Below are positions 1 through 64,000 of a stretch of DNA of 64,000 nucleotides, in pieces. The notes under the pieces are model-generated. The model was not told where the DNA came from. It made no database searches and saw only the letters and a list, made by a program, of their open reading frames with translations. Where the stretch lies: IMG/VR virus record IMGVR_UViG_3300028914_000059, positions 96,001-160,000 of that record; one strand, given 5' to 3'. This stretch comes from a virus (lineage: Duplodnaviria; Caudoviricetes). The number at the start of each line of letters is the position of its first letter. Positions within the stretch are counted from its first letter, which is position 1. A program made the position numbers and the translations under genes.

Positions 1-460
1 CCAGGAAGAACTTGGAGGTATCGCCATCAGGGGCTGGGAATACATTTCTAAAGCCTACCAAATGATCTTCGGTAGTATCGACGTGTTCGAATACCTGAGC
101 CATCTTGCCATCCCATCTTATTCTGGCAAGTGGAACCATGTCAGGCTGACCCTTAAGAAGGCTTCCGTTAGGCTTTGTCACAGATAATGTTCCTTTTCGG
201 CAATTAAATGTGACGCCTGCTGGTCCGACTACTGCTTCTACATAGTAAATGCCTGGCTCTACTGGTATCTTGCATGCGTTTATAATCTCATGCTTAATAG
301 TGGCAGAACGTGAGTTTGGAAAACTCAGTCTGCCTGGAAGTACGTTTATCCATACTCTGTCGTGAATGCGCACTCCACAACCAGAAACAACACCCGGATC
401 TCCGATCCAGGTGCTGCCTGTTAATTTATCTCTTAATAATGTGGAGACTTTAAGTGCCAT
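1..460 (-). CDS. Partial virion/tail-associated protein (runs off left end)
   Basis: ATG at 460 three nt after the stop of 464..1957; open frame MALKVSTLLRDKLTGSTWIGDPGVVSGCGVRI... to base 1; absent from the ORF track because it is truncated. Confidence 0.7.
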   Translation of the reverse strand, partial: MALKVSTLLRDKLTGSTWIGDPGVVSGCGVRIHDRVWINVLPGRLSFPNSRSATIKHEIINACKIPVEPGIYYVEAVVGPAGVTFNCRKGTLSVTKPNGSLLKGQPDMVPLARIRWDGKMAQVFEHVDTTEDHLVGFRNVFPAPDGDTSKFFL

Positions 461-463
461 GCG

Positions 464-1957
464 TTATACTCTTCTGTATTTTACCCAGAAATCGGCAGGT
501 CCGTTGCCAGACACATTGCCTTCTGAGTCAGGAGCTGGAACATTTTCCTGCAGAGTGATTACATTGCCCTGAATAGTGTAGCCTTTCTGGTGTGGACTAT
601 CCTTCATCAAGACGATACCATCAAGAATCACAGTTTCTGTTCCTTCCTTAGGCATGTCGTTCATTACAAATACCTTGTTATAACCGTCGGCTCTTCCATT
701 AGTGGTCAAGTCTTCAACCACTTCAGCAAAGCTGTCAGTTATCCAGCGCTGCATTTCAATAACCTGATGCTCGTCAGTTATGGCATAACCTAAAAACAGC
801 TTATTTACCGGAACTGGAGACAATCTTTCATAGACGGCTTCGAACAATGGGCGACCGCTGTTAGTACCTACAGCATAAATATAAGCAACGGGGCTGTCCT
901 TAATCCACAGTCGACATGCGGCATCCTGATCTTCAAGGTCTTGTGCATCAATGCCTTCGTGATCTATAGAACGAAATGTAGTAGATGTTACAAACTCATA
1001 TACCTGATTGGCATGTGGACAGGCAACGTGCAATATCTCATTGTTTCTGTAATTACCTGCTATGTCGTAACCACTTATGTATATGTCACCCTCAACGTTA
1101 TCTACTGAAGGCTGAATATAGAAGCGTAGTGTGCTTGGGTAATCAGGATCCCTGTCCAGAGTCATGTTATCACAGGCATATCTGATATTACCGGTGAACA
1201 GTCCAGTGTCTGGATGTCTGTCTCTTTCGTTATAGAGATATTCACGAGCTCTCAAAGTTGTGATGGTGTAATCTTCTTCACTGGTATTAGCAACACCGGC
1301 AAGAAAACCAGTACCTGGGCTTACTGTTACATTGAGCATGCTGGAAGACAACTGCCATCCGCTGAAAACGAAGTTGCCCAGACAGATATAAAGAGCGTTA
1401 GCTACCTGATCCATTAACTCTGTGGTTGTCATAGTTCTGGTTCTATTGAAGATATCTGCACGTCCTATAGTAGTCATGCCTGGACTTACCAGGATTTCAG
1501 CCATTGGAATGTCACCTGGTTCCATGTCACTCAGTTTTGCCTGAGGTTCACCCTGAATATATGGAGTAGGTGTGCCCTTGATAACTACATAAGATGCCGG
1601 GTTAACAGCTGGAGTAGCTCTTGTCCATGTGCCGTTGGGATTATATCTGTGGCGCATGACAATAAGATCACGTCGTGGATAGTCAGCGTCAGGATCATCT
1701 ATCTGTAAGAACTTAAGTTCTGGCCAATAGGTTGGATCATCGCCAAGCTCAACGCCTACATCTTCGGTTTCTTCTATCTTGACACCTTCATCTGTTAGAG
1801 CATAGCCTGCGGTAAGACCAACATACATAGACTGTGGTGCAGTTGGAACTATCATGAGACCATGATATAGGCCTGGGGCTACAAGTTTGGCGATGTGATC
1901 ATTATATGTTCTGGTGCTCGGAGGAGCTTTATATACGAATGTCTGTTTCTGTGCCAT
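464..1957 (-). CDS. Putative baseplate/tail structural protein
   Basis: 497 aa, AAGGAG RBS; 'PRRDLIV...VIKGTP...IPMAEILV' and 'GWQLSSSMLNVTVSPG' segments resemble phage tail-fibre/baseplate attachment modules; structural-gene context. Confidence 0.6.
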   Translation of the reverse strand: MAQKQTFVYKAPPSTRTYNDHIAKLVAPGLYHGLMIVPTAPQSMYVGLTAGYALTDEGVKIEETEDVGVELGDDPTYWPELKFLQIDDPDADYPRRDLIVMRHRYNPNGTWTRATPAVNPASYVVIKGTPTPYIQGEPQAKLSDMEPGDIPMAEILVSPGMTTIGRADIFNRTRTMTTTELMDQVANALYICLGNFVFSGWQLSSSMLNVTVSPGTGFLAGVANTSEEDYTITTLRAREYLYNERDRHPDTGLFTGNIRYACDNMTLDRDPDYPSTLRFYIQPSVDNVEGDIYISGYDIAGNYRNNEILHVACPHANQVYEFVTSTTFRSIDHEGIDAQDLEDQDAACRLWIKDSPVAYIYAVGTNSGRPLFEAVYERLSPVPVNKLFLGYAITDEHQVIEMQRWITDSFAEVVEDLTTNGRADGYNKVFVMNDMPKEGTETVILDGIVLMKDSPHQKGYTIQGNVITLQENVPAPDSEGNVSGNGPADFWVKYRRV

Positions 1958-1974
1958 GGTGTTTCTCCTTTAGA

Positions 1975-2517
1975 TTAAAACTGGATTGTCCATCTGGCGA
2001 CAAAGAAAACGCCATTATCTTTATAGCGGGGGCGAACAGTCTTTCTACAGAAAAGTCTGCCTGAGGCTGTCTTCAAACCAAATTCTGTCAAATTGCCTAT
2101 GGACTCTGTCTCTGTAATTGTAGTCACAAAAGTAGTGGCCAGAGCATTTGGATGTGATATTGAAGATATCTCTTTCTGGAACAGGGGCTGATATAAATCT
2201 AAATCTGCTCCTGTAGGTGGTTCCGGATCTGAATCCGGGTCTGGTGTTCCAATATATCCACCTGTACCTGTACAGAAATATTTAATAGGATCAGATGTGA
2301 TTCCTGGGGGCAAGGTTCCTGACATAGTTTCGTTTAAAATTTTACGTCCTTCGTCAACAACCAGATTCTGGCCCTTTTCCCTGAATAGGATCTGGGTCTT
2401 TGCGGGATCTATTAAAATATCAGACCCCATTATAATCGGATATTCGCCCTTCATATAGATGAGCTGGAGCGTGCCTCTTACTGGAACACGATCCTTGAAA
2501 TTAAATGTTTCTGACAT
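1975..2517 (-). CDS. Tail-collar/fibre-attachment-like baseplate protein
   Basis: 'NLVVDEGRK...YFCTGTG...GNLTEFGL...LFCRKT...WTIQF' pattern typical of myophage tail-collar fibre N-terminal domains. Confidence 0.65.
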   Translation of the reverse strand: MSETFNFKDRVPVRGTLQLIYMKGEYPIIMGSDILIDPAKTQILFREKGQNLVVDEGRKILNETMSGTLPPGITSDPIKYFCTGTGGYIGTPDPDSDPEPPTGADLDLYQPLFQKEISSISHPNALATTFVTTITETESIGNLTEFGLKTASGRLFCRKTVRPRYKDNGVFFVARWTIQF

Positions 2518-2550
2518 TACTTTACTCCGGAGTTTAGATATCTACAATGT

Positions 2551-2579
2551 AATATAGCTTATGGCGGGCAATATGTCAA
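2551..2579 (-). promoter_or_regulatory. Sigma70/SigA-type promoter TTGACA-N17-TATATT
   Basis: Exact -35, 17-nt spacer, upstream of 1975..2517. Confidence 0.75.
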
Positions 2580-2653
2580 TGCTACTAAATTTCTAGTAAT
2601 TTTGTGGTTATAAATATAATGTAAAGAAAAATATCTATGAAAGGAGTAATGCT

Positions 2654-2764
2654 ATGGATAAAGCATTCAAAGGTATCGCACTGATCTGCTTAGCGATCAT
2701 AAGCTTCGTAAGTAGTGCTGCACTAGGATGTCTGCTTACCATTCTAGAAAAAGAACAAAAGTAA
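2654..2764 (+). CDS. Small membrane protein (36 aa)
   Basis: AAGGAG RBS, MDKAFKGIALICLAIISFVSSAALGCLLTILEKEQK, followed by hairpin and T-run. Confidence 0.55.
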   Translation: MDKAFKGIALICLAIISFVSSAALGCLLTILEKEQK

Positions 2765-2800
2765 GCTTAATCAGGCCTGCACATAAAAGTGTAGGTCTGG

Positions 2801-2829
2801 TTAATTTTTTACATAGTACTAGGTATAAG
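2801..2829 (+). promoter_or_regulatory. Phage-type promoter TTAATT-N17-TATAAG (GGTATAAG class; 19 copies in window)
   Basis: GGTATAAG at 2822, 15677, 23732, 23939, 31794, 32113, 32481, 32788, 33872, 35785, 36289, 36854, 38710, 43039, 49991, 55452, 55596, 59498, 59950, essentially all intergenic on + strand ahead of genes or RNAs. Confidence 0.75.
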
Positions 2830-2922
2830 AATAATGTGAATGAAGAACATAGATCTTAGATCATCAGGTGTTGCCTGGGGCTAAGACAAGAATGAGTCTT
2901 CATTATACAGGAAGGACTTATT

Positions 2923-3228
2923 ATGAATAAGTTCGCTAAAATATATCTGGTTTCCTGTTTCGTTTCCTGCCTCATCTGTTTCGTTGCCTATTTTGTAATC
3001 TGGCTGTTAGGCTGCTCGGGAAATAAGATATGTAGGGCCTTCTGGAATAATATTTCTAGTCAATACCATATGAGTTTCCTAATTCTTGCCCGTCCATGGA
3101 TGACGCAGAAGGGTTATGACGAGAAAATGAAGCAACAGCAAGATAGATTTGCTGCAAGCTTCACTGAATTTCTCAAGGCCGTCGGAATTGTAGAAGCAGC
3201 CAAAAAAGAAGGCTACAAAGAAGCGTAA
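2923..3228 (+). CDS. Hypothetical membrane protein
   Basis: 101 aa, N-terminal hydrophobic helix, GGAAGG RBS. Confidence 0.65.
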   Translation: MNKFAKIYLVSCFVSCLICFVAYFVIWLLGCSGNKICRAFWNNISSQYHMSFLILARPWMTQKGYDEKMKQQQDRFAASFTEFLKAVGIVEAAKKEGYKEA

Positions 3229-3270
3229 AAAATAAACTCTCAGATTTTCTAGTCTGAGAGTTTATTTTTT
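3227..3270. terminator. Bidirectional intrinsic terminator
   Basis: AAAAATAAACTCTCAGA/TCTGAGAGTTTATTTTT inverted repeat between convergent genes. Confidence 0.8.
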
Positions 3271-3284
3271 AACTGGTAATTATT

Positions 3285-3971
3285 TTATAAGGTCATACGC
3301 CATGCCCTACGGATTTCACTAGGAGCAAGTCTTAATGGATACATAATATCGCCACCCCGGCGAAAATTTTGACTTGGGGAGAAATCATAGTACAATTCTC
3401 TAGCTTTCGACAAGGCATCCCTCTTCAAGGTATCTAGATCAGAACCCTCCAAATACGAAAATGGTACACCAGGATCAGGTGTAAGACCGCCAAATACGCT
3501 ATCCAGAAGGTGTTTACGCTTGTAATTATCACCATTATCATTCAAACCTTCAAGGTAAGATGCTAACCTTTTGCTATTATTGCCTAAATTCATGAGGTCA
3601 ACATCTCCACGTTGTCTCATTCTACCTATCTGCCCCAGAACATCGGCTACCGCTCCCCTACTGGATAACTCATCACTTAATAATGCCGCTGAAGACCCCA
3701 GTCCAGCACCAACACCACCACCTATTAATCCGCCTTTAGCTCCACCTCTCAAGCCTCCGGTAAGTCCTGCTTTAAGTCTGTTACCAAAGGTTCCAGCAGA
3801 ATTTCTATAGTTCTTGACAGCTCCAATAGTGCCGCCTAAAAGAGAACCTAAGCCAGCACCGGCTATACCTCCAGAAGTAGCTCCTCCTAAAGCAGAAAAC
3901 AGCATTCCTTTAGCTATACCGGCTAGTTTTACATTAGCTGAATTTATAATATCCTGTTCTAGTTGATTCAT
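3285..3971 (-). CDS. Glycine-zipper protein, KxA-leader family
   Basis: Leader ...NVKLA|G, GxxxG repeats; close paralogue of 4006..4695 (both end WRMTL). Confidence 0.8.
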   Translation of the reverse strand: MNQLEQDIINSANVKLAGIAKGMLFSALGGATSGGIAGAGLGSLLGGTIGAVKNYRNSAGTFGNRLKAGLTGGLRGGAKGGLIGGGVGAGLGSSAALLSDELSSRGAVADVLGQIGRMRQRGDVDLMNLGNNSKRLASYLEGLNDNGDNYKRKHLLDSVFGGLTPDPGVPFSYLEGSDLDTLKRDALSKARELYYDFSPSQNFRRGGDIMYPLRLAPSEIRRAWRMTL

Positions 3972-4005
3972 TACACTATTCTCCCTGTATTCCTGATTAA
4001 TTATT

Positions 4006-4695
4006 TTATAAAGTCATGCGCCAACTATTAATAGAACTTTTAGGAAATAATAAGGGGTACAATGCACCCGCTGGGGCAAGAATGCTCCCTTCAAAAAATG
4101 AATCCGAAAAACTATCCGAAAAACCATCAGCGGCTATTAGTTCTCTAGCTTTTCTTAAAGCATCTCTTTTTAAAATAGGTAGGCTGGGCCCTTCACCCTT
4201 AGCGCTGTTAGCAAATACATCGTCTAACAGGTGTATGTTCTTATAATTATCCCCATTACTGTTTAATCCTTGGAAATAGAACAGTAAATCCTTTGTGGGT
4301 CCATATACGTTCTTGGTATTAGCATATCCTAGATGTTTCATATTGCCTAACTCACGTAAAGCGTCAACCGCGGTCATTCTAGCATCTAATTCCTCTGTGA
4401 ACGATGGAAGTATAGATCCTAACCCTGCACCGATACCACCACCTATCAATCCACCCTTAGCTCCACCTTTCAAACCTCCGGTAAGTCCTGCTTTGACCCT
4501 GTTGCCAAAGGTTCCAGCAGAATTTCTATAGTTCTTAACGGCTCCAATAGTACTACCTAAAAGAGAGCCTAAGCCAGCACCGACTATACCTCCAGAAGTA
4601 GCTCCCCCTAAAGCATTGCCAATTATATTTTTAGCTGTTCCGGCTTGCTTTACAAAACCTGATGCTAATTCTTTACTTCTCATTGCTATTTCCAT
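4006..4695 (-). CDS. Glycine-zipper protein, KxA-leader family
   Basis: RSKELASGFVKQA|G leader then two glycine zippers. Confidence 0.8.
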   Translation of the reverse strand: MEIAMRSKELASGFVKQAGTAKNIIGNALGGATSGGIVGAGLGSLLGSTIGAVKNYRNSAGTFGNRVKAGLTGGLKGGAKGGLIGGGIGAGLGSILPSFTEELDARMTAVDALRELGNMKHLGYANTKNVYGPTKDLLFYFQGLNSNGDNYKNIHLLDDVFANSAKGEGPSLPILKRDALRKARELIAADGFSDSFSDSFFEGSILAPAGALYPLLFPKSSINSWRMTL

Positions 4696-4712
4696 AAACC
4701 ACTAGTATCTCC

Positions 4713-5312
4713 TTATATAAATATCTTAACAAAGTCATTGGCATTACTAATAAAATCTGGTGCTGTACCTATAGCAGCTCTAAGCACTGGGCTACCCACA
4801 TTATAAATACCATTTCCAACGCCATCTAAGAAACTAAGACCTTTATATCCGACTTTATCAGCTATTGCTTGGGCAATTCTCAACTCTTTACCCTGTAACT
4901 TATCCAAGGGCAGCACAGAGTTAATCGCCTTAGTTACATGAGGGATCGGGCCATATGCTGCGCCAGCAACACCACCAATACCAGAACCAGCTAGAGCACC
5001 GTTGCCAAAATCCCGGGCCATAGCTTTCAGCCTATCTGCAGCTGTAACTTTAGGACCAAACAACTTATCATGCAATATAGATAAGCCTACTTTCAGCTTG
5101 GACTTTTCCCCTTTAGTTGCGGCCATAACATCAGGAATATAAGATCTGTTTATCAAACCCCTGGCAGTATTTATAGTGCCACCAAGCAAACCGCCCATAA
5201 GAGCACCTGTGGCACCACCACCAGCCATTTCACCTAGAAGGGCTTTGTAATTTATACCTGCACTTTTAACAAAAGTACAAGCCAATTGAGTGCTTTTATC
5301 TTTAATATTCAT
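4713..5312 (-). CDS. Glycine-zipper protein, KxA-leader family
   Basis: KSTQLACTFVKSA|G leader, GxxxG repeats. Confidence 0.8.
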   Translation of the reverse strand: MNIKDKSTQLACTFVKSAGINYKALLGEMAGGGATGALMGGLLGGTINTARGLINRSYIPDVMAATKGEKSKLKVGLSILHDKLFGPKVTAADRLKAMARDFGNGALAGSGIGGVAGAAYGPIPHVTKAINSVLPLDKLQGKELRIAQAIADKVGYKGLSFLDGVGNGIYNVGSPVLRAAIGTAPDFISNANDFVKIFI

Positions 5313-5342
5313 AATATTTTGCTACCCTCTATTACATGTAAA

Positions 5343-5975
5343 TTAAAACGGCTTAGTTCTTGGCCTTCCCAATAACCGAGCAAGAGTCCCGGCAGGAGTT
5401 AAAAGGCCGCTTGCAAAACTACTCTTCAGTACAGAATCAACTAATGAGCTATCCTCAGAATGCCTGAGCAAGCTGGCAACTTCACCTTTCTGAAGGCCAT
5501 CTAGGCCTAACGGTAATATCTTATCAGTGATAAAGTCTTGAGCTCCTTTAGGCATCGACCACCATTGAATATCAGAAATGGAGCTGTTGGGTCTTGCTAA
5601 GTGCTTTAAAATCTCGCTGGAATCCTCAAAAAGCCGTCGCCTTGCGCCATTTGCTAACGAACCAATACCGTAAGGTACTTGTGATGCACCTAACCCAGCA
5701 CCTACACCTGTACCTATAAGGCCGCCTTTTAGTCCACCCTTAGTGCCCCCACGTAATGCTGCCTTAAGCTTATTGCCTAAACCTGGATCAGCGGCTATGA
5801 CAGAGCTTACAGCTCCCTTGAGTCCGCCTATCCCAGAGCCTATGAGACCACCTAGTATTCCACCAGAAGTAGCACCACCTAAATATGTATTCAAAGGCTG
5901 ATTCCAATTTACTGCAGCCTGTTTGACAAAACCTGACGCTAATTCTTTACTTCTATTTTCAATATTCAAAGTCAT
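5343..5975 (-). CDS. Glycine-zipper protein, KxA-leader family
   Basis: NIENRSKELASGFVKQA|A leader, GxxxG repeats. Confidence 0.8.
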   Translation of the reverse strand: MTLNIENRSKELASGFVKQAAVNWNQPLNTYLGGATSGGILGGLIGSGIGGLKGAVSSVIAADPGLGNKLKAALRGGTKGGLKGGLIGTGVGAGLGASQVPYGIGSLANGARRRLFEDSSEILKHLARPNSSISDIQWWSMPKGAQDFITDKILPLGLDGLQKGEVASLLRHSEDSSLVDSVLKSSFASGLLTPAGTLARLLGRPRTKPF

Positions 5976-6000
5976 AATAACTCTCCTTAATTAGTATATA

Positions 6001-6600
6001 TTACCATAAACCGTTTGGAAATAAAGGATTCTTAGTTTGTAATGGAAGTGTTCCATATCTAATATGATTTAAGGGTGTGTTAAGACCTGCAGTAAAAGAT
6101 GGAATAATATCACCACGTAGCCTTCCTATAGAATCAGTATACTGTTTTCTAGCTTTTGCAACAGCTTCTGGGCCACCCATGATAGCTCCCATAGAAGACT
6201 CGTCCAGTAGAGATCTGGAAAGTTCCAACGCAGCTATATTAGAACTTTTACCACCTGGCGATTTGGCAAAAATTCTTTCAGCATTGATTGCATCCACTAA
6301 ATTAGATAACCCCCCTATACCAGCACCTATTTCGGCTCCGGTAAGACCGGTTCTCAAACTACCTTTAGCACCGCTGCTCAATCCAGCCTTTAATCTCTGA
6401 GCCAAACTACCTTCTGCCGATCTATACCCTTTAATAGCATCCTTAATACCGCCGATACCCATGCCAATACTGCCACCGATAGCTGCACCACTGGCTGCTC
6501 CCCCTAAGGAATTGGCCACGACACCTTTTATATCTGACAGTAATCCGGCGGACTTTACGAAACCAGTTGCTAACTGCTTACTTCTATTTTCAATATTCAT
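6001..6600 (-). CDS. Glycine-zipper protein, KxA-leader family
   Basis: NIENRSKQLATGFVKSA|G leader, GxxxG repeats. Confidence 0.8.
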   Translation of the reverse strand: MNIENRSKQLATGFVKSAGLLSDIKGVVANSLGGAASGAAIGGSIGMGIGGIKDAIKGYRSAEGSLAQRLKAGLSSGAKGSLRTGLTGAEIGAGIGGLSNLVDAINAERIFAKSPGGKSSNIAALELSRSLLDESSMGAIMGGPEAVAKARKQYTDSIGRLRGDIIPSFTAGLNTPLNHIRYGTLPLQTKNPLFPNGLW

Positions 6601-7460
6601 GGTTTAAAAATTCTCCCATCTAATTCCTTCAAATAGTGTCTCATATCTTTGATTGGAGACATTTTCATATTAGACATAAATTGATCCATCAGTTCTGGAG
6701 TTCTATAAGAACTAGCAAAAGTGCCCTTTAGCTTTCTCTTAAATAAGCGATCCCCAGCACGTAAGCCAAGACCAAACTTGATCCCGCTGGGTAATGTACC
6801 TGGAGGAGGCGGTACCAGACTTTCATACATATCACGAACAGCAGACATCATAGCTAAATTCTGTTGCTTAGTGTCTGCCTGCATAAAAGTATCATTCATA
6901 AGTGCTTTGTATCTAGCTTTAAGATCTGCTGCTAAACTATCAGAGATGCTACCTCCGTGAAATTTATCTTCAGCGGCGTTGGCCATAGCTCTCGCAAGGT
7001 TGACAAACTCCTGCGCTTTCTGACTGGCAACATCTGTTATTCCTTGTATTCTCATAGGCTCAGCCCTATATCTTAATGCAGCACTAACTACTGGACTCAA
7101 TGGAGAAGTTGCTGCTCCTATGCCAGCGCCTACACCTGCACCCTTTAATGCATCTATAGAACCACGCCTCAGTGCACCCACTACCTTATCTTCAAAACTG
7201 GCTGGGACTACCTGTTCAGGAATCCACAGATTCCTAGGCTTAATAGTAGTCTTAGCAGCTGCATCGCGCCAACCTTTAATAGCGCCACGAGTTCCATTAA
7301 TACCAGCGCCTATCAAGGCACCTATCCCGGCATTGCGGGGTAAGGCTGCTAATGAGTCTTTGGCCCAGTTAGTCTTAAGAGCGTTTAGTATCTCTAACTT
7401 TTTATCAGCTACAGCCTTATCTGTATATTCAATAAGAGCATCTTTAAATGGATTAGCCAT
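6597..7460 (-). CDS. Glycine-zipper protein (MxNPF start, no obvious KxA leader)
   Basis: AGIGALIGAGING and GAGVGAGIGAA zippers; in the same operon. Confidence 0.75.
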   Translation of the reverse strand: MANPFKDALIEYTDKAVADKKLEILNALKTNWAKDSLAALPRNAGIGALIGAGINGTRGAIKGWRDAAAKTTIKPRNLWIPEQVVPASFEDKVVGALRRGSIDALKGAGVGAGIGAATSPLSPVVSAALRYRAEPMRIQGITDVASQKAQEFVNLARAMANAAEDKFHGGSISDSLAADLKARYKALMNDTFMQADTKQQNLAMMSAVRDMYESLVPPPPGTLPSGIKFGLGLRAGDRLFKRKLKGTFASSYRTPELMDQFMSNMKMSPIKDMRHYLKELDGRIFKP

Positions 7461-7462
7461 AT

Positions 7463-8380
7463 TTAGTAACCACCTTTAAGCTTCTTAGATACATAATACC
7501 AAGGATTGGAATCTCCAGACTGTAAATCACCCCAGATATTATAGAGCGAGGGGTTATTTAACTTCAAAGAATCATGCCCGGATAAACTACTATTTATAAA
7601 ATTAACTCGTTCTTTAACTTTATCCCTAAGAGTAGTGTTAAAATTATCAATATCATCAAGAAATCTCTTGCCGCGCTCCTTACCAGCCCTATAAATATCT
7701 GGATCTGGCGGATTATCTATATGCAAACTGTTAGAAAATCTAAGTTCCGGAACAGTTAAGTGTCCATCTCCAATAACGCCTTTGGTGACAGCTGACAATA
7801 GCTTCTCTTTCCTTCGATTAACCAAATATTCTGGAATGTCTCTAAACATATGGCCATCATTTTTTATTCCTTTAAGTTTCTGCAAAAGATTACTATTATA
7901 ATTACCCAGAGCCCTGTCGGCATAGCTTAAACCTGCGCCGAGCCCACCTCCAACAGCACCGCCAATAAGACTATTTTTCCCATAAGTTCCAATGTTATCT
8001 TTAAAATACTGTTTAATATTATTTCTATTAATTTTTCCAGCGTGCATGTCTCCACGCAATTTTGCCATTGCTGGAAATAGAGCACCTATGCCAGCACCAA
8101 TGGCTGTAGCCTTAGCGCTTGGAGCTACACTTTTCATAGCATCAAACAACCTGGCTCTATTTTCCGGAGAAGCTAACATTTCTCCCATATACTGTAGCCC
8201 AGATGACACATTAAGTTTATCCCCGAGACCAGAGATTGTCTTGTTCTGTAAAAGATTAAACAAATTGGAATTAGCTATAGGACTAGCTACAGCATTACTA
8301 AGTCTTGTAAGACTAGACAAAACACCTGCTGTCTTAACAAATCCTATGGCTAATGTTTTACTTCTATTTTCAATATCCAC
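7463..8380 (-). CDS. Glycine-zipper protein, KxA-leader family
   Basis: Probable GTG start at 8380 (AAGGAG RBS) giving MDIENRSKTLAIGFVKTA|G; ORF track starts it at 8410. Confidence 0.75.
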   Translation of the reverse strand: MDIENRSKTLAIGFVKTAGVLSSLTRLSNAVASPIANSNLFNLLQNKTISGLGDKLNVSSGLQYMGEMLASPENRARLFDAMKSVAPSAKATAIGAGIGALFPAMAKLRGDMHAGKINRNNIKQYFKDNIGTYGKNSLIGGAVGGGLGAGLSYADRALGNYNSNLLQKLKGIKNDGHMFRDIPEYLVNRRKEKLLSAVTKGVIGDGHLTVPELRFSNSLHIDNPPDPDIYRAGKERGKRFLDDIDNFNTTLRDKVKERVNFINSSLSGHDSLKLNNPSLYNIWGDLQSGDSNPWYYVSKKLKGGY

Positions 8381-8393
8381 GTTATTCTCCTTG

Positions 8394-8606
8394 TTATAAC
8401 CCATTAACACTATCTGCCATACTCTTTAACAGTGGTAGCTTTATTCTATTATAAAAAGTATCCAGGTCATCATTATTATCATACGCGTTTCTTATCTCAG
8501 GGGCAATGTTCTGAATGAGTGAAGAACCACCCTGATTTACAACCTGTAGTAATTTTTTGTAGAAGGTCTGTGCCTTATTTCTTGCTAAATCTTCTATGCT
8601 AGCCAT
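8394..8606 (-). CDS. Hypothetical protein
   Basis: 70 aa, tightly packed between tail fibre and the glycine-zipper array. Confidence 0.6.
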   Translation of the reverse strand: MASIEDLARNKAQTFYKKLLQVVNQGGSSLIQNIAPEIRNAYDNNDDLDTFYNRIKLPLLKSMADSVNGL

Positions 8607-8610
8607 AATA

Positions 8611-11067
8611 TCACACCGTAGTCTTTATTATAATATCACCAAGTACAGCGGTTCCTCGTTTACCTGGTGTTGCAGATACTATAATAGTTTCATCAGCTGC
8701 CATCGGGACAGTCACTATATGGACTCCGCCGTTTAGATCTGCCGGGACATTTATACTCAGGTTAGTTCCTGATATCAGCATAGCGTTACCTATGCCACTA
8801 TTTATTATAGCATAACAGTCCTTCTGTGTGTTAATCTGAGCAACACTATCTTCTGGAGCAGCATTAACTTCATAGATACCATCAGTAGTTATGGCTTCCC
8901 ACTCAGGACTCATATAAACCTTACCGGCATCCCTGTCTGCTTCCCATTCGGACTGTCCACCTGTATACTCATTATAGACATAATAGCCGAAACGATTTCT
9001 GTTATAGTAACTTACATCATTCCTATACACCATAGAACTTTCAACTTTTTCCATTTCCGGGGCTGCTATCATACTGTATGTGGGATCGTTTCTAAGATAA
9101 TAAGTAACATTAGGATCTAATGGATCGGTAGATGGAATAACGGTGTATACCCCACTAGCTTCGGTATATAATGGTATCGTATATGTTGTATATACATTGC
9201 CAGCTGCAAGATCGGATTCCCAGGTTTCCTGATCTACATAAGTATAGGGTTCAACACTGGAGGTTACATACTGCACATTAGAATCATAGACTGTATCTTC
9301 CGGGACCACCTGTAAATATATGTTCTGTGCGTAGTATTCCAGTTCTCCCGAAGCTGCATCTGTTTCCCAAGTTTCCTGATCCACATATGTATATGATGTC
9401 CAGGAACTTTCTCCAGTCCTGGTATAGTATACCCTTGAGCCATCGTATTCATCTCCGGCACTGACTGTAGACGGGGATATGTAAGTCTGTGAATAGGTAT
9501 AGTCATTTCGTATAAAATAGGGCTTGGTGTCATCATAGGGAGCCCCGGATGATACCGGTTGGTAATTCAATACGGACGCACTTAAAACACTGTAGCCTGA
9601 ACCTAATCTTTTAGATGAACTGTTCTGCAGGTTCTGCATCTCCTGCGAGATAGAGGATATATTTCTAGAGTTAGTGTCTATGCCGCTGTATATAGAAGTC
9701 AAATCACTGTTGATACTGGAAACATCTGCAGCCACCCCTGCTATAGCATCTGTATTGGAAGATATATCGCCACTAAGACTTGTTTCTAATTGGGTAATAG
9801 AACTATTAATACCTGGTATTGTTGTATTGTCTAAAGTAGACAACCTGCTTAAAGCTAATGATGAATCTGTCTCTAGCTGAGTGACTCTTGTGTCAATAGC
9901 ACCTATGCTATTATTTATAGCAGTCTCTGCCAGACCACGATTAGTTACCTCATCAGCCAGGTCACTAGAAACCTGTGATATATTGCCAACAGCAGTATTT
10001 AAGTCATCAGCCACACCTGATGTAGCTTCCTGCAGGTCAGATATGTCAGACTGAGCCTGAGTCATATCTCCCTGTAAAGCATCAACATCTGTTCTCAAAT
10101 CAGCAATACCTGAATTGCCAGACCCTTCGCCGATACCTGCAGCATTCTCAAGAGCCAACACACGACCTTCTACAAACGATATAGAGTTCCTTGTAGACAA
10201 AATACCCTGTTCTGCTCCAGCTATACGCTGTTCGTGGCCAGCAAAATCGGGTTCCCCCTCTGGATCATTTGTTCGTCCATTCACAGTAAGTTCTAAAGCA
10301 TCGAGACGGTCCCCATTACCATCTATACGTAAACCTATAGCAGTATCAGCACTTTCCAGATCCTGAACGTCGAGTTGCAAATCACTGATCTGAGTTCCAT
10401 AACCACCCAATGTGCTATCCAGGCCAGAAAACTCATTAATGAAATCAGTGTGTCCGGCCACAGTCTGTTGCAACTGGCCTATATCAGTAGCTTGAGATAC
10501 CAGACTCTGTGTGTGACCTGCAACAACATCCTTGAGGCCAGTAGTTGTAGTATTCAAATCATGCTCAATGTCAGAAATCCTGGTCTCGATACCAGGCTGT
10601 GCATTTTCAAGAGTTGTTATCCTATTACCCTGACTAGTTATGTTGCCTTCCGCTATTCCAAGGTCAGTTTCAAGAGTAGTGGCCCTGCCTTCTACAGCGG
10701 TAGCTCTGCCTTCCAGGGACGACACTCGCATTCGTACAGAATTCAGATCTGACAGGCCTAACTCATATCTATCCCTGTCTCCATCCCGAAACTGCGACTG
10801 AAACATAACGGCACTTATTGTCAACTGGCCATTATCATCTTCATTTATTATAATATTATCTCCAGCATTGTATAGTGCTGTGGACACAGTCATCTGGCCT
10901 TCACTGTTAAATAGTATAGTATTCCCATCACATTTAGCTGTTATCTGATAAACTTCGTTATCTACATTGATACCATCGCCACCGATATATCTATAACCTG
11001 CAGGGTTGGTGCTGGCGTTCATAGAGGCGCTGGTTCTTTCTATTGACATGTTTGTTAATAAAGACAT
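8611..11067 (-). CDS. Coiled-coil tail fibre/spike protein
   Basis: 818 aa; long heptad region (RVSSLEGRATAVEGRATTLE...) and Tyr-rich C-terminal repeats (YTYVDQETWExD). Confidence 0.7.
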   Translation of the reverse strand: MSLLTNMSIERTSASMNASTNPAGYRYIGGDGINVDNEVYQITAKCDGNTILFNSEGQMTVSTALYNAGDNIIINEDDNGQLTISAVMFQSQFRDGDRDRYELGLSDLNSVRMRVSSLEGRATAVEGRATTLETDLGIAEGNITSQGNRITTLENAQPGIETRISDIEHDLNTTTTGLKDVVAGHTQSLVSQATDIGQLQQTVAGHTDFINEFSGLDSTLGGYGTQISDLQLDVQDLESADTAIGLRIDGNGDRLDALELTVNGRTNDPEGEPDFAGHEQRIAGAEQGILSTRNSISFVEGRVLALENAAGIGEGSGNSGIADLRTDVDALQGDMTQAQSDISDLQEATSGVADDLNTAVGNISQVSSDLADEVTNRGLAETAINNSIGAIDTRVTQLETDSSLALSRLSTLDNTTIPGINSSITQLETSLSGDISSNTDAIAGVAADVSSINSDLTSIYSGIDTNSRNISSISQEMQNLQNSSSKRLGSGYSVLSASVLNYQPVSSGAPYDDTKPYFIRNDYTYSQTYISPSTVSAGDEYDGSRVYYTRTGESSWTSYTYVDQETWETDAASGELEYYAQNIYLQVVPEDTVYDSNVQYVTSSVEPYTYVDQETWESDLAAGNVYTTYTIPLYTEASGVYTVIPSTDPLDPNVTYYLRNDPTYSMIAAPEMEKVESSMVYRNDVSYYNRNRFGYYVYNEYTGGQSEWEADRDAGKVYMSPEWEAITTDGIYEVNAAPEDSVAQINTQKDCYAIINSGIGNAMLISGTNLSINVPADLNGGVHIVTVPMAADETIIVSATPGKRGTAVLGDIIIKTTV

Positions 11068-14000
11068 TAGAAATGACCTACCCTTTCATTGCTTAAGTCA
11101 GTGGCACTGTCTACAATATAGAAAGTGTCATTGAATGAGGCTGCAACCATAGGAACAGAGCCTCTGTTGTCGTATACACCTATATTAACCTGGAACTGTT
11201 CACCAGGAAGTCTCCAGGTTTCTACATTACTAGTTAAAATATATTTACCAGGCTGAGTTGTATCTTTTTCTATATTTAAGGTTATTCTCAAGCCATTTTC
11301 AAATAAGGCATCAGAATACATATCCGAAACTGGATAATCTACCAGCTCACCCTCTTCATATAGAGTTGTTTCTATCTTAAACGTTTCACCACGTATAATA
11401 GTTTTTGCTCTGTCTAATTCCACGGTCCGCCTCCATTCCAGCTCCAGTGTATCTGCATAGGATGATTCATCCAGTGTCAGTGCACTATCATCCATCGTAA
11501 TATCTGACTCTTCATCATGTATAAATCCCTGTGGCACTATGTCGTCAAAGCCCATTTCACCATCGGAAGTAAAATAAAAAATAAACTGGAGATCGTCATC
11601 CATCTGTGGCGTTGTGTCTAACAAGCCATCATCACAAGTGTGGACATCACCTTCATCATCGTGATACCACAAGCCTGCACCATACTCAGGCAATATAATC
11701 CATTTGCCTGTGGCAGAGTCATACTCTTTGACCCCTAATGGATAATCTGCAAAATTCTCAGTCCATGTAAAATGAATGTCTGAGTCTACTGCAAATACAT
11801 CATCAGATATATTAAAAGCATACTGAAAAATATATTTAGTATATGCCGGCTTAACCGCATCCAGGAATGCCCTGAGCACTCCCATCTGGGCTTCATCGCC
11901 AGCCCACTTAGAGCTGTCTATTTTTACAGTAAATGTAAAATGCTGCAGGAAATACTTGTCCAAACATTCTTCAGAAGCGAATGAGTCCAAAGTGCCGGTA
12001 GTATCGTTAGGTATATTGCCATCCAGATACATGCCGCCGGCTAGTTCACATGTGTCACGGTTTTCATCCTCATTACCAGAGTATTCATCCCACCAGGCCG
12101 GATAGTTGATATAGTCATATACCTTTACAGCATTAGTCATCGGATCAAACTTGACTACATTCTGACCCCTGACTATCTCAACTGACTCATTACCTAAATA
12201 AGTATAATCAGTACCATTGATGTTAACTATGGTGCTAGCGTCTTCCAGCTTTTCAACAATGTCACCAACCTGAATAAAGTCAAATGCCTCATCCGGCAAT
12301 CTCACCAGAGTTTCATACTGCATTACTATAGAGTCTGCAGTGAGATCATGTATTCTATATTCAGTCTTGAGTTGTGCCCTGATGGCATCAGGTATATCAT
12401 CCACTGTTACTGTGGATCTGACAACTTCTACATCAGTGCTGCCATCTTCATGAGCTTCTACATCATTTATCACATCACCAGCCTGGAACTGAGATGCTAT
12501 ATCAACTGGCAGGATGCAGGTTGTGGCGTTGGCAAATGTCACTGACATCTTATAGTCACGATTGATTGGATCCGGCTTATGAACTTCCTTTATATATGAG
12601 CCGATCATTATCTTATCCATAAGTTCCTTAGCATGATTCCTGGCCTGGGGTGTGTCTTCCAGAGCTACAGGAATCACATAATCCTTATAGATAGATATGA
12701 ATGGATCGTGCACAGATGCTATAGTATAATCCTTGGCATACGCAGAAATACATGGGTCATCAGGAACCTGAGTTCCAACTTCCAGACCTTCTGTGGTCTC
12801 TGGTCTCAAGCCATTGATAACATGCGATATGGTTATAGTGTAGTTTTCATAGTCTACATCTATAACCGGAGCATTCAACGGTATGACATATGACTTCTGC
12901 AGGGCCATGTAAGGCCAGCTGGTTGGGACTACAGTGTAGTCACTGGCATAGGCTGGGACGCATGGGTCAACTGGTGCAGGATCACCGACATCTGGATGAT
13001 TTCCATCCTGAGGATAGAGTCCATCTATCTTATGGATAATGCTGAATACTCTGTCATCTTCATAATCTTCGCCAAATGATAGTCCTGAATGTTCCAGTTC
13101 TATCTCAACATCCGGTGTCTTGATATAGTATTCACCGTCTTCAGCTGTGACACCATCACCAAGACATAATTTGCCTTCCTGCCATGAAGTGAATGCAACA
13201 TCTTTATCGGCTGTGAAGCTTGCTGCTTCTACATTTGACATGGTTATTTTCGAAAAAATCTTGAAACTAACGCTGTCTTCAGATGCTAAATTTACGATTT
13301 CTGTACCCTTTGTCAATTTTGCGATCAATTCTGAGTCTGCTGGCACAGAAATGGTGGTTATATACTTCACTCGATGGTAGGCTGCATCAACAGCGGATAT
13401 GCGGGCACCCTGAATCAATGAATTGAAGCAGTCCTGAGACACCTCAAAGGAATGCCCACCAATAGCGGCTTTGTGCTTGTTTATAGTGATATCTGAAACG
13501 ATACCAGTAGTTTCAACAAATGGCAAATCAGTTAAAATGGTTATGCCCTTAGTCATACTATCTACAGATGCACCATTCCAGAATGAATACCACAAGCCCT
13601 GCACTTGTCGCAGATATGAATATGAGTCAGTGCCATAAATGCCAATAAGACAGCCGAAGTTGTCGTATATAGTGTGCAGGTCACGTATGGACTGATTAGT
13701 CCATAGGTTTTTATATGGCTGAGTCTTAAAACTTATAGTTCTAGCATCCTGGTCAACAACAAAATCGGTGCCAGGATAATATTTTACAGCATCTACACTG
13801 ATGCCTGCAGGGAAAAAGAACCTGTCCTCGTAGGATATTACGTCATCAGGGGCATATATCTTATCACCAGGCAATCTGTTCTCTCCAGACGGCAGTGTCA
13901 ATACATCGGAATCAGCGCCAACAGATGTGTAGTTAGGTAGAACAGTTACTTCTCTAGGCCCTTCGGCAAGCATGACTACGTCACGTATGCCGTCAGGCAG

Positions 14001-14267
14001 AGAATAAGTATATGGATATGAGGCTTCAGCGTCATAGGAAACAAGCGTACTGCTATCACATGTGACTTTTTCCCAGTCACTTATCCAATCATAAGGTATT
14101 GTCTCGATAGATTTTGATAATTCTACCTGATACATCTGATAATACAGATTTTCCACAACTTTGCAATAGCCTCTCCAAAGCTGTGAGACTGATTCTGTAT
14201 CATCAAAAGACTGCCAGAAATCAGATACTGCATCCCAGATATAATTTACATTAAGTTCGTTCTTCAT
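11067..14267 (-). CDS. Baseplate wedge-like protein
   Basis: 1066 aa, acidic; 'LRQVQGLWYSFWNGAS' and 'FLDAVKPAYT' motifs typical of baseplate wedge subunits; internal repeat DPCxxAYAxDYT. Confidence 0.65.
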   Translation of the reverse strand: MKNELNVNYIWDAVSDFWQSFDDTESVSQLWRGYCKVVENLYYQMYQVELSKSIETIPYDWISDWEKVTCDSSTLVSYDAEASYPYTYSLPDGIRDVVMLAEGPREVTVLPNYTSVGADSDVLTLPSGENRLPGDKIYAPDDVISYEDRFFFPAGISVDAVKYYPGTDFVVDQDARTISFKTQPYKNLWTNQSIRDLHTIYDNFGCLIGIYGTDSYSYLRQVQGLWYSFWNGASVDSMTKGITILTDLPFVETTGIVSDITINKHKAAIGGHSFEVSQDCFNSLIQGARISAVDAAYHRVKYITTISVPADSELIAKLTKGTEIVNLASEDSVSFKIFSKITMSNVEAASFTADKDVAFTSWQEGKLCLGDGVTAEDGEYYIKTPDVEIELEHSGLSFGEDYEDDRVFSIIHKIDGLYPQDGNHPDVGDPAPVDPCVPAYASDYTVVPTSWPYMALQKSYVIPLNAPVIDVDYENYTITISHVINGLRPETTEGLEVGTQVPDDPCISAYAKDYTIASVHDPFISIYKDYVIPVALEDTPQARNHAKELMDKIMIGSYIKEVHKPDPINRDYKMSVTFANATTCILPVDIASQFQAGDVINDVEAHEDGSTDVEVVRSTVTVDDIPDAIRAQLKTEYRIHDLTADSIVMQYETLVRLPDEAFDFIQVGDIVEKLEDASTIVNINGTDYTYLGNESVEIVRGQNVVKFDPMTNAVKVYDYINYPAWWDEYSGNEDENRDTCELAGGMYLDGNIPNDTTGTLDSFASEECLDKYFLQHFTFTVKIDSSKWAGDEAQMGVLRAFLDAVKPAYTKYIFQYAFNISDDVFAVDSDIHFTWTENFADYPLGVKEYDSATGKWIILPEYGAGLWYHDDEGDVHTCDDGLLDTTPQMDDDLQFIFYFTSDGEMGFDDIVPQGFIHDEESDITMDDSALTLDESSYADTLELEWRRTVELDRAKTIIRGETFKIETTLYEEGELVDYPVSDMYSDALFENGLRITLNIEKDTTQPGKYILTSNVETWRLPGEQFQVNIGVYDNRGSVPMVAASFNDTFYIVDSATDLSNERVGHF

Positions 14268-14273
14268 ATCAGA

Positions 14274-14302
14274 TATATACCTTTACTGATCACATATGTC
14301 AA
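14274..14302 (-). promoter_or_regulatory. Sigma70-type promoter TTGACA-N17-TATATA (probably gives leaderless mRNA)
   Basis: -10 ends 6 nt before the ATG at 14267; no SD present. Confidence 0.65.
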
Positions 14303-14822
14303 TGATTGACCTGACTGCCACAAGTGTGGTAACTTATATCTATTATGCCCCAAATCAACAAAAATATCAATACAAAACAATATAGCACAGGGCTATATAG
14401 CTCTGAGCATAAGTTTGATGATACTATGGCACGCCTGGCAGCTGTAATAACCTCATCAAAACGAGATTTTTGTGATATTATAAGGGGCAGAAGAGATATT
14501 TTTCCATCATATATCACCAAAAACCTCCATCAAACCTTGGATAAGTCAAAGAACAAGGACGAAATATTATATTGCTGGGAACTTTTCAAACATCCAGAAG
14601 AACTATTTGATGTGGGCACAAGCTTGAGCAGAGATGATGAAGTTCAAATAACAGTTAAAATCAACGATTTTTGCCAAAAAAAGACAAAAAATACAGATTT
14701 AGTGTCAAATTTTATTAAAAATGTGTCATTTTACGGCCAAAGCTTCATTTTTTATAACATTTTTGATAGAATTGGGATTCGACCCACCCTTTAAACCTAG
14801 CATCCAGAGCCGATCCTAGAAG

Positions 14823-14853
14823 TTATCCACAAGTTATCCACAAGTTATCCACA
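14823..14853 (+). repeat. Three tandem perfect DnaA boxes (TTATCCACA, 11-bp period)
   Basis: TTATCCACA at 14823, 14834, 14845. Confidence 0.85.
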
Positions 14854-14859
14854 ACCCTA

Positions 14860-15720
14860 AAACATTTATCAATTTTTTGATAATAGTAAAAATGTGCACT
14901 TTTCACACGTTTTAGCCTTTTCTAATAAAATTAGAATATTATAATTAAATTTATTTGTATCTAATTTGTGAATTATGTACGAAAAAATGCAGGTACGAAT
15001 ACAAAGGGTACAGAAAAATTTGTCCCGCATTATCAGACACTTCTATTCGTACCCTTGGCACTCTTTAGAACTTTAAGCCAAAAAATAAATCGCCAAAAAC
15101 GACAAAAATGTGAATGGAGTTTCAAAAAATGCTGTTTTTTAAGGTACCCTGCATGAATTTTCTATAAAAATTTCTCAAAAAGTGAGATTTTTAACAAAAA
15201 GTAGCCTCTGTAACAAGCATAAACAGCCAATTTTTAAGCAAAAATATGACAACCATGCACCTTAGCTAAAAAATGTGAATTTGCTTTTTGAGGGTCAATG
15301 TACGAACTTTTGAAAAAATGCCTAGCTCAGAATAATAAAAAGATAGACTTTCGAGTTATTCAAACTTTTTAAAAACAAAAAGTAGGGATTTTTTGATTTT
15401 TTACACCTATATAAGTATATTAGAGATTTTTTAATATATATTTATATAAATTTAATAAAAAAATAAAATAATATATGCCTATATAGTTGGTGAAAGTGCC
15501 AGAATCCCTACTTTTCCAAAATTTTTCCTTTATTTTTGATATTTTTCTTTACTCTTTTTATTATGTATAGTATACTGTAGCTGGTTGGTCCTTCTAAAAT
15601 GCCGTACCATAGGGGTACACCACCAAATTCACATTTATATGCCTACCCCAGTATTTTCTATACATTGCTACGCTAGGGTATAAGCAAAGTAGTTTATAGT
15701 GCGGGTTTCAGCCCCTCACA
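14860..15720. other. AT-rich non-coding putative replication origin
   Basis: Very AT-rich, at the coding-strand switch, bracketed by DnaA-box clusters, contains inverted repeat 15378-15390/15503-15515. Confidence 0.6.
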
Positions 15721-15739
15721 ATTTTTAAGGAGGTCAAAG

Positions 15740-16711
15740 ATGACTATCAAAAAACTGATAACAGATAAAAAGTTATCCACAAGTTATCCACAACCTGTGG
15801 ATAACTCTTACAATGAAAACCTGGAAGCCGTTCTGGATCTTATTTTTGGTCCAAAACAGGATATAGGTAAGGCTAAGGCTATATTTTTCTCAGAACTGGA
15901 CAGAGCGAATGTTCAGGGCGAAATTTATGATCTTGCCAACACCGTTTTTAATGCTGTCAGTACTTATCTAGGTAATCGTTCTTGTGAAAGCAAGGATTTA
16001 TCCGATAAGGATAAACAGCTTCTTAAAGATTTAGACAATGTCGGCAATGCTGTAAAGATTGAACCCGTTAAAGATGATGTTAAATCCCGATTGGTTCGTA
16101 TTCTTAGTAGTAATATAAAAGAGGGGAAGATTTTAGGAATGTTTCCAACAGGAGATTGCCTCTATATCTGTAAGCACTGGGATGAGGCCAAGACTATTCC
16201 TGGTTTTGTTAAATTTACAGAAGATGGATTGGAGCCAGTTGTTAAAGACGATGAATCTAATTTCTCTACAGCATATGCTATAGTAGTAGACGCGGAAGAT
16301 CTTCCGAAGCAGTTTGTAGAGGACATGGACCCTATAAAAGCTCTAGAACAGCTATTTACTAGTAGTAAAATAACTAAGACTGAAAATGATGAACTCATTA
16401 ATAATGTATTTGCTACAGATGGTAAACTTATAGATGTTGTTATAGACTGGCCAAGCGGGACAGTCTCCATCGACAACACCAACGAGATGTTCAGTTATAT
16501 AGACTTTGGCGGAATTGCTACATGTCTGAGTAATATAGCCTATGATAAAGAAAGTGATAAATGGCCTGCAGGATCTTTCAAATTCATGGGTTATCGTTAT
16601 GCTGACAGTAATACCATCAGATACCCTGTCTCTATCAGCGAACTTTGTGACTTTGGCAGCAAGAAGCCAATATCTCTTGTCTTCAAGTTTACAAAGGATC
16701 CTAGAGCATGA
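15740..16711 (+). CDS. Hypothetical protein (DnaA boxes in its 5' end)
   Basis: 323 aa, AAGGAGG RBS. Confidence 0.8.
   Translation: MTIKKLITDKKLSTSYPQPVDNSYNENLEAVLDLIFGPKQDIGKAKAIFFSELDRANVQGEIYDLANTVFNAVSTYLGNRSCESKDLSDKDKQLLKDLDNVGNAVKIEPVKDDVKSRLVRILSSNIKEGKILGMFPTGDCLYICKHWDEAKTIPGFVKFTEDGLEPVVKDDESNFSTAYAIVVDAEDLPKQFVEDMDPIKALEQLFTSSKITKTENDELINNVFATDGKLIDVVIDWPSGTVSIDNTNEMFSYIDFGGIATCLSNIAYDKESDKWPAGSFKFMGYRYADSNTIRYPVSISELCDFGSKKPISLVFKFTKDPRA
15773..15804. repeat. DnaA-box cluster (two direct, one inverted)
   Basis: TTATCCACA 15773 and 15784; TGTGGATAA 15796. Confidence 0.8.
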
Positions 16712-16968
16712 AAGACTATGCCGGAAATACTCTTAAGAAAGATTCTATAGTGCTGTTTCCGGTAGGTGCTCCGACTGAGCATGTGCTGGCCCCTCTATAT
16801 GAGGGGACAGTAGATGATATAGACGAGGACCTTGATATAGTAACAGTGCTGTATAAGAGCTCTAAGGGTAATATGCACTACTGTCGCAAGCCATGGCAGT
16901 GTGTCATTATAGGAGGTCCAGGCCATGCGGGTTCTCCCGGCAGACAACCAGACCAGGCCCATGAATGA
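16708..16968 (+). CDS. Hypothetical protein
   Basis: 86 aa, ATGA overlap with upstream gene. Confidence 0.7.
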   Translation: MKDYAGNTLKKDSIVLFPVGAPTEHVLAPLYEGTVDDIDEDLDIVTVLYKSSKGNMHYCRKPWQCVIIGGPGHAGSPGRQPDQAHE

Positions 16969-17221
16969 TGGGTTCAGCCTGGATAACTTGCAGGAAGATT
17001 TTGAAATGAGTTCAAGAGTCCTTGTGCAGAATGCTATGTATGAGGTCAACAGGATTCAGGACAAGATCTTATCTTTACGTAAAGAATTACATCGGGTCAC
17101 TGAAGATCTCAACAATCTATCCAGTGACCTGGATGTATTAACCAACATGTTAAGTAAAGCGGATGACAGCATGCTGACTGCTGGACATCTGCAGATGATA
17201 TCAAAAGGAGGAAAACAATGA
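16961..17221 (+). CDS. Hypothetical coiled-coil protein
   Basis: Probable start MNDGF overlapping previous stop; heptad pattern. Confidence 0.6.
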   Translation: MNDGFSLDNLQEDFEMSSRVLVQNAMYEVNRIQDKILSLRKELHRVTEDLNNLSSDLDVLTNMLSKADDSMLTAGHLQMISKGGKQ

Positions 17222-17574
17222 CATCGTTAGAGCGTGAACATTTCATCTCAGCTAATATGTTCCCAGTCAAAAGTCTTTCTGATTCTAAAAAATCAATTAT
17301 CAGAATGACTGACAATCTTACAGAATCGCCAGTATCTATATCTGCTGACAAGCAGGCCGCGGATTCCTGTTGTGGTGATCTTCTGGTAAAGCTTGACAGC
17401 ATGAAGGATTTGAAAACTTTTGCTAAGGCTGTGGCAGATGATATTGTTATAAAGGTAGACAAGGTCAATGGGGATATCCTAGGCCTTCTGGTTCTAAATA
17501 AAGATCTGGATCGTAAAAGTCTTGAGGTCCTTGATGAAGCATTCTATGAAAGCAGGAGATCTCATGATAGATAA
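17218..17574 (+). CDS. Hypothetical protein
   Basis: 118 aa, GGAGG RBS, ATGA overlap. Confidence 0.7.
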   Translation: MTSLEREHFISANMFPVKSLSDSKKSIIRMTDNLTESPVSISADKQAADSCCGDLLVKLDSMKDLKTFAKAVADDIVIKVDKVNGDILGLLVLNKDLDRKSLEVLDEAFYESRRSHDR

Positions 17575-18199
17575 TTTTGATAAGATTCAGAAATTTATAG
17601 AAGGCAGGAGCAGATCCTATAATACAGATCTGTTCTATCGTGTAGAAATAAAGCGTCATAAATATGATTATCCTGATGAGAATACTGAATGGCGCAATCG
17701 CACTATCACAACGTTCTGTGTTGCTAATGCTAAGGATCTGTTAAATTTGAAACCACGTATAGTTGAAATCTGTGATAGAATGTCTGCCAGAGCCGGCATT
17801 AAGGTGAACAGGACCAGCTATATGGATGCAGCAATAGGTGCCATGCGCAGAATATTGCAGTGTTTCCCGTTATCTTCTGAAGGTGCTAAGTCCGCATGGG
17901 ATTTCTGTGCTATGACTCTGAACAGCGAAGAAAAGGATGACAGATACTGGATTACCTATGTGCCGAGCTCTAGTGTAATGTGGTCTAAGGATGAAGATGA
18001 GCTGATCAGTAATTTCATTGACCATACGCAGATTCATTCTACATTGGATAAAATATTTGTTCTGAATGACAGTGAAGGAGTTCAGATACTTCATCCCCAG
18101 TTCAGAATGAATCAGGCAACTGAAACGATTCATGACCTTAAGGAAGAAGGCAAACTGGTAAAGAACAGCAGTGCTCTTCTATACTATAAGGGAGATTGA
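17564..18199 (+). CDS. Degenerate paralogue of AEP-like protein 37177..37809
   Basis: MIDNFDKI...FYRVEIKRHK...ICDRMSARAGI aligns with IDNIELI...YYIQIIARRK...HCEFEKARGYI; AGGAG RBS before 17564. Confidence 0.65.
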   Translation: MIDNFDKIQKFIEGRSRSYNTDLFYRVEIKRHKYDYPDENTEWRNRTITTFCVANAKDLLNLKPRIVEICDRMSARAGIKVNRTSYMDAAIGAMRRILQCFPLSSEGAKSAWDFCAMTLNSEEKDDRYWITYVPSSSVMWSKDEDELISNFIDHTQIHSTLDKIFVLNDSEGVQILHPQFRMNQATETIHDLKEEGKLVKNSSALLYYKGD

Positions 18200-18263
18200 C
18201 AGTAATGGCAGGGGCATGGTAACATGTCCCTGTTCAATTTTTTTACCATATGGAGGCAATAAT

Positions 18264-18821
18264 ATGTTGATTGGACTGTGTGGATATGCCAGATCCGGGA
18301 AAGATACTGTGGCATCCATGATGCCTGGGTTTCTTCATCATTCTTTTGCTGCAAAGCTTAAAGAGGAAGTGTCCACTATGTTGAATTCTGTTGGTATAGA
18401 AGCTAATTTTAATAACGAAGATACAAAAGTAGCCCTTAGGCCATTTCTTGTGTTCTGGGGCGCATTTAAACGTAAAGAAATACCGCTTTACTGGGTGAAC
18501 GGAATGCAGACTCACCTTACACCACATGAAGATCACGTCATTACTGATGTCAGATATCTCAATGAAGCTCAGTGGATAAAGGAACATGACGGTGAAGTCT
18601 GGTATATAGACAGACCTGGGATCGGTCCTGCCAATGACGAAGAAGCAAAGAGCTTTGCTGAAATCTTCAGGGAATGTGCTGTAGGCCATAATATATTTGA
18701 CAGAGTTATCCATAATAGAGCAGATCTGGAATATCTGAAGGGTGTTGTAAAGATGGAAACGGAACTTGCCAAAGGACATGAGCGCAGAAGACTGGACCCC
18801 GAATATCGTGTAGATTTTTAA
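18264..18821 (+). CDS. Deoxynucleoside monophosphate kinase
   Basis: P-loop IGLCGYARSGKDT, SFAAKLK, ITDVRYLNEA; GGAGG RBS. Confidence 0.9.
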   Translation: MLIGLCGYARSGKDTVASMMPGFLHHSFAAKLKEEVSTMLNSVGIEANFNNEDTKVALRPFLVFWGAFKRKEIPLYWVNGMQTHLTPHEDHVITDVRYLNEAQWIKEHDGEVWYIDRPGIGPANDEEAKSFAEIFRECAVGHNIFDRVIHNRADLEYLKGVVKMETELAKGHERRRLDPEYRVDF

Positions 18822-18829
18822 CGAACCCG

Positions 18830-18858
18830 TTGAATCATCATATAAATGATGGTATAAT
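18830..18858 (+). promoter_or_regulatory. Sigma70-type promoter of the tRNA/ncRNA operon
   Basis: TTGAAT-N17-TATAAT; spacer is itself an inverted repeat (CATCAT...ATGATG). Confidence 0.75.
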
Positions 18859-18865
18859 ATATTTG

Positions 18866-19117
18866 TAAACTTCCGGAACACGACATTAGCTGACGGGCTT
18901 GAAGCGATGTCAGGACCGAACCCATGATATCCTAGGTGACGATTATAATCATGGCAGTAGCTCCTGAAAGAACGGAAGAAACCGGTTGTTTAACGAGAGT
19001 GTCAATCTGCAAAGGCACTATAAACTGCACAGACTCAAGTGAGCCTATTATCGAGGCTTTGCAAAACGGGAGAGCAGAAGGAAGTTTAAATGCAGGTTTC
19101 ACCTTCACCAGAAACCT
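18866..19117 (+). ncRNA. Unidentified structured RNA (operon leader)
   Basis: Closing helix TAAACTTCC/GGAAGTTTA, several internal hairpins, no credible ORF. Confidence 0.5.
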
Positions 19118-19123
19118 CTTAAT

Positions 19124-19197
19124 GGCAGGGTAGCTCAGATGGCTAGAGCACACGGTTCATACCCGTGATGTCGTGAGTTCGATTCTCACCCCTGCCA
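19124..19197 (+). tRNA. tRNA-Met(CAT), elongator type
   Basis: GGCAGGG/CCCTGCC acceptor, CACGG-TT CAT AC-CCGTG, TTCGATT T-loop; no encoded CCA. Confidence 0.9.
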
Positions 19198-19202
19198 TAT
19201 GT

Positions 19203-19415
19203 GTCCTGGCAGCCTAATGGGCAGGCGGCCATAAGCAGTCCACTATTTTTATCCATCCATTTGAAGCTCCATCTATATTGATTAAAACTTTAGTGGATTA
19301 GCAGGAAGATGTCAGTTCGAATCTGACATGCTCCACATCGGGGCTATAGACTAACTGGCAAGTCGTCCTACTTGCGTGCTTATGGTGAAAGCTGGTTCGA
19401 TACCAGTCCAGGACT
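19203..19415 (+). ncRNA. Nested anticodon-less double tRNA-like RNA no. 1
   Basis: Outer acceptor GTCCTGG/CCAGGAC; 10-bp helix GCCATAAGCA/TGCTTATGGT; inner permuted T-arm, acceptor hairpin, D-arm. Confidence 0.75.
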
Positions 19416-19430
19416 TTCTTAATAATTTTC

Positions 19431-19515
19431 GGGTAGGTGCCGGAGTGGTTAATCGGAGCGGACTGTAAATCCGCTGGTCTAACGGTCTACGGTGGTTCGA
19501 ATCCACCCCTGCCCA
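19431..19515 (+). tRNA. tRNA-Tyr(GTA)
   Basis: GGGTAGG/CCTGCCC, GCGGA-CT GTA AA-TCCGC, long variable arm. Confidence 0.92.
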
Positions 19516-19581
19516 TTTGATGGAGGGAAAAGGATACTACAAAGGCTAAGTTTGGAGTATCCTGGAACCTACATCAACAAA

Positions 19582-19729
19582 GAACCAGTAGCTCAAGTGG
19601 ATAGAGTATCCATGGAATCAGGAAGCAACGTGAGTTCGAATCTCACTGTCGTTGGTAACAAAACGACATGGCCAAGCGGCGAGGCACCTGTCGATTGGGA
19701 GGTTCTGGGTTCGAACCCCAGCTGGTTCA
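19582..19729 (+). ncRNA. Nested anticodon-less double tRNA-like RNA no. 2
   Basis: Outer acceptor GAACCAG/CTGGTTC; inner acceptor hairpin TGTCGTT/AACGACA; two D arms and two T arms. Confidence 0.75.
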
Positions 19730-19879
19730 ATGGTTATTTCTGGATGTGTCAAAGTGATACCCCTGTGTTCGATAGGATGCATACATCGGCATGGGTAGTA
19801 TAGCAGAAGACACAGGTTGCTGCAGCAACTACGTAGAGCCATAGTGCTCTTTGGGTAAAACCCACCAGGATAATCACCT

Positions 19880-19963
19880 GGAGGAATGTCCGAGTGGTCG
19901 ATGGTGAGAGTTTGCTAAACTCTTGGATCAAAAGTCCCGCAGGTTCGAATCCTGCTTCCTCCG
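19880..19963 (+). tRNA. tRNA-Ser(GCT)
   Basis: GGAGGAA/TTCCTCC, G73, AGAGT-TT GCT AA-ACTCT, variable arm. Confidence 0.9.
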
Positions 19964-20079
19964 ATGATTATTGTTTGAGCAGTGTGCACTATGACAACAG
20001 CGGCGAAGTGTCAGGCTGAGACGTCAGCATTGTCCCAGTAGCCGGCATGAGTCATACATTGGCTGTTCATGCAATATGA

Positions 20080-20175
20080 GGACGACAGACCGAGTTGGAG
20101 AACGGGGAGGCTATTTAAGCCTCTGCTCATTTGGTAGATGAGCTATAGTGTGGTTCGAATCCACACTGTCGTCCT
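20080..20175 (+). tRNA. Atypical long-variable-arm tRNA, anticodon loop non-canonical
   Basis: GGACGACA/TGTCGTCC acceptor, GAGGC-TATTTAA-GCCTC, 8-bp variable arm, GTGTGG-TTCGAAT-CCACAC. Confidence 0.6.
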
Positions 20176-20462
20176 TGACGGGTACAGCGGTACAGCCTAG
20201 GCCCTACACTAATGGATAAGAGTGCGCACTCTTGAGTGTATTATGGCCGGACGTAGAGTGGTTATCCTTCCCAATGAAAACGTCCCCTTGAGATTTTCGA
20301 CGGTTTGCTGGATGTGCCGGCCAGCATCATTTCCAACGCGGAACCCTGATCAGATTGCGTAAGTACGAAATGCGTTCACACAGAAAGAACACCGTTGGCT
20401 GGGTGTATGAGGTAGCGGTTGGCGCTACGTCTCGTGCCCAGCCTTCCTGCCCTGCAGGGATT

Positions 20463-20518
20463 AGACCTCCACGCGGGAGCTTAAGCCTTGTAAGCACCGT
20501 ACCATGTGGAGGCCGCTA
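20463..20518 (+). repeat. Conserved RNA hairpin, copy 1
   Basis: AGACCTCCACGCGGGA-stem-AGCCTTG-stem-CCGTACCATGTGGAGGCCGCTA; second copy at 21934. Confidence 0.75.
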
Positions 20519-20519
20519 T

Positions 20520-20603
20520 GGGGCGGTAGTTGTAATGGTAGAACGTGCAGATAGATAATTCCGCGGTTGTCTGCAAGGTCGTGGTTCGATTCCACGTCGC
20601 CCA
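20520..20603 (+). ncRNA. tRNA-like RNA with extended anticodon arm
   Basis: D and T arms normal; 9-bp TGCAGATAG/TTGTCTGCA stem with 12-nt loop. Confidence 0.7.
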
Positions 20604-20625
20604 TTTTCTGAAAAGGAGAATTACT

Positions 20626-21255
20626 ATGCCTAAACTTTGTGCAAAAATTGGCGGAGAAACATATAAGTTTGGTTTTAACGGGGGGGTACTTCAAGAAAAA
20701 ACTTTAAACCAAACTGTAAATGATGAAGCCACTGCTTACTTTATAGAGGCTTATAAGGTAACTAGTCATAATCCATGGCAAGCCATGAGTTATACTATAG
20801 CAAAAGATTTAAAGTATAATTGTCCTTGTAAATGTTACTTTAATGACTCAATGCTTATATGGACAGCTGGATGGAACAGAGACTTCTTTATTAGTGATAA
20901 AAATGTAAGCAATACGGTGAGCGAATATAGAGTCTATATAAAAATACCGAAGTTTATTGAAAACTGGGGGAGGCCTGATGCTGACACCTCTTTTATGCTT
21001 AGTGAAATATACTCCAGATGTGACAGGAATATAATATGTTCAACAGATGGTGATCCCATGCATGAGTTAGATATAGGTGATGATCATATAGCTAGAAGCT
21101 TACTGACAGACTGGACTAATTATATATTTGATGGTGACAGGGATTATTACATAGCATTTGTGATAGAGTTAGATACTACTCACTCCAACATTCACCTGTT
21201 TGTACCATCTTTTAAAGCGACATTTTACAGATATACAGGAAACTATATAGCATAA
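20626..21255 (+). CDS. Hypothetical protein, tandem paralogue A
   Basis: AAGGAG RBS, MPKLCAKIGGETYK...; highly similar to 21281..21886. Confidence 0.8.
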   Translation: MPKLCAKIGGETYKFGFNGGVLQEKTLNQTVNDEATAYFIEAYKVTSHNPWQAMSYTIAKDLKYNCPCKCYFNDSMLIWTAGWNRDFFISDKNVSNTVSEYRVYIKIPKFIENWGRPDADTSFMLSEIYSRCDRNIICSTDGDPMHELDIGDDHIARSLLTDWTNYIFDGDRDYYIAFVIELDTTHSNIHLFVPSFKATFYRYTGNYIA

Positions 21256-21280
21256 TCTATATAAAGGTAGGAGAATTACT

Positions 21281-21886
21281 GTGCCTAAACTTTGTGCAAA
21301 AATTGGTGGAGAAACATATAAGCTTGATTTTAACAGTGGGGTACTTCAGGAAAAAACTTTAAACCCAACTGTAAATGATGAAGCCACTGCTTACTTTATA
21401 AGGGCTTGGGGGGCGACTACTGGTCGGACTGTAGCAGAAGATTTAAAGTATAATTGTCCTTGTAAATGTTACTTTAATGACTCAATGCTTATATGGACAG
21501 CTGGATGGAACCAAAACTTCTTTATTAGTAATAAAAAGGTAAGCGATACGGCGCTAAAATATGAAGTTTGGATAAAAATACCTAAGTTTATTGAAAACTG
21601 GGGGAAACCTGATGATAGCACCTCTTTCATGTTTAGTGGAATATATTCCAGATATAATAGGAATATAATATGTTCAACAGATGGTGACCCTTTGCATGAG
21701 CTAGACATGGGTGATGACCATATAGAGAGAAGCTTAATGATAGACTGGACTAATTTTTTTGATGGAGACCATGATTATTACATACTATTCAGAGTAGAGT
21801 TAGATGGCACTCACTCCAACATTTACCTGTTTGTGCCATCTTTTAAAGTGACCTTTTATAGATATACAGGAACCTATCTAGCATAA
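21281..21886 (+). CDS. Hypothetical protein, tandem paralogue B
   Basis: GTG start with the same GGAGAATTACT context; same 3' flank GCATAATCTATATAAAGGTAGGAG. Confidence 0.8.
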   Translation: MPKLCAKIGGETYKLDFNSGVLQEKTLNPTVNDEATAYFIRAWGATTGRTVAEDLKYNCPCKCYFNDSMLIWTAGWNQNFFISNKKVSDTALKYEVWIKIPKFIENWGKPDDSTSFMFSGIYSRYNRNIICSTDGDPLHELDMGDDHIERSLMIDWTNFFDGDHDYYILFRVELDGTHSNIYLFVPSFKVTFYRYTGTYLA

Positions 21887-21933
21887 TCTATATAAAGGTA
21901 GGAGTTCAGCCTTGGAAATAAAGACTGCCAATC

Positions 21934-21986
21934 AGACCTCCACGCGGGAATCCAGCCTTGGGATCCGTACCATGTGGAGGCCGCTA
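21934..21986 (+). repeat. Conserved RNA hairpin, copy 2
   Basis: Same as 20463..20518 with compensatory inner stem ATCC/GGAT. Confidence 0.75.
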
Positions 21987-22141
21987 AATTAAAAGTGCCA
22001 AACGGGAAAGGCACTCTAAACATGGACACATCAACCATGGACCCGGTACCGGGTCCCAATGAAGCACCGCCAGAAATGGCTACGGCACTGGTTACAAAGC
22101 CGTAGTACCTGCCTCTCGAGCGCATGAGACAGGAACAAACT

Positions 22142-22292
22142 GAAGTAGAGGTAGGCTGGTAGCCCAGCTGGTTAAGGCACCCGGAGGAAAGTTAGCGGGG
22201 GATTATATTCCGTCACGCATTAGCTTTCTGCAAGGGAGATCAGGGGTTCGAGTCCCTTCCAGGCGACAAGACCGAAAGGTCCCCTCTACTTC
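22142..22292 (+). ncRNA. tRNA-like domain with extended anticodon arm enclosed in an outer helix
   Basis: GAAGTAGAGG/CCTCTACTTC closing helix, D arm, T arm AGGGG-TTCGAGT-CCCTT, GACC-GAAA-GGTC tetraloop. Confidence 0.65.
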
Positions 22293-22298
22293 TCTTTA

Positions 22299-22371
22299 GC
22301 CCCAATCGTCTAATATAATAGGATAACCGGCTTCTAGCCGGAGATGCGGTGAGAGTCCGCAAGGGGCGCCA
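22299..22371 (+). tRNA. tRNA-Arg(TCT), divergent or pseudo
   Basis: CCGG-CT TCT AG-CCGG, ends CCA; acceptor has two A:A mismatches, T-loop TGAGAGT, D-loop lacks GG. Confidence 0.55.
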
Positions 22372-22372
22372 A

Positions 22373-22466
22373 GACGATTTATCCGAATTGGAAATAGGGG
22401 GAGGCTGTGAGCCTCCGGATATATGTTAATGTATATCCTGTGGTGGTTCGATTCCACCAGTCGTCA
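22373..22466 (+). tRNA. Atypical long-variable-arm tRNA with GTG anticodon
   Basis: GACGATT/AGTCGTC, A73, GGAGG-CT GTG AG-CCTCC, long variable arm, no G-1. Confidence 0.6.
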
Positions 22467-22470
22467 ATCT

Positions 22471-22541
22471 GGGTCGGTAACCAAGCGGTTAGGTGCTGCT
22501 CTGCAAAAGCAGCTAGATCAGTTCGACTCTGATCCGGCCCT
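22471..22541 (+). tRNA. tRNA-Cys(GCA)
   Basis: GGGTCGG/CCGGCCC, U73, CTGCT-CT GCA AA-AGCAG. Confidence 0.9.
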
Positions 22542-22598
22542 CTCATTTATTCATGAGATAAAATTTCTTTTCGTTGGCCAGCGCTGGCCAACATTTTT

Positions 22599-22760
22599 GA
22601 CTGCCTCGTCTAACGGATAAGACACAGGATGGGTTACGTAAAGGGTCATTTCTATCTCCTTAGTTTGATCTCAGAGTCTCATTCCTTCCTTTCATTAACG
22701 GTGTTTTTAGTCAAGTCAAGTTGCTCCGCCTGAATGCCGGTTCGAATCCGGCGGCAGTCT
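22599..22760 (+). ncRNA. tRNA scaffold with about 100-nt insert replacing the anticodon loop
   Basis: Perfect acceptor GACTGCC/GGCAGTC, D stem GTCT/AGAC, T arm GCCGG-TTCGAAT-CCGGC, CAGG/CCTG stem enclosing 22629-22728. Confidence 0.8.
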
Positions 22761-22895
22761 CTGGAGCCCGTATGAAATATGATGGGTTACCAATAAGGCA
22801 TGCTTCCGCCTGTAATGGGGCAGAGTATGTTTTAATTCGATGTCCTCCTTTTAAAAATTGTCATCGAGCATGCTGGGAAACTGGTATGCTCTTAC

Positions 22896-22979
22896 GCCCG
22901 GTTGGCGAAACTGGCAGACGCATATGATTCAGGTTCATATGTCCGCAAGGACGTGCGGGTTCGACCCCCGTGCCGGGTA
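22896..22979 (+). tRNA. tRNA-Leu(CAG)
   Basis: GCCCGGT/GCCGGGT, A73, TATGA-TT CAG GT-TCATA, variable arm GTCC-GCAA-GGAC. Confidence 0.9.
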
Positions 22980-23096
22980 CTGTTGTTTGTAGTAATCATT
23001 AAAAAACTCTATGCCTTGGTGCAGCTGTAATATTTTATTGCCGCTGCACTTTTTTTATCTGTACATTTACGCTATAATATTAAAGAGGAGAGCACT

Positions 23097-23375
23097 ATGA
23101 GCAGAAGTTATAAGAAGACATCATACAGTGGTGATACTAATGATAAGGCTTATAAGAAGGTTTCTAATAAAAGGATTCGCAGTTACCCGGAAATTCCGGA
23201 TGGCTCGTTCTTTAAGAAGATAATGTGCTCCTGGTTCATTAAAGACTACTGCTCATATATGACTGAGAAGGAGTTTATGGAGGATTGGTATGATCCTGAG
23301 TCGTACATGAGGAAGTTGTGGCCAACCTATGAAGAAGCCCACCAGAACTATATGAAATATTACAGGAGAAAATGA
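23097..23375 (+). CDS. Conserved-type basic hypothetical protein (MSRSYKK...)
   Basis: 92 aa, GAGGAG RBS. Confidence 0.75.
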   Translation: MSRSYKKTSYSGDTNDKAYKKVSNKRIRSYPEIPDGSFFKKIMCSWFIKDYCSYMTEKEFMEDWYDPESYMRKLWPTYEEAHQNYMKYYRRK

Positions 23376-23378
23376 CCG

Positions 23379-23732
23379 TTGAAAGACATTATAATTGATG
23401 ATGTTCCAAATGCTGTAACCGTGGCTATAAATACCCTGGCTGATTATTGCAGAAGTATTCAGGGTGATAAGTATAATCCGTTCAAATGTAGAAAATGTCC
23501 TCTGTACGGCAGGAACACAGATAAGAGAGCAACAGCAGTAAGTGGTGACTATGAGGATTGCTTCTTCAGCATGTATCATAACAGTGTTCGAAGATGGGAT
23601 AATATACTAAGAGGCAAGCATCCTGACAGTGGGCATTCAGCATTCGAAGTGATGACATCATCCATGTCTCCCGACGATAAGGTTCCTGAAGACAGAGGCA
23701 GCTTTCAGATTAAAGATAAACCCTTAGAATAG
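23379..23732 (+). CDS. Hypothetical Cys-containing protein
   Basis: 117 aa, CxxCP motif. Confidence 0.6.
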   Translation: MKDIIIDDVPNAVTVAINTLADYCRSIQGDKYNPFKCRKCPLYGRNTDKRATAVSGDYEDCFFSMYHNSVRRWDNILRGKHPDSGHSAFEVMTSSMSPDDKVPEDRGSFQIKDKPLE

Positions 23733-24002
23733 GTATAAGTAATCTGGAAGGAAGGTGACGTTAAATGGCAGAAGAAATAATTCTTTTGACAGTTAACGGG
23801 ATCCTGGAAGACTTGCTTGTCCAGGGTTCCATGGTTGTTTATGCCTTAGCGTTAAGCTATGGCGTAATCAACTATAATAAATAAAAAATCCGGCTCTAAA
23901 TGGGCCGGATTTTTTTACCTGTCAGTTCTGTAGAATTAGGTATAAGATCTATAGTTATTCCAGGACTAGTTTCCTGGAAATTTAAGACTAAGGAGATTTT
24001 AT

Positions 24003-24323
24003 ATGAATGAAAAAGAAGTGATGTCTAAAAAATTATTACCCGCCAGACCAGAGATGGAATTCATCTCCTACACTGGCAGATATCCGACTTTGTGTTCTGG
24101 AGCACTCACTATACGTGTTGGTGATGAATATTACCACCTTGATCATATTCTCAGATCCGGTGGCAGTATTCATGATCCTGTTACTGGTGACTATGATGCT
24201 GTAGAAGGTGACTGGTATATTGATGAAGATGACCTGCCGGAAGAACTCAGACCTTATGTAGATGACATTGTCAGATTGGTGAACGATAATGTTGAGCATG
24301 GCTGCTGTGGAGGTTGCATATGA
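24003..24323 (+). CDS. Hypothetical protein ending GCCGGCI
   Basis: 'SYTGRYPTLCSG...HGCCGGCI' phage-type family; GGAG RBS. Confidence 0.75.
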   Translation: MNEKEVMSKKLLPARPEMEFISYTGRYPTLCSGALTIRVGDEYYHLDHILRSGGSIHDPVTGDYDAVEGDWYIDEDDLPEELRPYVDDIVRLVNDNVEHGCCGGCI

Positions 24324-24589
24324 TAGAACCTGATTGGGAATATAATCATCTTTATGATAGAGGTATTCTCCATCTTGACAAAGATGAGCTGGAGCTGTTA
24401 GCCAATCAGATCATTCCAGTAGGTTTTGAGCATCATCATCCTCAGGAGCTTTGCCCGGTATTTTCAGCCATTGTAAAGATGGCTGTAGAAGCAGGTGTCA
24501 TGGATGAAGATGACGATCTGGTCAAGGAATTTCTGGATGATATGGAAAATTATGAAAATACAGAGCCACCGCAGGAGGATTTAAAATGA
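24320..24589 (+). CDS. Hypothetical acidic protein
   Basis: ATGA-coupled to neighbours. Confidence 0.65.
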   Translation: MIEPDWEYNHLYDRGILHLDKDELELLANQIIPVGFEHHHPQELCPVFSAIVKMAVEAGVMDEDDDLVKEFLDDMENYENTEPPQEDLK

Positions 24590-24816
24590 CCGAAAAGGAT
24601 ATAGAAGCATATCTGATTAATAATGAGAAGATAGGTGTCATATTTGGATTAATGCCAGCTCCAGTTAGAAAGTGGCTGAAAGATAAATATGATAATAAGG
24701 ATTTTTCAGAAAACATATTAGTCTACAGATATTCTGACTGGACTGTATGGAATGAAGATCCCTTCTCAGACGATGAAGCTGTTGCTATGATAAGGAGCAA
24801 ATTCAATGACAAATGA
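24586..24816 (+). CDS. Hypothetical protein, 'ExEI..L..N..G..F.FMP' family
   Basis: N-terminus shared with 25588, 26097, 27532. Confidence 0.7.
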   Translation: MTEKDIEAYLINNEKIGVIFGLMPAPVRKWLKDKYDNKDFSENILVYRYSDWTVWNEDPFSDDEAVAMIRSKFNDK

Positions 24817-24949
24817 GGCTTTTGAAGTGTTAAGAGAAATGTACTCTACTTGTGCAACTTACCCTGAGAAGTATTCTGGAGACTTCTACGAGTTTTACAA
24901 GGACTTCATAAATGAAACTTCCAGGAGAATCAAGGAGAAGTCAAAATGA
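24806..24949 (+). CDS. Small hypothetical protein (47 aa)
   Basis: AAGGAG RBS, fills gap, ATGA overlap with 24946. Confidence 0.55.
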   Translation: MTNEAFEVLREMYSTCATYPEKYSGDFYEFYKDFINETSRRIKEKSK

Positions 24950-25239
24950 AAGGTAAAGATCTGATAAAATGGATCAAGGACAACCATGCCGAAGACCTGG
25001 AACTCTACATGGGAATCGACTGGAAATATCATGAACTCAACCCCGCCATAGAAAGAGCCGGGTATGGAAAGCAAGATTATCCAAAGCTTTGTGTGTTATC
25101 GAATAAGGCTTTGGAAGATGGTTTTGGCGATGAAGCCAAGGCAAATCTATATGACGAAAGTAATATAGATGAATGTATACGGGAAGGAACCCTGGAAAAG
25201 GTTCTGGACGTATGGGTTAATCTTATGTCTGTTCAGTAG
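24946..25239 (+). CDS. Hypothetical protein
   Basis: 97 aa, AAGGAG RBS. Confidence 0.7.
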   Translation: MKGKDLIKWIKDNHAEDLELYMGIDWKYHELNPAIERAGYGKQDYPKLCVLSNKALEDGFGDEAKANLYDESNIDECIREGTLEKVLDVWVNLMSVQ

Positions 25240-25248
25240 GAGGACTAA

Positions 25249-25575
25249 ATGGCTGGATTAGATGCTGAAAAAGAAGAATTTGACCTGATGACTTTATTTG
25301 ATCACTGCGTGCTGTTTACTACCAATAGGATCGACAGGAAAACAGTCCCCAACAATATGTTCATGTATGAGACTAGGGACGGTTCTCAGGATGGCCATAT
25401 CCATGAATTAGCCTACAGGATAATCGCGGATTTCTTTGGAACCGTTATCAGTAAGGAGCCCTTATTACCTACGGATGATCTGGACTCCTACAGCTACGTG
25501 AGTTTCGATGCTTATGGTTTTGAGCCTTGTGGCTCAATAACTTTGCAGCAGTATGCAGATTCTAATTTGCATTAA
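25249..25575 (+). CDS. LPD28-like (large polyvalent protein domain) protein
   Basis: 'LFTTNRIDRKTVP..MFMYETRD...FFGTVIS' pattern, recognised from memory. Confidence 0.6.
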   Translation: MAGLDAEKEEFDLMTLFDHCVLFTTNRIDRKTVPNNMFMYETRDGSQDGHIHELAYRIIADFFGTVISKEPLLPTDDLDSYSYVSFDAYGFEPCGSITLQQYADSNLH

Positions 25576-25587
25576 GGAGGGAAACAA

Positions 25588-26094
25588 ATGAGTGAAAAGG
25601 AAATAGTACAGTGGCTTATGGATAACCAGACAAGAGGCGCAGCTTTTGCCTTTTGTCCTAAAGAGGTGCAGGACTGGATTCAGAATAACTATAAGAAGTA
25701 TCCCATTCTCAATCTCAGTTTGAACAAGGTACCTTTGGATGATTCGGTAACCGATTGGCAGATTCCTGCACTTCCATTACAGTTCAGACTTCCGGCCCAT
25801 AAGTCCTGGGTAGAGTTTGAGATAGATGGAGATGGCGTGTTTATCATAAATCCTGCAGAATTCGGTGGATATGGAGCTACAAAAGCATTCATGTGGTGGG
25901 AGTATCTGGAAGTACTTAAACACATGGAATACGGCCTTACCAATTTTGGTGGATGGCAGTATGAAGATAGTAAACGATGGTATCTTTCTCCAGCGGTTAA
26001 ATTACATAGTGATTTGTGGAACTCGTATGTAATTGAAGAAAGCGAAGACGCAACATCAGTTATACCGGTTAAGATACGATTCTGGAGGGAATAA
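25588..26094 (+). CDS. Hypothetical protein, 'ExEI..L..N..G..F.FMP' family
   Basis: GGWxY and PxKIRFW motifs shared with 26097. Confidence 0.75.
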   Translation: MSEKEIVQWLMDNQTRGAAFAFCPKEVQDWIQNNYKKYPILNLSLNKVPLDDSVTDWQIPALPLQFRLPAHKSWVEFEIDGDGVFIINPAEFGGYGATKAFMWWEYLEVLKHMEYGLTNFGGWQYEDSKRWYLSPAVKLHSDLWNSYVIEESEDATSVIPVKIRFWRE

Positions 26095-26096
26095 TT

Positions 26097-26666
26097 ATGA
26101 TGACGGAAGAAGAAATTGTCACCCAGCTGAAACGAAATTGGAACTGTGGAGTAGTATTGTCTTTCATGCCTCAGGAAATAAAAGACTGGGTGCGTGAGAA
26201 CGCCGAGCACTGTTACTACTTTATGGGTCCTGGTGATTGGCGTAGCATGGAACATAGTGAACAGGTAGATGAAGAGTATGTCCACGCACTTCCCCCAACA
26301 TTCACTATGTCTATGTTGCAGAACAGACGTAGGTGGGAGCAGGAAGCATCTAATGATCACTGGGTAGAATATATCATTGATGAAGACGGCTTCTTTACTC
26401 TGGGAGATGCTGATTCAACACGCTACCACTGGTCGCAGTGGGAACGGGCTCTGGTCAATAATCTGGATACATTCCTGAGCTGGGGCGGTTGGTATTATAT
26501 CGAAAGTGGTGATTACTGGTACATGCGTCCACAGCTGATAGATTATGATCCCAAGCATACAGACTCCCCAAGCACCACAGACTTGGGAACTGTAAATGAT
26601 GGTGATGAAGATTATTATCCTGATTTGCCAGGTGTTCCTACAAAAATCAGATTCTGGAAGCGGTAA
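26097..26666 (+). CDS. Hypothetical protein, same family
   Basis: WVEY.IDEDG.F, GGWYY, PTKIRFW. Confidence 0.75.
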   Translation: MMTEEEIVTQLKRNWNCGVVLSFMPQEIKDWVRENAEHCYYFMGPGDWRSMEHSEQVDEEYVHALPPTFTMSMLQNRRRWEQEASNDHWVEYIIDEDGFFTLGDADSTRYHWSQWERALVNNLDTFLSWGGWYYIESGDYWYMRPQLIDYDPKHTDSPSTTDLGTVNDGDEDYYPDLPGVPTKIRFWKR

Positions 26667-26692
26667 AAATGACTGAATAGGAGGAAGTTATA

Positions 26693-27100
26693 ATGAAGAT
26701 AGATGTAGAAATAAAAAATGCCACGATGGAAGAGGCTAAAAATATAAAATGTCTGGACATAAACTATATACGGTTCTATGATCCTAAAGAGCAGGGCATA
26801 GATGCCGAGGTGTGTATAGAACCTATCTCAGCCTCTGTGAGTAAAGTAAACGGGCACCCATTTTCGAGGAAGTATTCCGTAGAAGAATGGGGTATCATAC
26901 ATAAGGATGGGGAAATAGAAGAAATGTATGAGGAAAATGATGAATACCTCATGGATATCGCCAACAAGTATAAAAGAGTAGAGTTGGTTCTGGAAGATGA
27001 TGTATCATATAATCCTGACATAGAAATTGTAGTAGACACTTTATGGTTCAGCTGGCCGGTTACGGAATGGGAAAACCATAGAAAACGATATTCCTGGTGA
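26693..27100 (+). CDS. Hypothetical protein
   Basis: 135 aa, GGAGG RBS. Confidence 0.7.
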   Translation: MKIDVEIKNATMEEAKNIKCLDINYIRFYDPKEQGIDAEVCIEPISASVSKVNGHPFSRKYSVEEWGIIHKDGEIEEMYEENDEYLMDIANKYKRVELVLEDDVSYNPDIEIVVDTLWFSWPVTEWENHRKRYSW

Positions 27101-27111
27101 GGAGAAATAAA

Positions 27112-27291
27112 ATGAAACGTGGAGATGCTATGAAACTTCACAATGAAGACGAAGTTATAGTTAAAAAAACAGGACAGGTTCTTCGGGTCATAAAAGCTTG
27201 GGGGCTGAATCTGGATAAACACAGAAATCCCAGCGTAATAGCTTTACTCCTGGATGATGGAATCTGGTATACTCACAAGGAGGTAAAATGA
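27112..27291 (+). CDS. Hypothetical protein
   Basis: GAGGAG RBS before MKRGDAMKLHNEDEV. Confidence 0.65.
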   Translation: MKRGDAMKLHNEDEVIVKKTGQVLRVIKAWGLNLDKHRNPSVIALLLDDGIWYTHKEVK

Positions 27292-27539
27292 ACAAAACTT
27301 ATAGAATATTGTTTTATGGTCTGGAAGGGTCTCAGAAATGTCCTGTTGCTTACCGATTGAACAGGAGTATACCGCTTCGAGACGCTAAAAAGATGTTAGG
27401 GATCGAAAAGTGGACTGGGGACGGTATCCGCCTGACCTATGATGGTGGAGCCCTTCTCTCAATTGGTAAGCATGGACTAAGTAACCGTCTGGTATTTGCT
27501 TATCACAGCTATCAGATGAAAGGTAGAAAGTATGGCTGA
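27288..27539 (+). CDS. Hypothetical protein
   Basis: AAGGAGG RBS, ATGA overlap. Confidence 0.7.
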   Translation: MNKTYRILFYGLEGSQKCPVAYRLNRSIPLRDAKKMLGIEKWTGDGIRLTYDGGALLSIGKHGLSNRLVFAYHSYQMKGRKYG

Positions 27540-27780
27540 ACAGGAAATTATTAAATTACTTAAAGAGAATGTAGATAAGGGTGTGTGTCTGGGCTTCATG
27601 CCTGATGATGTAGTGCGCTGGTGCAATAAGAACAAGGAGAAATTATATTTCTTCTTTGATTATATGATGACAGACGATGGAAGTATGGAGCACGAATGGA
27701 TAGGGTATGCTGATGCTGCTTTCGTGATAGAGGATGACTTCGGTCATTTAAGCGAAAGAAATATTGTTGCTATATATTAA
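27532..27780 (+). CDS. Hypothetical protein, 'ExEI..L..N..G..F.FMP' family
   Basis: MAEQEIIKLLKENVDKGVCLGFMP. Confidence 0.7.
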   Translation: MAEQEIIKLLKENVDKGVCLGFMPDDVVRWCNKNKEKLYFFFDYMMTDDGSMEHEWIGYADAAFVIEDDFGHLSERNIVAIY

Positions 27781-27792
27781 GGAGGTAAAAAA

Positions 27793-28125
27793 ATGACAGA
27801 TGTAATGATAGAGCTACAGTTCGCTTTGGATAAGTTCGGTTATAAATGGGAAGATATCGAGTGGGCACATTTAAACAATAAAGCCAATGAGAGGGATGCT
27901 ATAATAAAGCCCAGTTATTCTAAAGATGATATGGATAAATTTAAAGAGGACATCATCAATATGGGTCAATATGACGATGGCTACGGTGGTCAGGAACTCT
28001 TCGGAGATGTCGTATTCAAAGACGGAACCTGGTTAAGTAGAGGGGAATACGATGGTTCCGAATGGTGGCATTATAACATCAAGCCCACATATGAAGCTTA
28101 TATAAAAGATTTGGGCAGGGATTAG
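27793..28125 (+). CDS. Conserved phage hypothetical protein
   Basis: 'YDDGYGGQEL.G.V.FKDGTWLSRGEYDGSEWW' motif common in phages. Confidence 0.8.
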   Translation: MTDVMIELQFALDKFGYKWEDIEWAHLNNKANERDAIIKPSYSKDDMDKFKEDIINMGQYDDGYGGQELFGDVVFKDGTWLSRGEYDGSEWWHYNIKPTYEAYIKDLGRD

Positions 28126-28257
28126 GAGGATAAATATGAGCAGAGATGAAGATAAAAGCCTGCAGTCAAATACAGACCCAGGCTTCACCCTGACTTTCCT
28201 CAGCGCCTTAGTTATAATGCTGGCAGTATCTCTCATAGTTATGTATCTGGTAGGTGC

Positions 28258-28530
28258 ATGATGTATAGATACCGCAGAAAAGGAAAAGACGGGCTGCCCC
28301 TATATACCTTCACCTGTGACAGATGTGACAAGTGGGTGTGGGATAGTCACGGGGGCAAGGCTGTCGGTACTAAGGACGAACTTATCCGCAGGGCCGTTCG
28401 GGATCTTGGCTGGCAGATTCTTGAAAATACAGAATCAAAAGCCAATCATGTATTCTGTAAGGAATGCATGGAAGAGCTCGAACGGCTCAGGCCTGGTATA
28501 TTTGACGGAGGAGGCGATTCTAATGTTTGA
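28258..28530 (+). CDS. Zinc-binding hypothetical protein
   Basis: CDRC...GW...FCKEC. Confidence 0.65.
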   Translation: MMYRYRRKGKDGLPLYTFTCDRCDKWVWDSHGGKAVGTKDELIRRAVRDLGWQILENTESKANHVFCKECMEELERLRPGIFDGGGDSNV

Positions 28531-29065
28531 AACTCCCTTGCTACCTATAGTAGATCCGGACAGTGAGAGGAACGGCTTTATAAGAACATGCGCTGACTTA
28601 GCCTATAGGCTGCAGGACCCAAGAACTGTAGCTACAGCGCATTCATTGGAACAGGCAAACAGACTACCCGATGGTATAATAGCTACTTTGTTCACACCAG
28701 CGACATGCCAGAATGCTACAAGCACTGGTGATACTGATCCAGGAAGGACTTCTCTGAGGATAATACCAAGATCTGTAGAAGTATCTACCCTGAAGATGCT
28801 GTATGTATATGGCATGATGGCTAAGCCTGTATGTGCATACTGCAAGAAGAAGTATGACGGGTGGAATGATAATAATGTTACCGGTGAAGAGCTTGCCAAG
28901 CATCTTAAGGAAGATGGGTGGACAGGCATATGTGAGTCCGGCTATTTCATTCCACGTGAACAGGGAATCCCGTCAGGTATCTTCCTGGCATGTCCTGAAT
29001 GTGCGAGGCAAAAACAGGAAAAATGCGTGGCTGGAGGGACACTTCTGGCCATATGGGAATTATAG
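28523..29065 (+). CDS. Zinc-binding hypothetical protein
   Basis: GGAGG RBS before MFETP; CAYC...GW...ACPEC. Confidence 0.65.
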   Translation: MFETPLLPIVDPDSERNGFIRTCADLAYRLQDPRTVATAHSLEQANRLPDGIIATLFTPATCQNATSTGDTDPGRTSLRIIPRSVEVSTLKMLYVYGMMAKPVCAYCKKKYDGWNDNNVTGEELAKHLKEDGWTGICESGYFIPREQGIPSGIFLACPECARQKQEKCVAGGTLLAIWEL

Positions 29066-29210
29066 GAGGTAATAAAATGAGTAAGGTTTTGGAACAACTT
29101 CAAAACTATATAGACTATCTGCAGGACGATGATGATCCTGCTGTAGCTAATGAACGCGCTAGCCTGGAACGCAAATGGGCTGACATTTATATGAAAGGAG
29201 CTAATAACTA

Positions 29211-30233
29211 ATGGGACGACCAAAAAAGGGAGCAACAACTAAGGAAGGAAAACAGCCACAGGCTCAACCCTCCAGAAATGAACTGATAACGAAACTAAGA
29301 GTTAAGTATTCCAGAGATCTTAATAAACTGGATAAAGTTAAGTCTGAGCAGCTTGAAGAAACTAGGTATGAAATAGAGAAAGCTTATAAAATTAATCGAG
29401 AAAGACTGGAAGATAAGTTCAACAAGAACCTTGCAGCTATTAATGAAAAGTATCCTGCGAAACATAGCTCACCCACAGGTAAAATCAGGGACGAAATGCC
29501 CAACATATACGAGATGATGTATCTGGGTTATAATAATAACCATCTTAGACATATGAATCCCTGGATAAAGGAAGTATGTGATGATGAGCATTATGGTGTG
29601 TCTGCTAAGTACATGGTTTCACTTCGAGAAGAATTTAAAACTGTGATAGAACCAATGTTCAAACAGTTTCATGAAACCGGTATAGGTCCTATTATATTTG
29701 GGAGACACATGTCTAACAGGCCTCATGCTAATGGTTGTGGTTATTCTGATGATATGATGGACCCATGTAAAGAACCCGTAGACTCAGATTACTACGTGGA
29801 GTTTACAATCCTGTCTCTCGAGGGTCTGGATAGACTTCTGAATATAATGGACACAGCTTATGTGTATCACAACACAGATCAGGCTAAACGTAAAGGTTAC
29901 ATGTGGTATGTTGTCTTCACATATCCTAATGAACGTAATCATATGGTTCTGAGATTGTACTGGAGACCTCAGTATGATCCAATGTATGTATTAGGCAGGT
30001 TTCTACAGATATTGCAGCGTAACAGGACGTTTTTCTCTGAGAGAGTCTGGCAGGAGTTTCTTAAGAGATACGAGGATGAAATTCAGTATATCGGTGGGCA
30101 TGGTTTCGAAGACTATACCTATTATAATGCCTTTTGTCGATACGAGGAAGATTTACATAAAAAATACTGGGTTACTTTATACAAGGAACCTAGAACAAAA
30201 CCACTTCAGATGGAGATAAAACCAGAATATTAA
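29211..30233 (+). CDS. Hypothetical protein
   Basis: 340 aa, AT-hook-like MGRPKK start, AAGGAG RBS. Confidence 0.8.
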   Translation: MGRPKKGATTKEGKQPQAQPSRNELITKLRVKYSRDLNKLDKVKSEQLEETRYEIEKAYKINRERLEDKFNKNLAAINEKYPAKHSSPTGKIRDEMPNIYEMMYLGYNNNHLRHMNPWIKEVCDDEHYGVSAKYMVSLREEFKTVIEPMFKQFHETGIGPIIFGRHMSNRPHANGCGYSDDMMDPCKEPVDSDYYVEFTILSLEGLDRLLNIMDTAYVYHNTDQAKRKGYMWYVVFTYPNERNHMVLRLYWRPQYDPMYVLGRFLQILQRNRTFFSERVWQEFLKRYEDEIQYIGGHGFEDYTYYNAFCRYEEDLHKKYWVTLYKEPRTKPLQMEIKPEY

Positions 30234-30235
30234 AA

Positions 30236-30271
30236 TAAAATAACCAGGCTGTGATGGCCTGGTTATTTTTT
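30236..30271. terminator. Bidirectional terminator (ATAACCAGG/CCTGGTTAT family)
   Basis: Inverted repeat with A/T tails; related hairpins near 39358 and 52739. Confidence 0.8.
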
Positions 30272-30276
30272 AGCTA

Positions 30277-31101
30277 TTATTTGTTCTTTTTATTTTTCTT
30301 AGTGTTTCCGCTGTCTGACTGACTTGCGCCGGATCCTCTGAGTGAGCCTAGACCTAAGCCACCAAGTCCACCAGCAAGAGCTCCTCCGGCACCAAGAGCA
30401 TACCCTTTATTTTCAAGACCGGATATAAGCTGTGATAAGTTATCATTAATGCCCGAAGTGCTTCCCTGAAGTTCTTGTACGATACTTGAAAGATCTTTAA
30501 TGCGCTTTTGTTTATTAGTATAATTTAACAATGCTTCATTTATGTTGTTAGCTTTTGCACCAGCGCCACCATTACCTGTAAGGTTTAATGTATATGCTAA
30601 GGTAGCGTCAGATGAGTCTTTAGATAAAGCATCACGAAGTTTACCTAATCCAGTATCTGTTTGAGCTAAACTGTTATTAATTCTATCCTGCATTACCGGA
30701 ACATTTTCAATAGACTGCTTGAAAGCCTTTGCCTGGTCTACTGCAGTATCAATTCCCTGTTTTGTCTTAGCACCAGCTGCTGACAGTCCTTCCTTGGCTT
30801 TAGCACCAGCTGCTGATAATCCTTCCTTGGCTTTAGCACCAGCTGCTGATAATCCTTCCTTGGCTTTAGCTATATACGGGGCCAATGCTTCAGAAGTTTG
30901 TGCTCCAAAGTTTCTTAAACTTTCCCCAGCTGCTGTACCAAAGTTTCTTAAGCCGTCACCCGCCTGTGCCCCCAAAGCCCTTAAAGTTTCCATAAGGTCT
31001 GCCTGCTTTTGCAGTTCTGCCTGTTTTTCCATTTCTGAATTTATCATGACAAGCTTAAGCTGAGCTGCTCTGGCTATATCATTAGCTAATTTATTAATCA
31101 T
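30277..31101 (-). CDS. KxA-leader protein with 11-aa repeats and C-terminal glycine zipper
   Basis: MINKLANDIARAAQ...EKQAELQKQA; three AKAKEGLSAAG repeats (33-bp repeats about 30767-30870). Confidence 0.8.
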   Translation of the reverse strand: MINKLANDIARAAQLKLVMINSEMEKQAELQKQADLMETLRALGAQAGDGLRNFGTAAGESLRNFGAQTSEALAPYIAKAKEGLSAAGAKAKEGLSAAGAKAKEGLSAAGAKTKQGIDTAVDQAKAFKQSIENVPVMQDRINNSLAQTDTGLGKLRDALSKDSSDATLAYTLNLTGNGGAGAKANNINEALLNYTNKQKRIKDLSSIVQELQGSTSGINDNLSQLISGLENKGYALGAGGALAGGLGGLGLGSLRGSGASQSDSGNTKKNKKNK

Positions 31102-31783
31102 TATTACATACCTCCGGAGGTTATATATAGTAATATAGGCTACAATTCTGCGTATGTCAATATAGAACTTAATTTCTATAATTCACCGGGTTATAACAGC
31201 CTGGTTATTTTTAGCTATGGTTAGTTAATTTAATTGTCATTGCCTATGAGATATCCAGTACCTAGACCGCCTAAAGCACCAGCACCGAGCCCAGCTGCGC
31301 CTAAAGCAGTGCCTCGATTCCTGAGGCCTTGAACTAAATCAGTCAGTGTATCCCCTGAGGCACCCAAAGTGTCCTTAAGTGTTTTCCCGGCTTTATCTAT
31401 ATTGTCCAACATTTCATATGTTTGGTTATTTATTAGTCCCGGAGCAGGATTAGCTGTAAGTAATCCTGACAGGGAGCTTAAAACACTACTAGTGTGAGCT
31501 TGATCTGCGAGATCAAGGATGTTGTCAATTTCGCTAGCCCCACCTTGCAGTGCGGTTCTTAATTTCTGTTCCAGAGCTTTAGTTTTAGCAATTCCCTTTA
31601 TAGAGTCTATTATCCCAGCTTGTTTTTCCATATCTGCAGAATATCCCAGACAGGCTAATTTATACTGAGCTGCTCTGGCTATATCATTAGCTAATTTATT
31701 AATCATTGTTACATACCCCCAGAGGTTATATATAGTAATATAGGCTACAATTCTGCGTATGTCAATATAGAACTTAATTTCTA
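31060..31783. repeat. About 120-bp direct repeat of promoter + RBS + leader-coding segment
   Basis: About 31060-31178 vs 31665-31783; each contains TTGACA-N17-TATATT on - strand (31132-31160, 31737-31765). Confidence 0.85.
31230..31706 (-). CDS. KxA-leader protein with C-terminal glycine zipper
   Basis: MINKLANDIARAAQ...MEKQA|G; ends GAGALGGLGTGYLIGNDN. Confidence 0.8.
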   Translation of the reverse strand: MINKLANDIARAAQYKLACLGYSADMEKQAGIIDSIKGIAKTKALEQKLRTALQGGASEIDNILDLADQAHTSSVLSSLSGLLTANPAPGLINNQTYEMLDNIDKAGKTLKDTLGASGDTLTDLVQGLRNRGTALGAAGLGAGALGGLGTGYLIGNDN

Positions 31784-31892
31784 CAACCCATCAGGTATAA
31801 GTATAATGTTCAAAGGAAACTTAGATTAAGCTTGCTGCTGGCTGTGCCGGGCAACTTAACGATGAAGCCCTTTAGAACAAATGGTGATTAAT

Positions 31893-32033
31893 ATGGTAAA
31901 AAATATCGTTAAAGTTATTATTGGATTTGCTGCTATGGTCATTTGCTACAAGAAGTATACAGACCTTACAGACTGGACTGTTGAAGCTTTTCTAGAACTG
32001 ATCAATAACAAAAAAGCAGACGATGCTGAATAA
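31893..32033 (+). CDS. Small membrane protein (46 aa)
   Basis: GGTGATTAAT-ATG context downstream of GGTATAAG promoter and leader motif. Confidence 0.6.
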   Translation: MVKNIVKVIIGFAAMVICYKKYTDLTDWTVEAFLELINNKKADDAE

Positions 32034-32139
32034 GAATTTTTGGGCCTAGCAGAGCCCAGGTACTTCAGGTGCCAAATCTGTTTTTTACCTGTTAATTTTA
32101 AATGCTTGTACAGGTATAAGTATGAGCGGAGGTGATATT

Positions 32140-32430
32140 ATGTCAGCATTGTTGTATGTCCAGCAGGTAATACTGCTTGTTTTGTTCTCTTTTTCATTCC
32201 TCCTTCTTATGGTTGAAATAGTACCAGAAAGAAGCTTGGAACTTGTCTCTGCTCTCGTAGATTTTATTATCTTCATTAGCAGCTGGGGAGAATATGATGG
32301 CTATAAGGACTTTAGAAACAAGAAAGTTGCTGAACGTCCAGAGCTAGAAGAAGAACTTCCCGAAAGCGTCATAGAATTCATTCTATTTTATGAAGATCAT
32401 GACGACGACAAGAAAGGAGATAAAAAATAG
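32140..32430 (+). CDS. Hypothetical membrane protein
   Basis: GGAGGTG RBS before MSALLYV; hydrophobic N-half. Confidence 0.65.
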   Translation: MSALLYVQQVILLVLFSFSFLLLMVEIVPERSLELVSALVDFIIFISSWGEYDGYKDFRNKKVAERPELEEELPESVIEFILFYEDHDDDKKGDKK

Positions 32431-32495
32431 AAAAGGAACCTTCAGGTTCTTTTTTACCTGTTAATTTTTAACTTTGTATAGGTATAAGTATATTA

Positions 32496-32761
32496 GTAAG
32501 GATGAATGTATCTATCTAGATACGGTATCCGGCCGAATGAGGGGAGTAGAAACATCCCGCAGTTATGATGAATAACTGCTGGAGACCCAAGTTATGGTCA
32601 TCTTGGTATTGCGTAAATAGGGGTTAATAATGGCCGGGCCCCGTTCCGCCTACTCGGATGTCCAAGATCCCACCCGCTACGGATCTCTCGAAAGAGGGAT
32701 TAAAATGGTGCGACCAAGACAGCCAAGGCTCTATCGAAAGATATCCGGAGGGCTGTTTTTT
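32496..32761 (+). ncRNA. Unidentified structured RNA with own promoter and terminator
   Basis: GGTATAAG at 32481, multiple helices and crossing pairings, ends ACAGCC/GGCTGT + T-run; no ORF. Confidence 0.6.
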
Positions 32762-32881
32762 ACCTATTAATTTTTTACATACACACGGGTATAAGTACAG
32801 TATCAAGAGATCAATGATCTGACATTTCTAGCGTGCTAGGGTGCAGACGTTAAATTAGGTCTCTGATACAAGGTGATTAAT

Positions 32882-33292
32882 ATGTCAGGACTCAGTAGAA
32901 CAGAACGTTTTCAACAGTTGTTTAATTTGTTAAATGAACTACAGTTGGTGCCTGGTTCAGAATTTTTTGCTTTCTTGAAGCGGGAAACTCATTCACCCGC
33001 AAGTAACGCCTGCTGGCTGAAGAAAGACAACTTCTGCTACCATATGGTAGTTGATAATCTTCTGGCTCATGAAGGATGGGAACCTGGATGCAGTGTTAGT
33101 TATGGCTATCTAGATCACGACAGAGGTACTTCTCACTTGGTCAATACTTCTGGTTCTTTGAAGTTTAATCCTAAAGATGCTGAAGAAGAAGAACTCGAAG
33201 GTTACGTTAATGCTGACGATGCAGAAGCCGCTAGAACACTTATGGGGCTGTTGCTAGATTATGAAGCAAAATTCAAAATCAGCAAGCTTTGA
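32882..33292 (+). CDS. Hypothetical protein
   Basis: AAGGTGATTAAT-ATG start context. Confidence 0.75.
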   Translation: MSGLSRTERFQQLFNLLNELQLVPGSEFFAFLKRETHSPASNACWLKKDNFCYHMVVDNLLAHEGWEPGCSVSYGYLDHDRGTSHLVNTSGSLKFNPKDAEEEELEGYVNADDAEAARTLMGLLLDYEAKFKISKL

Positions 33293-33301
33293 GTGGTAGT
33301 C

Positions 33302-33331
33302 AAAAAGAGCCTTTTCTCAAGGCTCTTTTTT
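33302..33331. terminator. Bidirectional terminator
   Basis: AAAAAGAGCCTT/AAGGCTCTTTTT. Confidence 0.8.
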
Positions 33332-33362
33332 ATCTTATATTTTTAATAATTATATAATGTTG

Positions 33363-33797
33363 TTAATCATCAATTTCAGAGTATGCTACTACCATTGGAA
33401 TTCTACGCATTTTGTCAGCAGTTCTTTTATTGTAGGCATCGTACTCTTTTTTATTTGGTGATAATCCACCCGCCATTAAACCTAAATTTGTAGTTAATAG
33501 TCCAGAAGCTACCCAATCTTTGGGGTTTATAAATCTACCGGTAGCATGTCCGAGCATGCCCATTCCAGCACCCCTGAGTATAGCTGGTAAGTATAATCTG
33601 TCTTCAGGATCGTTTGCTGCATGTTGGCCCAGGGCCCCCATTAACCCACCTGCAATTCCACCCACACTCAGAGCTGCTAATAGTTCTGGCAGTCTTGAGG
33701 GTGTTTCTATTCCAGCTATTTTTGTCGTTGTTGTGCTTAGAGCAGCTAGTTTAATCTGAGCAGCCCGTGCTATATCGTTTGCTAATTTATCTATCAT
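33363..33797 (-). CDS. KxA-leader glycine-zipper protein
   Basis: MIDKLANDIARAAQIKLA...TKIA|G; GxxxG helices. Confidence 0.75.
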   Translation of the reverse strand: MIDKLANDIARAAQIKLAALSTTTTKIAGIETPSRLPELLAALSVGGIAGGLMGALGQHAANDPEDRLYLPAILRGAGMGMLGHATGRFINPKDWVASGLLTTNLGLMAGGLSPNKKEYDAYNKRTADKMRRIPMVVAYSEIDD

Positions 33798-33967
33798 AGG
33801 ATACAATCCTTTCAGGTATATTTCATATTATATAATATCTCTTAATTTACTTAATATCAAGCCTCTGCACAGGTATAAGTACTCTGATAGAGGACAATAG
33901 ATCTATAATTTCTCGCTGTGCCTGAGTTATAGACGATAAATTAGTCCTTATCAAAAAGGTGATTAAT

Positions 33968-34441
33968 ATGAAGTATAACGTTAAGAAAGAATTAAACAAT
34001 TTCGTCAACTTTACTGGTCGCATGGCTACAGATCTTCCAGCATGTGTTCGTCGTGACTTTTTTAAGTCTCAGGGCGAAAACACCTTTACTGTAGATTTAA
34101 ATAGTGACGAACTTAAAAGACTTTCTTCTAGAATTGGTGTTCAGCTAATTCAGCTTGTAATTCATTTCAACCTCAAGGAAGAAATCGAGCTTATAGCTGA
34201 AGAAAAAGGAAGGGGCATGGGGCAGCCCAGGCTCGTCACTGTTGTAAGCAACAAGTTCGAACCAGGTTTAACCTGGGAAGATGAACATGAAGAAGCTATC
34301 CTTCCTGCTTTGATGGAAGTCAGACAGATATTAGCTGACAGAGTTATCTCTCTAACTAAGAGAGCTCTAAAGCTCTATCCGGAAGATGAAAAAGAGCAGG
34401 AATCCTCTGAAGGCGATGCCTTTTCAGTTTTCAAAAAGTAA
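33968..34441 (+). CDS. Hypothetical protein
   Basis: AAGGTGATTAAT-ATG start context. Confidence 0.75.
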   Translation: MKYNVKKELNNFVNFTGRMATDLPACVRRDFFKSQGENTFTVDLNSDELKRLSSRIGVQLIQLVIHFNLKEEIELIAEEKGRGMGQPRLVTVVSNKFEPGLTWEDEHEEAILPALMEVRQILADRVISLTKRALKLYPEDEKEQESSEGDAFSVFKK

Positions 34442-34515
34442 GTAACTCCTCCAGCTCTTCCCCTCATTCGGGGATGAGCTGGTTGCCGATTTAATTTTTA
34501 ACTAAGGAGTACAAA

Positions 34516-34842
34516 ATGACTACTGATAATAACACTCAGGCAGCTCAGCTGCTGGCTGCTGCAAAAGCCCAGGGAATAAAATTTGGCACTGTGGCAAAAG
34601 AACTGGGTGTCCATAGTTATATAATAACGAACTGGTTTACAAGCAGGTCTAGAATTCCAAATGACATGCTTGTCAAACTTAAATATTTCCTTGCTAAGTT
34701 TGGCATACTGTTTAAAGAGCCGGAAGACTGTCTAGAACAGCTTCAGGTAGACGAAGAGATGCTACTGTCTTTTTATCGTAAGCTGGATTTAAAACATAAA
34801 TCAATGATGTTAAGTCTAGCCGAAGATTTTAGTAAGCTTTAA
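34516..34842 (+). CDS. XRE/Cro-type HTH protein
   Basis: GIKFGTVAKELGVHSYIITNW...IP; C-terminal 'EEMLLSFYRKLD' typical of repressors. Confidence 0.75.
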   Translation: MTTDNNTQAAQLLAAAKAQGIKFGTVAKELGVHSYIITNWFTSRSRIPNDMLVKLKYFLAKFGILFKEPEDCLEQLQVDEEMLLSFYRKLDLKHKSMMLSLAEDFSKL

Positions 34843-35012
34843 TGCTTTTGATAACTACCGGGGTCTCCCCGGTATTTTTTTATCTGGCACTTAATTTCAT
34901 TTCCTTATTTGTTATAAGATATATGCAATGAAGATATAATACCTCTAAGACTTTTGCTACAGGGCTGTGCCCGGCGGAGTTACTAAAGAAGGTGTTGTAT
35001 CTGGAGATTAAT

Positions 35013-35486
35013 ATGACAAATTCTACTACTACTACTGAACTCAACCCCGTTACTACTTCTGAAAAAATACCTGGATTCTTTACACTTAAAAACGGCCAAA
35101 AAGTCGTTCAGACTTCTGGACATCCATGCGCTTTCAATGACGGCACTGTATTTAGACCTGACGAAATAGAATCTAAAGCTATTAAGGCCTATTTTTCTTT
35201 TCTGACCGTTGAACGCAGCTTCCAGGAAGTCCCCTCTCCTTTTCCAGGCATACGTTACACTCACAGTTCTCAAAAATTGTCAGAAGCAACTGTAAATAAA
35301 CTGCATGAACTTGTAAAGGCTAATCCCGATACTATGTTCTTAGTTCCGTTTATGGTTGAAAGTGCTTTGTGGGAAATGGGTATTCGTGACAAGTTCCCGA
35401 CTCTTGCTGGTGGCAATGCTACACCTGAAACTTCCAGGGAAACCCCAGATAAGAAGATTTGGAACTTGCAGAATATGGCTTACTAA
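35013..35486 (+). CDS. Hypothetical protein
   Basis: GGAGATTAAT-ATG start context. Confidence 0.75.
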   Translation: MTNSTTTTELNPVTTSEKIPGFFTLKNGQKVVQTSGHPCAFNDGTVFRPDEIESKAIKAYFSFLTVERSFQEVPSPFPGIRYTHSSQKLSEATVNKLHELVKANPDTMFLVPFMVESALWEMGIRDKFPTLAGGNATPETSRETPDKKIWNLQNMAY

Positions 35487-35869
35487 TTTCGTTTCCTATC
35501 GGTTGTGGGTCATCCGTCGAAACCCTCCCGCCTTTGGCGGTGGACTTAAATTTTAATAGGAGATAAATGATATGAAAGATATATTGGACCAGGTACTTTA
35601 CTTGGTCGATTCGGCTAACGACAAGCTTAGCCATGAGATGACCGACACGATCTTCTGTCTGGTTGAAGACAAGCTTTGTCAGGCTTCTAGACTAATACAG
35701 CAGCTAAGAAATGAAGCTGGTGAATAGTTAACTCCTCTGGTTCGCCCAGAGTTTTTTTACCTGTAAATTTTATAAATGTCTATAGGTATAAGTAGTATGT
35801 AAAGAGGCAGCTAACTGGCAATAAGTTGTACCGCCAATCAAAAGCTAGCCCCAATCAAAGGTGATTAGT

Positions 35870-36202
35870 ATGCTAATTTGCTTTATTAAGTGTGAAATAA
35901 TGGAACAGCAGGAAAAGTTAACTATTAGACTTAGAAGAAGAACCGCTAAGGTTCAGGAATTAGCTCAGCCATTACTGGCTGCTTTAGACCGGACGGTTGT
36001 TCTAATAAAAGGTGGTAGGTCTGTGCTAGACGAAGATCCGCGCAAGAACCTTCGTCCATGGCTGAGATATGGCCTCCAGTTGATTTCTAAAATTAAGCTA
36101 GTTGACAAGTTAACAAATACTACTCACAAGCTTTCCGCAGGGAAATTGCCGTATGAACTGTTCCAGCTCCCGGCAGCTCCTGTGAGAGCTCCACACTATT
36201 AA
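35870..36202 (+). CDS. Hypothetical basic protein
   Basis: AAGGTGATTAGT-ATG context. Confidence 0.6.
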   Translation: MLICFIKCEIMEQQEKLTIRLRRRTAKVQELAQPLLAALDRTVVLIKGGRSVLDEDPRKNLRPWLRYGLQLISKIKLVDKLTNTTHKLSAGKLPYELFQLPAAPVRAPHY

Positions 36203-36302
36203 TATCCTCTAGCCGCCCACGCTACACTACTTAGCTATGCTAAGTTATTTTAAGGTGTATGCCTGGGCTAAATTTTTACCTCACAGTAGGTATAAGATAT
36301 CC

Positions 36303-36650
36303 GATGGTTGAAACATACTATATATGCGCCAGCTCAAAGCCACAGGTTGAGTTGGGGCGAGAATTAGCTTGTGGCGCTACTGTAGAAGCAGGTTACCGAA
36401 AGCTACAGATAGCAACCTAGGGTAACTGCCGGCACAAAATCCAGAAACGGCATAAAAATGGCATAGTGTATAGGGTTCACGCTCCCATGTGTAACCCTAT
36501 TGCTATGGTAGAGGTGAAATCAACGAAGTTTCGCTGACCAGTTGGGTTGATTGAGTGATGCGCGACAGACTGAGTGAATTCTCAAAAGGCGGAATTCAGT
36601 TTTTTCAGATCTAGGCTAGCTCCGCTCGGGCTGGTGGTGAAACTTCCTCT
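36303..36650 (+). ncRNA. Unidentified multi-pseudoknot structured RNA
   Basis: Downstream of GGTATAAG 36289; two H-type pseudoknots and long hairpins; precedes tRNA. Confidence 0.6.
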
Positions 36651-36663
36651 TGATTTTTATTTG

Positions 36664-36736
36664 AGCGGGATGGAGCAGTTGGTAGCTCGGGAGTCTCATA
36701 AGCTCCAGGTCGCAGGTTCGAATCCTGCTCCCGCCA
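36664..36736 (+). tRNA. tRNA-Met(CAT), initiator-like
   Basis: A1:C72 mismatch, GGAGCAGTTGGTAGCTCG D arm as in tRNA-fMet, CT CAT AA loop; anticodon stem GGAGT/GCTCC. Confidence 0.85.
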
Positions 36737-36893
36737 ATGTTCATACAACGTGCTGGGTTATTAAACTCCTTTCCCAGCACGTATTTTCTCCTTTTTTGAA
36801 ATGTCGGGACGGCTGATCACCTAATCCTGGCGTTTCTTTTTTACCTATTAATAGGTATAAGTCTCTTATCTTATCTAAGGAGGAATAGTCACC

Positions 36894-37184
36894 TTGAAAC
36901 TTAAAGACATTTCTAAACTTTTTAAGAAGTACGTAGACCAGCTTGACTTTGCTATTGAAGTAGGGGAAAGCGGCACCAAGGAAGTAGATGATGATATTGC
37001 AGCTCCACAATTAAAGGTTCTGAATCTCTGGGTCAGAACCAGGGATCGTGCTCTGAATCGAAAGAACAAGTCCCAGGCGAGATTTATAGGGGGCTTGATG
37101 CGGGACAGCTTTGAGCTGTTAACTGAAAAGAAAAGTCGCTTACTCCAGATTGCGATGGAAAGGGGGCTGATTAAAAATGAGTAA
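36894..37184 (+). CDS. Hypothetical protein
   Basis: TTG start with AAGGAGG RBS. Confidence 0.65.
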   Translation: MKLKDISKLFKKYVDQLDFAIEVGESGTKEVDDDIAAPQLKVLNLWVRTRDRALNRKNKSQARFIGGLMRDSFELLTEKKSRLLQIAMERGLIKNE

Positions 37185-37809
37185 ATCCATAGACAATATA
37201 GAGCTGATTCGTAGTCATCTTTCCTTTTCTTCAGACAATGACCTGATTTACTATATCCAGATCATAGCCAGGAGAAAAGATAATCCCGGAATGAAGGGGG
37301 ACAACAGGAGCCTGAAGTTTTATACTGTTGACAGCTTTGAGGCCTACGATAAAGTGGCTGAAAGCGTAAGGCGGCACTGTGAGTTTGAAAAGGCAAGGGG
37401 ATATATACACCTAACCCCAAGAAGTAAAAAGAACATAGCTGTCAGGACCCTTCAAGATATCGCTAATAATATAGCGATAGGGCAGTTTGATGCCGTTAAG
37501 AATTCCTACTCATCCTGCCTGGGAAGATACCCTGCCCCTAGGGCGCAACGTAAATGGGTAGTAGACCTGGACTGCCCTTCAGACGAATACCTTACTAGTA
37601 TTCTCAAAATACTGTTTGAAGTGGAGCCAGTAGATCTACAGAGACTATTAATCCGAGTGCCTACTAAAAATGGAATTCATTTGATAACAATTCCATTTAA
37701 CAGACAGAGGTTCATACAGCTATGTAGGGAATCCAACACTAATATCCCGGATATACACGACAATAACCCGACTGTCTTGTATATACCAGAAAGCATAATG
37801 GGAGAGTAG
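37177..37809 (+). CDS. Putative AEP (primase-polymerase)-fold protein
   Basis: KWVVDLD (hhhDhD motif I) followed by TKNGIHLI (motif II His). Confidence 0.55.
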   Translation: MSKSIDNIELIRSHLSFSSDNDLIYYIQIIARRKDNPGMKGDNRSLKFYTVDSFEAYDKVAESVRRHCEFEKARGYIHLTPRSKKNIAVRTLQDIANNIAIGQFDAVKNSYSSCLGRYPAPRAQRKWVVDLDCPSDEYLTSILKILFEVEPVDLQRLLIRVPTKNGIHLITIPFNRQRFIQLCRESNTNIPDIHDNNPTVLYIPESIMGE

Positions 37810-37811
37810 CT

Positions 37812-38582
37812 ATGCCACAAAAATTCGTCATAGTTCCAGATGTCCATGGCGAGGACTTCTGGGAAGAAGCCATTGATTTAGTCGCCACTAAACATTACAA
37901 GGCTATTTTTCTGGGAGATTATTTTGACAGCTATAATAAGCTTCCACGCGAGAAGGAGCTGAAGAACTTTCAGGAAATCCTGGATTTCAAGGAAGCTGAC
38001 CCTGACAAAGTAGCCCTGCTTCTGGGGAACCATGATCTGGCCTATATGCTTCTGAAAGGGTGCTCTCGTCAGGCTACCGATTCAGATTTTATATCTATTA
38101 ACAATATCCTTTGGGATAACATCGAGAAGCTGGCTTTGACCTGTAAAATCAAAGTTAATCATGTTGATGGTAGTTCTCAGAAGGTTCTATGTTCTCACGC
38201 CGGGATTACAGACGCCTGGTTAAACTGGATAATCCACACCCTCAACTGGGAGATGGATGAGGAGGACCTGTTCCATGCCATAACGTCAGGTATGCTGGAC
38301 CTGATGCTTTTAAGGTCCAGAAGTTCTGACAGAAACAGGGGGCGGCTTGCTACTGTTTTATGGCAGGTTTCTTCTCTCAGAGGCGGGGACAGTGTCGGTT
38401 CACTTATATGGGCAGACAGACATGAGTGGCCTAAGTATGCTCCTGGCAGGGCCGGATGTAAATCCGCTGCTAAGCGAGGGGTTTATCAATTCGTGGGGCA
38501 TAGCAGGTGCGGAGTCTGTAAGTTCACAGACGATGTATTCTGCTTCGATGCTCCGGTGAACAAGATACAACTTGTAGATTAA
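37812..38582 (+). CDS. Calcineurin-like metallophosphoesterase
   Basis: DVHG, GDYFD, GNHD, HAG, GHS motifs. Confidence 0.9.
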   Translation: MPQKFVIVPDVHGEDFWEEAIDLVATKHYKAIFLGDYFDSYNKLPREKELKNFQEILDFKEADPDKVALLLGNHDLAYMLLKGCSRQATDSDFISINNILWDNIEKLALTCKIKVNHVDGSSQKVLCSHAGITDAWLNWIIHTLNWEMDEEDLFHAITSGMLDLMLLRSRSSDRNRGRLATVLWQVSSLRGGDSVGSLIWADRHEWPKYAPGRAGCKSAAKRGVYQFVGHSRCGVCKFTDDVFCFDAPVNKIQLVD

Positions 38583-38652
38583 AAATAATACAGCTATCAG
38601 ATGACAAATCTGGTAGCTGTATTTTCTTTAATTAAGGAGGCAAACAAATACT
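38581..38652 (-). ncRNA. Putative anti-Shine-Dalgarno small RNA
   Basis: TTGACG-N18-TATATA promoter (38659-38688), GTATTTGTTTGCCTCCTTAAT, then terminator hairpin AATACAGCTA/TAGCTGTATT. Confidence 0.45.
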
Positions 38653-38760
38653 ATTATTTATATAGCATTTTTGGGGATAGATCGTCAAGTAAATTATCGA
38701 GGGGTAATAGGTATAAGTATAGTAGACTAAGGAAAATTAAATGAAAGGAGGACCTATACA

Positions 38761-39297
38761 ATGTATAACGGTCCAGTTAGTTACAACGAATCAGTGTCTC
38801 CAGCACAGGTAGCAGGTACCGGTGCTGCTCTCGGCTTTGGAATATTCACTTCCAAGCTAGCAATAGATGGAGTTAAATCCCTAGTAAGCAACGCTTGTCA
38901 GGCCTCTCCAGTTGTTATCGAACCTTCTGCTATGGATCAGGTCGTAGAGACCTGTTCGAAAGCAGTGCCAGTAGTTACTGTTATGGTGGCAGGCGTAACT
39001 CTGACCGCCGCTGCAGGTAAGGCTATAAAAGCAGGCTGGGAATGCACCAAGTCTGCAGGCATCTGGGCCTGCGATTTGGCAACTGGGTGCTTCAAGAAAG
39101 CCACTGGTTGGTTTACTAAGAAGCCTTCTACCCCAGCTCCAGCAGCAGCTCCCGTAGCATCTACCCCAGCTCCAGCAGCATCTACCCCAGCTCCAGCAGC
39201 AGCTCCCGTAGCATCTACCCCAGCTCCAGCAGCAGCTCCCGTAGCATCTACCCTAGCTCCAGCAGCATCTACCCCAGCTCCAGTTCAAAAAAACTGA
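38761..39297 (+). CDS. Membrane-associated protein with Pro/Ala-rich tandem repeats
   Basis: STPAPAA(APVA) repeats at about 39127-39283. Confidence 0.75.
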   Translation: MYNGPVSYNESVSPAQVAGTGAALGFGIFTSKLAIDGVKSLVSNACQASPVVIEPSAMDQVVETCSKAVPVVTVMVAGVTLTAAAGKAIKAGWECTKSAGIWACDLATGCFKKATGWFTKKPSTPAPAAAPVASTPAPAASTPAPAAAPVASTPAPAAAPVASTLAPAASTPAPVQKN

Positions 39298-39403
39298 AAA
39301 AAGCAGCCTATCGTGGCCGTAAAAAACACGGTTTCTGATAAGGTTGCTTTTTAAGAAATAACCCAGGATCTCTACAATCCTGGGTTATTTTTTTATTTAT
39401 ATA

Positions 39404-40300
39404 TTAATAAGAGACTAGATTACCTAGGTTTCGTATACCCTGTTCGGAGTATTCTCTAGCCTGGTTTACTGAATCATTAATATAACGTAGTGGTAAGGAA
39501 GTGTGCTGTTCCAGATTATTCGACAAACTTCCTACAGTACTTAACCAGTTGCCCATTTCATTTTGTATATTGTTCAGATTGTTGTAGTGGCCTTTAGCAT
39601 CACTATAAGCTTGACTACCCATCTGGTTTATCTGTCTAAAAGCGTCCTCGGCATTGGCCTTCGTTTTTTCTTTTATTCTAGCATTCTGTCCTACACCAAA
39701 TAACTTGCCAAAGAAGTTTTGATTTTTATTTGCATCAGCATAACCTTGCTGATTGGTGGCCATCCTTTGCTTTTGAACATCCATTTGGCCTTTTACTTTT
39801 TGGTATTGTTGATCAGCCTGAGTTCTAACATCTCGCATCCTATTTATAATATTCATCGCCTGCTGGTCTTTTTTATGCACCCCAACTGTTTGTTTAGCTA
39901 TTTGACCCATATACGGAGCAGTAGCACCGATAGCTCCTGCCCCGGCACCGCCAACAGCACCTACTCCAGCACCTATTGCGCCTCCCATGGCGCCCTGGCC
40001 AGCCATATTCTTAGCATACTGACCAAAAGAGGCATTTCTCCACCCACCAGCCTGCTGCGCAGTCTGCCGTGCTCCTCGGATCATTCCGGCTGCAGCACCA
40101 ATTCCTGCACCTACACCGGTTCCCATTTTACCACCTTTAAGAGCCCAATCTTTTGTCTTTTGAACCATCTCAGGTGTAAATGGATTGCGTTGTCTAACGT
40201 AATTAAATGCTGATGCCCAACTGGCGGGTGCAGCAGCACCTTGTTTAACCATACTTATCACTATGGCATCAGCCATTTTATCTATTAATTGATCATCCAT
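39404..40300 (-). CDS. Glycine-zipper protein (leader ...MVKQG|A)
   Basis: IDKMADAI leader, two long GxxxG zippers, Q/N-rich coiled coil. Confidence 0.8.
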   Translation of the reverse strand: MDDQLIDKMADAIVISMVKQGAAAPASWASAFNYVRQRNPFTPEMVQKTKDWALKGGKMGTGVGAGIGAAAGMIRGARQTAQQAGGWRNASFGQYAKNMAGQGAMGGAIGAGVGAVGGAGAGAIGATAPYMGQIAKQTVGVHKKDQQAMNIINRMRDVRTQADQQYQKVKGQMDVQKQRMATNQQGYADANKNQNFFGKLFGVGQNARIKEKTKANAEDAFRQINQMGSQAYSDAKGHYNNLNNIQNEMGNWLSTVGSLSNNLEQHTSLPLRYINDSVNQAREYSEQGIRNLGNLVSY

Positions 40301-40314
40301 TTGTCTAATCCTGA

Positions 40315-40644
40315 TTATTTGATGTGATTTGTCCAGTTCTTAAGCACATTTAATATAGCTAAAGGAGTACTGATAACCCCAGGTGCAAGCATAGCAACAC
40401 TGCCAGCAATATTAGCCAGTGCTTTTGGAAGAGGTTTTTGTATAGCTTTTCCAGCAAAAGAACCCATGCCGTCTTTAAGTACGCTGTCCCTGACACCTTT
40501 AAACATAGCTGGAACGGACTGGGCAGAGACATTCATAGCGTCATTTAGCATCCCTGGTGGTAAATTTGGAATGTTGCTCCCACCAATATAAATACTTTGT
40601 TTTTTCATTGCTATTCTCTCAATATAAAAATGGCGTGACTTCAC
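40315..40644 (-). CDS. Hypothetical protein (start uncertain)
   Basis: In operon with glycine-zipper genes. Confidence 0.55.
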   Translation of the reverse strand: MKSRHFYIERIAMKKQSIYIGGSNIPNLPPGMLNDAMNVSAQSVPAMFKGVRDSVLKDGMGSFAGKAIQKPLPKALANIAGSVAMLAPGVISTPLAILNVLKNWTNHIK

Positions 40645-40665
40645 TGAGTCACGCCTGGCTTAATC

Positions 40666-41253
40666 TTAATTATCTCTGTTAAGTAGGGCATTCAGGCCAA
40701 GACCACCAGCCAGACCCATACCAGCACCACCCAAGCCAGCATAGAATCTTGGATCATTATATATCTGCTGACCTAAAGCTTTAGCCTTAGCTGCACCAGC
40801 ATCTATATAGGAGCCAAGATTGTTAATTCCGGCTTCTGCATATGGCTGAGCAGCAGCAGCAACTTGATCTATACCTGCTTTTCCTTTACCAAGTACTTTT
40901 TTTATGACATCTGCAGCACCGGCTTGTTTAATAAGTTTCAAAAGCTTCTTTTGAGCAGCCTTTTTAACGAGGTCCTGTTTAGCGGCTGCCTGTTTAGCTG
41001 CTGCTTGCTTAGCTGCAGCATTCTTATTGGCTTCGGCTTGTTTAATGATATTTAAGAGCTTTTGTTGAGCAGCTTGTTTAATTAAAGCTTGATTAGATTC
41101 CATTTCTACCTGCTGAGCTTTTGCAAGTTCTGCTTGTTTTTCCTGCTGTTCCTGTATTTCAGCAGCAGCAGCTAGTTGAGCCTGATATTCCTGAAGTTGA
41201 GCTAGTTTAATTATTATTCTATCAGCGACAGCATCGGCTAATTTAGTAAACAT
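40666..41253 (-). CDS. KQA-repeat protein with C-terminal glycine zipper
   Basis: Six KQA copies; ends GLAGGLGLNALLNRDN; promoter TTGACG-N17-TATATT at 41296-41324. Confidence 0.8.
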   Translation of the reverse strand: MFTKLADAVADRIIIKLAQLQEYQAQLAAAAEIQEQQEKQAELAKAQQVEMESNQALIKQAAQQKLLNIIKQAEANKNAAAKQAAAKQAAAKQDLVKKAAQKKLLKLIKQAGAADVIKKVLGKGKAGIDQVAAAAQPYAEAGINNLGSYIDAGAAKAKALGQQIYNDPRFYAGLGGAGMGLAGGLGLNALLNRDN

Positions 41254-41327
41254 AGTTGGAGATCTCCTTAATATTAAAAATTCCAGACGCTATATAATAT
41301 ACTACATTGTAATTATAGCGTCAATGC

Positions 41328-42104
41328 TTAATTATCGTTATTAAGCCTGTTATATAAGCCATAGCCACCCAAGCCTAAACCTGTAGCGGCTCCAGCACCT
41401 ATTAAAGCGTTTTTATGCTGTGATACAAATGGGTTTATGGTGTTTATTCTATAGTTATTAATCCCCTGTCCAAGCTGATTTAATTTGTCTTTAGCCATAT
41501 TATATGCCTGAGAACCCAGCTGGCCTAGACCTTCACCTGCACCAAGAACCAGGTCACGCCCGAATTGTCTCCCGTTTATACTGTTAGAGATGTTTTGAAG
41601 CTGTGCATTTATGGCATCTGCTGAAGTCTGTAAATTACCGCCAAGACCTTTAATCTGCTGCACAATATTTTTAGCTGGTGCTTCAGCTAACTCCACTGCT
41701 TTCTGATGCGCCAGGTTGGCAGCTCTTCTTTTTAAATAATATTTAAGACCTTTATATCCACCATATAGACCTGCAGCAGCAGCAGCTCCGCCGCCAATCT
41801 TACCACCATGGGCTTTAAGAAATGGGTTGATAGTATTATTCCAGGCATTCTGGCCCATTTCTCCAATACCAGCCCCCACCCCTTTAGCTAGACTCTTACC
41901 AAAGTCTCCTGCGAAGCCTAAGGCGTCCTTAGTTAAATTTTTTGCTAGATTCTGTCCCTGTGCAGTTATATTCTCCGGGCTAAGAAAATTCACTAGTTTA
42001 GCCAGATACCCTTGCAGTTCTGGTATAGCATCAGCTGCAGCTTTGCTTCCATGTTTTATATCGAATAAAACACCACCACATTTTTCTCTGAATGGATTGC
42101 TCAT
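41328..42104 (-). CDS. Two-module glycine-zipper protein
   Basis: Start MSNPF (GGGAGG RBS); duplicated 'TINPF...G...GLYG/GYGL' modules; ends NNDN. Confidence 0.75.
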   Translation of the reverse strand: MSNPFREKCGGVLFDIKHGSKAAADAIPELQGYLAKLVNFLSPENITAQGQNLAKNLTKDALGFAGDFGKSLAKGVGAGIGEMGQNAWNNTINPFLKAHGGKIGGGAAAAAGLYGGYKGLKYYLKRRAANLAHQKAVELAEAPAKNIVQQIKGLGGNLQTSADAINAQLQNISNSINGRQFGRDLVLGAGEGLGQLGSQAYNMAKDKLNQLGQGINNYRINTINPFVSQHKNALIGAGAATGLGLGGYGLYNRLNNDN

Positions 42105-42105
42105 A

Positions 42106-42963
42106 TTAGTATCCCTCCCGGCTTTTTCTATAATTATCATACGCAAGAGCGCCAATTCCGGCACTACCTAATCCTATAGTACCAACAGTGAGGGCTTTTT
42201 CCCAGTCACTCATTTTACCAACCAGACTGGTTGCTTTATCGGCCAGAGTAGCTTTCATTTCAGCGGGGCTTATCCAAGAGGGATCTATAGATTTACGTAT
42301 GGATTCATAAGCTTTCGTTCCGTAGTTTTTGACTCCGCGCATAACTTCTCCTGGATTCAGGCCAGCGGCAACAGCTGCAGGCACTAAGCTTAAAGCAATA
42401 GCTTTTGCACCTAGACCTCTAGCAAATGATCTACCTTCATTAAAACCAGGGGATCCTGCAGTCTTAGTCCAGCTGCCATATTTTGGGTAGTACTGATAGT
42501 TATAGCTGTACTGACTGTTATCGTTTTGTTTATATTTATTATATAAACCCATACCTAAAGCACCGGCACCCAAGCCGCCGAGAGACAGGAGAGCACCCTG
42601 TTGCATAGGATTGAGATTGCCAAATAAAGTTTTAACCGGAGCAGCTGCTGGCTTACTTAAAGCCTGATGCAGCAGGATACCCCCAGTTATAGCTGCAGCG
42701 GGGCCGCCATACTTTGTAGCATCTTTAAACCCTTGAATCATGCCGGCTCCACCGCCTGGCTTACCCAAGGTATTTATAGCTTTAGCCCCAGCTTGAAATG
42801 GTGCAGTAATTGCTTTTTTTAATAGTCCAGGGCCATATCCCAAAGCAGTTAATAAGGCTCCCATGCCTAACATTCCTGCTCCTGCCGTCCCGGCAACTAC
42901 TTTCCCATACCCTGCGGTTTTCATAAATTCTCCGCTTTCAAATGGGTTATTATAGTAAGACAT
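42106..42963 (-). CDS. KxA-leader glycine-zipper polyprotein-like protein
   Basis: FMKTA|G at N-terminus and internal WTKTA|G after an NDN-ending zipper; promoter TGGACA-N17-TATATT at 43007-43035. Confidence 0.8.
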   Translation of the reverse strand: MSYYNNPFESGEFMKTAGYGKVVAGTAGAGMLGMGALLTALGYGPGLLKKAITAPFQAGAKAINTLGKPGGGAGMIQGFKDATKYGGPAAAITGGILLHQALSKPAAAPVKTLFGNLNPMQQGALLSLGGLGAGALGMGLYNKYKQNDNSQYSYNYQYYPKYGSWTKTAGSPGFNEGRSFARGLGAKAIALSLVPAAVAAGLNPGEVMRGVKNYGTKAYESIRKSIDPSWISPAEMKATLADKATSLVGKMSDWEKALTVGTIGLGSAGIGALAYDNYRKSREGY

Positions 42964-43100
42964 AATTGCAATTATCCTTAATTATAAAATTGGAATTCCT
43001 GTATGTAATATAACATTTTAGGTGCTTGATGTCCATAGGGTATAAGTTCCTTGATAACTCGAGCACTATTGCTCATTAAATTCCAAGGAGGTAAAATATT

Positions 43101-44012
43101 ATGGATTTAGGTCCAGCAGAAGTCCAGTCTGTTCCCGGTAAACTTGTCCGGGACTTGAATTTTACAGAATATGATGTATATGATTCTGTGGAGCTTGTCG
43201 GCACTATAGTGGCTGTTGACAAGTCGTTTGACGGGATATCCAGGTCAGCGTGCCAGGAGGTAGCCACAAGGAAGTACTACCCTGTAGTATTGGAAACTAT
43301 TACTACTAGTCAGCGGGCTAACTGGCCTGACCAGGAAGGTGTCGTAGTAATGATTCCGGAGAACCTGTTCGACGATGAAAAGCTTATTAATCCAAAAGCC
43401 ACTGTACATGTCTGTGGCTATCTGGTTCCTAGTTCTTTGTTCTGTTTAAGCTGCAGATCAGTTATAGGAATAAACAGGGCTGTACATCATAACTTTGAAG
43501 GGATGAGAACCATAGATTATACGGTAGTTGTAGTAGCAACCAGAGTAGATATTGTCAGTGAGGAATCTATTGCACCAGACGAGTGTGATTCCATGGTGGT
43601 CCTGAAAGGCTATATAGGTATGCATGAAGATTCCTACTATGCTCCCACTGAAGAAAATAAACGGGAGAAGAGTTTCTTCGGCCGCCCGAATTTTCCATTG
43701 ACCTTTAAGTTTATGTCTTGCACAGGTATTCCAGACATAGATTACAGGTTTAAGAAATCGGCCGAACATACTGAATATAATCCTAAGATCTGGTCAGCAA
43801 CGGTGTTAACATCAGCGGTTGGTAATCTGGGATATGCTATTAAGACATTGCCGGTTGGCACAGAAGTAGTGATTGGTGGCAGGCTGATGCCAACCTTTAA
43901 TAGGACGAGTTTTAACCCGTCATACTTTCCGGCCGTAAGAAATGAGCCACGTATAGAAGGCGCACTGGGTATTCTAGTATATAGTATAGATATAATAGGA
44001 GATGTTAAATGA
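43101..44012 (+). CDS. Possible tandem OB-fold (SSB-like) protein
   Basis: Two repeats of 'V.L.G.I ... V.V/I.G.L' beta-strand pattern. Confidence 0.45.
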   Translation: MDLGPAEVQSVPGKLVRDLNFTEYDVYDSVELVGTIVAVDKSFDGISRSACQEVATRKYYPVVLETITTSQRANWPDQEGVVVMIPENLFDDEKLINPKATVHVCGYLVPSSLFCLSCRSVIGINRAVHHNFEGMRTIDYTVVVVATRVDIVSEESIAPDECDSMVVLKGYIGMHEDSYYAPTEENKREKSFFGRPNFPLTFKFMSCTGIPDIDYRFKKSAEHTEYNPKIWSATVLTSAVGNLGYAIKTLPVGTEVVIGGRLMPTFNRTSFNPSYFPAVRNEPRIEGALGILVYSIDIIGDVK

Positions 44013-44566
44013 TTAAAACACGCCAGGATTTATTAAATTTTCTCAAAGAAAACAACAAACTGGTTCCAGTAACTATGGTTATCTTCATTGAAGATATGCT
44101 TCAAAGTGCTAAGGAATTTACGAAAATCCTTCTGTCTAAGATGGATATGCCCGAGGATCTTCACGATGAAACCAAAAAGAGCATTCTTATAGAAGCTCTT
44201 CGTGGCCATTATCAGAGTCTTCTGGTAAACCTGGCTGTCGTGCTTGAGTTGCCTGAAGACGATCTGGATATGGAAGTAAATCCGGAAGTAGGATTTACTG
44301 AAGAAGGTATCAGTCTTAACCAGGGCTTGCCCGATTGGGTATTTCTCTTCATCAGCGGTTATGTATCTTTCCAGGAATGTGAAAACAGTAACAAAGTAGC
44401 TGGTATAGTCAGCGAAGAAAAGGGACGGATAATCACCGAAAGGATAGAGGCTATCCAGAAACGTCAAAGGGAACTGATTGAAACCCTCATAGAAAAATTA
44501 GACAACAAGCAGAAGCTTCTTAAGGAAGTTTTCACAGGCCTGGGTGGAGGCACAACCATAAACTGA
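44009..44566 (+). CDS. Hypothetical protein (paralogous to 44566..45105)
   Basis: MIKT/MIRT starts and shared 'LR...L...L...LPxW' spacing. Confidence 0.7.
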   Translation: MIKTRQDLLNFLKENNKLVPVTMVIFIEDMLQSAKEFTKILLSKMDMPEDLHDETKKSILIEALRGHYQSLLVNLAVVLELPEDDLDMEVNPEVGFTEEGISLNQGLPDWVFLFISGYVSFQECENSNKVAGIVSEEKGRIITERIEAIQKRQRELIETLIEKLDNKQKLLKEVFTGLGGGTTIN

Positions 44567-45105
44567 TGATAAGAACCGAGAAACAACTGTTCAATGAATT
44601 AAAGGGCAAATGGCTCAGCAAATATCATCTTGACCAGATAAATTCTCTGATGCTCAGCTTTAACAGTCAGTATGACAAGTACCGGCATAAGATATTTCAG
44701 TGTGCTGATGATAGAGAGCGTGAAGCTATCCGCAGGGAATTTGACGGGCTACGTCAGGCTCTTATCGGTTACACACTTCGTGTATTCAGAATAGAGCCTG
44801 ACAGGATAGACCAGGGTGAAGTAAAGATAGAGCTTGAAACAGATGGGAATTACTATCTGACGTATAGATTACCACAATGGTATCGAGCGCTTAACTTTGC
44901 TGTCTGTAACCTTGTTGAGCCAGATGGTACTACTCTTTCCTCTATGGAAGACCAGTTTCAGGATATGATGCTGGATACTATAAAGGAAATAACGGACACT
45001 GCCGGTGGGGACGACATGACCCCCCGTAGTGTCAGGGAACTGCGTGGTGCGTTGTATCTTAGAAAAGGTATGACGAAACTCGTAGCTAAAAAAGTTAATA
45101 AATGA
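44566..45105 (+). CDS. Hypothetical protein
   Basis: 179 aa, TGATG coupling. Confidence 0.7.
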   Translation: MIRTEKQLFNELKGKWLSKYHLDQINSLMLSFNSQYDKYRHKIFQCADDREREAIRREFDGLRQALIGYTLRVFRIEPDRIDQGEVKIELETDGNYYLTYRLPQWYRALNFAVCNLVEPDGTTLSSMEDQFQDMMLDTIKEITDTAGGDDMTPRSVRELRGALYLRKGMTKLVAKKVNK

Positions 45106-45181
45106 AATATGCGGGATATTATTGTAACATAATATCCCGCTAATTTTAATCCTTAAGATTTCAAGAAGGAGGACTATAAGA

Positions 45182-45763
45182 ATGTCAGAAAATAAATGTG
45201 ATCCTGTTGGGATGTCTAAGTGTTCATCTTCACATGCATCTGCTTGGGGTAGATATTTAGACATGTTAAAGGATGACTTTTTGCTGAGTTTCACAGTGTT
45301 GTCTACACAAGTAGACAACAAGAATAATGACTACTGGTTCACGGAACTTCCAGAGGGTGTACAGGCAAAGTTGGTTCCGGCTTTAAATAATGTATTACTT
45401 GGTTTGTATGACTACTCGGTTGTGCACTCCACTCCTGAGCAATTACCCACTGCCATTGGAAACTTATTGTATTTAGCTCAGCTGGATCCTGAATTTATAA
45501 GTATATCAGGGCTAACTGCAGCTATAAAAAAATTTATTAAAAAGGTAGTGGCTCCATATTTGTTTGGAGACAAAAAAATTAATATTGCGCGGTGTAAAGA
45601 GTGTGGGCAGCTATTTGCACAAAAAAGGGTTAATCAGGTATTTTGCTGTACCAAGTGCAATAATAACTATAAAGGTAAAGTTTACAGAGAAAAGCATTTG
45701 AGAGTTAAAAGAAAGGAGCATGAACATGACCAAAAGAGCTCTGCCATTATCACCAATAACTAA
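45182..45763 (+). CDS. C-terminal CGNR-like zinc-finger protein
   Basis: CKECGQLF...FCCTKC + basic tail. Confidence 0.7.
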   Translation: MSENKCDPVGMSKCSSSHASAWGRYLDMLKDDFLLSFTVLSTQVDNKNNDYWFTELPEGVQAKLVPALNNVLLGLYDYSVVHSTPEQLPTAIGNLLYLAQLDPEFISISGLTAAIKKFIKKVVAPYLFGDKKINIARCKECGQLFAQKRVNQVFCCTKCNNNYKGKVYREKHLRVKRKEHEHDQKSSAIITNN

Positions 45764-46259
45764 ACTTATGCATAAATATTTGGACACAAGCACATTGAGC
45801 TTGATGGCTCTTTCTGCTGTGCGATGTAATGCTACGAGTGAGTTGTCCGTATTAACTTTGAAAGATATAGCGACAGATATAGGCTTACATGTAAAAAATT
45901 CTGATATATCTCAAATCGCCAAGTATGTGTCTATGCTGTTGGCCAGGCTGGCCAGCTATCAGTGTGACCCATCATCAACTAATAGCTCTGTACTGCTTCT
46001 AGCTATGAATGCCTTTACTGGGGAGGGTATGAATAGACATGACTGTAGTGATAAGAATAAATTTATCAGAGGCTTCCTTATCTATATCTACCCTTATGTT
46101 TTAGGAGAAAAAGAGTTATTTGTAGGCAAGTGTTTACACTGTGGGAAAATGTTTTATAAAGGTAGCAAAAATAAAACTTTCTGCAGCGATTCCTGCGCAA
46201 GTGTACTTAGAGGTAGAAAATACAGGGAGAGAAAAAGAGCATTAGAGGCTACTGTATAA
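45720..46259 (+). CDS. C-terminal CGNR-like zinc-finger protein
   Basis: CLHCGKMF...FCSDSC + basic tail; paralogue of previous. Confidence 0.7.
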   Translation: MNMTKRALPLSPITKLMHKYLDTSTLSLMALSAVRCNATSELSVLTLKDIATDIGLHVKNSDISQIAKYVSMLLARLASYQCDPSSTNSSVLLLAMNAFTGEGMNRHDCSDKNKFIRGFLIYIYPYVLGEKELFVGKCLHCGKMFYKGSKNKTFCSDSCASVLRGRKYRERKRALEATV

Positions 46260-46370
46260 AACAGGTTGAAATTCAGGCCAGACGCTTACCGCACTGGCCT
46301 GATAAATTTGATAAAGCTGGGAATTTGTGATATTATACTCCCGGCTTTATTTTACATAGAAAGGTGCAAT

Positions 46371-49319
46371 ATGAACGATAATTACTTAAAAGAACTGGGT
46401 GACCAGATTGCGATTGCCCACTGGGGCCAAACTGGTGAAAATACATATGAAGAGATATGCGACCGGGTTGTTAATTATTTATGTGATGATCCTTCTGATG
46501 AAGGTAGACGATATAATCACAGAATGAAAGAACTTCTGAAGAATAAGAAGTTCATCCCTAATTCTCCCTGCTGGATCAACGCAGGAACAGACATGAAAAA
46601 TCTGTTCGCCTGTTACGTCATAGACCTGCAGGATAATATGAGTAGTATCATGGACACAGCCAAACGAATGGCCATGATAATGAAAGAGGGTGGTGGAGTT
46701 GGAGTATCTCTAGCCCCGATCAGGGCAGAAGGTTCCAGAGTCGGACCGGAAGGAAGCAAAAGAACCGCCAGTGGTCCTGTGAGCTTCCTCAAAGTATTTG
46801 ACGCTGTTACTGGTGCTGTTAAGGCAGCAGGTGTCCGCAGAGGTGCTGCGCTTGCCAATCTGAAGACCGGCCATCCCGATATCATTAAGTTTATAAGATG
46901 TAAGGAAGATCAGAATCAGATAAATAACTTCAATCTTTCTGTGGCCGTTACCGATGAGTTTATGGATGATGTCATAAATGGCTCTGACAAGGTCTGGGCT
47001 GAGGAAGAGGGCGTAAAATACGCTGCTTCCGATATCTATGACATGATTGTTGAACATATGTGGAGAAACGGGGAACCTGGTGTCCAGTTTATAGATACTG
47101 TCAATAATGTTGATGGTAAATATACAGGCAGGCCGGAGTTCCGGGAATTTAACACTGGTATAGAAGTATCTAATCCTTGTGTTACTGGTGATACTCTGGT
47201 TCAGACTCCGGATGGTCTGTTTCCCATAAAGGGGTTGGTAGGCAGGGAAATAGAAGTGTGGAATGGTAACAAGTGGAGTAGAGTTACGCCTTTTTCTACA
47301 GGTAAAAATAAAATAATGGAAGTAGAGGTATCTGCAGAAGTTATTTCTAGAGCGCCTGGTTTTCCTTTTGAAAATAATAGGATTGAAAAAGGCAAAATAA
47401 GATGCACACTCTATCATAAATTCATTATGGAAAACGGACAGAGGGCTGAAGCCAGACTTTTGCGATTAGGAGATAAATTAATGTCTCCAAATATGGAACG
47501 CTGTGCAAACATGGATGATTGCGGTCCTTGTGAAAACTATACCATAACCGGACTGAGACTGTTGGATTCGGAAGAAGAAACTTTCTGCCTCAATGAGCCG
47601 GAAAATCATGCGTTCACTATAAGTACCAAGGACAGATATACCTTTGGAATACCTGTATTGATCGGAAATTGTGGAGAAAGCTTCTTAAAACCTAACGAAG
47701 CATGTAATCTAGGCTCTATCAACCTCTATCACTTTGTTCACCCTTTCTGGAAAGGCGAGGATAAGAAGGCTGATATGGCTCTTCGTCAGGAACTGAAACA
47801 GACAGTCGAAGATGCTGTAGACTTCCTGAATTTGATGATAGATAAGTCAGAAACCCCGTTCGACGAAGTCAATGCTGCTGTAAGAGCCTCCAGGAAGACT
47901 GGCCTGGGTGTTATGGGCCTGGCTGATTATCTGTCTGCTAAAGGTTTGACCTACGGAAGCCCTGAAGCCATTCATGAAGCTGCAGATGTATTTGCATTCA
48001 TAACCAAAACTGCTGAAGAATATTCTTTGCGTAAAGGTTACAAGAACGCCTGTCTGACCATCCAGGCTCCTACTGGAACTACTGGTCTGGTTGGTGAAGT
48101 CAGCACCGGTATTGAACCTCATTTCCTCAGATGCTGGAACAGACATTCTCTTAAGATGGGTGATCTGCTTATGTATCCGAAGTCTTTGAGGGACTATATC
48201 AATGCCAGATACGACAGCACCAAGACCGATTCTCCGGAAATGCTTGTATGGATATCACTTAGTCAGGCTATGGAAAATAACGACCTGGAAAGATTCTCTG
48301 ATATAATAGAATGTAAACAAACCACTGTTACAGAAGCCGCAAAAATTATATCAGATGAAATAAAAAGGTACTGGCCTACTGCTCATGAAGTGACTCCGAA
48401 GCAGCATCTGGCTATGCTGGCAGCTATTCAGAGACATGTTCATAATTCAGTATCTAAAACCATCAACCTTTCTCATGACGCTACCGTTGATGATGTAAGA
48501 GAGCTTATCACTACTGCATGGCGCTCCGGCTGTAAAGGATTTACATGTTATAGAGATGGAAGCAGAGATAGTCAACCTCTTAAAGCTGTAGACAGCAAGG
48601 AAGAAGATATTGAAGAAATAGCTGATTCAGACAGAGAAATTCTTGCAAAAGTTCATAGCAATGAGTGGATGGTGATTAAGCATGAGAGATTTGAGAAGCT
48701 GGTAGAAAAGATGAAATCCTTTGAAAGGATATTAGATGAGGCAGCTCTTGCTAAGGACATTAATGTCCCTTGCAAACGACCAAGACCTAATGTTACTTTC
48801 GGGGAAACTGTTAAAACCAAGATAGGTTGTGGAGCCATGTATATTACTGTTAACTCAGACGAGCACGGTATATGTGAAGTCTTTACCAGTCTTGGAAGAA
48901 ACGGTGGCTGTCCATCTCAGTCAGAAGCAACTAGCAGGCTTATCTCTCTTGCCCTCAGATCAGGTGTAAGTGTTGAAGATGTCATTGACCAGCTCAAAGG
49001 TATTAGATGTATGAATACTATGAGACAGGGGGGTATTAAGCAGGCTGATGGTTCCGTAGTTCTAAGCTGCCCGGATGCCATAGGTAAGACTATGGAAAGG
49101 GTGTATAAGGACAAGAGCGGGGAAGGACTCTTCATCTCCAAGATGAGGGATGCTACACCAGAGGAAAACGCATCAATGGATAAATTCATTGAGAGCATAT
49201 CAGTACCTACTGCTGTGAACATCTTTGATGCGCTGGAGTGTCCTGAATGTGGTGAAAAGTTAACTCGTGATGGTGGGTGCATAATCTGTCGTCACTGCGG
49301 ATATAGTAAGTGTGGGTGA
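46371..49319 (+). CDS. nrdJ: Class II (B12-dependent) ribonucleotide reductase with intein, TSCPD domain and Zn ribbon
   Basis: PNSP, ACYV, GGGVG, RRGA, NPC/GE, CNLGSINL, APTGT, VSKTIN, YRDGSR, SCPDAIG, CxxC..CxxC; start MNDNY. Confidence 0.92.
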   Translation: MNDNYLKELGDQIAIAHWGQTGENTYEEICDRVVNYLCDDPSDEGRRYNHRMKELLKNKKFIPNSPCWINAGTDMKNLFACYVIDLQDNMSSIMDTAKRMAMIMKEGGGVGVSLAPIRAEGSRVGPEGSKRTASGPVSFLKVFDAVTGAVKAAGVRRGAALANLKTGHPDIIKFIRCKEDQNQINNFNLSVAVTDEFMDDVINGSDKVWAEEEGVKYAASDIYDMIVEHMWRNGEPGVQFIDTVNNVDGKYTGRPEFREFNTGIEVSNPCVTGDTLVQTPDGLFPIKGLVGREIEVWNGNKWSRVTPFSTGKNKIMEVEVSAEVISRAPGFPFENNRIEKGKIRCTLYHKFIMENGQRAEARLLRLGDKLMSPNMERCANMDDCGPCENYTITGLRLLDSEEETFCLNEPENHAFTISTKDRYTFGIPVLIGNCGESFLKPNEACNLGSINLYHFVHPFWKGEDKKADMALRQELKQTVEDAVDFLNLMIDKSETPFDEVNAAVRASRKTGLGVMGLADYLSAKGLTYGSPEAIHEAADVFAFITKTAEEYSLRKGYKNACLTIQAPTGTTGLVGEVSTGIEPHFLRCWNRHSLKMGDLLMYPKSLRDYINARYDSTKTDSPEMLVWISLSQAMENNDLERFSDIIECKQTTVTEAAKIISDEIKRYWPTAHEVTPKQHLAMLAAIQRHVHNSVSKTINLSHDATVDDVRELITTAWRSGCKGFTCYRDGSRDSQPLKAVDSKEEDIEEIADSDREILAKVHSNEWMVIKHERFEKLVEKMKSFERILDEAALAKDINVPCKRPRPNVTFGETVKTKIGCGAMYITVNSDEHGICEVFTSLGRNGGCPSQSEATSRLISLALRSGVSVEDVIDQLKGIRCMNTMRQGGIKQADGSVVLSCPDAIGKTMERVYKDKSGEGLFISKMRDATPEENASMDKFIESISVPTAVNIFDALECPECGEKLTRDGGCIICRHCGYSKCG
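47178..47669 (+). mobile_element. Mini-intein (164 aa, no homing endonuclease)
   Basis: NP|CVTGDTLV...CTLYHKF...LIGN|CGE; splicing restores NPCGE. Confidence 0.9.
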
Positions 49320-49323
49320 TAAT

Positions 49324-49566
49324 ATGCAAGGATATGTCTATATAGATCATACTGGTGCGGATAAAGTATATGGCTTTCATTTCACTAAGACTGAAATGAA
49401 AGAGCTATATGAAGAAGCTAAGAAGGTAGTAAAGGGTGAACCAGGCGGCCTGGAAAAACTCTTGGCTAACTATCTTGTCTTCATGTTTGATTATGATTTT
49501 CATAAGGAGGAAAATAAGGATGTTAACAAATTATGTAGGGACATACACGATCAATATTATGAATGA
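49324..49566 (+). CDS. Hypothetical protein
   Basis: GGTGA RBS before MQGYVY. Confidence 0.6.
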   Translation: MQGYVYIDHTGADKVYGFHFTKTEMKELYEEAKKVVKGEPGGLEKLLANYLVFMFDYDFHKEENKDVNKLCRDIHDQYYE

Positions 49567-49737
49567 ATTGGCACAAACATACATGAGAAATAAACTCATC
49601 ATAGATATGCAATCTAACTTTAACTGGACGGTATTCATACTAGTAATTGCCTTTGTGGTATATTGGTTTTTCAAGTCTTGTATAGAGGCTTCGAAAAATG
49701 ACAATGACAAATACAGATATTAAAGGAGAAGTTCAAA

Positions 49738-49977
49738 ATGTTTATTACGGTAACTAGTTTTTATTCTGGCGAGTATGTAATTGTTAATTCGGATTATATA
49801 ATAAGAGTTGATTCCGATATACTTGAGGATGGCGGCTCAAAAGTGAACGTCGGTAAAATACTTCTAGCAGATCCAAGAAAAATGTTGCCTTCTAAAGATT
49901 TAGACCCAAATGTTATATATACGGTCGAACAGTTTTCAGAACTGGAAAGAGCACTGCGTTCTGTACCTGCTGCTTAA
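49738..49977 (+). CDS. Hypothetical protein
   Basis: AAGGAG RBS, 79 aa. Confidence 0.65.
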   Translation: MFITVTSFYSGEYVIVNSDYIIRVDSDILEDGGSKVNVGKILLADPRKMLPSKDLDPNVIYTVEQFSELERALRSVPAA

Positions 49978-50068
49978 TAAGTGGAATACAGGTATAAGTT
50001 AAAGTGTTAACTCGGGCCGGGACTTATTGTTCCCGGCCTTATTTTTTATCAAATTAAGGAGATAATAT

Positions 50069-52276
50069 ATGTTGAAGTCATTATTGACAGAATCTGTACC
50101 TATGGGACAGGAGTGGAATGACTTTTTTAAGCGTTCCATAAATCAGGATTGTAGTGATGATATAGAAAACGAAACAACAGCGGATGTTCTGGAATGGGAA
50201 GACATGGTGAAATTACTCGGTAAGCATAAAGCTGTAAGTATTAATTCATTTGACAAGAGTAATTTTGGTAAAGACCTGGGAAATATAATAGAAGACACCC
50301 TGGACTCACTGAATGAATTTACTGATAGAAATGTTGAGAACATTTCAAAAGCTGGCCCAGAAGTTAAAACTGCTGAATTCCTATTTGGTCCGGCATATAG
50401 TCAATTTATTCAAGGCAAGGCATCAGAGGGTTTTAAACTGCTTAGCTTATGCGACAACTGGGAAGATGCTCAGATTTGGATAAACAAGTTATCTGAAGCA
50501 TTGAAACCAATTATACTGAACGCCCCGGATATAATGGCTAGATTAGTTTCTACTTTTGTCTCTACTAAAATAGGTTTAGCAGAAGCACAGGCAATATTTA
50601 TATATAGACAGCTTGTAATGCTGTTAACTTCAAATGATTTCTGGGATGCTATACTGCACAAAAATACTACCGTAACAGTCGAGACTGCAGTTAAGCTTTT
50701 AACGGTATACTGCATGGATGCTACATTATGGATGAGCTCGCCGTTTGGCACTTCGCGTGAAAAGTGTGGTAAAATTGCTTCTATGCCGCAGGAAGGTCTA
50801 AGTAATCTTAGAGATGTGAGATTTGTGTTTGCTGGTCTTACTAAGTGCTGTAGTAACGTTGAACAGTTACTAAGGGAAAAAAATGTAGTTATTCCGGATA
50901 TAAATGATCTTAAATATGCCCCAAAAAACCAGGTGGCCAGAGCGGGTAAATATTTAGTAAAATTAGCTGGTGGAGAATATACAGGTAATTTAGCGGCATT
51001 GGACTCTGAAGACACGTTAGTAGATATTACGAAATTTGATTCTAGTACCACTGATCTGGCTGTTTTTGCCCTATCTGATGACTATTTAAAGCTGGAAGAA
51101 TTAACAGATAAGATGATTCATGGTCGAGTGCCCCCTGCTACTATAGATCTGGGTTTACTGGCAACAGCTGCTGATGTATTTCTGGATGCGGGTAACGGTA
51201 AGGGTTTGGGAGCAGATATAATGCGTGAATTTATGCCCACCAGAACTGTGGTGACTATACTGGAATATACAATGGTGTGGTTGGCACACGTAGTAAGATT
51301 TAATACTTTGTGGAAATCTTTCGGCTTTAGGATAGTTAAACAGTATCTTAAAGATAATGTTCCTGAGTTTGAACAGTATAGTAAAAATCCGGTAATGCTT
51401 CTAAAGAAAGCAGTAGGACAATGGCAGGTAGAAGAAAAACGACAGCAGGAAGAAAAAGAGCGTGAAATTGCTGAAAGAGCTGCTCGAATGAAAGAGGCTG
51501 CTGAAAAGCTGGAAAGAGAACGATTGGAGGCGATAGAAAAAATGGAATCAGAAAGAAAGGGCAAACTCAAGGCTGAGGGTTTTCAGCTGGCATCTGATTC
51601 AGGCAGATACGAGAAATGGTTTAAGGACAATACCTGCAGGATATTCTTCAAGACCACGTCCCCTGAAGAAAAGAAAAGTGTCCTGATTGGTCTGGAAGAA
51701 CTCGGTATTTCTGCCAGCAAGGTCAGGAACATCAAGAACCCTGCGGGTATTATCCGAACCCTCACTATTGGAGAGGATGAAATATACTCTGATTCTCTTA
51801 TAGAGAAGGCTTTGCATAAAGCTGCCCGTTTCAAGCCCGAGGGCCCCGTGTTCAACATCGAGGTAGTCAGCACTGCTTTTGATCTTGTCTTCGACAAGAC
51901 ATTCTTTGAGTTGGAATGGTTGGACAAAGCAATAGTACGTGCTATGGATGATAAGGTACCCATTCAGGATGCCAGATACTGCACTAAGGTGATGCGTGAC
52001 CGAGGTATCATAGGACAGATCAAGGGTAAGAAGAACGGACCCAAGATATTTGCTCTGACCCCGGAAGGTTATTCATTATATCAGATTCAGAAGGATTACC
52101 CGAACCTGCCTATACTGGCTGTCCCATGGGAAAAATACATAGGGGAAGAAGTAGCAGAAAGGTTAGGAACACTTCCGTACTTTGATATAACTACTCGTCC
52201 TGTAAAGGACATTGACAAGATGATAGCAGGCAAGACTCCCAGATTTCTGGATAAGTACTATGTAACCGCTATCTAA
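50069..52276 (+). CDS. Large hypothetical protein with central coiled coil
   Basis: 735 aa, AAGGAG RBS, own GGTATAAG promoter. Confidence 0.85.
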   Translation: MLKSLLTESVPMGQEWNDFFKRSINQDCSDDIENETTADVLEWEDMVKLLGKHKAVSINSFDKSNFGKDLGNIIEDTLDSLNEFTDRNVENISKAGPEVKTAEFLFGPAYSQFIQGKASEGFKLLSLCDNWEDAQIWINKLSEALKPIILNAPDIMARLVSTFVSTKIGLAEAQAIFIYRQLVMLLTSNDFWDAILHKNTTVTVETAVKLLTVYCMDATLWMSSPFGTSREKCGKIASMPQEGLSNLRDVRFVFAGLTKCCSNVEQLLREKNVVIPDINDLKYAPKNQVARAGKYLVKLAGGEYTGNLAALDSEDTLVDITKFDSSTTDLAVFALSDDYLKLEELTDKMIHGRVPPATIDLGLLATAADVFLDAGNGKGLGADIMREFMPTRTVVTILEYTMVWLAHVVRFNTLWKSFGFRIVKQYLKDNVPEFEQYSKNPVMLLKKAVGQWQVEEKRQQEEKEREIAERAARMKEAAEKLERERLEAIEKMESERKGKLKAEGFQLASDSGRYEKWFKDNTCRIFFKTTSPEEKKSVLIGLEELGISASKVRNIKNPAGIIRTLTIGEDEIYSDSLIEKALHKAARFKPEGPVFNIEVVSTAFDLVFDKTFFELEWLDKAIVRAMDDKVPIQDARYCTKVMRDRGIIGQIKGKKNGPKIFALTPEGYSLYQIQKDYPNLPILAVPWEKYIGEEVAERLGTLPYFDITTRPVKDIDKMIAGKTPRFLDKYYVTAI

Positions 52277-52286
52277 GGAGGAAACT

Positions 52287-52733
52287 ATGCGACCAGTAGA
52301 GTATTTTTACGATAATAAAATAAGCTGCAAGACCTGTGGCTTATGTGTACCTAATAATGCCCCAGGCTATAAAAGAGCCTGTGCTGCTCTGAAATATGCT
52401 CCGATTCCTGATACTGAAAAGATCAGACTAACCAGATGTCCCGCCCTGCTTGCACCAGACGCCACATACTACTGTGACGACTGCGACGAAGACATCCTTA
52501 TGGAACGGGAACTGGCTATGGAAAAGATATCAGAAGCTTTCAAGGAAGCTAATAAAGGTAACGACGGAAAGGACAAAGAGCATCCCATCATAACCAGAAC
52601 AGAAATAGCTGAAAGACTGCATATTACTGTCCCGGAAATACCGCACCGCAAAGGTATGAGAGTATACTTGCACGGGCAGCGGGGCATAACACTATGCCCA
52701 GAATGCTATTTGAAGCGCTACGGTAAGAAGTAG
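52287..52733 (+). CDS. Cys-rich zinc-binding hypothetical protein
   Basis: Multiple CxxC. Confidence 0.75.
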   Translation: MRPVEYFYDNKISCKTCGLCVPNNAPGYKRACAALKYAPIPDTEKIRLTRCPALLAPDATYYCDDCDEDILMERELAMEKISEAFKEANKGNDGKDKEHPIITRTEIAERLHITVPEIPHRKGMRVYLHGQRGITLCPECYLKRYGKK

Positions 52734-52775
52734 GACAAATAACCGGCTCCTGATGGGCCGGTTATTTTTTACCTG

Positions 52776-53015
52776 TTAACTTATCCAGGCTGGGATTGTG
52801 TCGTTAATAGCTGCTACAGTCTTTGCTGTATTGAAGAGGAGTTGATTTCTCTTGGTAATAAGGCCTGCTATTATATTTTCTACAGTAGTTATTTCAGCAG
52901 AAGTGGCTGTCATATTGCCGTGCCTGCTGGCTCTTTCTCTATACTGAGTATCCAGCGCTTTCTGCATTTCAGCTATAGCTCTGTCCAGAAGCATTATCTT
53001 TTCATATTCATTCAT
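52776..53015 (-). CDS. Hypothetical protein
   Basis: AAGGTGG RBS before MNEYEK; ends at bidirectional terminator. Confidence 0.55.
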   Translation of the reverse strand: MNEYEKIMLLDRAIAEMQKALDTQYRERASRHGNMTATSAEITTVENIIAGLITKRNQLLFNTAKTVAAINDTIPAWIS

Positions 53016-53197
53016 ATTATTTACCACCTTTTAAAACGAAGTATATCTTACTATAACATATTTTGGTCTCTTTTTCCAGTACTGGTGCCAGCTTCCGTCA
53101 GCTTGACTTTTAGGGCATTTTCTCTTATATGTATTATAGAGTGAAGATAATTTTAATAGAGTAAAACAAATTCTCAAGAGTGAAGTGAGACATCCAT

Positions 53198-53653
53198 ATG
53201 ATAGGACAGACTTACTATCCTCCTGCAGGTTATGTTCCTGTAGGATATCCTGCTGTACAGAATAATCCTCCACAGCCCCAGCAGGTTCAGGCCCCGCCTG
53301 TATCAGCTAAAACTATAACGGAATCTAATGTGATATGGGCTAAAGGAGAAGAGGGCGCCAAGGCTATAAATGCCATCCCGTCTATCCCGGTTATTATTCT
53401 GGACAGCGAGACAGACGGTGTTATGTATATAAAGACATGTGACTCTGCATGGAAACCCAGTCTCCGCATTTTCGACTACAAGGAAAGACTGCCTAAAGCA
53501 GTGGTCTCTCCCAGTAATTCGGACTATGTTTCCAAGAAAGAGTTCGAAGCATTTAGAGATGAAGTGAAGAAGTATCTGGAGGAAAAGAAAAATGAATCAA
53601 CTATTTCAACAACTGGCAGCACCGACATCCCCTATGGCATCAGGGAACGCTAA
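53198..53653 (+). CDS. Conserved Firmicutes-phage cassette protein 1
   Basis: 'IWAKGEEGAKA...ILDSE...YIKT.D...YVSKKEF' family; TTGACT-N17-TATATG promoter about 53103-53131. Confidence 0.75.
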   Translation: MIGQTYYPPAGYVPVGYPAVQNNPPQPQQVQAPPVSAKTITESNVIWAKGEEGAKAINAIPSIPVIILDSETDGVMYIKTCDSAWKPSLRIFDYKERLPKAVVSPSNSDYVSKKEFEAFRDEVKKYLEEKKNESTISTTGSTDIPYGIRER

Positions 53654-53828
53654 TGGTTTACCCCCAATGTTCGGAATGTTACAGAAGTTTATGGATTTTA
53701 AGAACAGTTTCAAGGGAAATGCAAAAGAACAGGTGCAGGAGCTGCTCAAATCGGGGAAGATGTCACAGGAACAATTCCAACAGCTCAGCAAAATGGCTGA
53801 GGGATTCCAGGGAATGTTCAACAAGTAA
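53592..53828 (+). CDS. Cassette protein 2
   Basis: 'FMDFKNSFKGNAKEQVQELLKSGKMSQEQFQQL'. Confidence 0.75.
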   Translation: MNQLFQQLAAPTSPMASGNANGLPPMFGMLQKFMDFKNSFKGNAKEQVQELLKSGKMSQEQFQQLSKMAEGFQGMFNK

Positions 53829-53918
53829 TTCCAAGTAATATAGAAGTATAGCCACTTCAGGCGGGATATGCCCACCAGTGGTTTCCTATACTAATTTTAT
53901 GAGTGAGAGGTAAAAATT

Positions 53919-54644
53919 ATGGCAGTAGTAAGTGATGGCACAACTACAATGATGGGCGGGAACGAATGGTTCTGGATCGTCGTTCTCTTCTTGTTCGGAT
54001 TCGGCAACGGTGGATTCGGTGGCTGGGGCGGAAATAACGCTGCTAACCTGAATGGAATGTTAACACGAGCCGAAATGAGTGATGGTTTCAATACAAACCA
54101 GATACTTAACAATCAGAATGTAACTGAGCGAATGTTAGCAGACAATGCCTATAATATCAGAAATGATATAGGCAATCACTTTTCACAGTCTGAACAGAAT
54201 GCAGCACTGCGTGCAGCATCTCAAGTTGATAGGCTTTACGGTTTATCCAGTAATATAGCTGAAGGTTTCGCAGGAACTAATGCTAATATATCCGCTGGAT
54301 TTGCAGGTGTAAACGCTAGTATAGCAGCTAACAGAAACAATCTGGATCTTGCAGCCTGTGGTATCAACAGAAATATTGATGCTCTCCGCTATGAAACAGC
54401 TAAACAGACCTGTGATATAGTAAATGCTATCAAGGAAGATGGTGAAGCTACAAGAGCTATGTTCACAGCTAATACTATCCAGGATCTTAGAGATAAGCTT
54501 CAGGATACCCGCGCTGCTCTTAGCAACACTATCCAGACTCAGCAGATTCTTGGGCAGGTTCTCCCAACTCCTCGCCCAGCCTACAGTGTTATGAGTCCTT
54601 ATCAGACTTATAATCCAACCGGCTGCGGATGCCCTAACGCATAA
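53919..54644 (+). CDS. Cassette protein 3 (Gly/Trp-rich membrane segment + coiled coil)
   Basis: 'WFWIVVLFLFGFGNGGFGGWGG', 'QTCDIVNAI...TRA...IQDLRDKL', 'PRPAY...PY...GCGC'. Confidence 0.8.
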   Translation: MAVVSDGTTTMMGGNEWFWIVVLFLFGFGNGGFGGWGGNNAANLNGMLTRAEMSDGFNTNQILNNQNVTERMLADNAYNIRNDIGNHFSQSEQNAALRAASQVDRLYGLSSNIAEGFAGTNANISAGFAGVNASIAANRNNLDLAACGINRNIDALRYETAKQTCDIVNAIKEDGEATRAMFTANTIQDLRDKLQDTRAALSNTIQTQQILGQVLPTPRPAYSVMSPYQTYNPTGCGCPNA

Positions 54645-54688
54645 GGATAAGGGGCTGGGGAGCAATCTCCGGCCCCGGGAGGTCTACT

Positions 54689-55123
54689 ATGATTAAAGCT
54701 ATTAATGTAGGTCAGCAGACATTGACTCCTGAGTCTCCGGTACTTTTCGGATCAAATGTCCTGCAATACTCTAATGATGTGGGTCATGCAGCTTCTTCAG
54801 GAGCTTTCTCCCTGAGACGCTGCGGACTTTACGATGTAAGTTTCAATGGAACAATTTCAAACCCAGGCGAAGCTGGTACTGCAGTAACTTTACAGCTCTC
54901 TCTGGAACTGGACGGGGAAAATATCCCAGGGAGTGAGGTTACTTTAGATGTTGATGACGTGAGTGAGCGTCCAGTTTCATTCTCTACTATAGTGAGAGCT
55001 TATCGGGACTGCAGTCCATGCTACTGGGCCGATAACGGACCTGTAGAACTGAGAGTGGTAAATTCCGGGACAGCACCATTGACACTGTCCAACGCCACTA
55101 TCTCTGTTGCCAGGAGGGTATGA
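54689..55123 (+). CDS. Cassette protein 4 (BclA-CTD/C1q-like beta sandwich)
   Basis: 'GLYDVSFNGTI...LELDGE.IPGS' pattern. Confidence 0.65.
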   Translation: MIKAINVGQQTLTPESPVLFGSNVLQYSNDVGHAASSGAFSLRRCGLYDVSFNGTISNPGEAGTAVTLQLSLELDGENIPGSEVTLDVDDVSERPVSFSTIVRAYRDCSPCYWADNGPVELRVVNSGTAPLTLSNATISVARRV

Positions 55124-55124
55124 T

Positions 55125-55442
55125 ATGAACAGTGAACAATTAGAAAAACTGAAACATATGCGATGCAAACTTATGGGTATGCTGTGTGATCTTGATGACA
55201 CCCTTGAGGAAGAATCCAAGACCGGTAGCGTATCTATGGTTACAATAAAGGCTGTCAGTAAGATTCTTGCTTCTATACATTATATAGAAGAAATGCAGGA
55301 AATACATGACACACGTGAGGAAGATGCCGAAATAGCTGTAAGCGTGGCTGCTGTAAAGGCAGCCGGTATAGCTGATGTTGAAGCACCTATGGAAGACAAG
55401 AAGGACACATCTCACGTAAAGCGTATTGTTGTAAATAAGTAA
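55125..55442 (+). CDS. Cassette protein 5
   Basis: GGAGG RBS before MNSEQL. Confidence 0.65.
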   Translation: MNSEQLEKLKHMRCKLMGMLCDLDDTLEEESKTGSVSMVTIKAVSKILASIHYIEEMQEIHDTREEDAEIAVSVAAVKAAGIADVEAPMEDKKDTSHVKRIVVNK

Positions 55443-55463
55443 CAAGTATTCGGTATAAGTTAT

Positions 55464-55560
55464 ATGTGCAGGAAAGATTAACCATCTTTTCTGCACATTC
55501 TGTTTTACTCTTTTAGGGAGAAAAGATTATGAATTTCTCATAAGCTTTCTCCCTTTTTTT
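55464..55560 (+). ncRNA. Putative small RNA (hairpin - single strand - terminator)
   Basis: GGTATAAG 55452; 15-bp hairpin; U/C-rich linker; terminator + T-run; no ORF. Confidence 0.55.
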
Positions 55561-55702
55561 AACTTCGAATTTTAAGATATTTTTTAGCTGGTAATGGTAT
55601 AAGATTTGTATTATTATATAGCCTGGCCTCAGGATTTTCCGGACATTTAAGGAGGCTGTCCACACTAACCGGAGACCAGGTAATCCAACTAAGGAGATTA
55701 TA

Positions 55703-55975
55703 ATGTTTGTGAAAACCGAGGAGCCACCAAAAAAGTGCTCCAGATGTGATAAGTATGAAGCATTGTTTCACGATGATACATACTATGGATTCAAATGCAA
55801 CTCCCTGACTTCAGGGCGTGGCACTTTAGACAAAAATCTTGGTAGATTGAAAGAATGCCCGATGATTGCCGGTAGGGCCTACAGCAAGGATGGCCCCAGA
55901 CCTAAGAAGGAAGATTTGGAATGGCATAAGCTCAGACCTACCAGAAGTCCATACAAGCCGAGGAGGCCGAGATGA
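55703..55975 (+). CDS. Cys-rich hypothetical protein
   Basis: P..CxxC...C...CP family, also 57044..57319. Confidence 0.7.
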   Translation: MFVKTEEPPKKCSRCDKYEALFHDDTYYGFKCNSLTSGRGTLDKNLGRLKECPMIAGRAYSKDGPRPKKEDLEWHKLRPTRSPYKPRRPR

Positions 55976-56571
55976 AAAAGAAACTTGTTAAAATCTATGT
56001 AGTCATAGATGTGCAGAATGACTATATAGCTGAAAGCACAGCTGCGGAACATGCTTATAAATCTATATTGCGCAGGCTTAACAGAATTGAAGAAAAGCGA
56101 AAAGCTGATACCTATGTAGTGCTGGTTAATACTGCAGCTTTTCCGGAAGAGCCTGAAGACGAAGATGCAGAAGTTATAATGCCTAAGTGTGCATATGGCA
56201 CAGAAGGCCAGGATATCCCGAAAGCCCTCGACAGAGTTATCAGGAACTTCAATTCCAATCAGAGGTTATTGAATATAATAACCAAGATGACTCATGGAAG
56301 TCCTATGGTAGCAGCCACAGTAAAGGATCTCTGCACTGACAAGGATGCTTCTGTGGAAATAGAACTCATGGGTCTGAACGCAGAGACTTCTCTGGTTGCC
56401 AATGCAATAATGTTAGGTGCAGCTTTCCCATGGGTGCCCATATACGTAGAAAATCACAGAATATGTGGCAAGGATCCGGAACATCTGGAAGCAGCAATTA
56501 AAGTTATGGAAAGCTGTGGTGTTCAGTGGCGTGATGAAGTGGAGAGTGAAGAATGTCCAAACGAGGAATAA
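55972..56571 (+). CDS. Isochorismatase/nicotinamidase-fold protein, catalytic residues altered
   Basis: VVIDVQNDY, C.YGTEG, K, GLNAETSLVANA. Confidence 0.75.
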   Translation: MKKKLVKIYVVIDVQNDYIAESTAAEHAYKSILRRLNRIEEKRKADTYVVLVNTAAFPEEPEDEDAEVIMPKCAYGTEGQDIPKALDRVIRNFNSNQRLLNIITKMTHGSPMVAATVKDLCTDKDASVEIELMGLNAETSLVANAIMLGAAFPWVPIYVENHRICGKDPEHLEAAIKVMESCGVQWRDEVESEECPNEE

Positions 56572-57047
56572 TCACAGATATTGATGCCTTCAGCAGGAAG
56601 CTGAGACATATTATCAGCATTCACAAGGAAAAGACCGGTAAGTCTGCATTTCAGATGTCTAAGGACATCTATATGGATCCGGCCTACTTTAACAGGCTCA
56701 AGAACGGTAAAGTCAGGCCGGGCAGCGAAATAATCAAGAGACTGGCTACTTACTTCGGAGTTTCCGAAGATGTATTTCTGGAAAAGGAGAATGAATCCAT
56801 GGGTAGAAATGTTGTGTTGAGCGAAGCTGACCTGAAAACTCTGGTTCAGAACTTCAGAGAAGCTCTAAGAAAGAAGCAGGACAAGTTCACTTCCCCATAC
56901 TCCAAAGATCCGGATCATCCTCTGGAATTCGTAACAGGTTACTGCTATTATCTGCTTAAGTATCTTGAAAGTCAGTATGGTATCAAGCTGCTTACAGCAG
57001 AAGATGACGATATGTACAAGAAAAGGATTGGAGCTGATAAACAGTGA
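56553..57047 (+). CDS. XRE-family HTH protein
   Basis: SAFQMSKDI...YFNRLKNGKVRP...LATYFGVS. Confidence 0.8.
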   Translation: MSKRGIITDIDAFSRKLRHIISIHKEKTGKSAFQMSKDIYMDPAYFNRLKNGKVRPGSEIIKRLATYFGVSEDVFLEKENESMGRNVVLSEADLKTLVQNFREALRKKQDKFTSPYSKDPDHPLEFVTGYCYYLLKYLESQYGIKLLTAEDDDMYKKRIGADKQ

Positions 57048-57319
57048 CTAGAGTCAAACAGATATATGTTCATCCTTTTCCGGCCAACTGTAAGTGCTGT
57101 CCCTTTTATGAAGATGAAGCCTACTTCTTTGGCCTTCTGAAAACAGGAAGATACTTCTGTCACGCACAGGATCATGAGTTTGCTTTCAGATATACTCCAA
57201 ATGCGGATTACGATTGGCAGATAGGTCATCCTGAATATGATGATTCAAGGTTGCCCAGTTGTCCATTGAAAAAGTGGGACTGGAAATTATTAAAAGAAAG
57301 GGAGGTAGAACAACAATGA
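57044..57319 (+). CDS. Cys-rich hypothetical protein
   Basis: PANCKCCPF...C...RLPSCPL. Confidence 0.7.
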   Translation: MTRVKQIYVHPFPANCKCCPFYEDEAYFFGLLKTGRYFCHAQDHEFAFRYTPNADYDWQIGHPEYDDSRLPSCPLKKWDWKLLKEREVEQQ

Positions 57320-57528
57320 AACGCTGGGTAACAGTATTGTGTTATAATAAAAACGGTCAACCAGCATTCGAGCGCACAAATGTGTTTGCAGCAGATGACT
57401 ATGACGATGCTTGTCACAAAGGCGAAGCACTGCTGGATGAAAACTATCCATTGGCAGTCAGAGACGGTTATAATAACTGGACTCTGGATGTAGATGCTTT
57501 GATGACAGAAGCAGCCAGAATAGGTTGA
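57316..57528 (+). CDS. Hypothetical protein
   Basis: GGAGG RBS, ATGA overlap. Confidence 0.6.
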   Translation: MKRWVTVLCYNKNGQPAFERTNVFAADDYDDACHKGEALLDENYPLAVRDGYNNWTLDVDALMTEAARIG

Positions 57529-57581
57529 TAGGTGGTGGGGAGAGTTATTTTCTCCCCATTATTTTTAATTGGAGATATAAT

Positions 57582-58193
57582 ATGGAAAAAGAGAATTCTG
57601 TAACTAAGGTGTTAAAACCTAGTGGCTGGTGTATAACACCTGTGCATGATAATGACTACATTGATTGCTTACGGGTTACTGTAACAGATGTTATGGGACT
57701 TAAGTATTTTAAGAAAGCCTGCGAAGCAACTTCCGGTAAACCTATTCCTGAAGACAGAGTACTTCCCCTGCTCAGGAAAATGTATAAAGCTGAGCATTCT
57801 CCTATAAGGGAACGGAAGTTCTGGGTAGAGGTAAAGAACTGCCCAACTTTTGTAGCTAACCACTTCAGAACACATAATGTGGGCGTGGAACATTTCCACC
57901 TGAGTCACAGGAGTGATAGAACAGGAGTTAAAGATCAGGAAAGCAACAGACTTACTCCCACGTCCTTCAGTTTCATGTGTAATGCTCAGAGCCTTATCAA
58001 TATGGCCAGAAAAAGGTTGTGCCATAAAGCCAGCCCGGAAACCAGAGATGTAATGTGGCTGATAAAGCAATGCCTGCTGGATGGAGTAGATTTCCCTCTT
58101 GGAGAATTGCTGGTACCGGAGTGTGACTATCGTAAAGGATGTAATGAATTGAAATCCTGTGGTAGATATGATAATAATGGAGGCAGAAATTAA
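57582..58193 (+). CDS. thyX: Flavin-dependent thymidylate synthase
   Basis: AEHSPIRE, FVANHFRTH, SHRSDR, NAQSLIN..RKRLC.KAS.ETR, LVPEC.Y..GC.E...CG. Confidence 0.85.
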   Translation: MEKENSVTKVLKPSGWCITPVHDNDYIDCLRVTVTDVMGLKYFKKACEATSGKPIPEDRVLPLLRKMYKAEHSPIRERKFWVEVKNCPTFVANHFRTHNVGVEHFHLSHRSDRTGVKDQESNRLTPTSFSFMCNAQSLINMARKRLCHKASPETRDVMWLIKQCLLDGVDFPLGELLVPECDYRKGCNELKSCGRYDNNGGRN

Positions 58194-58572
58194 TGGAAAC
58201 CGTGCTTAGTAATTTCGTGAATATGTTGAACAATAACATGCAATCTTATATAACATATCTGTATGTGCATGAACTTTGTGAGACTTTCGTAATACTGATG
58301 TTTGTAGGGCCGTTAATGTATTTTGCATGCAAACTGCTGAACAAAGCAATTAATGAGTTTAAATAAGGAGTTTATTATGGATAGCTATGAAAAACTGGAA
58401 GGCAGAATTAAGGATGTTATTCGCAGTATAGATGTTATGCTGGGTGATAACATCAACTACGTAGGAGAAGGTGGCAATCCAGGCTATCCTACACCTTATG
58501 AAGCAGGTGCCATATGTGCCTGCAGAAATATTCAACGAATGCTTAAACAGGTATTAGAAGGAGACACAACAA

Positions 58573-58842
58573 ATGCAGGCAAAGATAGTCAAAAGACCGA
58601 TATCAGGTCCTAGTCAGATAAGCACGGACGGATTCATCTGTCCGTATTGTCATTCTATCGAGGGAGAATATCCTGAAGATTTCGGACACGGACGTAAGTT
58701 TACAGAACTCGACACCGTCGGAACAGCTACACATAAGTGTTCCTGCTGCGGCGGTTCTTATCAGGTCATCATGGCCAGAACTATGACTATACATACATAT
58801 GGCGTGGAGGAAGGCGATGGGAAGACTGAAAATATACGCTAA
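58573..58842 (+). CDS. Zinc-ribbon hypothetical protein
   Basis: CPYC...CSCC. Confidence 0.65.
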   Translation: MQAKIVKRPISGPSQISTDGFICPYCHSIEGEYPEDFGHGRKFTELDTVGTATHKCSCCGGSYQVIMARTMTIHTYGVEEGDGKTENIR

Positions 58843-59479
58843 TCGTGTTCGGTGCAAAAAGTGTGGCGAAGTTATAGAAAGCAGATCAGTACATGACTTT
58901 AAACAGTGTCGCTGTGGAGCTATCTATACAGATGGCGGACTCGATTATATCCGCAGAGGCGGTGACCCTGACCAGATGGAAGACTACAGTCTGACTACCG
59001 AAGGTAAGAAATTAGGTGCTTACCCATCAGAGTACTGGTATGATTTTAAACCTGTGCATACATGGGAGTACAAGGTGAAACTACAGCCTGGAAAAAATGA
59101 CTGTCACCCATTTACTGATGAGGGCGAAAACCCTTATCTGATGGTAAAGATAGAGTCTTACGACAGGGACGCAATGCCTCGGGCTGTGGAATTGAAGTCC
59201 ATAATATTAGATAACATCAGATGCGAAGATGGGAAATATCATGAGACTAAAAAAGAGAACTGGAAAATGGAAAAACAGTTCAAGAATGATATCAGAGTAT
59301 ATCCCACATGTCATTACCCAGCCAGAATAAGAGTCTGGGGAGCTGATGACGAATCATACACAGCAACAAAACCCTGTCCTGATGAATGTCTGGTTATGCT
59401 ATATAATATGAGAGACATAGTAGCAGAAGGCGGGAATCTCTGGGATTATCTCATAGACAATATGGTACACACTAACTAA
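58817..59479 (+). CDS. Protein with N-terminal Cys/His zinc domain
   Basis: NRVRCKKCGEVIESRSVHDFKQCRCGAIYTDGGLDYIRRGG, a common phage domain. Confidence 0.75.
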   Translation: MGRLKIYANRVRCKKCGEVIESRSVHDFKQCRCGAIYTDGGLDYIRRGGDPDQMEDYSLTTEGKKLGAYPSEYWYDFKPVHTWEYKVKLQPGKNDCHPFTDEGENPYLMVKIESYDRDAMPRAVELKSIILDNIRCEDGKYHETKKENWKMEKQFKNDIRVYPTCHYPARIRVWGADDESYTATKPCPDECLVMLYNMRDIVAEGGNLWDYLIDNMVHTN

Positions 59480-59551
59480 AGTTAAGGCCCTCCTTTCGGT
59501 ATAAGTTATCTGTAGGCAAACAGATACACTTTATTTAAAGGAGGGGCTATT

Positions 59552-59794
59552 ATGAGACGCAGCCCAGAAGTGTATCCATTCAAGCTCAGCGATATGGGAA
59601 TGCCCTTGGAGGGCAAGCCCAAAGAAATTGTTGAGCTATTTATTAGCTTTGCCAACAAAATAGGTAAAGCTATAGAGAGGGAGTTGACAGAATCAGCTCC
59701 TTCTAAGAAAGAGTTCTTTCAGAATTGGGAAAGAGCCCGTAAATGGTATAGAGAAGCCAGGCGAGCTAAAAAGTTTTTGAAAGAACATTACTGA
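59552..59794 (+). CDS. Hypothetical protein
   Basis: AAGGAGG RBS, GGTATAAG promoter 59498. Confidence 0.7.
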   Translation: MRRSPEVYPFKLSDMGMPLEGKPKEIVELFISFANKIGKAIERELTESAPSKKEFFQNWERARKWYREARRAKKFLKEHY

Positions 59795-59804
59795 TGCATG
59801 CCTG

Positions 59805-59936
59805 GGGAGCAGCTCCTTTAGAGTGACCTCTACAAGCGGTCGGAACTCTGGACAAGGAACTGCTCCCTTGTCATATTTAATCACCTTCATTAGAGGGGGC
59901 CAATAGAGATATCTCTATCGGTCTCCTCTCTTTTTA
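59805..59936 (+). ncRNA. Putative 3'-UTR small RNA with anti-initiation-region linker
   Basis: Long hairpin GGGAGCAG/CTGCTCCC, linker TTGTCATATTTAATCACCTTCATT, terminator AGAGGGGGCC/GGTCTCCTCT + T-run. Confidence 0.6.
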
Positions 59937-59996
59937 TTTCATATTTTTAGGTATAAGTGAATTGTTCCGGAACTTAAATATATAAAGGAGGCAAAA

Positions 59997-60188
59997 ATGG
60001 AAGGAACAATAATAAACAAGGCCTTGGCCAAGAGATTTGAAAATAGTACTCTGGGGGATATTCTATTCAGTAACGCGAAGTCTGTAAAAAAACATATCAG
60101 CTCAGAATATAGACCTAAGGCACCCAGATGGTTTCAACGCCATCAAAGTAAACGAATAGCTGAAGGCTTTAAAGTTCCCAACGAATAA
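59997..60188 (+). CDS. Hypothetical protein
   Basis: AAGGAGG RBS, promoter 59950. Confidence 0.65.
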   Translation: MEGTIINKALAKRFENSTLGDILFSNAKSVKKHISSEYRPKAPRWFQRHQSKRIAEGFKVPNE

Positions 60189-60244
60189 GGACGTCAGGGC
60201 GGGAGTTTATTTCCTGCCCTTATTTTTTACATAAGGAGTGACAT

Positions 60245-60790
60245 ATGTCAGCAATAGTTAGTACTAATCCATGTGCGACAGAGCGATGCCCACGTTGTGG
60301 TGCAGGTCCCGAGAATATTTTTATTACCTCGGTAGAATTGGAAGAGACCGACCCACTGGTCTCATATTTTAAACATTTTGTAGATTTACATGGCTGCAAG
60401 AAATGTAAATTTACATGGGCAGAAAATGAAGCTTGTTATACGACAAGTCAGGTAGCCCAGTTTCTTATGAACAGCTTTGTATCTCAGGTTAAGGAAGAGC
60501 TTAGTAATCGAGTTCAGACGCAGGTGTGGTTTGATGAAGTTACGAAATTGCTAAAGAAAGAAAAAGTATTACCGGCCACATATGCTTTTGATAAAGCTAA
60601 AGGCTATGCTGAAAATTACCTGGATCTGCTTATAAAAGTCAATGACTTTATAACCAGTTCCAGTAGAGAAGAGTTGCTCGACCTGTATCAGGCATGGGCA
60701 ATATATATGGAAGAACCACCAGAAGTGGTACCGGATGTTGATTCATTATCGGATCCATCTACTACTGACAAGGTTCTAATCGACGATTAA
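60245..60790 (+). CDS. Zinc-ribbon hypothetical protein
   Basis: CPRCG...CKKC..TW. Confidence 0.75.
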   Translation: MSAIVSTNPCATERCPRCGAGPENIFITSVELEETDPLVSYFKHFVDLHGCKKCKFTWAENEACYTTSQVAQFLMNSFVSQVKEELSNRVQTQVWFDEVTKLLKKEKVLPATYAFDKAKGYAENYLDLLIKVNDFITSSSREELLDLYQAWAIYMEEPPEVVPDVDSLSDPSTTDKVLIDD

Positions 60791-60802
60791 GGAGGAAAAC
60801 TG

Positions 60803-63800
60803 ATGGATTCAAATGAATTCATGGATAGGTGGAATAACAGACCTAATATAGAGTCAGACTCAGTAATTAGTCTGGCAAAATTTATGTCAGAAATGGATAA
60901 CAAGACAGAAGAAGTAGTTACGGCGATAGATCCTAAGGTAACAACACTTCAGTCATCAAAGGCTGTAGCTGATTTTGTCCTGGACGTTAAGGCTTCAGAC
61001 AGTTGGATAGAACCTATAGGGATAGCTTTATCCAAAGGTCGTGACAAGTTCATAGAAACCTGGAGAGCTTACGTATCAGCCTGTTCTGATATAACAGAAG
61101 AAATATCTGATATATTACCGGACAGTGCTGCTGATAATCTTAACGCTACTATAGCTGCCCTGATGGAAAAACATGGTCAGGCTAAAAAAGATACACCGGT
61201 TACTGATAATCTGTGTACTCTGTTCATTAAGAACTGCTGGGCTGGCTGTTCCCCTGAAATATGTAAAGCCGTAGATAAGATATATCTTAGCACTGGTAAT
61301 ATGACCAAGACAGCTTTCAAAGCATTGAACCGGGCAGTATATGATGCATTTCTGGCAGCCTCAAATATGCCATCTGAAAGCATAGTCAAGAGAATAGACT
61401 TTGGCAATGCAAACTGTAGGAGGGGCATCATAAACCAGACTCCGGTAGATATTCCAGGAGTAGGTTCTGTGAAGACTGTTGCAGCTTACAGACATACAAT
61501 AAGTAATCTCGGAATGGATGAGGTTCAAAAAAATATCCATAATGCTACTGTCCATGACGGTTATCTTGTGTGGCTGGAAGACAGCAGATGCAAAGCACAC
61601 ACTTTACTGCATCTAGGGAAAGCCCCGGACAGTGGCATAATAGTTCATACGACTTCTGACTATTATCACGCCTCGACAGCTTCCAGCAGTATTACAAAAC
61701 CTCAGAAAAGCAAAAAAGAGCTTGAGGAACGTATGAAGGAAGTACGAGCTGAGATAACCGGCCAGGTCGCAGGAGTAAACTGGGATAAGATGTCCACTAT
61801 ACTGAATGTTCTGGAAGAAATGGTGGATGATACTCTCACCAGCATAATTCGTGAGGTTATCAGACCTGACCATGCAATAGAAGATCTAGTCAGTATATTC
61901 TTCCATCTATATGCTGATGGGACTATTCTTCGTGCTGGCTATATGCCAACTAACAAGAGAAAAATACCGGATCTGGAAAAGAACCCATTCTGTGAACTGT
62001 TCCAGAGAGGTCTCTGCATTCCAATAAACTCCAACGGTCAGCAGATAGACAGAAACAGTATAGTAAAATCTATTATAGGTCTGTTGATAACTCCTGTTGA
62101 TAAACTCAGAGTTGGTGCCGGTGACGTTATAGGACTGAAGCATATCGAAGATGTGGCTGAGCTTGTGAAGGTTCCAGTCAATACTGTAAGAGCTGCAGCT
62201 TTCCTGTTCGGTGTGACATATTATGATTCACTGGTGTGTTCCAGAGATACCGACACAGAAGGTGGCTCATGGGGTGCAGACAGTAAATATAAATATTCAC
62301 AGGCAGTAAAATTCAATGTCGGGCTTACCAATGTAATAAAAAGTAGTGGCTTCATGGATTTGATAGCTGAAGGTATAGAAAAATCCTTTAACCTGCTGAT
62401 AGCTGCATTGAATCAGGTAATATTCCTTCCGGAAAAGTTACCAAGATCTCATGGTATAGCTCTCAGAAGAACCCTGATGTCATTTCCTGAACTGTTGATG
62501 TTTAATGTTCCTGAACTGCTCAAGACTACTCTTCATAGTGTAATATCTCCAGCAATGGGTATATTGAAGGATATAGGATTAAAGGCAGCAGCTGAAATTG
62601 CAGCTTCTGATATGGCGGCTACTTCAAGAAAGTACAGAATCTTGTTCGGACTCAGTAATGAGCTTGTTCATCTAGTAATCCGTCAGAACAGAAGGGATGC
62701 CGGCTGGGAAGAATCTATGAATGCAGCGATTCCATATGCAAGTATGGCAGCACAATTCAAGCACGGTACTTCATTTCCTATAAACTTCAAGATATATGAA
62801 GATGAACCAAGTAAAAACCTGTCTTTGTTACGAGGGACAAGATACCCGGATCAGGAGCAGGAAACAACTGATTCAGTCATAGATCAGATGGCTCGCCATG
62901 ACACACCACCTAAGCTGGAATTTACCAATGCATCCAACACAGCTTTGAATATGTTCGGTATGGTGTCCAAGATTGCGTCTAACCTCAAAGCATTCTATAC
63001 TAAGGTTGAAAGCGAAATAGTCAAGAATGTTGAGGATGAACAGCAGAAAAAGGCCTTCCACGAAAGGATATGGAGTATGTATCCTGCAATGGAAACAAAA
63101 CCGGTACTTATCATAAACGATACTATTGGGAATCTGATGTTCAGTACTCACTATGGTGGTATTATCCAGAAGGCTGATAGGCTTGTTCTTGAAAAAGAAT
63201 ACTGCAGAGCAAGAGCTGCTTTGGAAAGTGCATACTATATAGTAGCAAACAGCAGACCTCTGGTTCCAGCGGAATTACCTGACAAGGACAAGCTCTGGGA
63301 AGACTTTATTGATGATAGATGTGTTGTAACGGATGCTATGCGTAATGCCATCAACAGTAACAAGAAGATGGTAAAGCCAAGTCTGGAATCAGGCTTTGGA
63401 TGCAAAACATTCATTGCACGCAGAAGAAATCATCAGACATTCAACCAGGCAGCTAATCGTTTCTGCACGGAACTGGCAAGGGCTTACGGACATCTTCCCC
63501 GATTAGGCTTCCCGTTCCAGGTTGTAAATGATCCGATTGTTGAACTGGATAAAATATATAGTCGGATGACGGATTCATATTCTGCTGTAATGACTATAGC
63601 CGGACCTGATGCTACCAGCCTAGGCAGACTTCCGGAAATATGGGCTCAGGAAGAAGGGGGTCCTCGTGTTGCTATGATTCCTGATCTTGAAATAGTAGAT
63701 ATGACATATAGCAACGAAATACTAGAAGGCAGAATAAATGCTGAATCACACATAGAATCTCCCAGAACACAGAACAGGGACACTATACTTGTAGGTCTGA

Positions 63801-64000
63801 GTCAGACTGAAATAGTAGAAGATACTACTCTGTTGTGGAAAATATCAGCTGCCGGCAACTCTGCTTCTCACGGGTATCCTGCGCGTTCATTCTGGTCTAT
63901 GGAGAAGATAGCCCGAACACCGGATGCCTATGATGGTTATGCAGTTTCAGGATATGTAGCCTCTCAGGCAGAAAATACGTATCTGAACGGGAATTGTGAA
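60803..64000 (+). CDS. Very large hypothetical protein (partial, >1,060 aa)
   Basis: AAGGAGG RBS, MDSNEFMDRW..., frame read open to the window end; not in ORF track. Confidence 0.8.
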   Translation, partial: MDSNEFMDRWNNRPNIESDSVISLAKFMSEMDNKTEEVVTAIDPKVTTLQSSKAVADFVLDVKASDSWIEPIGIALSKGRDKFIETWRAYVSACSDITEEISDILPDSAADNLNATIAALMEKHGQAKKDTPVTDNLCTLFIKNCWAGCSPEICKAVDKIYLSTGNMTKTAFKALNRAVYDAFLAASNMPSESIVKRIDFGNANCRRGIINQTPVDIPGVGSVKTVAAYRHTISNLGMDEVQKNIHNATVHDGYLVWLEDSRCKAHTLLHLGKAPDSGIIVHTTSDYYHASTASSSITKPQKSKKELEERMKEVRAEITGQVAGVNWDKMSTILNVLEEMVDDTLTSIIREVIRPDHAIEDLVSIFFHLYADGTILRAGYMPTNKRKIPDLEKNPFCELFQRGLCIPINSNGQQIDRNSIVKSIIGLLITPVDKLRVGAGDVIGLKHIEDVAELVKVPVNTVRAAAFLFGVTYYDSLVCSRDTDTEGGSWGADSKYKYSQAVKFNVGLTNVIKSSGFMDLIAEGIEKSFNLLIAALNQVIFLPEKLPRSHGIALRRTLMSFPELLMFNVPELLKTTLHSVISPAMGILKDIGLKAAAEIAASDMAATSRKYRILFGLSNELVHLVIRQNRRDAGWEESMNAAIPYASMAAQFKHGTSFPINFKIYEDEPSKNLSLLRGTRYPDQEQETTDSVIDQMARHDTPPKLEFTNASNTALNMFGMVSKIASNLKAFYTKVESEIVKNVEDEQQKKAFHERIWSMYPAMETKPVLIINDTIGNLMFSTHYGGIIQKADRLVLEKEYCRARAALESAYYIVANSRPLVPAELPDKDKLWEDFIDDRCVVTDAMRNAINSNKKMVKPSLESGFGCKTFIARRRNHQTFNQAANRFCTELARAYGHLPRLGFPFQVVNDPIVELDKIYSRMTDSYSAVMTIAGPDATSLGRLPEIWAQEEGGPRVAMIPDLEIVDMTYSNEILEGRINAESHIESPRTQNRDTILVGLSQTEIVEDTTLLWKISAAGNSASHGYPARSFWSMEKIARTPDAYDGYAVSGYVASQAENTYLNGNCE

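Follow-up and report, generated by a model that had tools for sequence, protein, structure and literature searches.

In form, the closest described system to the locus considered here is sar of Salmonella phage P22, a 68/69-nt antisense RNA (reviewed in PMC12197685). sar blocks translation initiation by pairing, and the candidate RNA resembles it in that it would be a phage RNA of about 70 nt with a promoter of its own and complementarity to a ribosome-binding region. However, sar overlaps the working start region of ant, whereas the site overlapped here has neither a start codon nor a gene. The site is followed by ATA CTA TTA TTT ATA TAG, where ATA replaces ATG and a stop codon comes five codons on; the same is found in the relative L005, and the locus is thus not a cis-antisense blocker of the sar type. 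This agrees with the initial annotation, which had described a plus-strand Shine-Dalgarno (SD) sequence lacking a start codon. With no working start region opposite the RNA, any target would therefore have to lie elsewhere and be reached in trans through imperfect pairing.

In function, the nearest analogies appear to be with the C/U-seed sRNAs of Firmicutes and with T4 RegA/RegB. RoxS/RsaE, LhrC and S. aureus RNAIII are trans-acting Firmicutes sRNAs in which C/U-rich single-stranded seeds occlude SD sites. Like them, the candidate unit stands alone, includes a terminator hairpin, has an unpaired C/U-rich tract that is complementary to GGAGG and could act on many targets. It differs in being phage-encoded, in placing a full 20-nt leader mirror at the very 5′ end in place of a C-rich loop, and in having no sequence or Rfam relationship to these RNAs. 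In T4, RegA is a translational repressor and RegB an endonuclease that cuts GGAG in early mRNAs. The proposed outcome would be alike in that one temporal gene class is shut off via its ribosome-binding sites; the T4 agents are proteins, however, whereas here the agent would be an RNA.

Two further systems share parts of the arrangement. STAB-SD, the mRNA stabilizer in the 5′ UTR of Bacillus thuringiensis cryIIIA, is likewise a strong SD-like sequence without a start codon, but the site here is not in a 5′ UTR, being flanked by a terminator on one side and the following promoter on the other. The PeSLs of T4-type phages are composite promoter/terminator cassettes that are multi-copy within a genome (PMC2839356, PMC4122927). 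Like a PeSL, the locus combines an intergenic stem-loop with a promoter, is much better conserved than its variable flanking genes and sits at a spot with indels and gene swaps; unlike a PeSL, its 89-nt core is single-copy and carries an extra opposite-strand promoter and a look-alike of a leader.

The source of the locus is an uncultured rumen phage (IMG/VR record of 180,070 bp, 41% GC), and the window, that is the whole stretch of 64,000 nucleotides that was analyzed, corresponds to bases 96001-160000 of this record. The candidate unit lies inside a 178-nt gap separating two plus-strand genes. The upstream gene (37812-38582) encodes a calcineurin-like metallophosphatase (Pfam E = 3e-9), and the downstream gene (38761-39297) a 178-aa protein to which a family search assigned no family. 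This protein has C-terminal tandem repeats of the PAPAAAPVAST type and the repeat number varies, near-identical relatives being 149 aa (P0040, on a 167-kb contig) and 160 aa long; the relative P0041, on a 1.4-kb contig, is 92% identical. From left to right the gap holds the phosphatase stop codon, a hairpin, the leader look-alike, the minus-strand −10 and −35 elements and a plus-strand promoter. The features are as follows (L002 and L005 are contigs of relatives):

38688-38683, minus strand: −35 hexamer TTGACG, identical in L005 and kept in L002 at the edge of the deletion
38664-38659, minus strand: −10 hexamer TATATA, identical in L005 and deleted in L002
38667-38665, minus strand: TGC, an extended −10 (TGn) at the end of the spacer, read from the sequence
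38665-38682, minus strand: 18-nt promoter spacer, with the sole two in-unit substitutions relative to L005 (38679 and 38681, both A to G)
38631-38649, plus strand: orphan initiation-region look-alike ATTAAGGAGGCAAACAAAT, consisting of TAA, AAGGAGG, an A-rich spacer and AT, then A for G
38587-38623, both strands: 16-bp hairpin with T-runs on both sides, which could terminate transcripts of either strand
38580-38586, minus strand: U-run AUUUUUA of the putative minus-strand terminator, overlapping the metallophosphatase stop codon (from sequence and fold)
38694-38723, plus strand: promoter of gene 38761-39297, TTATCG-N18-TATAGT, divergent and conserved in L002 and L005
38595-38683, both strands: 89-bp segment absent from L002, a natural deletion of the unit
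38578-38652, minus strand: predicted non-coding RNA of ~72-75 nt with an unpaired anti-ribosome-site 5′ part, a hairpin and a U-run

An ORF scan found no minus-strand ORF with a ribosome site between the promoter at 38688 and the hairpin. We also rejected, as having neither a ribosome site nor a coding signature, a 47-aa plus-strand ORF (38601-38744), a 16-aa minus-strand ORF beginning with TTG and a 25-codon plus-strand frame beginning with ATT. Promoter, hairpin and look-alike are thus all present with no credible ORF between them, as had been claimed when the locus was first described as a gene-less sigma70-type unit. The hairpin, the look-alike and the minus-strand promoter each occur once in the genome, so that the hairpin was rejected as a repeated element, and the 89-nt core is unique. 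Only a 14-nt motif of the plus-strand promoter, TAGGTATAAGTATA at 38708-38721, recurs in the phage, where it is found ahead of plus-strand genes.

Minus-strand transcription is predicted to start ~7 nt after the −10 hexamer, at 38652/38651, and to end in the U-run at ~38580, giving a product of ~72 nt. The minus-strand RNA has a predicted fold of −22.6 kcal/mol (z = −5.8) and, apart from a 3-bp helix, both the minimum-energy and the centroid structure leave nt 2-22 free of pairing; this unpaired tract includes GCCUCCUUAAU. Because transcription is predicted to begin at the edge of the look-alike, the seed would lie at the 5′ end of the RNA. The minus-strand terminator would comprise a 10-bp lower stem adjoining AUUUUUA. 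One hairpin position is a U.G pair in the plus-strand version and an A.C mismatch in the minus-strand version, and a simple terminator scan lists the hairpin for the plus strand only; for these reasons the hairpin looks to be primarily the terminator of the plus-strand operon, with minus-strand termination plausible too. Rfam covariance models gave nothing at gathering score and only chance-level matches (E > 1). As we infer transcription from these parts, the unit probably yields an RNA of ~72 bases whose free 5′ end mirrors a ribosome-binding site. The ~70-nt minus-strand unit of the initial annotation is accordingly supported in silico by a promoter of a recognizable class, the lack of an ORF and the hairpin with its U-run.

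The promoter at 38688 had been assigned to the class that heads minus-strand virion-type genes, and this assignment holds, though with an 18-nt spacer. Sequences of the form TTGAC[AG]-N17-TATAT[AT] lie directly ahead of minus-strand genes at 41324, 31765, 31160, 14302, 2579 and −30525, one further copy of the class heads a plus-strand gene at −25103, and of the intergenic copies 38688 alone has no gene following it. Its N18 spacer and the A at −7 count against it, N17 being found in six of the seven promoters that head genes. Its TATATA −10 is shared with the gene-heading promoter at 14302. In that latter case (14267-14302, minus strand) TTGACA-N17-TATATA ends 6 nt before the ATG of a 1066-aa ORF (11067-14267), which implies either a leaderless mRNA or a true start codon deeper inside the ORF. 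Identical 29-nt sigma70-type promoters at 31132-31160 and 31737-31765 (minus strand) head paralogous genes that both begin MINKLANDIARAAQ, and represent a duplicated promoter-leader cassette. The phage also encodes, outside the window, a sigma70-family protein with regions 2 and 4 (a 274-aa open frame at G000:C1:~41100-41800, minus strand), which may read the TTGACA-N17-TATATT class.

The genes of the two strands differ in the strength of their ribosome sites. Using crude gene calls made for this analysis over the whole genome, AAGGAGG was found ahead of 19 of 112 plus-strand genes vs 4 of 95 minus-strand genes (p = 0.004) and GGAGG ahead of 43 of 112 vs 14 of 95 (p = 2e-4); predicted pairing with the RNA is likewise stronger for plus-strand than for minus-strand leaders (Mann-Whitney p = 1e-4). 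This bias matches the two promoter classes. Minus-strand genes under sigma70-type promoters include those for tail-needle/minor-head-like proteins, and ribonucleotide reductase is among the plus-strand genes. Because strong sites favor the plus strand and the promoter of the RNA is of the minus-strand virion class, an anti-SD RNA made from it would, on this circumstantial evidence, spare its own gene class.

The likeness of the look-alike to leaders of this phage was reproduced. The 19-mer at 38631-38649 matches 25571-25589 (the leader of gene 25588) at 18/19 positions, 27776-27794 (gene 27793) at 17/19 and 60786-60804 (gene 60803) at 16/19, and shuffled 19-mers gave 0.07 matches on average vs the 4 found; real leaders in this genome agree with one another at 17/19 positions at best and typically at 13-14/19. 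Because scanning for orphan sites with a PWM proved too noisy, AAGGAGG sites were counted instead. By this count, 10 of 35 genomic sites lack a start codon with an ORF, 38631-38649 being one of them. Five more AAGGAGG sites without a start codon are in non-coding DNA, at window positions 55649 (plus), 59495 (minus) and 22850 (minus) and at genome positions −82556 (plus) and −69930 (plus), and some of them may belong to other structured RNAs.

The complement of the look-alike is the proposed seed of the RNA, and the initial annotation took its complementarity to gene 25588 and other leaders as telling. Predicted duplexes of the 29-nt single-stranded 5′ part reach −25.6 kcal/mol with the leader of 25588, −22.0 with that of the gene at −79463, −21.0 with 60803 and −20.9 with 27793. 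When CCUCCUU was held fixed and the seed flanks were shuffled, the number of leaders paired at <= −18 kcal/mol was higher than expected (19 vs 8.0 +/- 3.7, p ~0.003), while the best pairing energy was not unusual (p = 0.09). A stricter and decisive control was provided by the complements of 23 real AAGGAGG leaders, for which the median number of leaders bound was 18 (range 7-38) and the best energy had a median of −24.5; among the 23, the orphan ranked 11th by partner number and 9th by best energy. The complementarity is therefore no better than that of the complement of any real strong leader, and this part of the initial case is not supported. Because the complements of real leaders pair as well, the sequence at 38631-38649 is a typical strong leader, and complementarity cannot tell an anti-leader RNA from a relic leader.

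Four close homologs (93, 72, 70 and 88% identity) were retrieved when the phosphatase was used as a protein query, and their contigs were read. In L005, whose phosphatase is 70% identical at the protein level, the whole block is present: the 153 nt of 38583-38735 are 97.4% identical, vs 66.8% for the phosphatase gene, 70.6% for the gene before it and 65% for the first 60 nt of the gene after. Third codon positions are only 44% identical. On the left, identity falls within a few bases of the stop codon and, on the right, just past the plus-strand promoter. Apart from a change in A-run length after the stop codon, the in-unit differences are the two A-to-G changes in the minus-strand promoter spacer, such that 38631-38688 has 2 changes in 58 nt and the look-alike itself is 100% identical. 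This stretch, between the plus-strand terminator and the next plus-strand promoter, has no evident plus-strand job. The comparison suggests that the unit, although located at a variable spot, has been preserved to a degree not expected of neutral DNA. The high identity could reflect purifying selection on the unit; alternatively, the block may be a conserved linker that took part in mosaic exchange, so that its copies would share an ancestor much more recent than that of the flanks. The two full copies, in the window and in L005, cannot separate these causes.

The remaining relatives attest to the variability of the spot. In L002 (same phosphatase protein as L003) exactly 38595-38683 are missing; the loss takes in the look-alike together with the −10, the spacer and the greater part of the hairpin, and the plus-strand promoter is retained. 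The left hairpin arm AATACAGC also persists in L002 without its partner; we therefore interpret the difference as a deletion in L002 and reject an insertion of the 89 bp in the window. Since L002 lacks it, the unit is dispensable. The L003 contig (93%) ends in the hairpin T-run and its hairpin differs in the loop only; the complete unit is thus found in one relative, L005, and the hairpin alone in L003. L004 (72%) has a different terminator followed by an unrelated convergent Gly-rich gene (L004:841-1103) for which no homolog was found in the phage genome, a neighborhood swap that, as judged from sequence, marks a gene-exchange hot spot. Searches further afield were negative: (i) exact-pattern scans for the look-alike, for the hairpin and for the block of the plus-strand promoter gave no match in IMG/VR or JGI metagenomes; (ii) single-protein locus searches in IMG/VR with three neighboring genes gave no match; (iii) an alignment-based search returned only metallophosphatases of <=46% identity and without synteny; and (iv) no GenBank phage matched, whether the search was run in near or in distant mode. 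Five IMG/VR records reached via the metallophosphatase were rejected as kin by means of the 1066-aa structural protein.

Given these data, the reading that we tentatively prefer, while holding it to have somewhat less than an even chance of being right, is that a minus-strand RNA of ~72 nt with an unpaired, CCUCCUU-containing 5′ seed damps the translation of plus-strand genes with strong ribosome sites. In this scenario the sigma70-type minus-strand promoter (38688-38659) would start transcription near 38652/38651 and the hairpin with its U-run (38623-38580) would stop it, producing a non-coding RNA. Its first ~22 nt would stay unpaired and would be complementary to a strong ribosome-binding region of consensus-like sequence; they contain CCUCCUU, the core also present at the 16S rRNA 3′ end. 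The RNA would pair with the SD/start regions of AAGGAGG-type mRNAs of the phage and possibly of the host; its targets would mostly be plus-strand non-structural genes, the best matches being 25588, 60803, 27793 and the gene at −79463. Such pairing would deny 30S subunits access to the target mRNAs and shift translation in favor of the minus-strand virion-type genes, whose sites are weaker and whose promoter class is also that of the RNA. In silico, this model is based on the component elements, the predicted fold, sequence conservation and the strand bias of the ribosome sites; we infer from them that the RNA would be made, would be abundant and would pair with its targets in trans. A bolder version, which we regard as unlikely, is that the unit is a dedicated class switch, in which a virion-class promoter (possibly read by a phage sigma factor) drives a mimic of the 16S 3′ end that titrates AAGGAGG sites, as an RNA-only counterpart of RegA/RegB.

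Nearly as likely as an anti-leader RNA, which is to say a possibility of about one in three, is that the locus is a conserved composite terminator/promoter linker at a gene-exchange hot spot, bearing both the relic ribosome site of a lost or swapped plus-strand gene and a leftover or incidental minus-strand promoter, and that any RNA made has no role. The look-alike has the appearance expected of such a relic: at 25571 and 60786, ATTAAGGAGG forms the junction of two coupled genes, joining a stop codon to an SD, and in 25588 and 60803 (two of the three genes checked) ATTAAGG holds the TAA stop of the coupled upstream gene. The swap of terminator and gene in L004, and the diverged downstream gene and 89-bp deletion in L002, are consistent with this idea, as is a complementarity no greater than leaders normally show. 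Phage mosaics typically have abrupt changes in identity where genes end, of the kind seen around the block. Furthermore, PeSLs have been described as exchange points between unrelated sequences (PMC4122927), although the 89-nt part is unique in this genome, unlike the multi-copy PeSLs. Other observations argue against a relic: no intact gene at the site was found in the four relatives read, this being the case that was expected to refute the initial annotation, and the interval from the terminator to the site has no plus-strand promoter. A neutral relic should also not stay 100% identical while silent sites are saturated, unless the block was exchanged very recently.

A rather improbable explanation, in our view, is that the minus-strand promoter acts at the level of DNA, either competing with the promoter of 38761 or tuning it through supercoiling, that the hairpin blocks antisense transcription into the upstream operon, and that the RNA is a by-product. 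The −35 elements of the two promoters are 5 bp apart, the hairpin has T-runs on both sides and both promoters are conserved in L005. The initial annotation had called such a back-to-back pair usual; the pair is indeed present here, but the term is loose in that one other tight pair exists, at 31765/31792, in a similar arrangement with different spacing. Promoter interference would leave unexplained the perfect conservation of the 19-nt look-alike and the next 9 nt, and L002 keeps the plus-strand promoter without its partner.

We give still less credence to a plus-strand role for the site, as a ribosome decoy or stabilizer (STAB-SD-like) on read-through transcripts or as the start of a tiny non-ATG ORF. 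The SD is strong, consensus-like and perfectly conserved in L005, an ATA stands at the right distance and a frame of 25 codons begins at an ATT 12 nt past the SD. However, the site is downstream of the plus-strand terminator and ahead of the following promoter on that strand, so that no predicted 5′ UTR contains it. The frame opened by ATA runs into a stop 5 codons on, each of the three L005 changes in the ATT frame is non-synonymous, and the site is deleted in L002. Finally, a chance co-occurrence of promoter-like and SD-like strings beside a terminator is the least credible reading, for although ~1.5 loose-pattern promoter matches would be expected in 360 kb (an estimate from base composition) and five other startless AAGGAGG sites occur in non-coding DNA, the block is 97.4% conserved where silent sites stand at 44%, which makes chance unlikely, and the 19-mer similarity is far above that of shuffles and above that of any pair of real leaders.

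A more general lesson is that 'anti-RBS' complementarity is cheap, in that the complement of any leader scores alike. The tiny size of the unit and the natural 89-bp deletion variant make it an easy target for reporter assays. To our knowledge, the sorting of gene classes at the level of translation by a tiny phage RNA has only sparse experimental support. If the locus is merely a linker with a relic site, it would still mark a recombination hot spot; if the anti-leader RNA is real, a large rumen phage would be using a tiny RNA to sort its strong-site plus-strand genes from its weak-site minus-strand virion-type genes.

Follow-up and report, generated by a model that had tools for sequence, protein, structure and literature searches.

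A conserved 3′UTR linker in an uncultivated phage: a candidate anti-RBS seed complementary to a rare class of translation start regions

The 3′ untranslated region (3′UTR) of an 80-aa gene in an uncultivated phage contains a long hairpin and an intrinsic terminator that are separated by a single-stranded linker. A 23-nt non-coding stretch that reaches into this linker is the most constrained sequence in the locus, and it is complementary to the translation start regions of five other genes in the same genome. We regard a trans-acting anti-RBS seed in this 3′UTR as the best explanation of these features, and we advance it tentatively; the conservation result itself holds under any mechanism. 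The virus contig that carries the locus comprises 180,070 bp (41% G+C). We analyzed a stretch of 64,000 nt from it, termed “the window” (bases 96001–160000), and the positions given below are those of the window unless the genome is named. Public phage records contained no DNA or protein match to the locus or to the neighboring giant gene, and no relatives of the 80-aa, 63-aa or DUF7695 proteins were found in IMG/VR.

Transcription unit and fold of the element

The element lies within a block of + strand genes, between the 80-aa ORF (59552–59794, + strand) and a 63-aa ORF (59997–60188). The motif GGTATAAGT stands at 59498–59506 on the + strand, inside a 19-nt invariant run (59492–59510) ahead of the 80-aa gene, and a motif scan placed the next + strand copy at 59950–59958, ahead of the gene at 59997–60188. 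A whole-genome scan located 15 copies of GGTATAAGT. Because every one of them is on the + strand and ahead of a + strand gene, we read the motif as a phage promoter class. No promoter motif was found in 59552–59798, and none is kept in the relatives described below between the 80-aa ORF and the first hairpin. With one GGTATAAGT ahead of the 80-aa gene at 59498 and the next at 59950, the element is, as judged from promoter placement, the 3′UTR of a monocistronic transcription unit that consists of promoter, short leader, 80-aa gene and element. The first-pass annotation of this DNA had presented the element as an independent small RNA. That view is not supported: the element belongs to the 3′UTR of the gene at 59552–59794, and a discrete small RNA would need processing, since no promoter of its own was found.

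Two further features of this region deserve mention. The copies of GGTATAAGT span 23733–59951 in the window (119733–162931 in the genome), and the T-run of a terminator together with ACCTGTTAATTTT is often found just upstream of them. Neighboring minus-strand genes have TTGACA-17-TATATT promoters of the sigma-70 type instead, and there thus appear to be two promoter classes, split by strand. The 80-aa protein matched nothing in Pfam or PHROG; in the structure model (pLDDT 76), helices at residues 24–47 and 52–79 form a plain two-helix hairpin.

The minimum free energy of the + strand fold is −60.7 kcal/mol (z = −5.8 vs. shuffles). In agreement with the original description of two strong hairpins joined by a single-stranded linker, this fold contains two hairpins and leaves 59875–59891 unpaired. 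Hairpin 1 (59798–59874, + strand) is long and imperfect, with a base that is conserved in sequence and an apex that is variable or replaced. The second hairpin is an intrinsic terminator (59892–59940, + strand), in which the stem at 59892–59929 is followed by a T-run. A GC-rich stem and U-run after a gene are what an ordinary terminator would provide, and 59892–59940 has both; the linker upstream of it is not free sequence. CATATTTAATCACCTT occupies 59872–59887 and reads AAGGTGATTAAATATG in reverse complement. For the CAT, weak pairing is predicted with an ATG (59798–59800) at the base of hairpin 1. At the gathering score, Rfam returned only tRNAs in the window, and the locus yielded only chance-level matches (E up to 10).

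Conservation among metagenome relatives

Relatives of the 80-aa protein were retrieved from metagenome assemblies at 80–90% identity, and the surrounding DNA resolved into ten distinct 3′ regions; some of the ten are close to one another, and the samples largely carry rumen- or gut-style labels. The JGI metagenomes supplied one further relative, L021. The arrangement of hairpin, linker and terminator is kept in all ten distinct relatives, including those in which the hairpin apex has been replaced. Standard pairs occupy 97.8% of the hairpin 1 cells and 91.8% of the terminator cells when the + strand is read, compared with 88.8% and 78.8%, respectively, for the minus strand. Because the G-U pairs favor it, the structure is placed on the + strand.

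The run at 59866–59888 (+ strand; CCTTGTCATATTTAATCACCTTC) is identical in every sequence (π = 0.000; ten relatives). No other invariant run in the locus alignment is as long as these 23 nt, the one at the promoter being shorter (19 nt), and none of 20,000 permutations produced a run of this length. The rest of the locus is far from static: 49% of the alignment columns vary, and π is 0.28 at third codon positions (i.e., a 28% difference). In the terminator, π is 0.40, and both sides have changed in 9 of 15 pairs with pairing kept. The apex of hairpin 1 (π = 0.37) has been replaced outright in L010, L011 and L013, while the base of the same hairpin has 11 of 18 pairs that never vary and a single compensatory pair (A-U to G-C). 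From the invariance of 23 nt amid a varying terminator, apex and set of third codon positions, we conclude that the linker is under very strong purifying selection. The invariant run, predicted to be unpaired from 59875 onward, thus has the features of a conserved single-stranded seed and is treated here as a candidate for one.

Beyond these relatives, the 23-mer was absent from the GTDB genomes, and a 21-mer scan of IMG/VR found nothing. An 18-mer scan of IMG/VR detected only unrelated viral contigs (five), in which the context of the string suggests a gene start read in reverse complement.

The element and the 80-aa gene stay together in two downstream contexts, one like that of the window and the other with a cassette of ~830 nt after the terminator. 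This extra cassette directly follows the element in L010 (1599–2481), L021 (2640–3500), L012 and L017, and the window is without it. It consists of a GGTATAAGT promoter and then ~830 nt that contain no called gene and have no Rfam match at the gathering score; it may represent a large non-coding RNA or an unannotated gene.

Complementarity to a rare class of start regions

Gene starts were predicted with a simple heuristic, which yielded 216 of them in the genome. Most have a Shine-Dalgarno (SD) sequence of the AAGGAG type. The GGTGATTAATATG type is found at only four or five of the 216, all within 4 kb. At the 3′ end of 16S rRNA, the anti-SD sequence includes AUCACC, to which GGTGAT is complementary, and GGTGAT is a normal part of the extended SD. 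The earlier characterization of this class as using a “non-standard” RBS was therefore too strong; it is an ordinary extended SD variant that is rare here.

The linker and target positions reported in the first-pass annotation were correct, and all five of the starts that it named were confirmed. Relative to AAGGTGATTAATATG, the reverse complement of the linker, AAGGTGATTAAATATG, contains an additional A; this A corresponds to a bulged U in the linker and makes AAGGTGATTAAATATG one base longer than the start regions at 32882 and 33968. AAGGTGATTAATATG occurs exactly at 32870–32884, the start of a 136-aa gene (32882; rank 1 of 216; ΔΔG −14.8 kcal/mol), and at 33956–33970, the start of a 157-aa gene (33968; rank 3 of 216; ΔΔG −15.9 kcal/mol). 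With one mismatch, it is present at 31881–31895, the start of a 46-aa gene (31893; rank 8; ΔΔG −11.6 kcal/mol), and at 35858–35872, the start of a 110-aa gene (35870; rank 7; ΔΔG −13.9 kcal/mol), where the mismatch results in a G-U pair. The fifth site (35003–35019; GGAGATTAATATGACAA) is the start of a further 157-aa gene (35013; rank 4; ΔΔG −13.9 kcal/mol). GAGATTAATATGACAA is present there, and the pairing with the linker continues past the AUG into ACAA. At each of the five sites, a + strand ORF begins behind a leader of roughly 70–90 nt. Four of the five starts are located 84–98 nt downstream of GGTATAAGT, and the gene at 35013 has the variant GTTATAAG. In four of the five leaders, the start is predicted to be unpaired, just past a leader hairpin. 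These candidate targets belong to other transcription units, 24–28 kb from the element.

Matches of the AAGGTGATTAATATG type number four, compared with 0.33 expected from shuffles. The 11-mer AAGGTGATTAA occurs three times on both strands of the 180-kb genome (0.18 expected), twice at targets and once at the locus; GGTGATTAA has five occurrences in the genome, three at class starts and one at the locus. The best non-self partner of the linker genome-wide is the start region at 32882 (−24.8 kcal/mol), and the five named genes rank 1, 3, 4, 7 and 8 among the 216 predicted starts. In terms of duplex energy, however, the five best starts were equalled by 4% of shuffled linkers, by 22% of random genomic 23-mers and by 58% of the reverse complements of other genes’ start regions, and chance sites in coding DNA reach −23.8 kcal/mol vs. 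the −24.8 kcal/mol of the best candidate. The two measures are thus at odds. Because exact matching is unlikely by chance and the energy is unremarkable, complementarity alone would not carry the claim.

When the full 3′UTR was cofolded with the full leaders, all hairpins remained intact, and the linker paired with the start region in all five genes. The ΔΔG values ranged from −11.6 to −15.9 kcal/mol for these genes, compared with −3.8 to −2.8 kcal/mol for three control starts of the AAGGAG type; the value was 0.0 for a fourth control stretch, which ended short of its start codon. Pairing of the linker with the 5′UTR and RBS of its own gene (ΔΔG −3.8 kcal/mol) or with the leader of the next gene was weak and not conserved. 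A separate start, AAAGGTGGTTACTAAATATG (7440–7465, minus strand; genome 103460), ranked second of the 216 at −19.3 kcal/mol. It belongs to a 287-aa minus-strand gene starting at 7460, which is possibly a further target outside the named class.

The class can be followed into the relatives. The core GGTGATTA is kept at most of the homologous genes, even where the leader is unrelated. The starts read AAAAGGTGATTAACATG and ATGGTGATTGTTATG in L019, ATGGTGATTATATG in L022 and ATGGTGGTTAATATG in L018; in L020, ATGGTGATTAACATG occurs twice, in one case with a leader that bears no relation to that of the window. L010, whose linker is unchanged, was recovered from the sample that also gave L020. Complementarity to the linker is kept accordingly, with the core present in L019, L020 and L022 and single variants in L018 and L019. 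The variants comprise a T-to-C change (L019 and L020), the loss of one A (L022), GGTGGTT (L018) and GATTGTT (L019). In L020, the lost U-A pair is offset by ATGACA/UGUCAU pairing, such that the duplex energy is −18.6 to −18.9 kcal/mol. The core starts of the relatives pair with the invariant run at −15 to −19 kcal/mol, compared with −5 to −10 kcal/mol for six other called starts of L020; two GGTGA-type starts there reach −17.0 and −18.4 kcal/mol. Taken together, these pairing footprints extend over the whole invariant run, from UUGUCAU (which pairs with AUGACAA) to AAUCACCUU.

The target spacer changes from TAATATG to TAACATG, TATATG or TGTTATG, and the linker stays constant. As the seed never changes, the changes in the targets are unmatched, and no compensatory co-variation of seed and target was observed among the relatives; with an invariant seed, this comparison has low power. 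A point against the trans-acting reading is that, although the 49-kb contig behind L019 has class genes, no 80-aa homologue is recorded on a contig of that size.

Several observations were made in and around the class genes. The ~80-nt leader of the 46-aa gene (31803–31880) is almost invariant in L019 and L020, including GCTGCTGGCTGTGCCGGGCAAC, and the coding sequence diverges quickly after it; a conserved cis-regulatory leader RNA is therefore suggested. Two minus-strand genes encoding ~150 aa (31230–31706 and 33363–33806) have near-identical 5′ ends and upstream promoter blocks, and each is arranged back-to-back with a class gene. Part of the likeness among class starts may for this reason reflect a duplicated divergent-promoter module. 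Elsewhere, TTAAGGAGGCAAACAAATAC (38629–38650), situated after a terminator, closely resembles the start of the gene at 25588 (25571–25590; TTAAGGAGGGAAACAAATG) and is without an ATG and without an ORF. Decay of a former start region could account for it, or it may belong to another proposed anti-RBS unit.

Possible functions of the conserved linker

How might such a linker act? In the explanation that we favor, a module at the 3′ end of the 80-aa mRNA, composed of the long hairpin, the invariant unpaired UUGUCAUAUUUAAUCACCUUC and the intrinsic terminator, would accumulate as RNA and pair in trans with the SD, spacer and AUG of four or five phage genes that share GGTGATTAA(T/C)ATG. The duplex between seed and start would compete with the 30S subunit in vivo and thereby lower translation of the targets. 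The active form could be the full 80-aa mRNA or a processed, 3′UTR-derived RNA of ~145 nt. The reverse complement of the seed amounts to the full class start region, down to ATG-ACA, which suggests that the seed may have originated when such a region was duplicated in inverted orientation. The putative regulator and its candidate targets fall under the same promoter class; this weighs against the anti-RBS reading, as the regulatory logic is consequently not obvious. We also entertain a fuller version, possible if somewhat doubtful, in which a small regulon is marked by a start region reserved for its members (GGTGATTAAYATG, preceded by a structured leader), and a single seed, born by inverted duplication and carried in a 3′UTR of the same promoter class, controls all of them.

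The other explanations differ widely in how well they accommodate these data. That this is an ordinary terminator region with complementarity arising by chance is hard to credit: SD-like and anti-SD-like strings are common near terminators, and the energy-based controls were unremarkable, but 23 invariant nt across ten diverged relatives rule out neutrality, and the exact-match statistics are also contrary. A site acting at the DNA level, be it an operator shared with the class genes, the edge at which a mobile cassette recombines or an extended −10 promoter of the sigma-70 type (TGGACA-17-TGTCATATT), appears quite improbable. A promoter-like match with TG before its second hexamer does exist at 59849–59877, and the two downstream configurations diverge shortly past the element, after the terminator. 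Yet the −35-like hexamer varies (TGGACA, TGAATA or TGAACA; absent in L013), and a promoter in this position would transcribe only the terminator. The start motif is situated at +85 to +95 relative to the class promoters, whereas here it is ~75 nt upstream of the next promoter and in the opposite orientation; moreover, the element is unique in the genome and is not a repeated cassette end. It is likewise improbable that AAGGTGATTAAATATG provides the functional RBS and start codon of a minus-strand micro-ORF (MTREQF…), or that it is a recently disabled gene start. Its favorable points are that the reverse complement is a textbook start region, that the invariant run corresponds exactly to −17 to +9 of such a start, and that the context of the 18-mer in the five unrelated viral contigs reads, by look, as a gene start. 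The ORF from this ATG has only 14 codons, as originally stated. Across relatives, it has 14, 12 or 7 codons with L-to-P and E-to-R changes, and no peptide is conserved; its AUG directly precedes a very stable hairpin; and, as the two downstream contexts have different flanking DNA, conservation of a minus-strand promoter is impossible. These properties make a functional micro-ORF unlikely. The G-U pairs and a gene block that is entirely on the + strand, along with all 15 copies of GGTATAAGT, argue in the same direction. Comparison of the minus strand of the locus with the target leaders revealed no homology beyond the RBS and ATG. We also considered a type I toxin-antitoxin system and rejected it: the peptide MTREQFLVQSSDRL is polar, not hydrophobic as such a toxin would be, and has 7 or 12 codons in relatives.

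The main rival is a cis-acting site in the 3′UTR of the 80-aa mRNA, recognized by an RNA-binding protein of the phage or host or by an RNase, or else controlling the adjacent terminator; in that case, its resemblance to an anti-RBS would not serve any target. We judge this alternative rather unlikely but deserving of serious attention. Both arms of the base of hairpin 1 are conserved in sequence, and their 11 of 18 invariable pairs would fit a protein-binding site equally well. Furthermore, the module is invariably linked to the 80-aa gene, the search for a separate promoter found none, and seed and targets do not co-vary. The purine-rich 5′ arm of the terminator could also be a partner for the CCUUC of the linker, a potential only partly kept in relatives. 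What a cis-acting site leaves unexplained is that an invariant 23-mer should be the near-exact reverse complement of a rare start class in the same genome, when the shared 11-mer is expected only 0.18 times. Action on the gene’s own 5′UTR and RBS fits poorly as well, for these vary among relatives and lack complementarity to the linker (ΔΔG −3.8 kcal/mol).

As a candidate trans-acting anti-RBS seed, the element can be compared with known regulators. Base-pairing sRNAs derived from 3′UTRs are established in bacteria, e.g., CpxQ, DapZ and SroC. Like them, the element is located in the 3′UTR of a protein-coding mRNA and shares its intrinsic terminator (stem 59892–59929 and T-run, with 9 of 15 pairs compensatory). 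It also has a conserved, unpaired seed beside that terminator, and its predicted targets are translation start regions. It differs from them in residing in a large phage of the lytic type and in being predicted to act on the phage’s own genes. A 3′UTR-derived sRNA that acts on a phage mRNA, CisR, has been described (PMC13250501). The host of the phage analyzed here appears to be of the Firmicutes-like SD type.

Within phages, the c4 antisense RNA of P1/P7 blocks a phage RBS by pairing (review PMC12197685). The element resembles c4 in that a phage RNA is predicted to pair around the RBS of phage genes by means of a stretch displayed by structure. Whereas c4 and its target derive from one transcript, from which c4 is cleaved, and c4 pairs through two loop segments, the element’s predicted targets are on other transcripts 24–28 kb away, and its seed is a single linear one. 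Membership in the P1/P7 c4 family was rejected, there being no Rfam match at the gathering score and targets on other transcription units. Among the C-rich anti-SD RNAs of Firmicutes (RsaE/RoxS, the hairpins of RNAIII and the icaR 3′UTR), an unpaired pyrimidine motif pairs with the SD of several mRNAs. The element, too, has an unpaired anti-SD motif containing pyrimidines. Its seed, however, is AU-rich, ends in CACCUU and covers SD, spacer and AUG over 15–20 nt. Because of this coverage, it should be specific for one class of start regions, not for G-rich SDs generally. The icaR 3′UTR acts on its own 5′UTR, a mode of action that the weak cofold does not support for the element. By analogy, the element would work like a 3′UTR-derived base-pairing sRNA and would not be a new kind of regulator.

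What is new here is the comparison of ten relatives, in which the architecture is kept, the terminator covaries and the linker is invariant. To our knowledge, virulent or large phages have so far yielded few base-pairing RNAs, and there are hardly any examples of such RNAs regulating the phage’s own mRNAs in trans. If the proposed pairing is real, the system is a compact and testable case in which the sequences of the one seed and all five start regions are known. It would constitute post-transcriptional control of timing in an uncultivated phage, and it would link the conserved structured leader of the class genes to a regulator. If the fuller proposal is true, this virus would contain a regulon that is encoded in its ribosome-binding sites.
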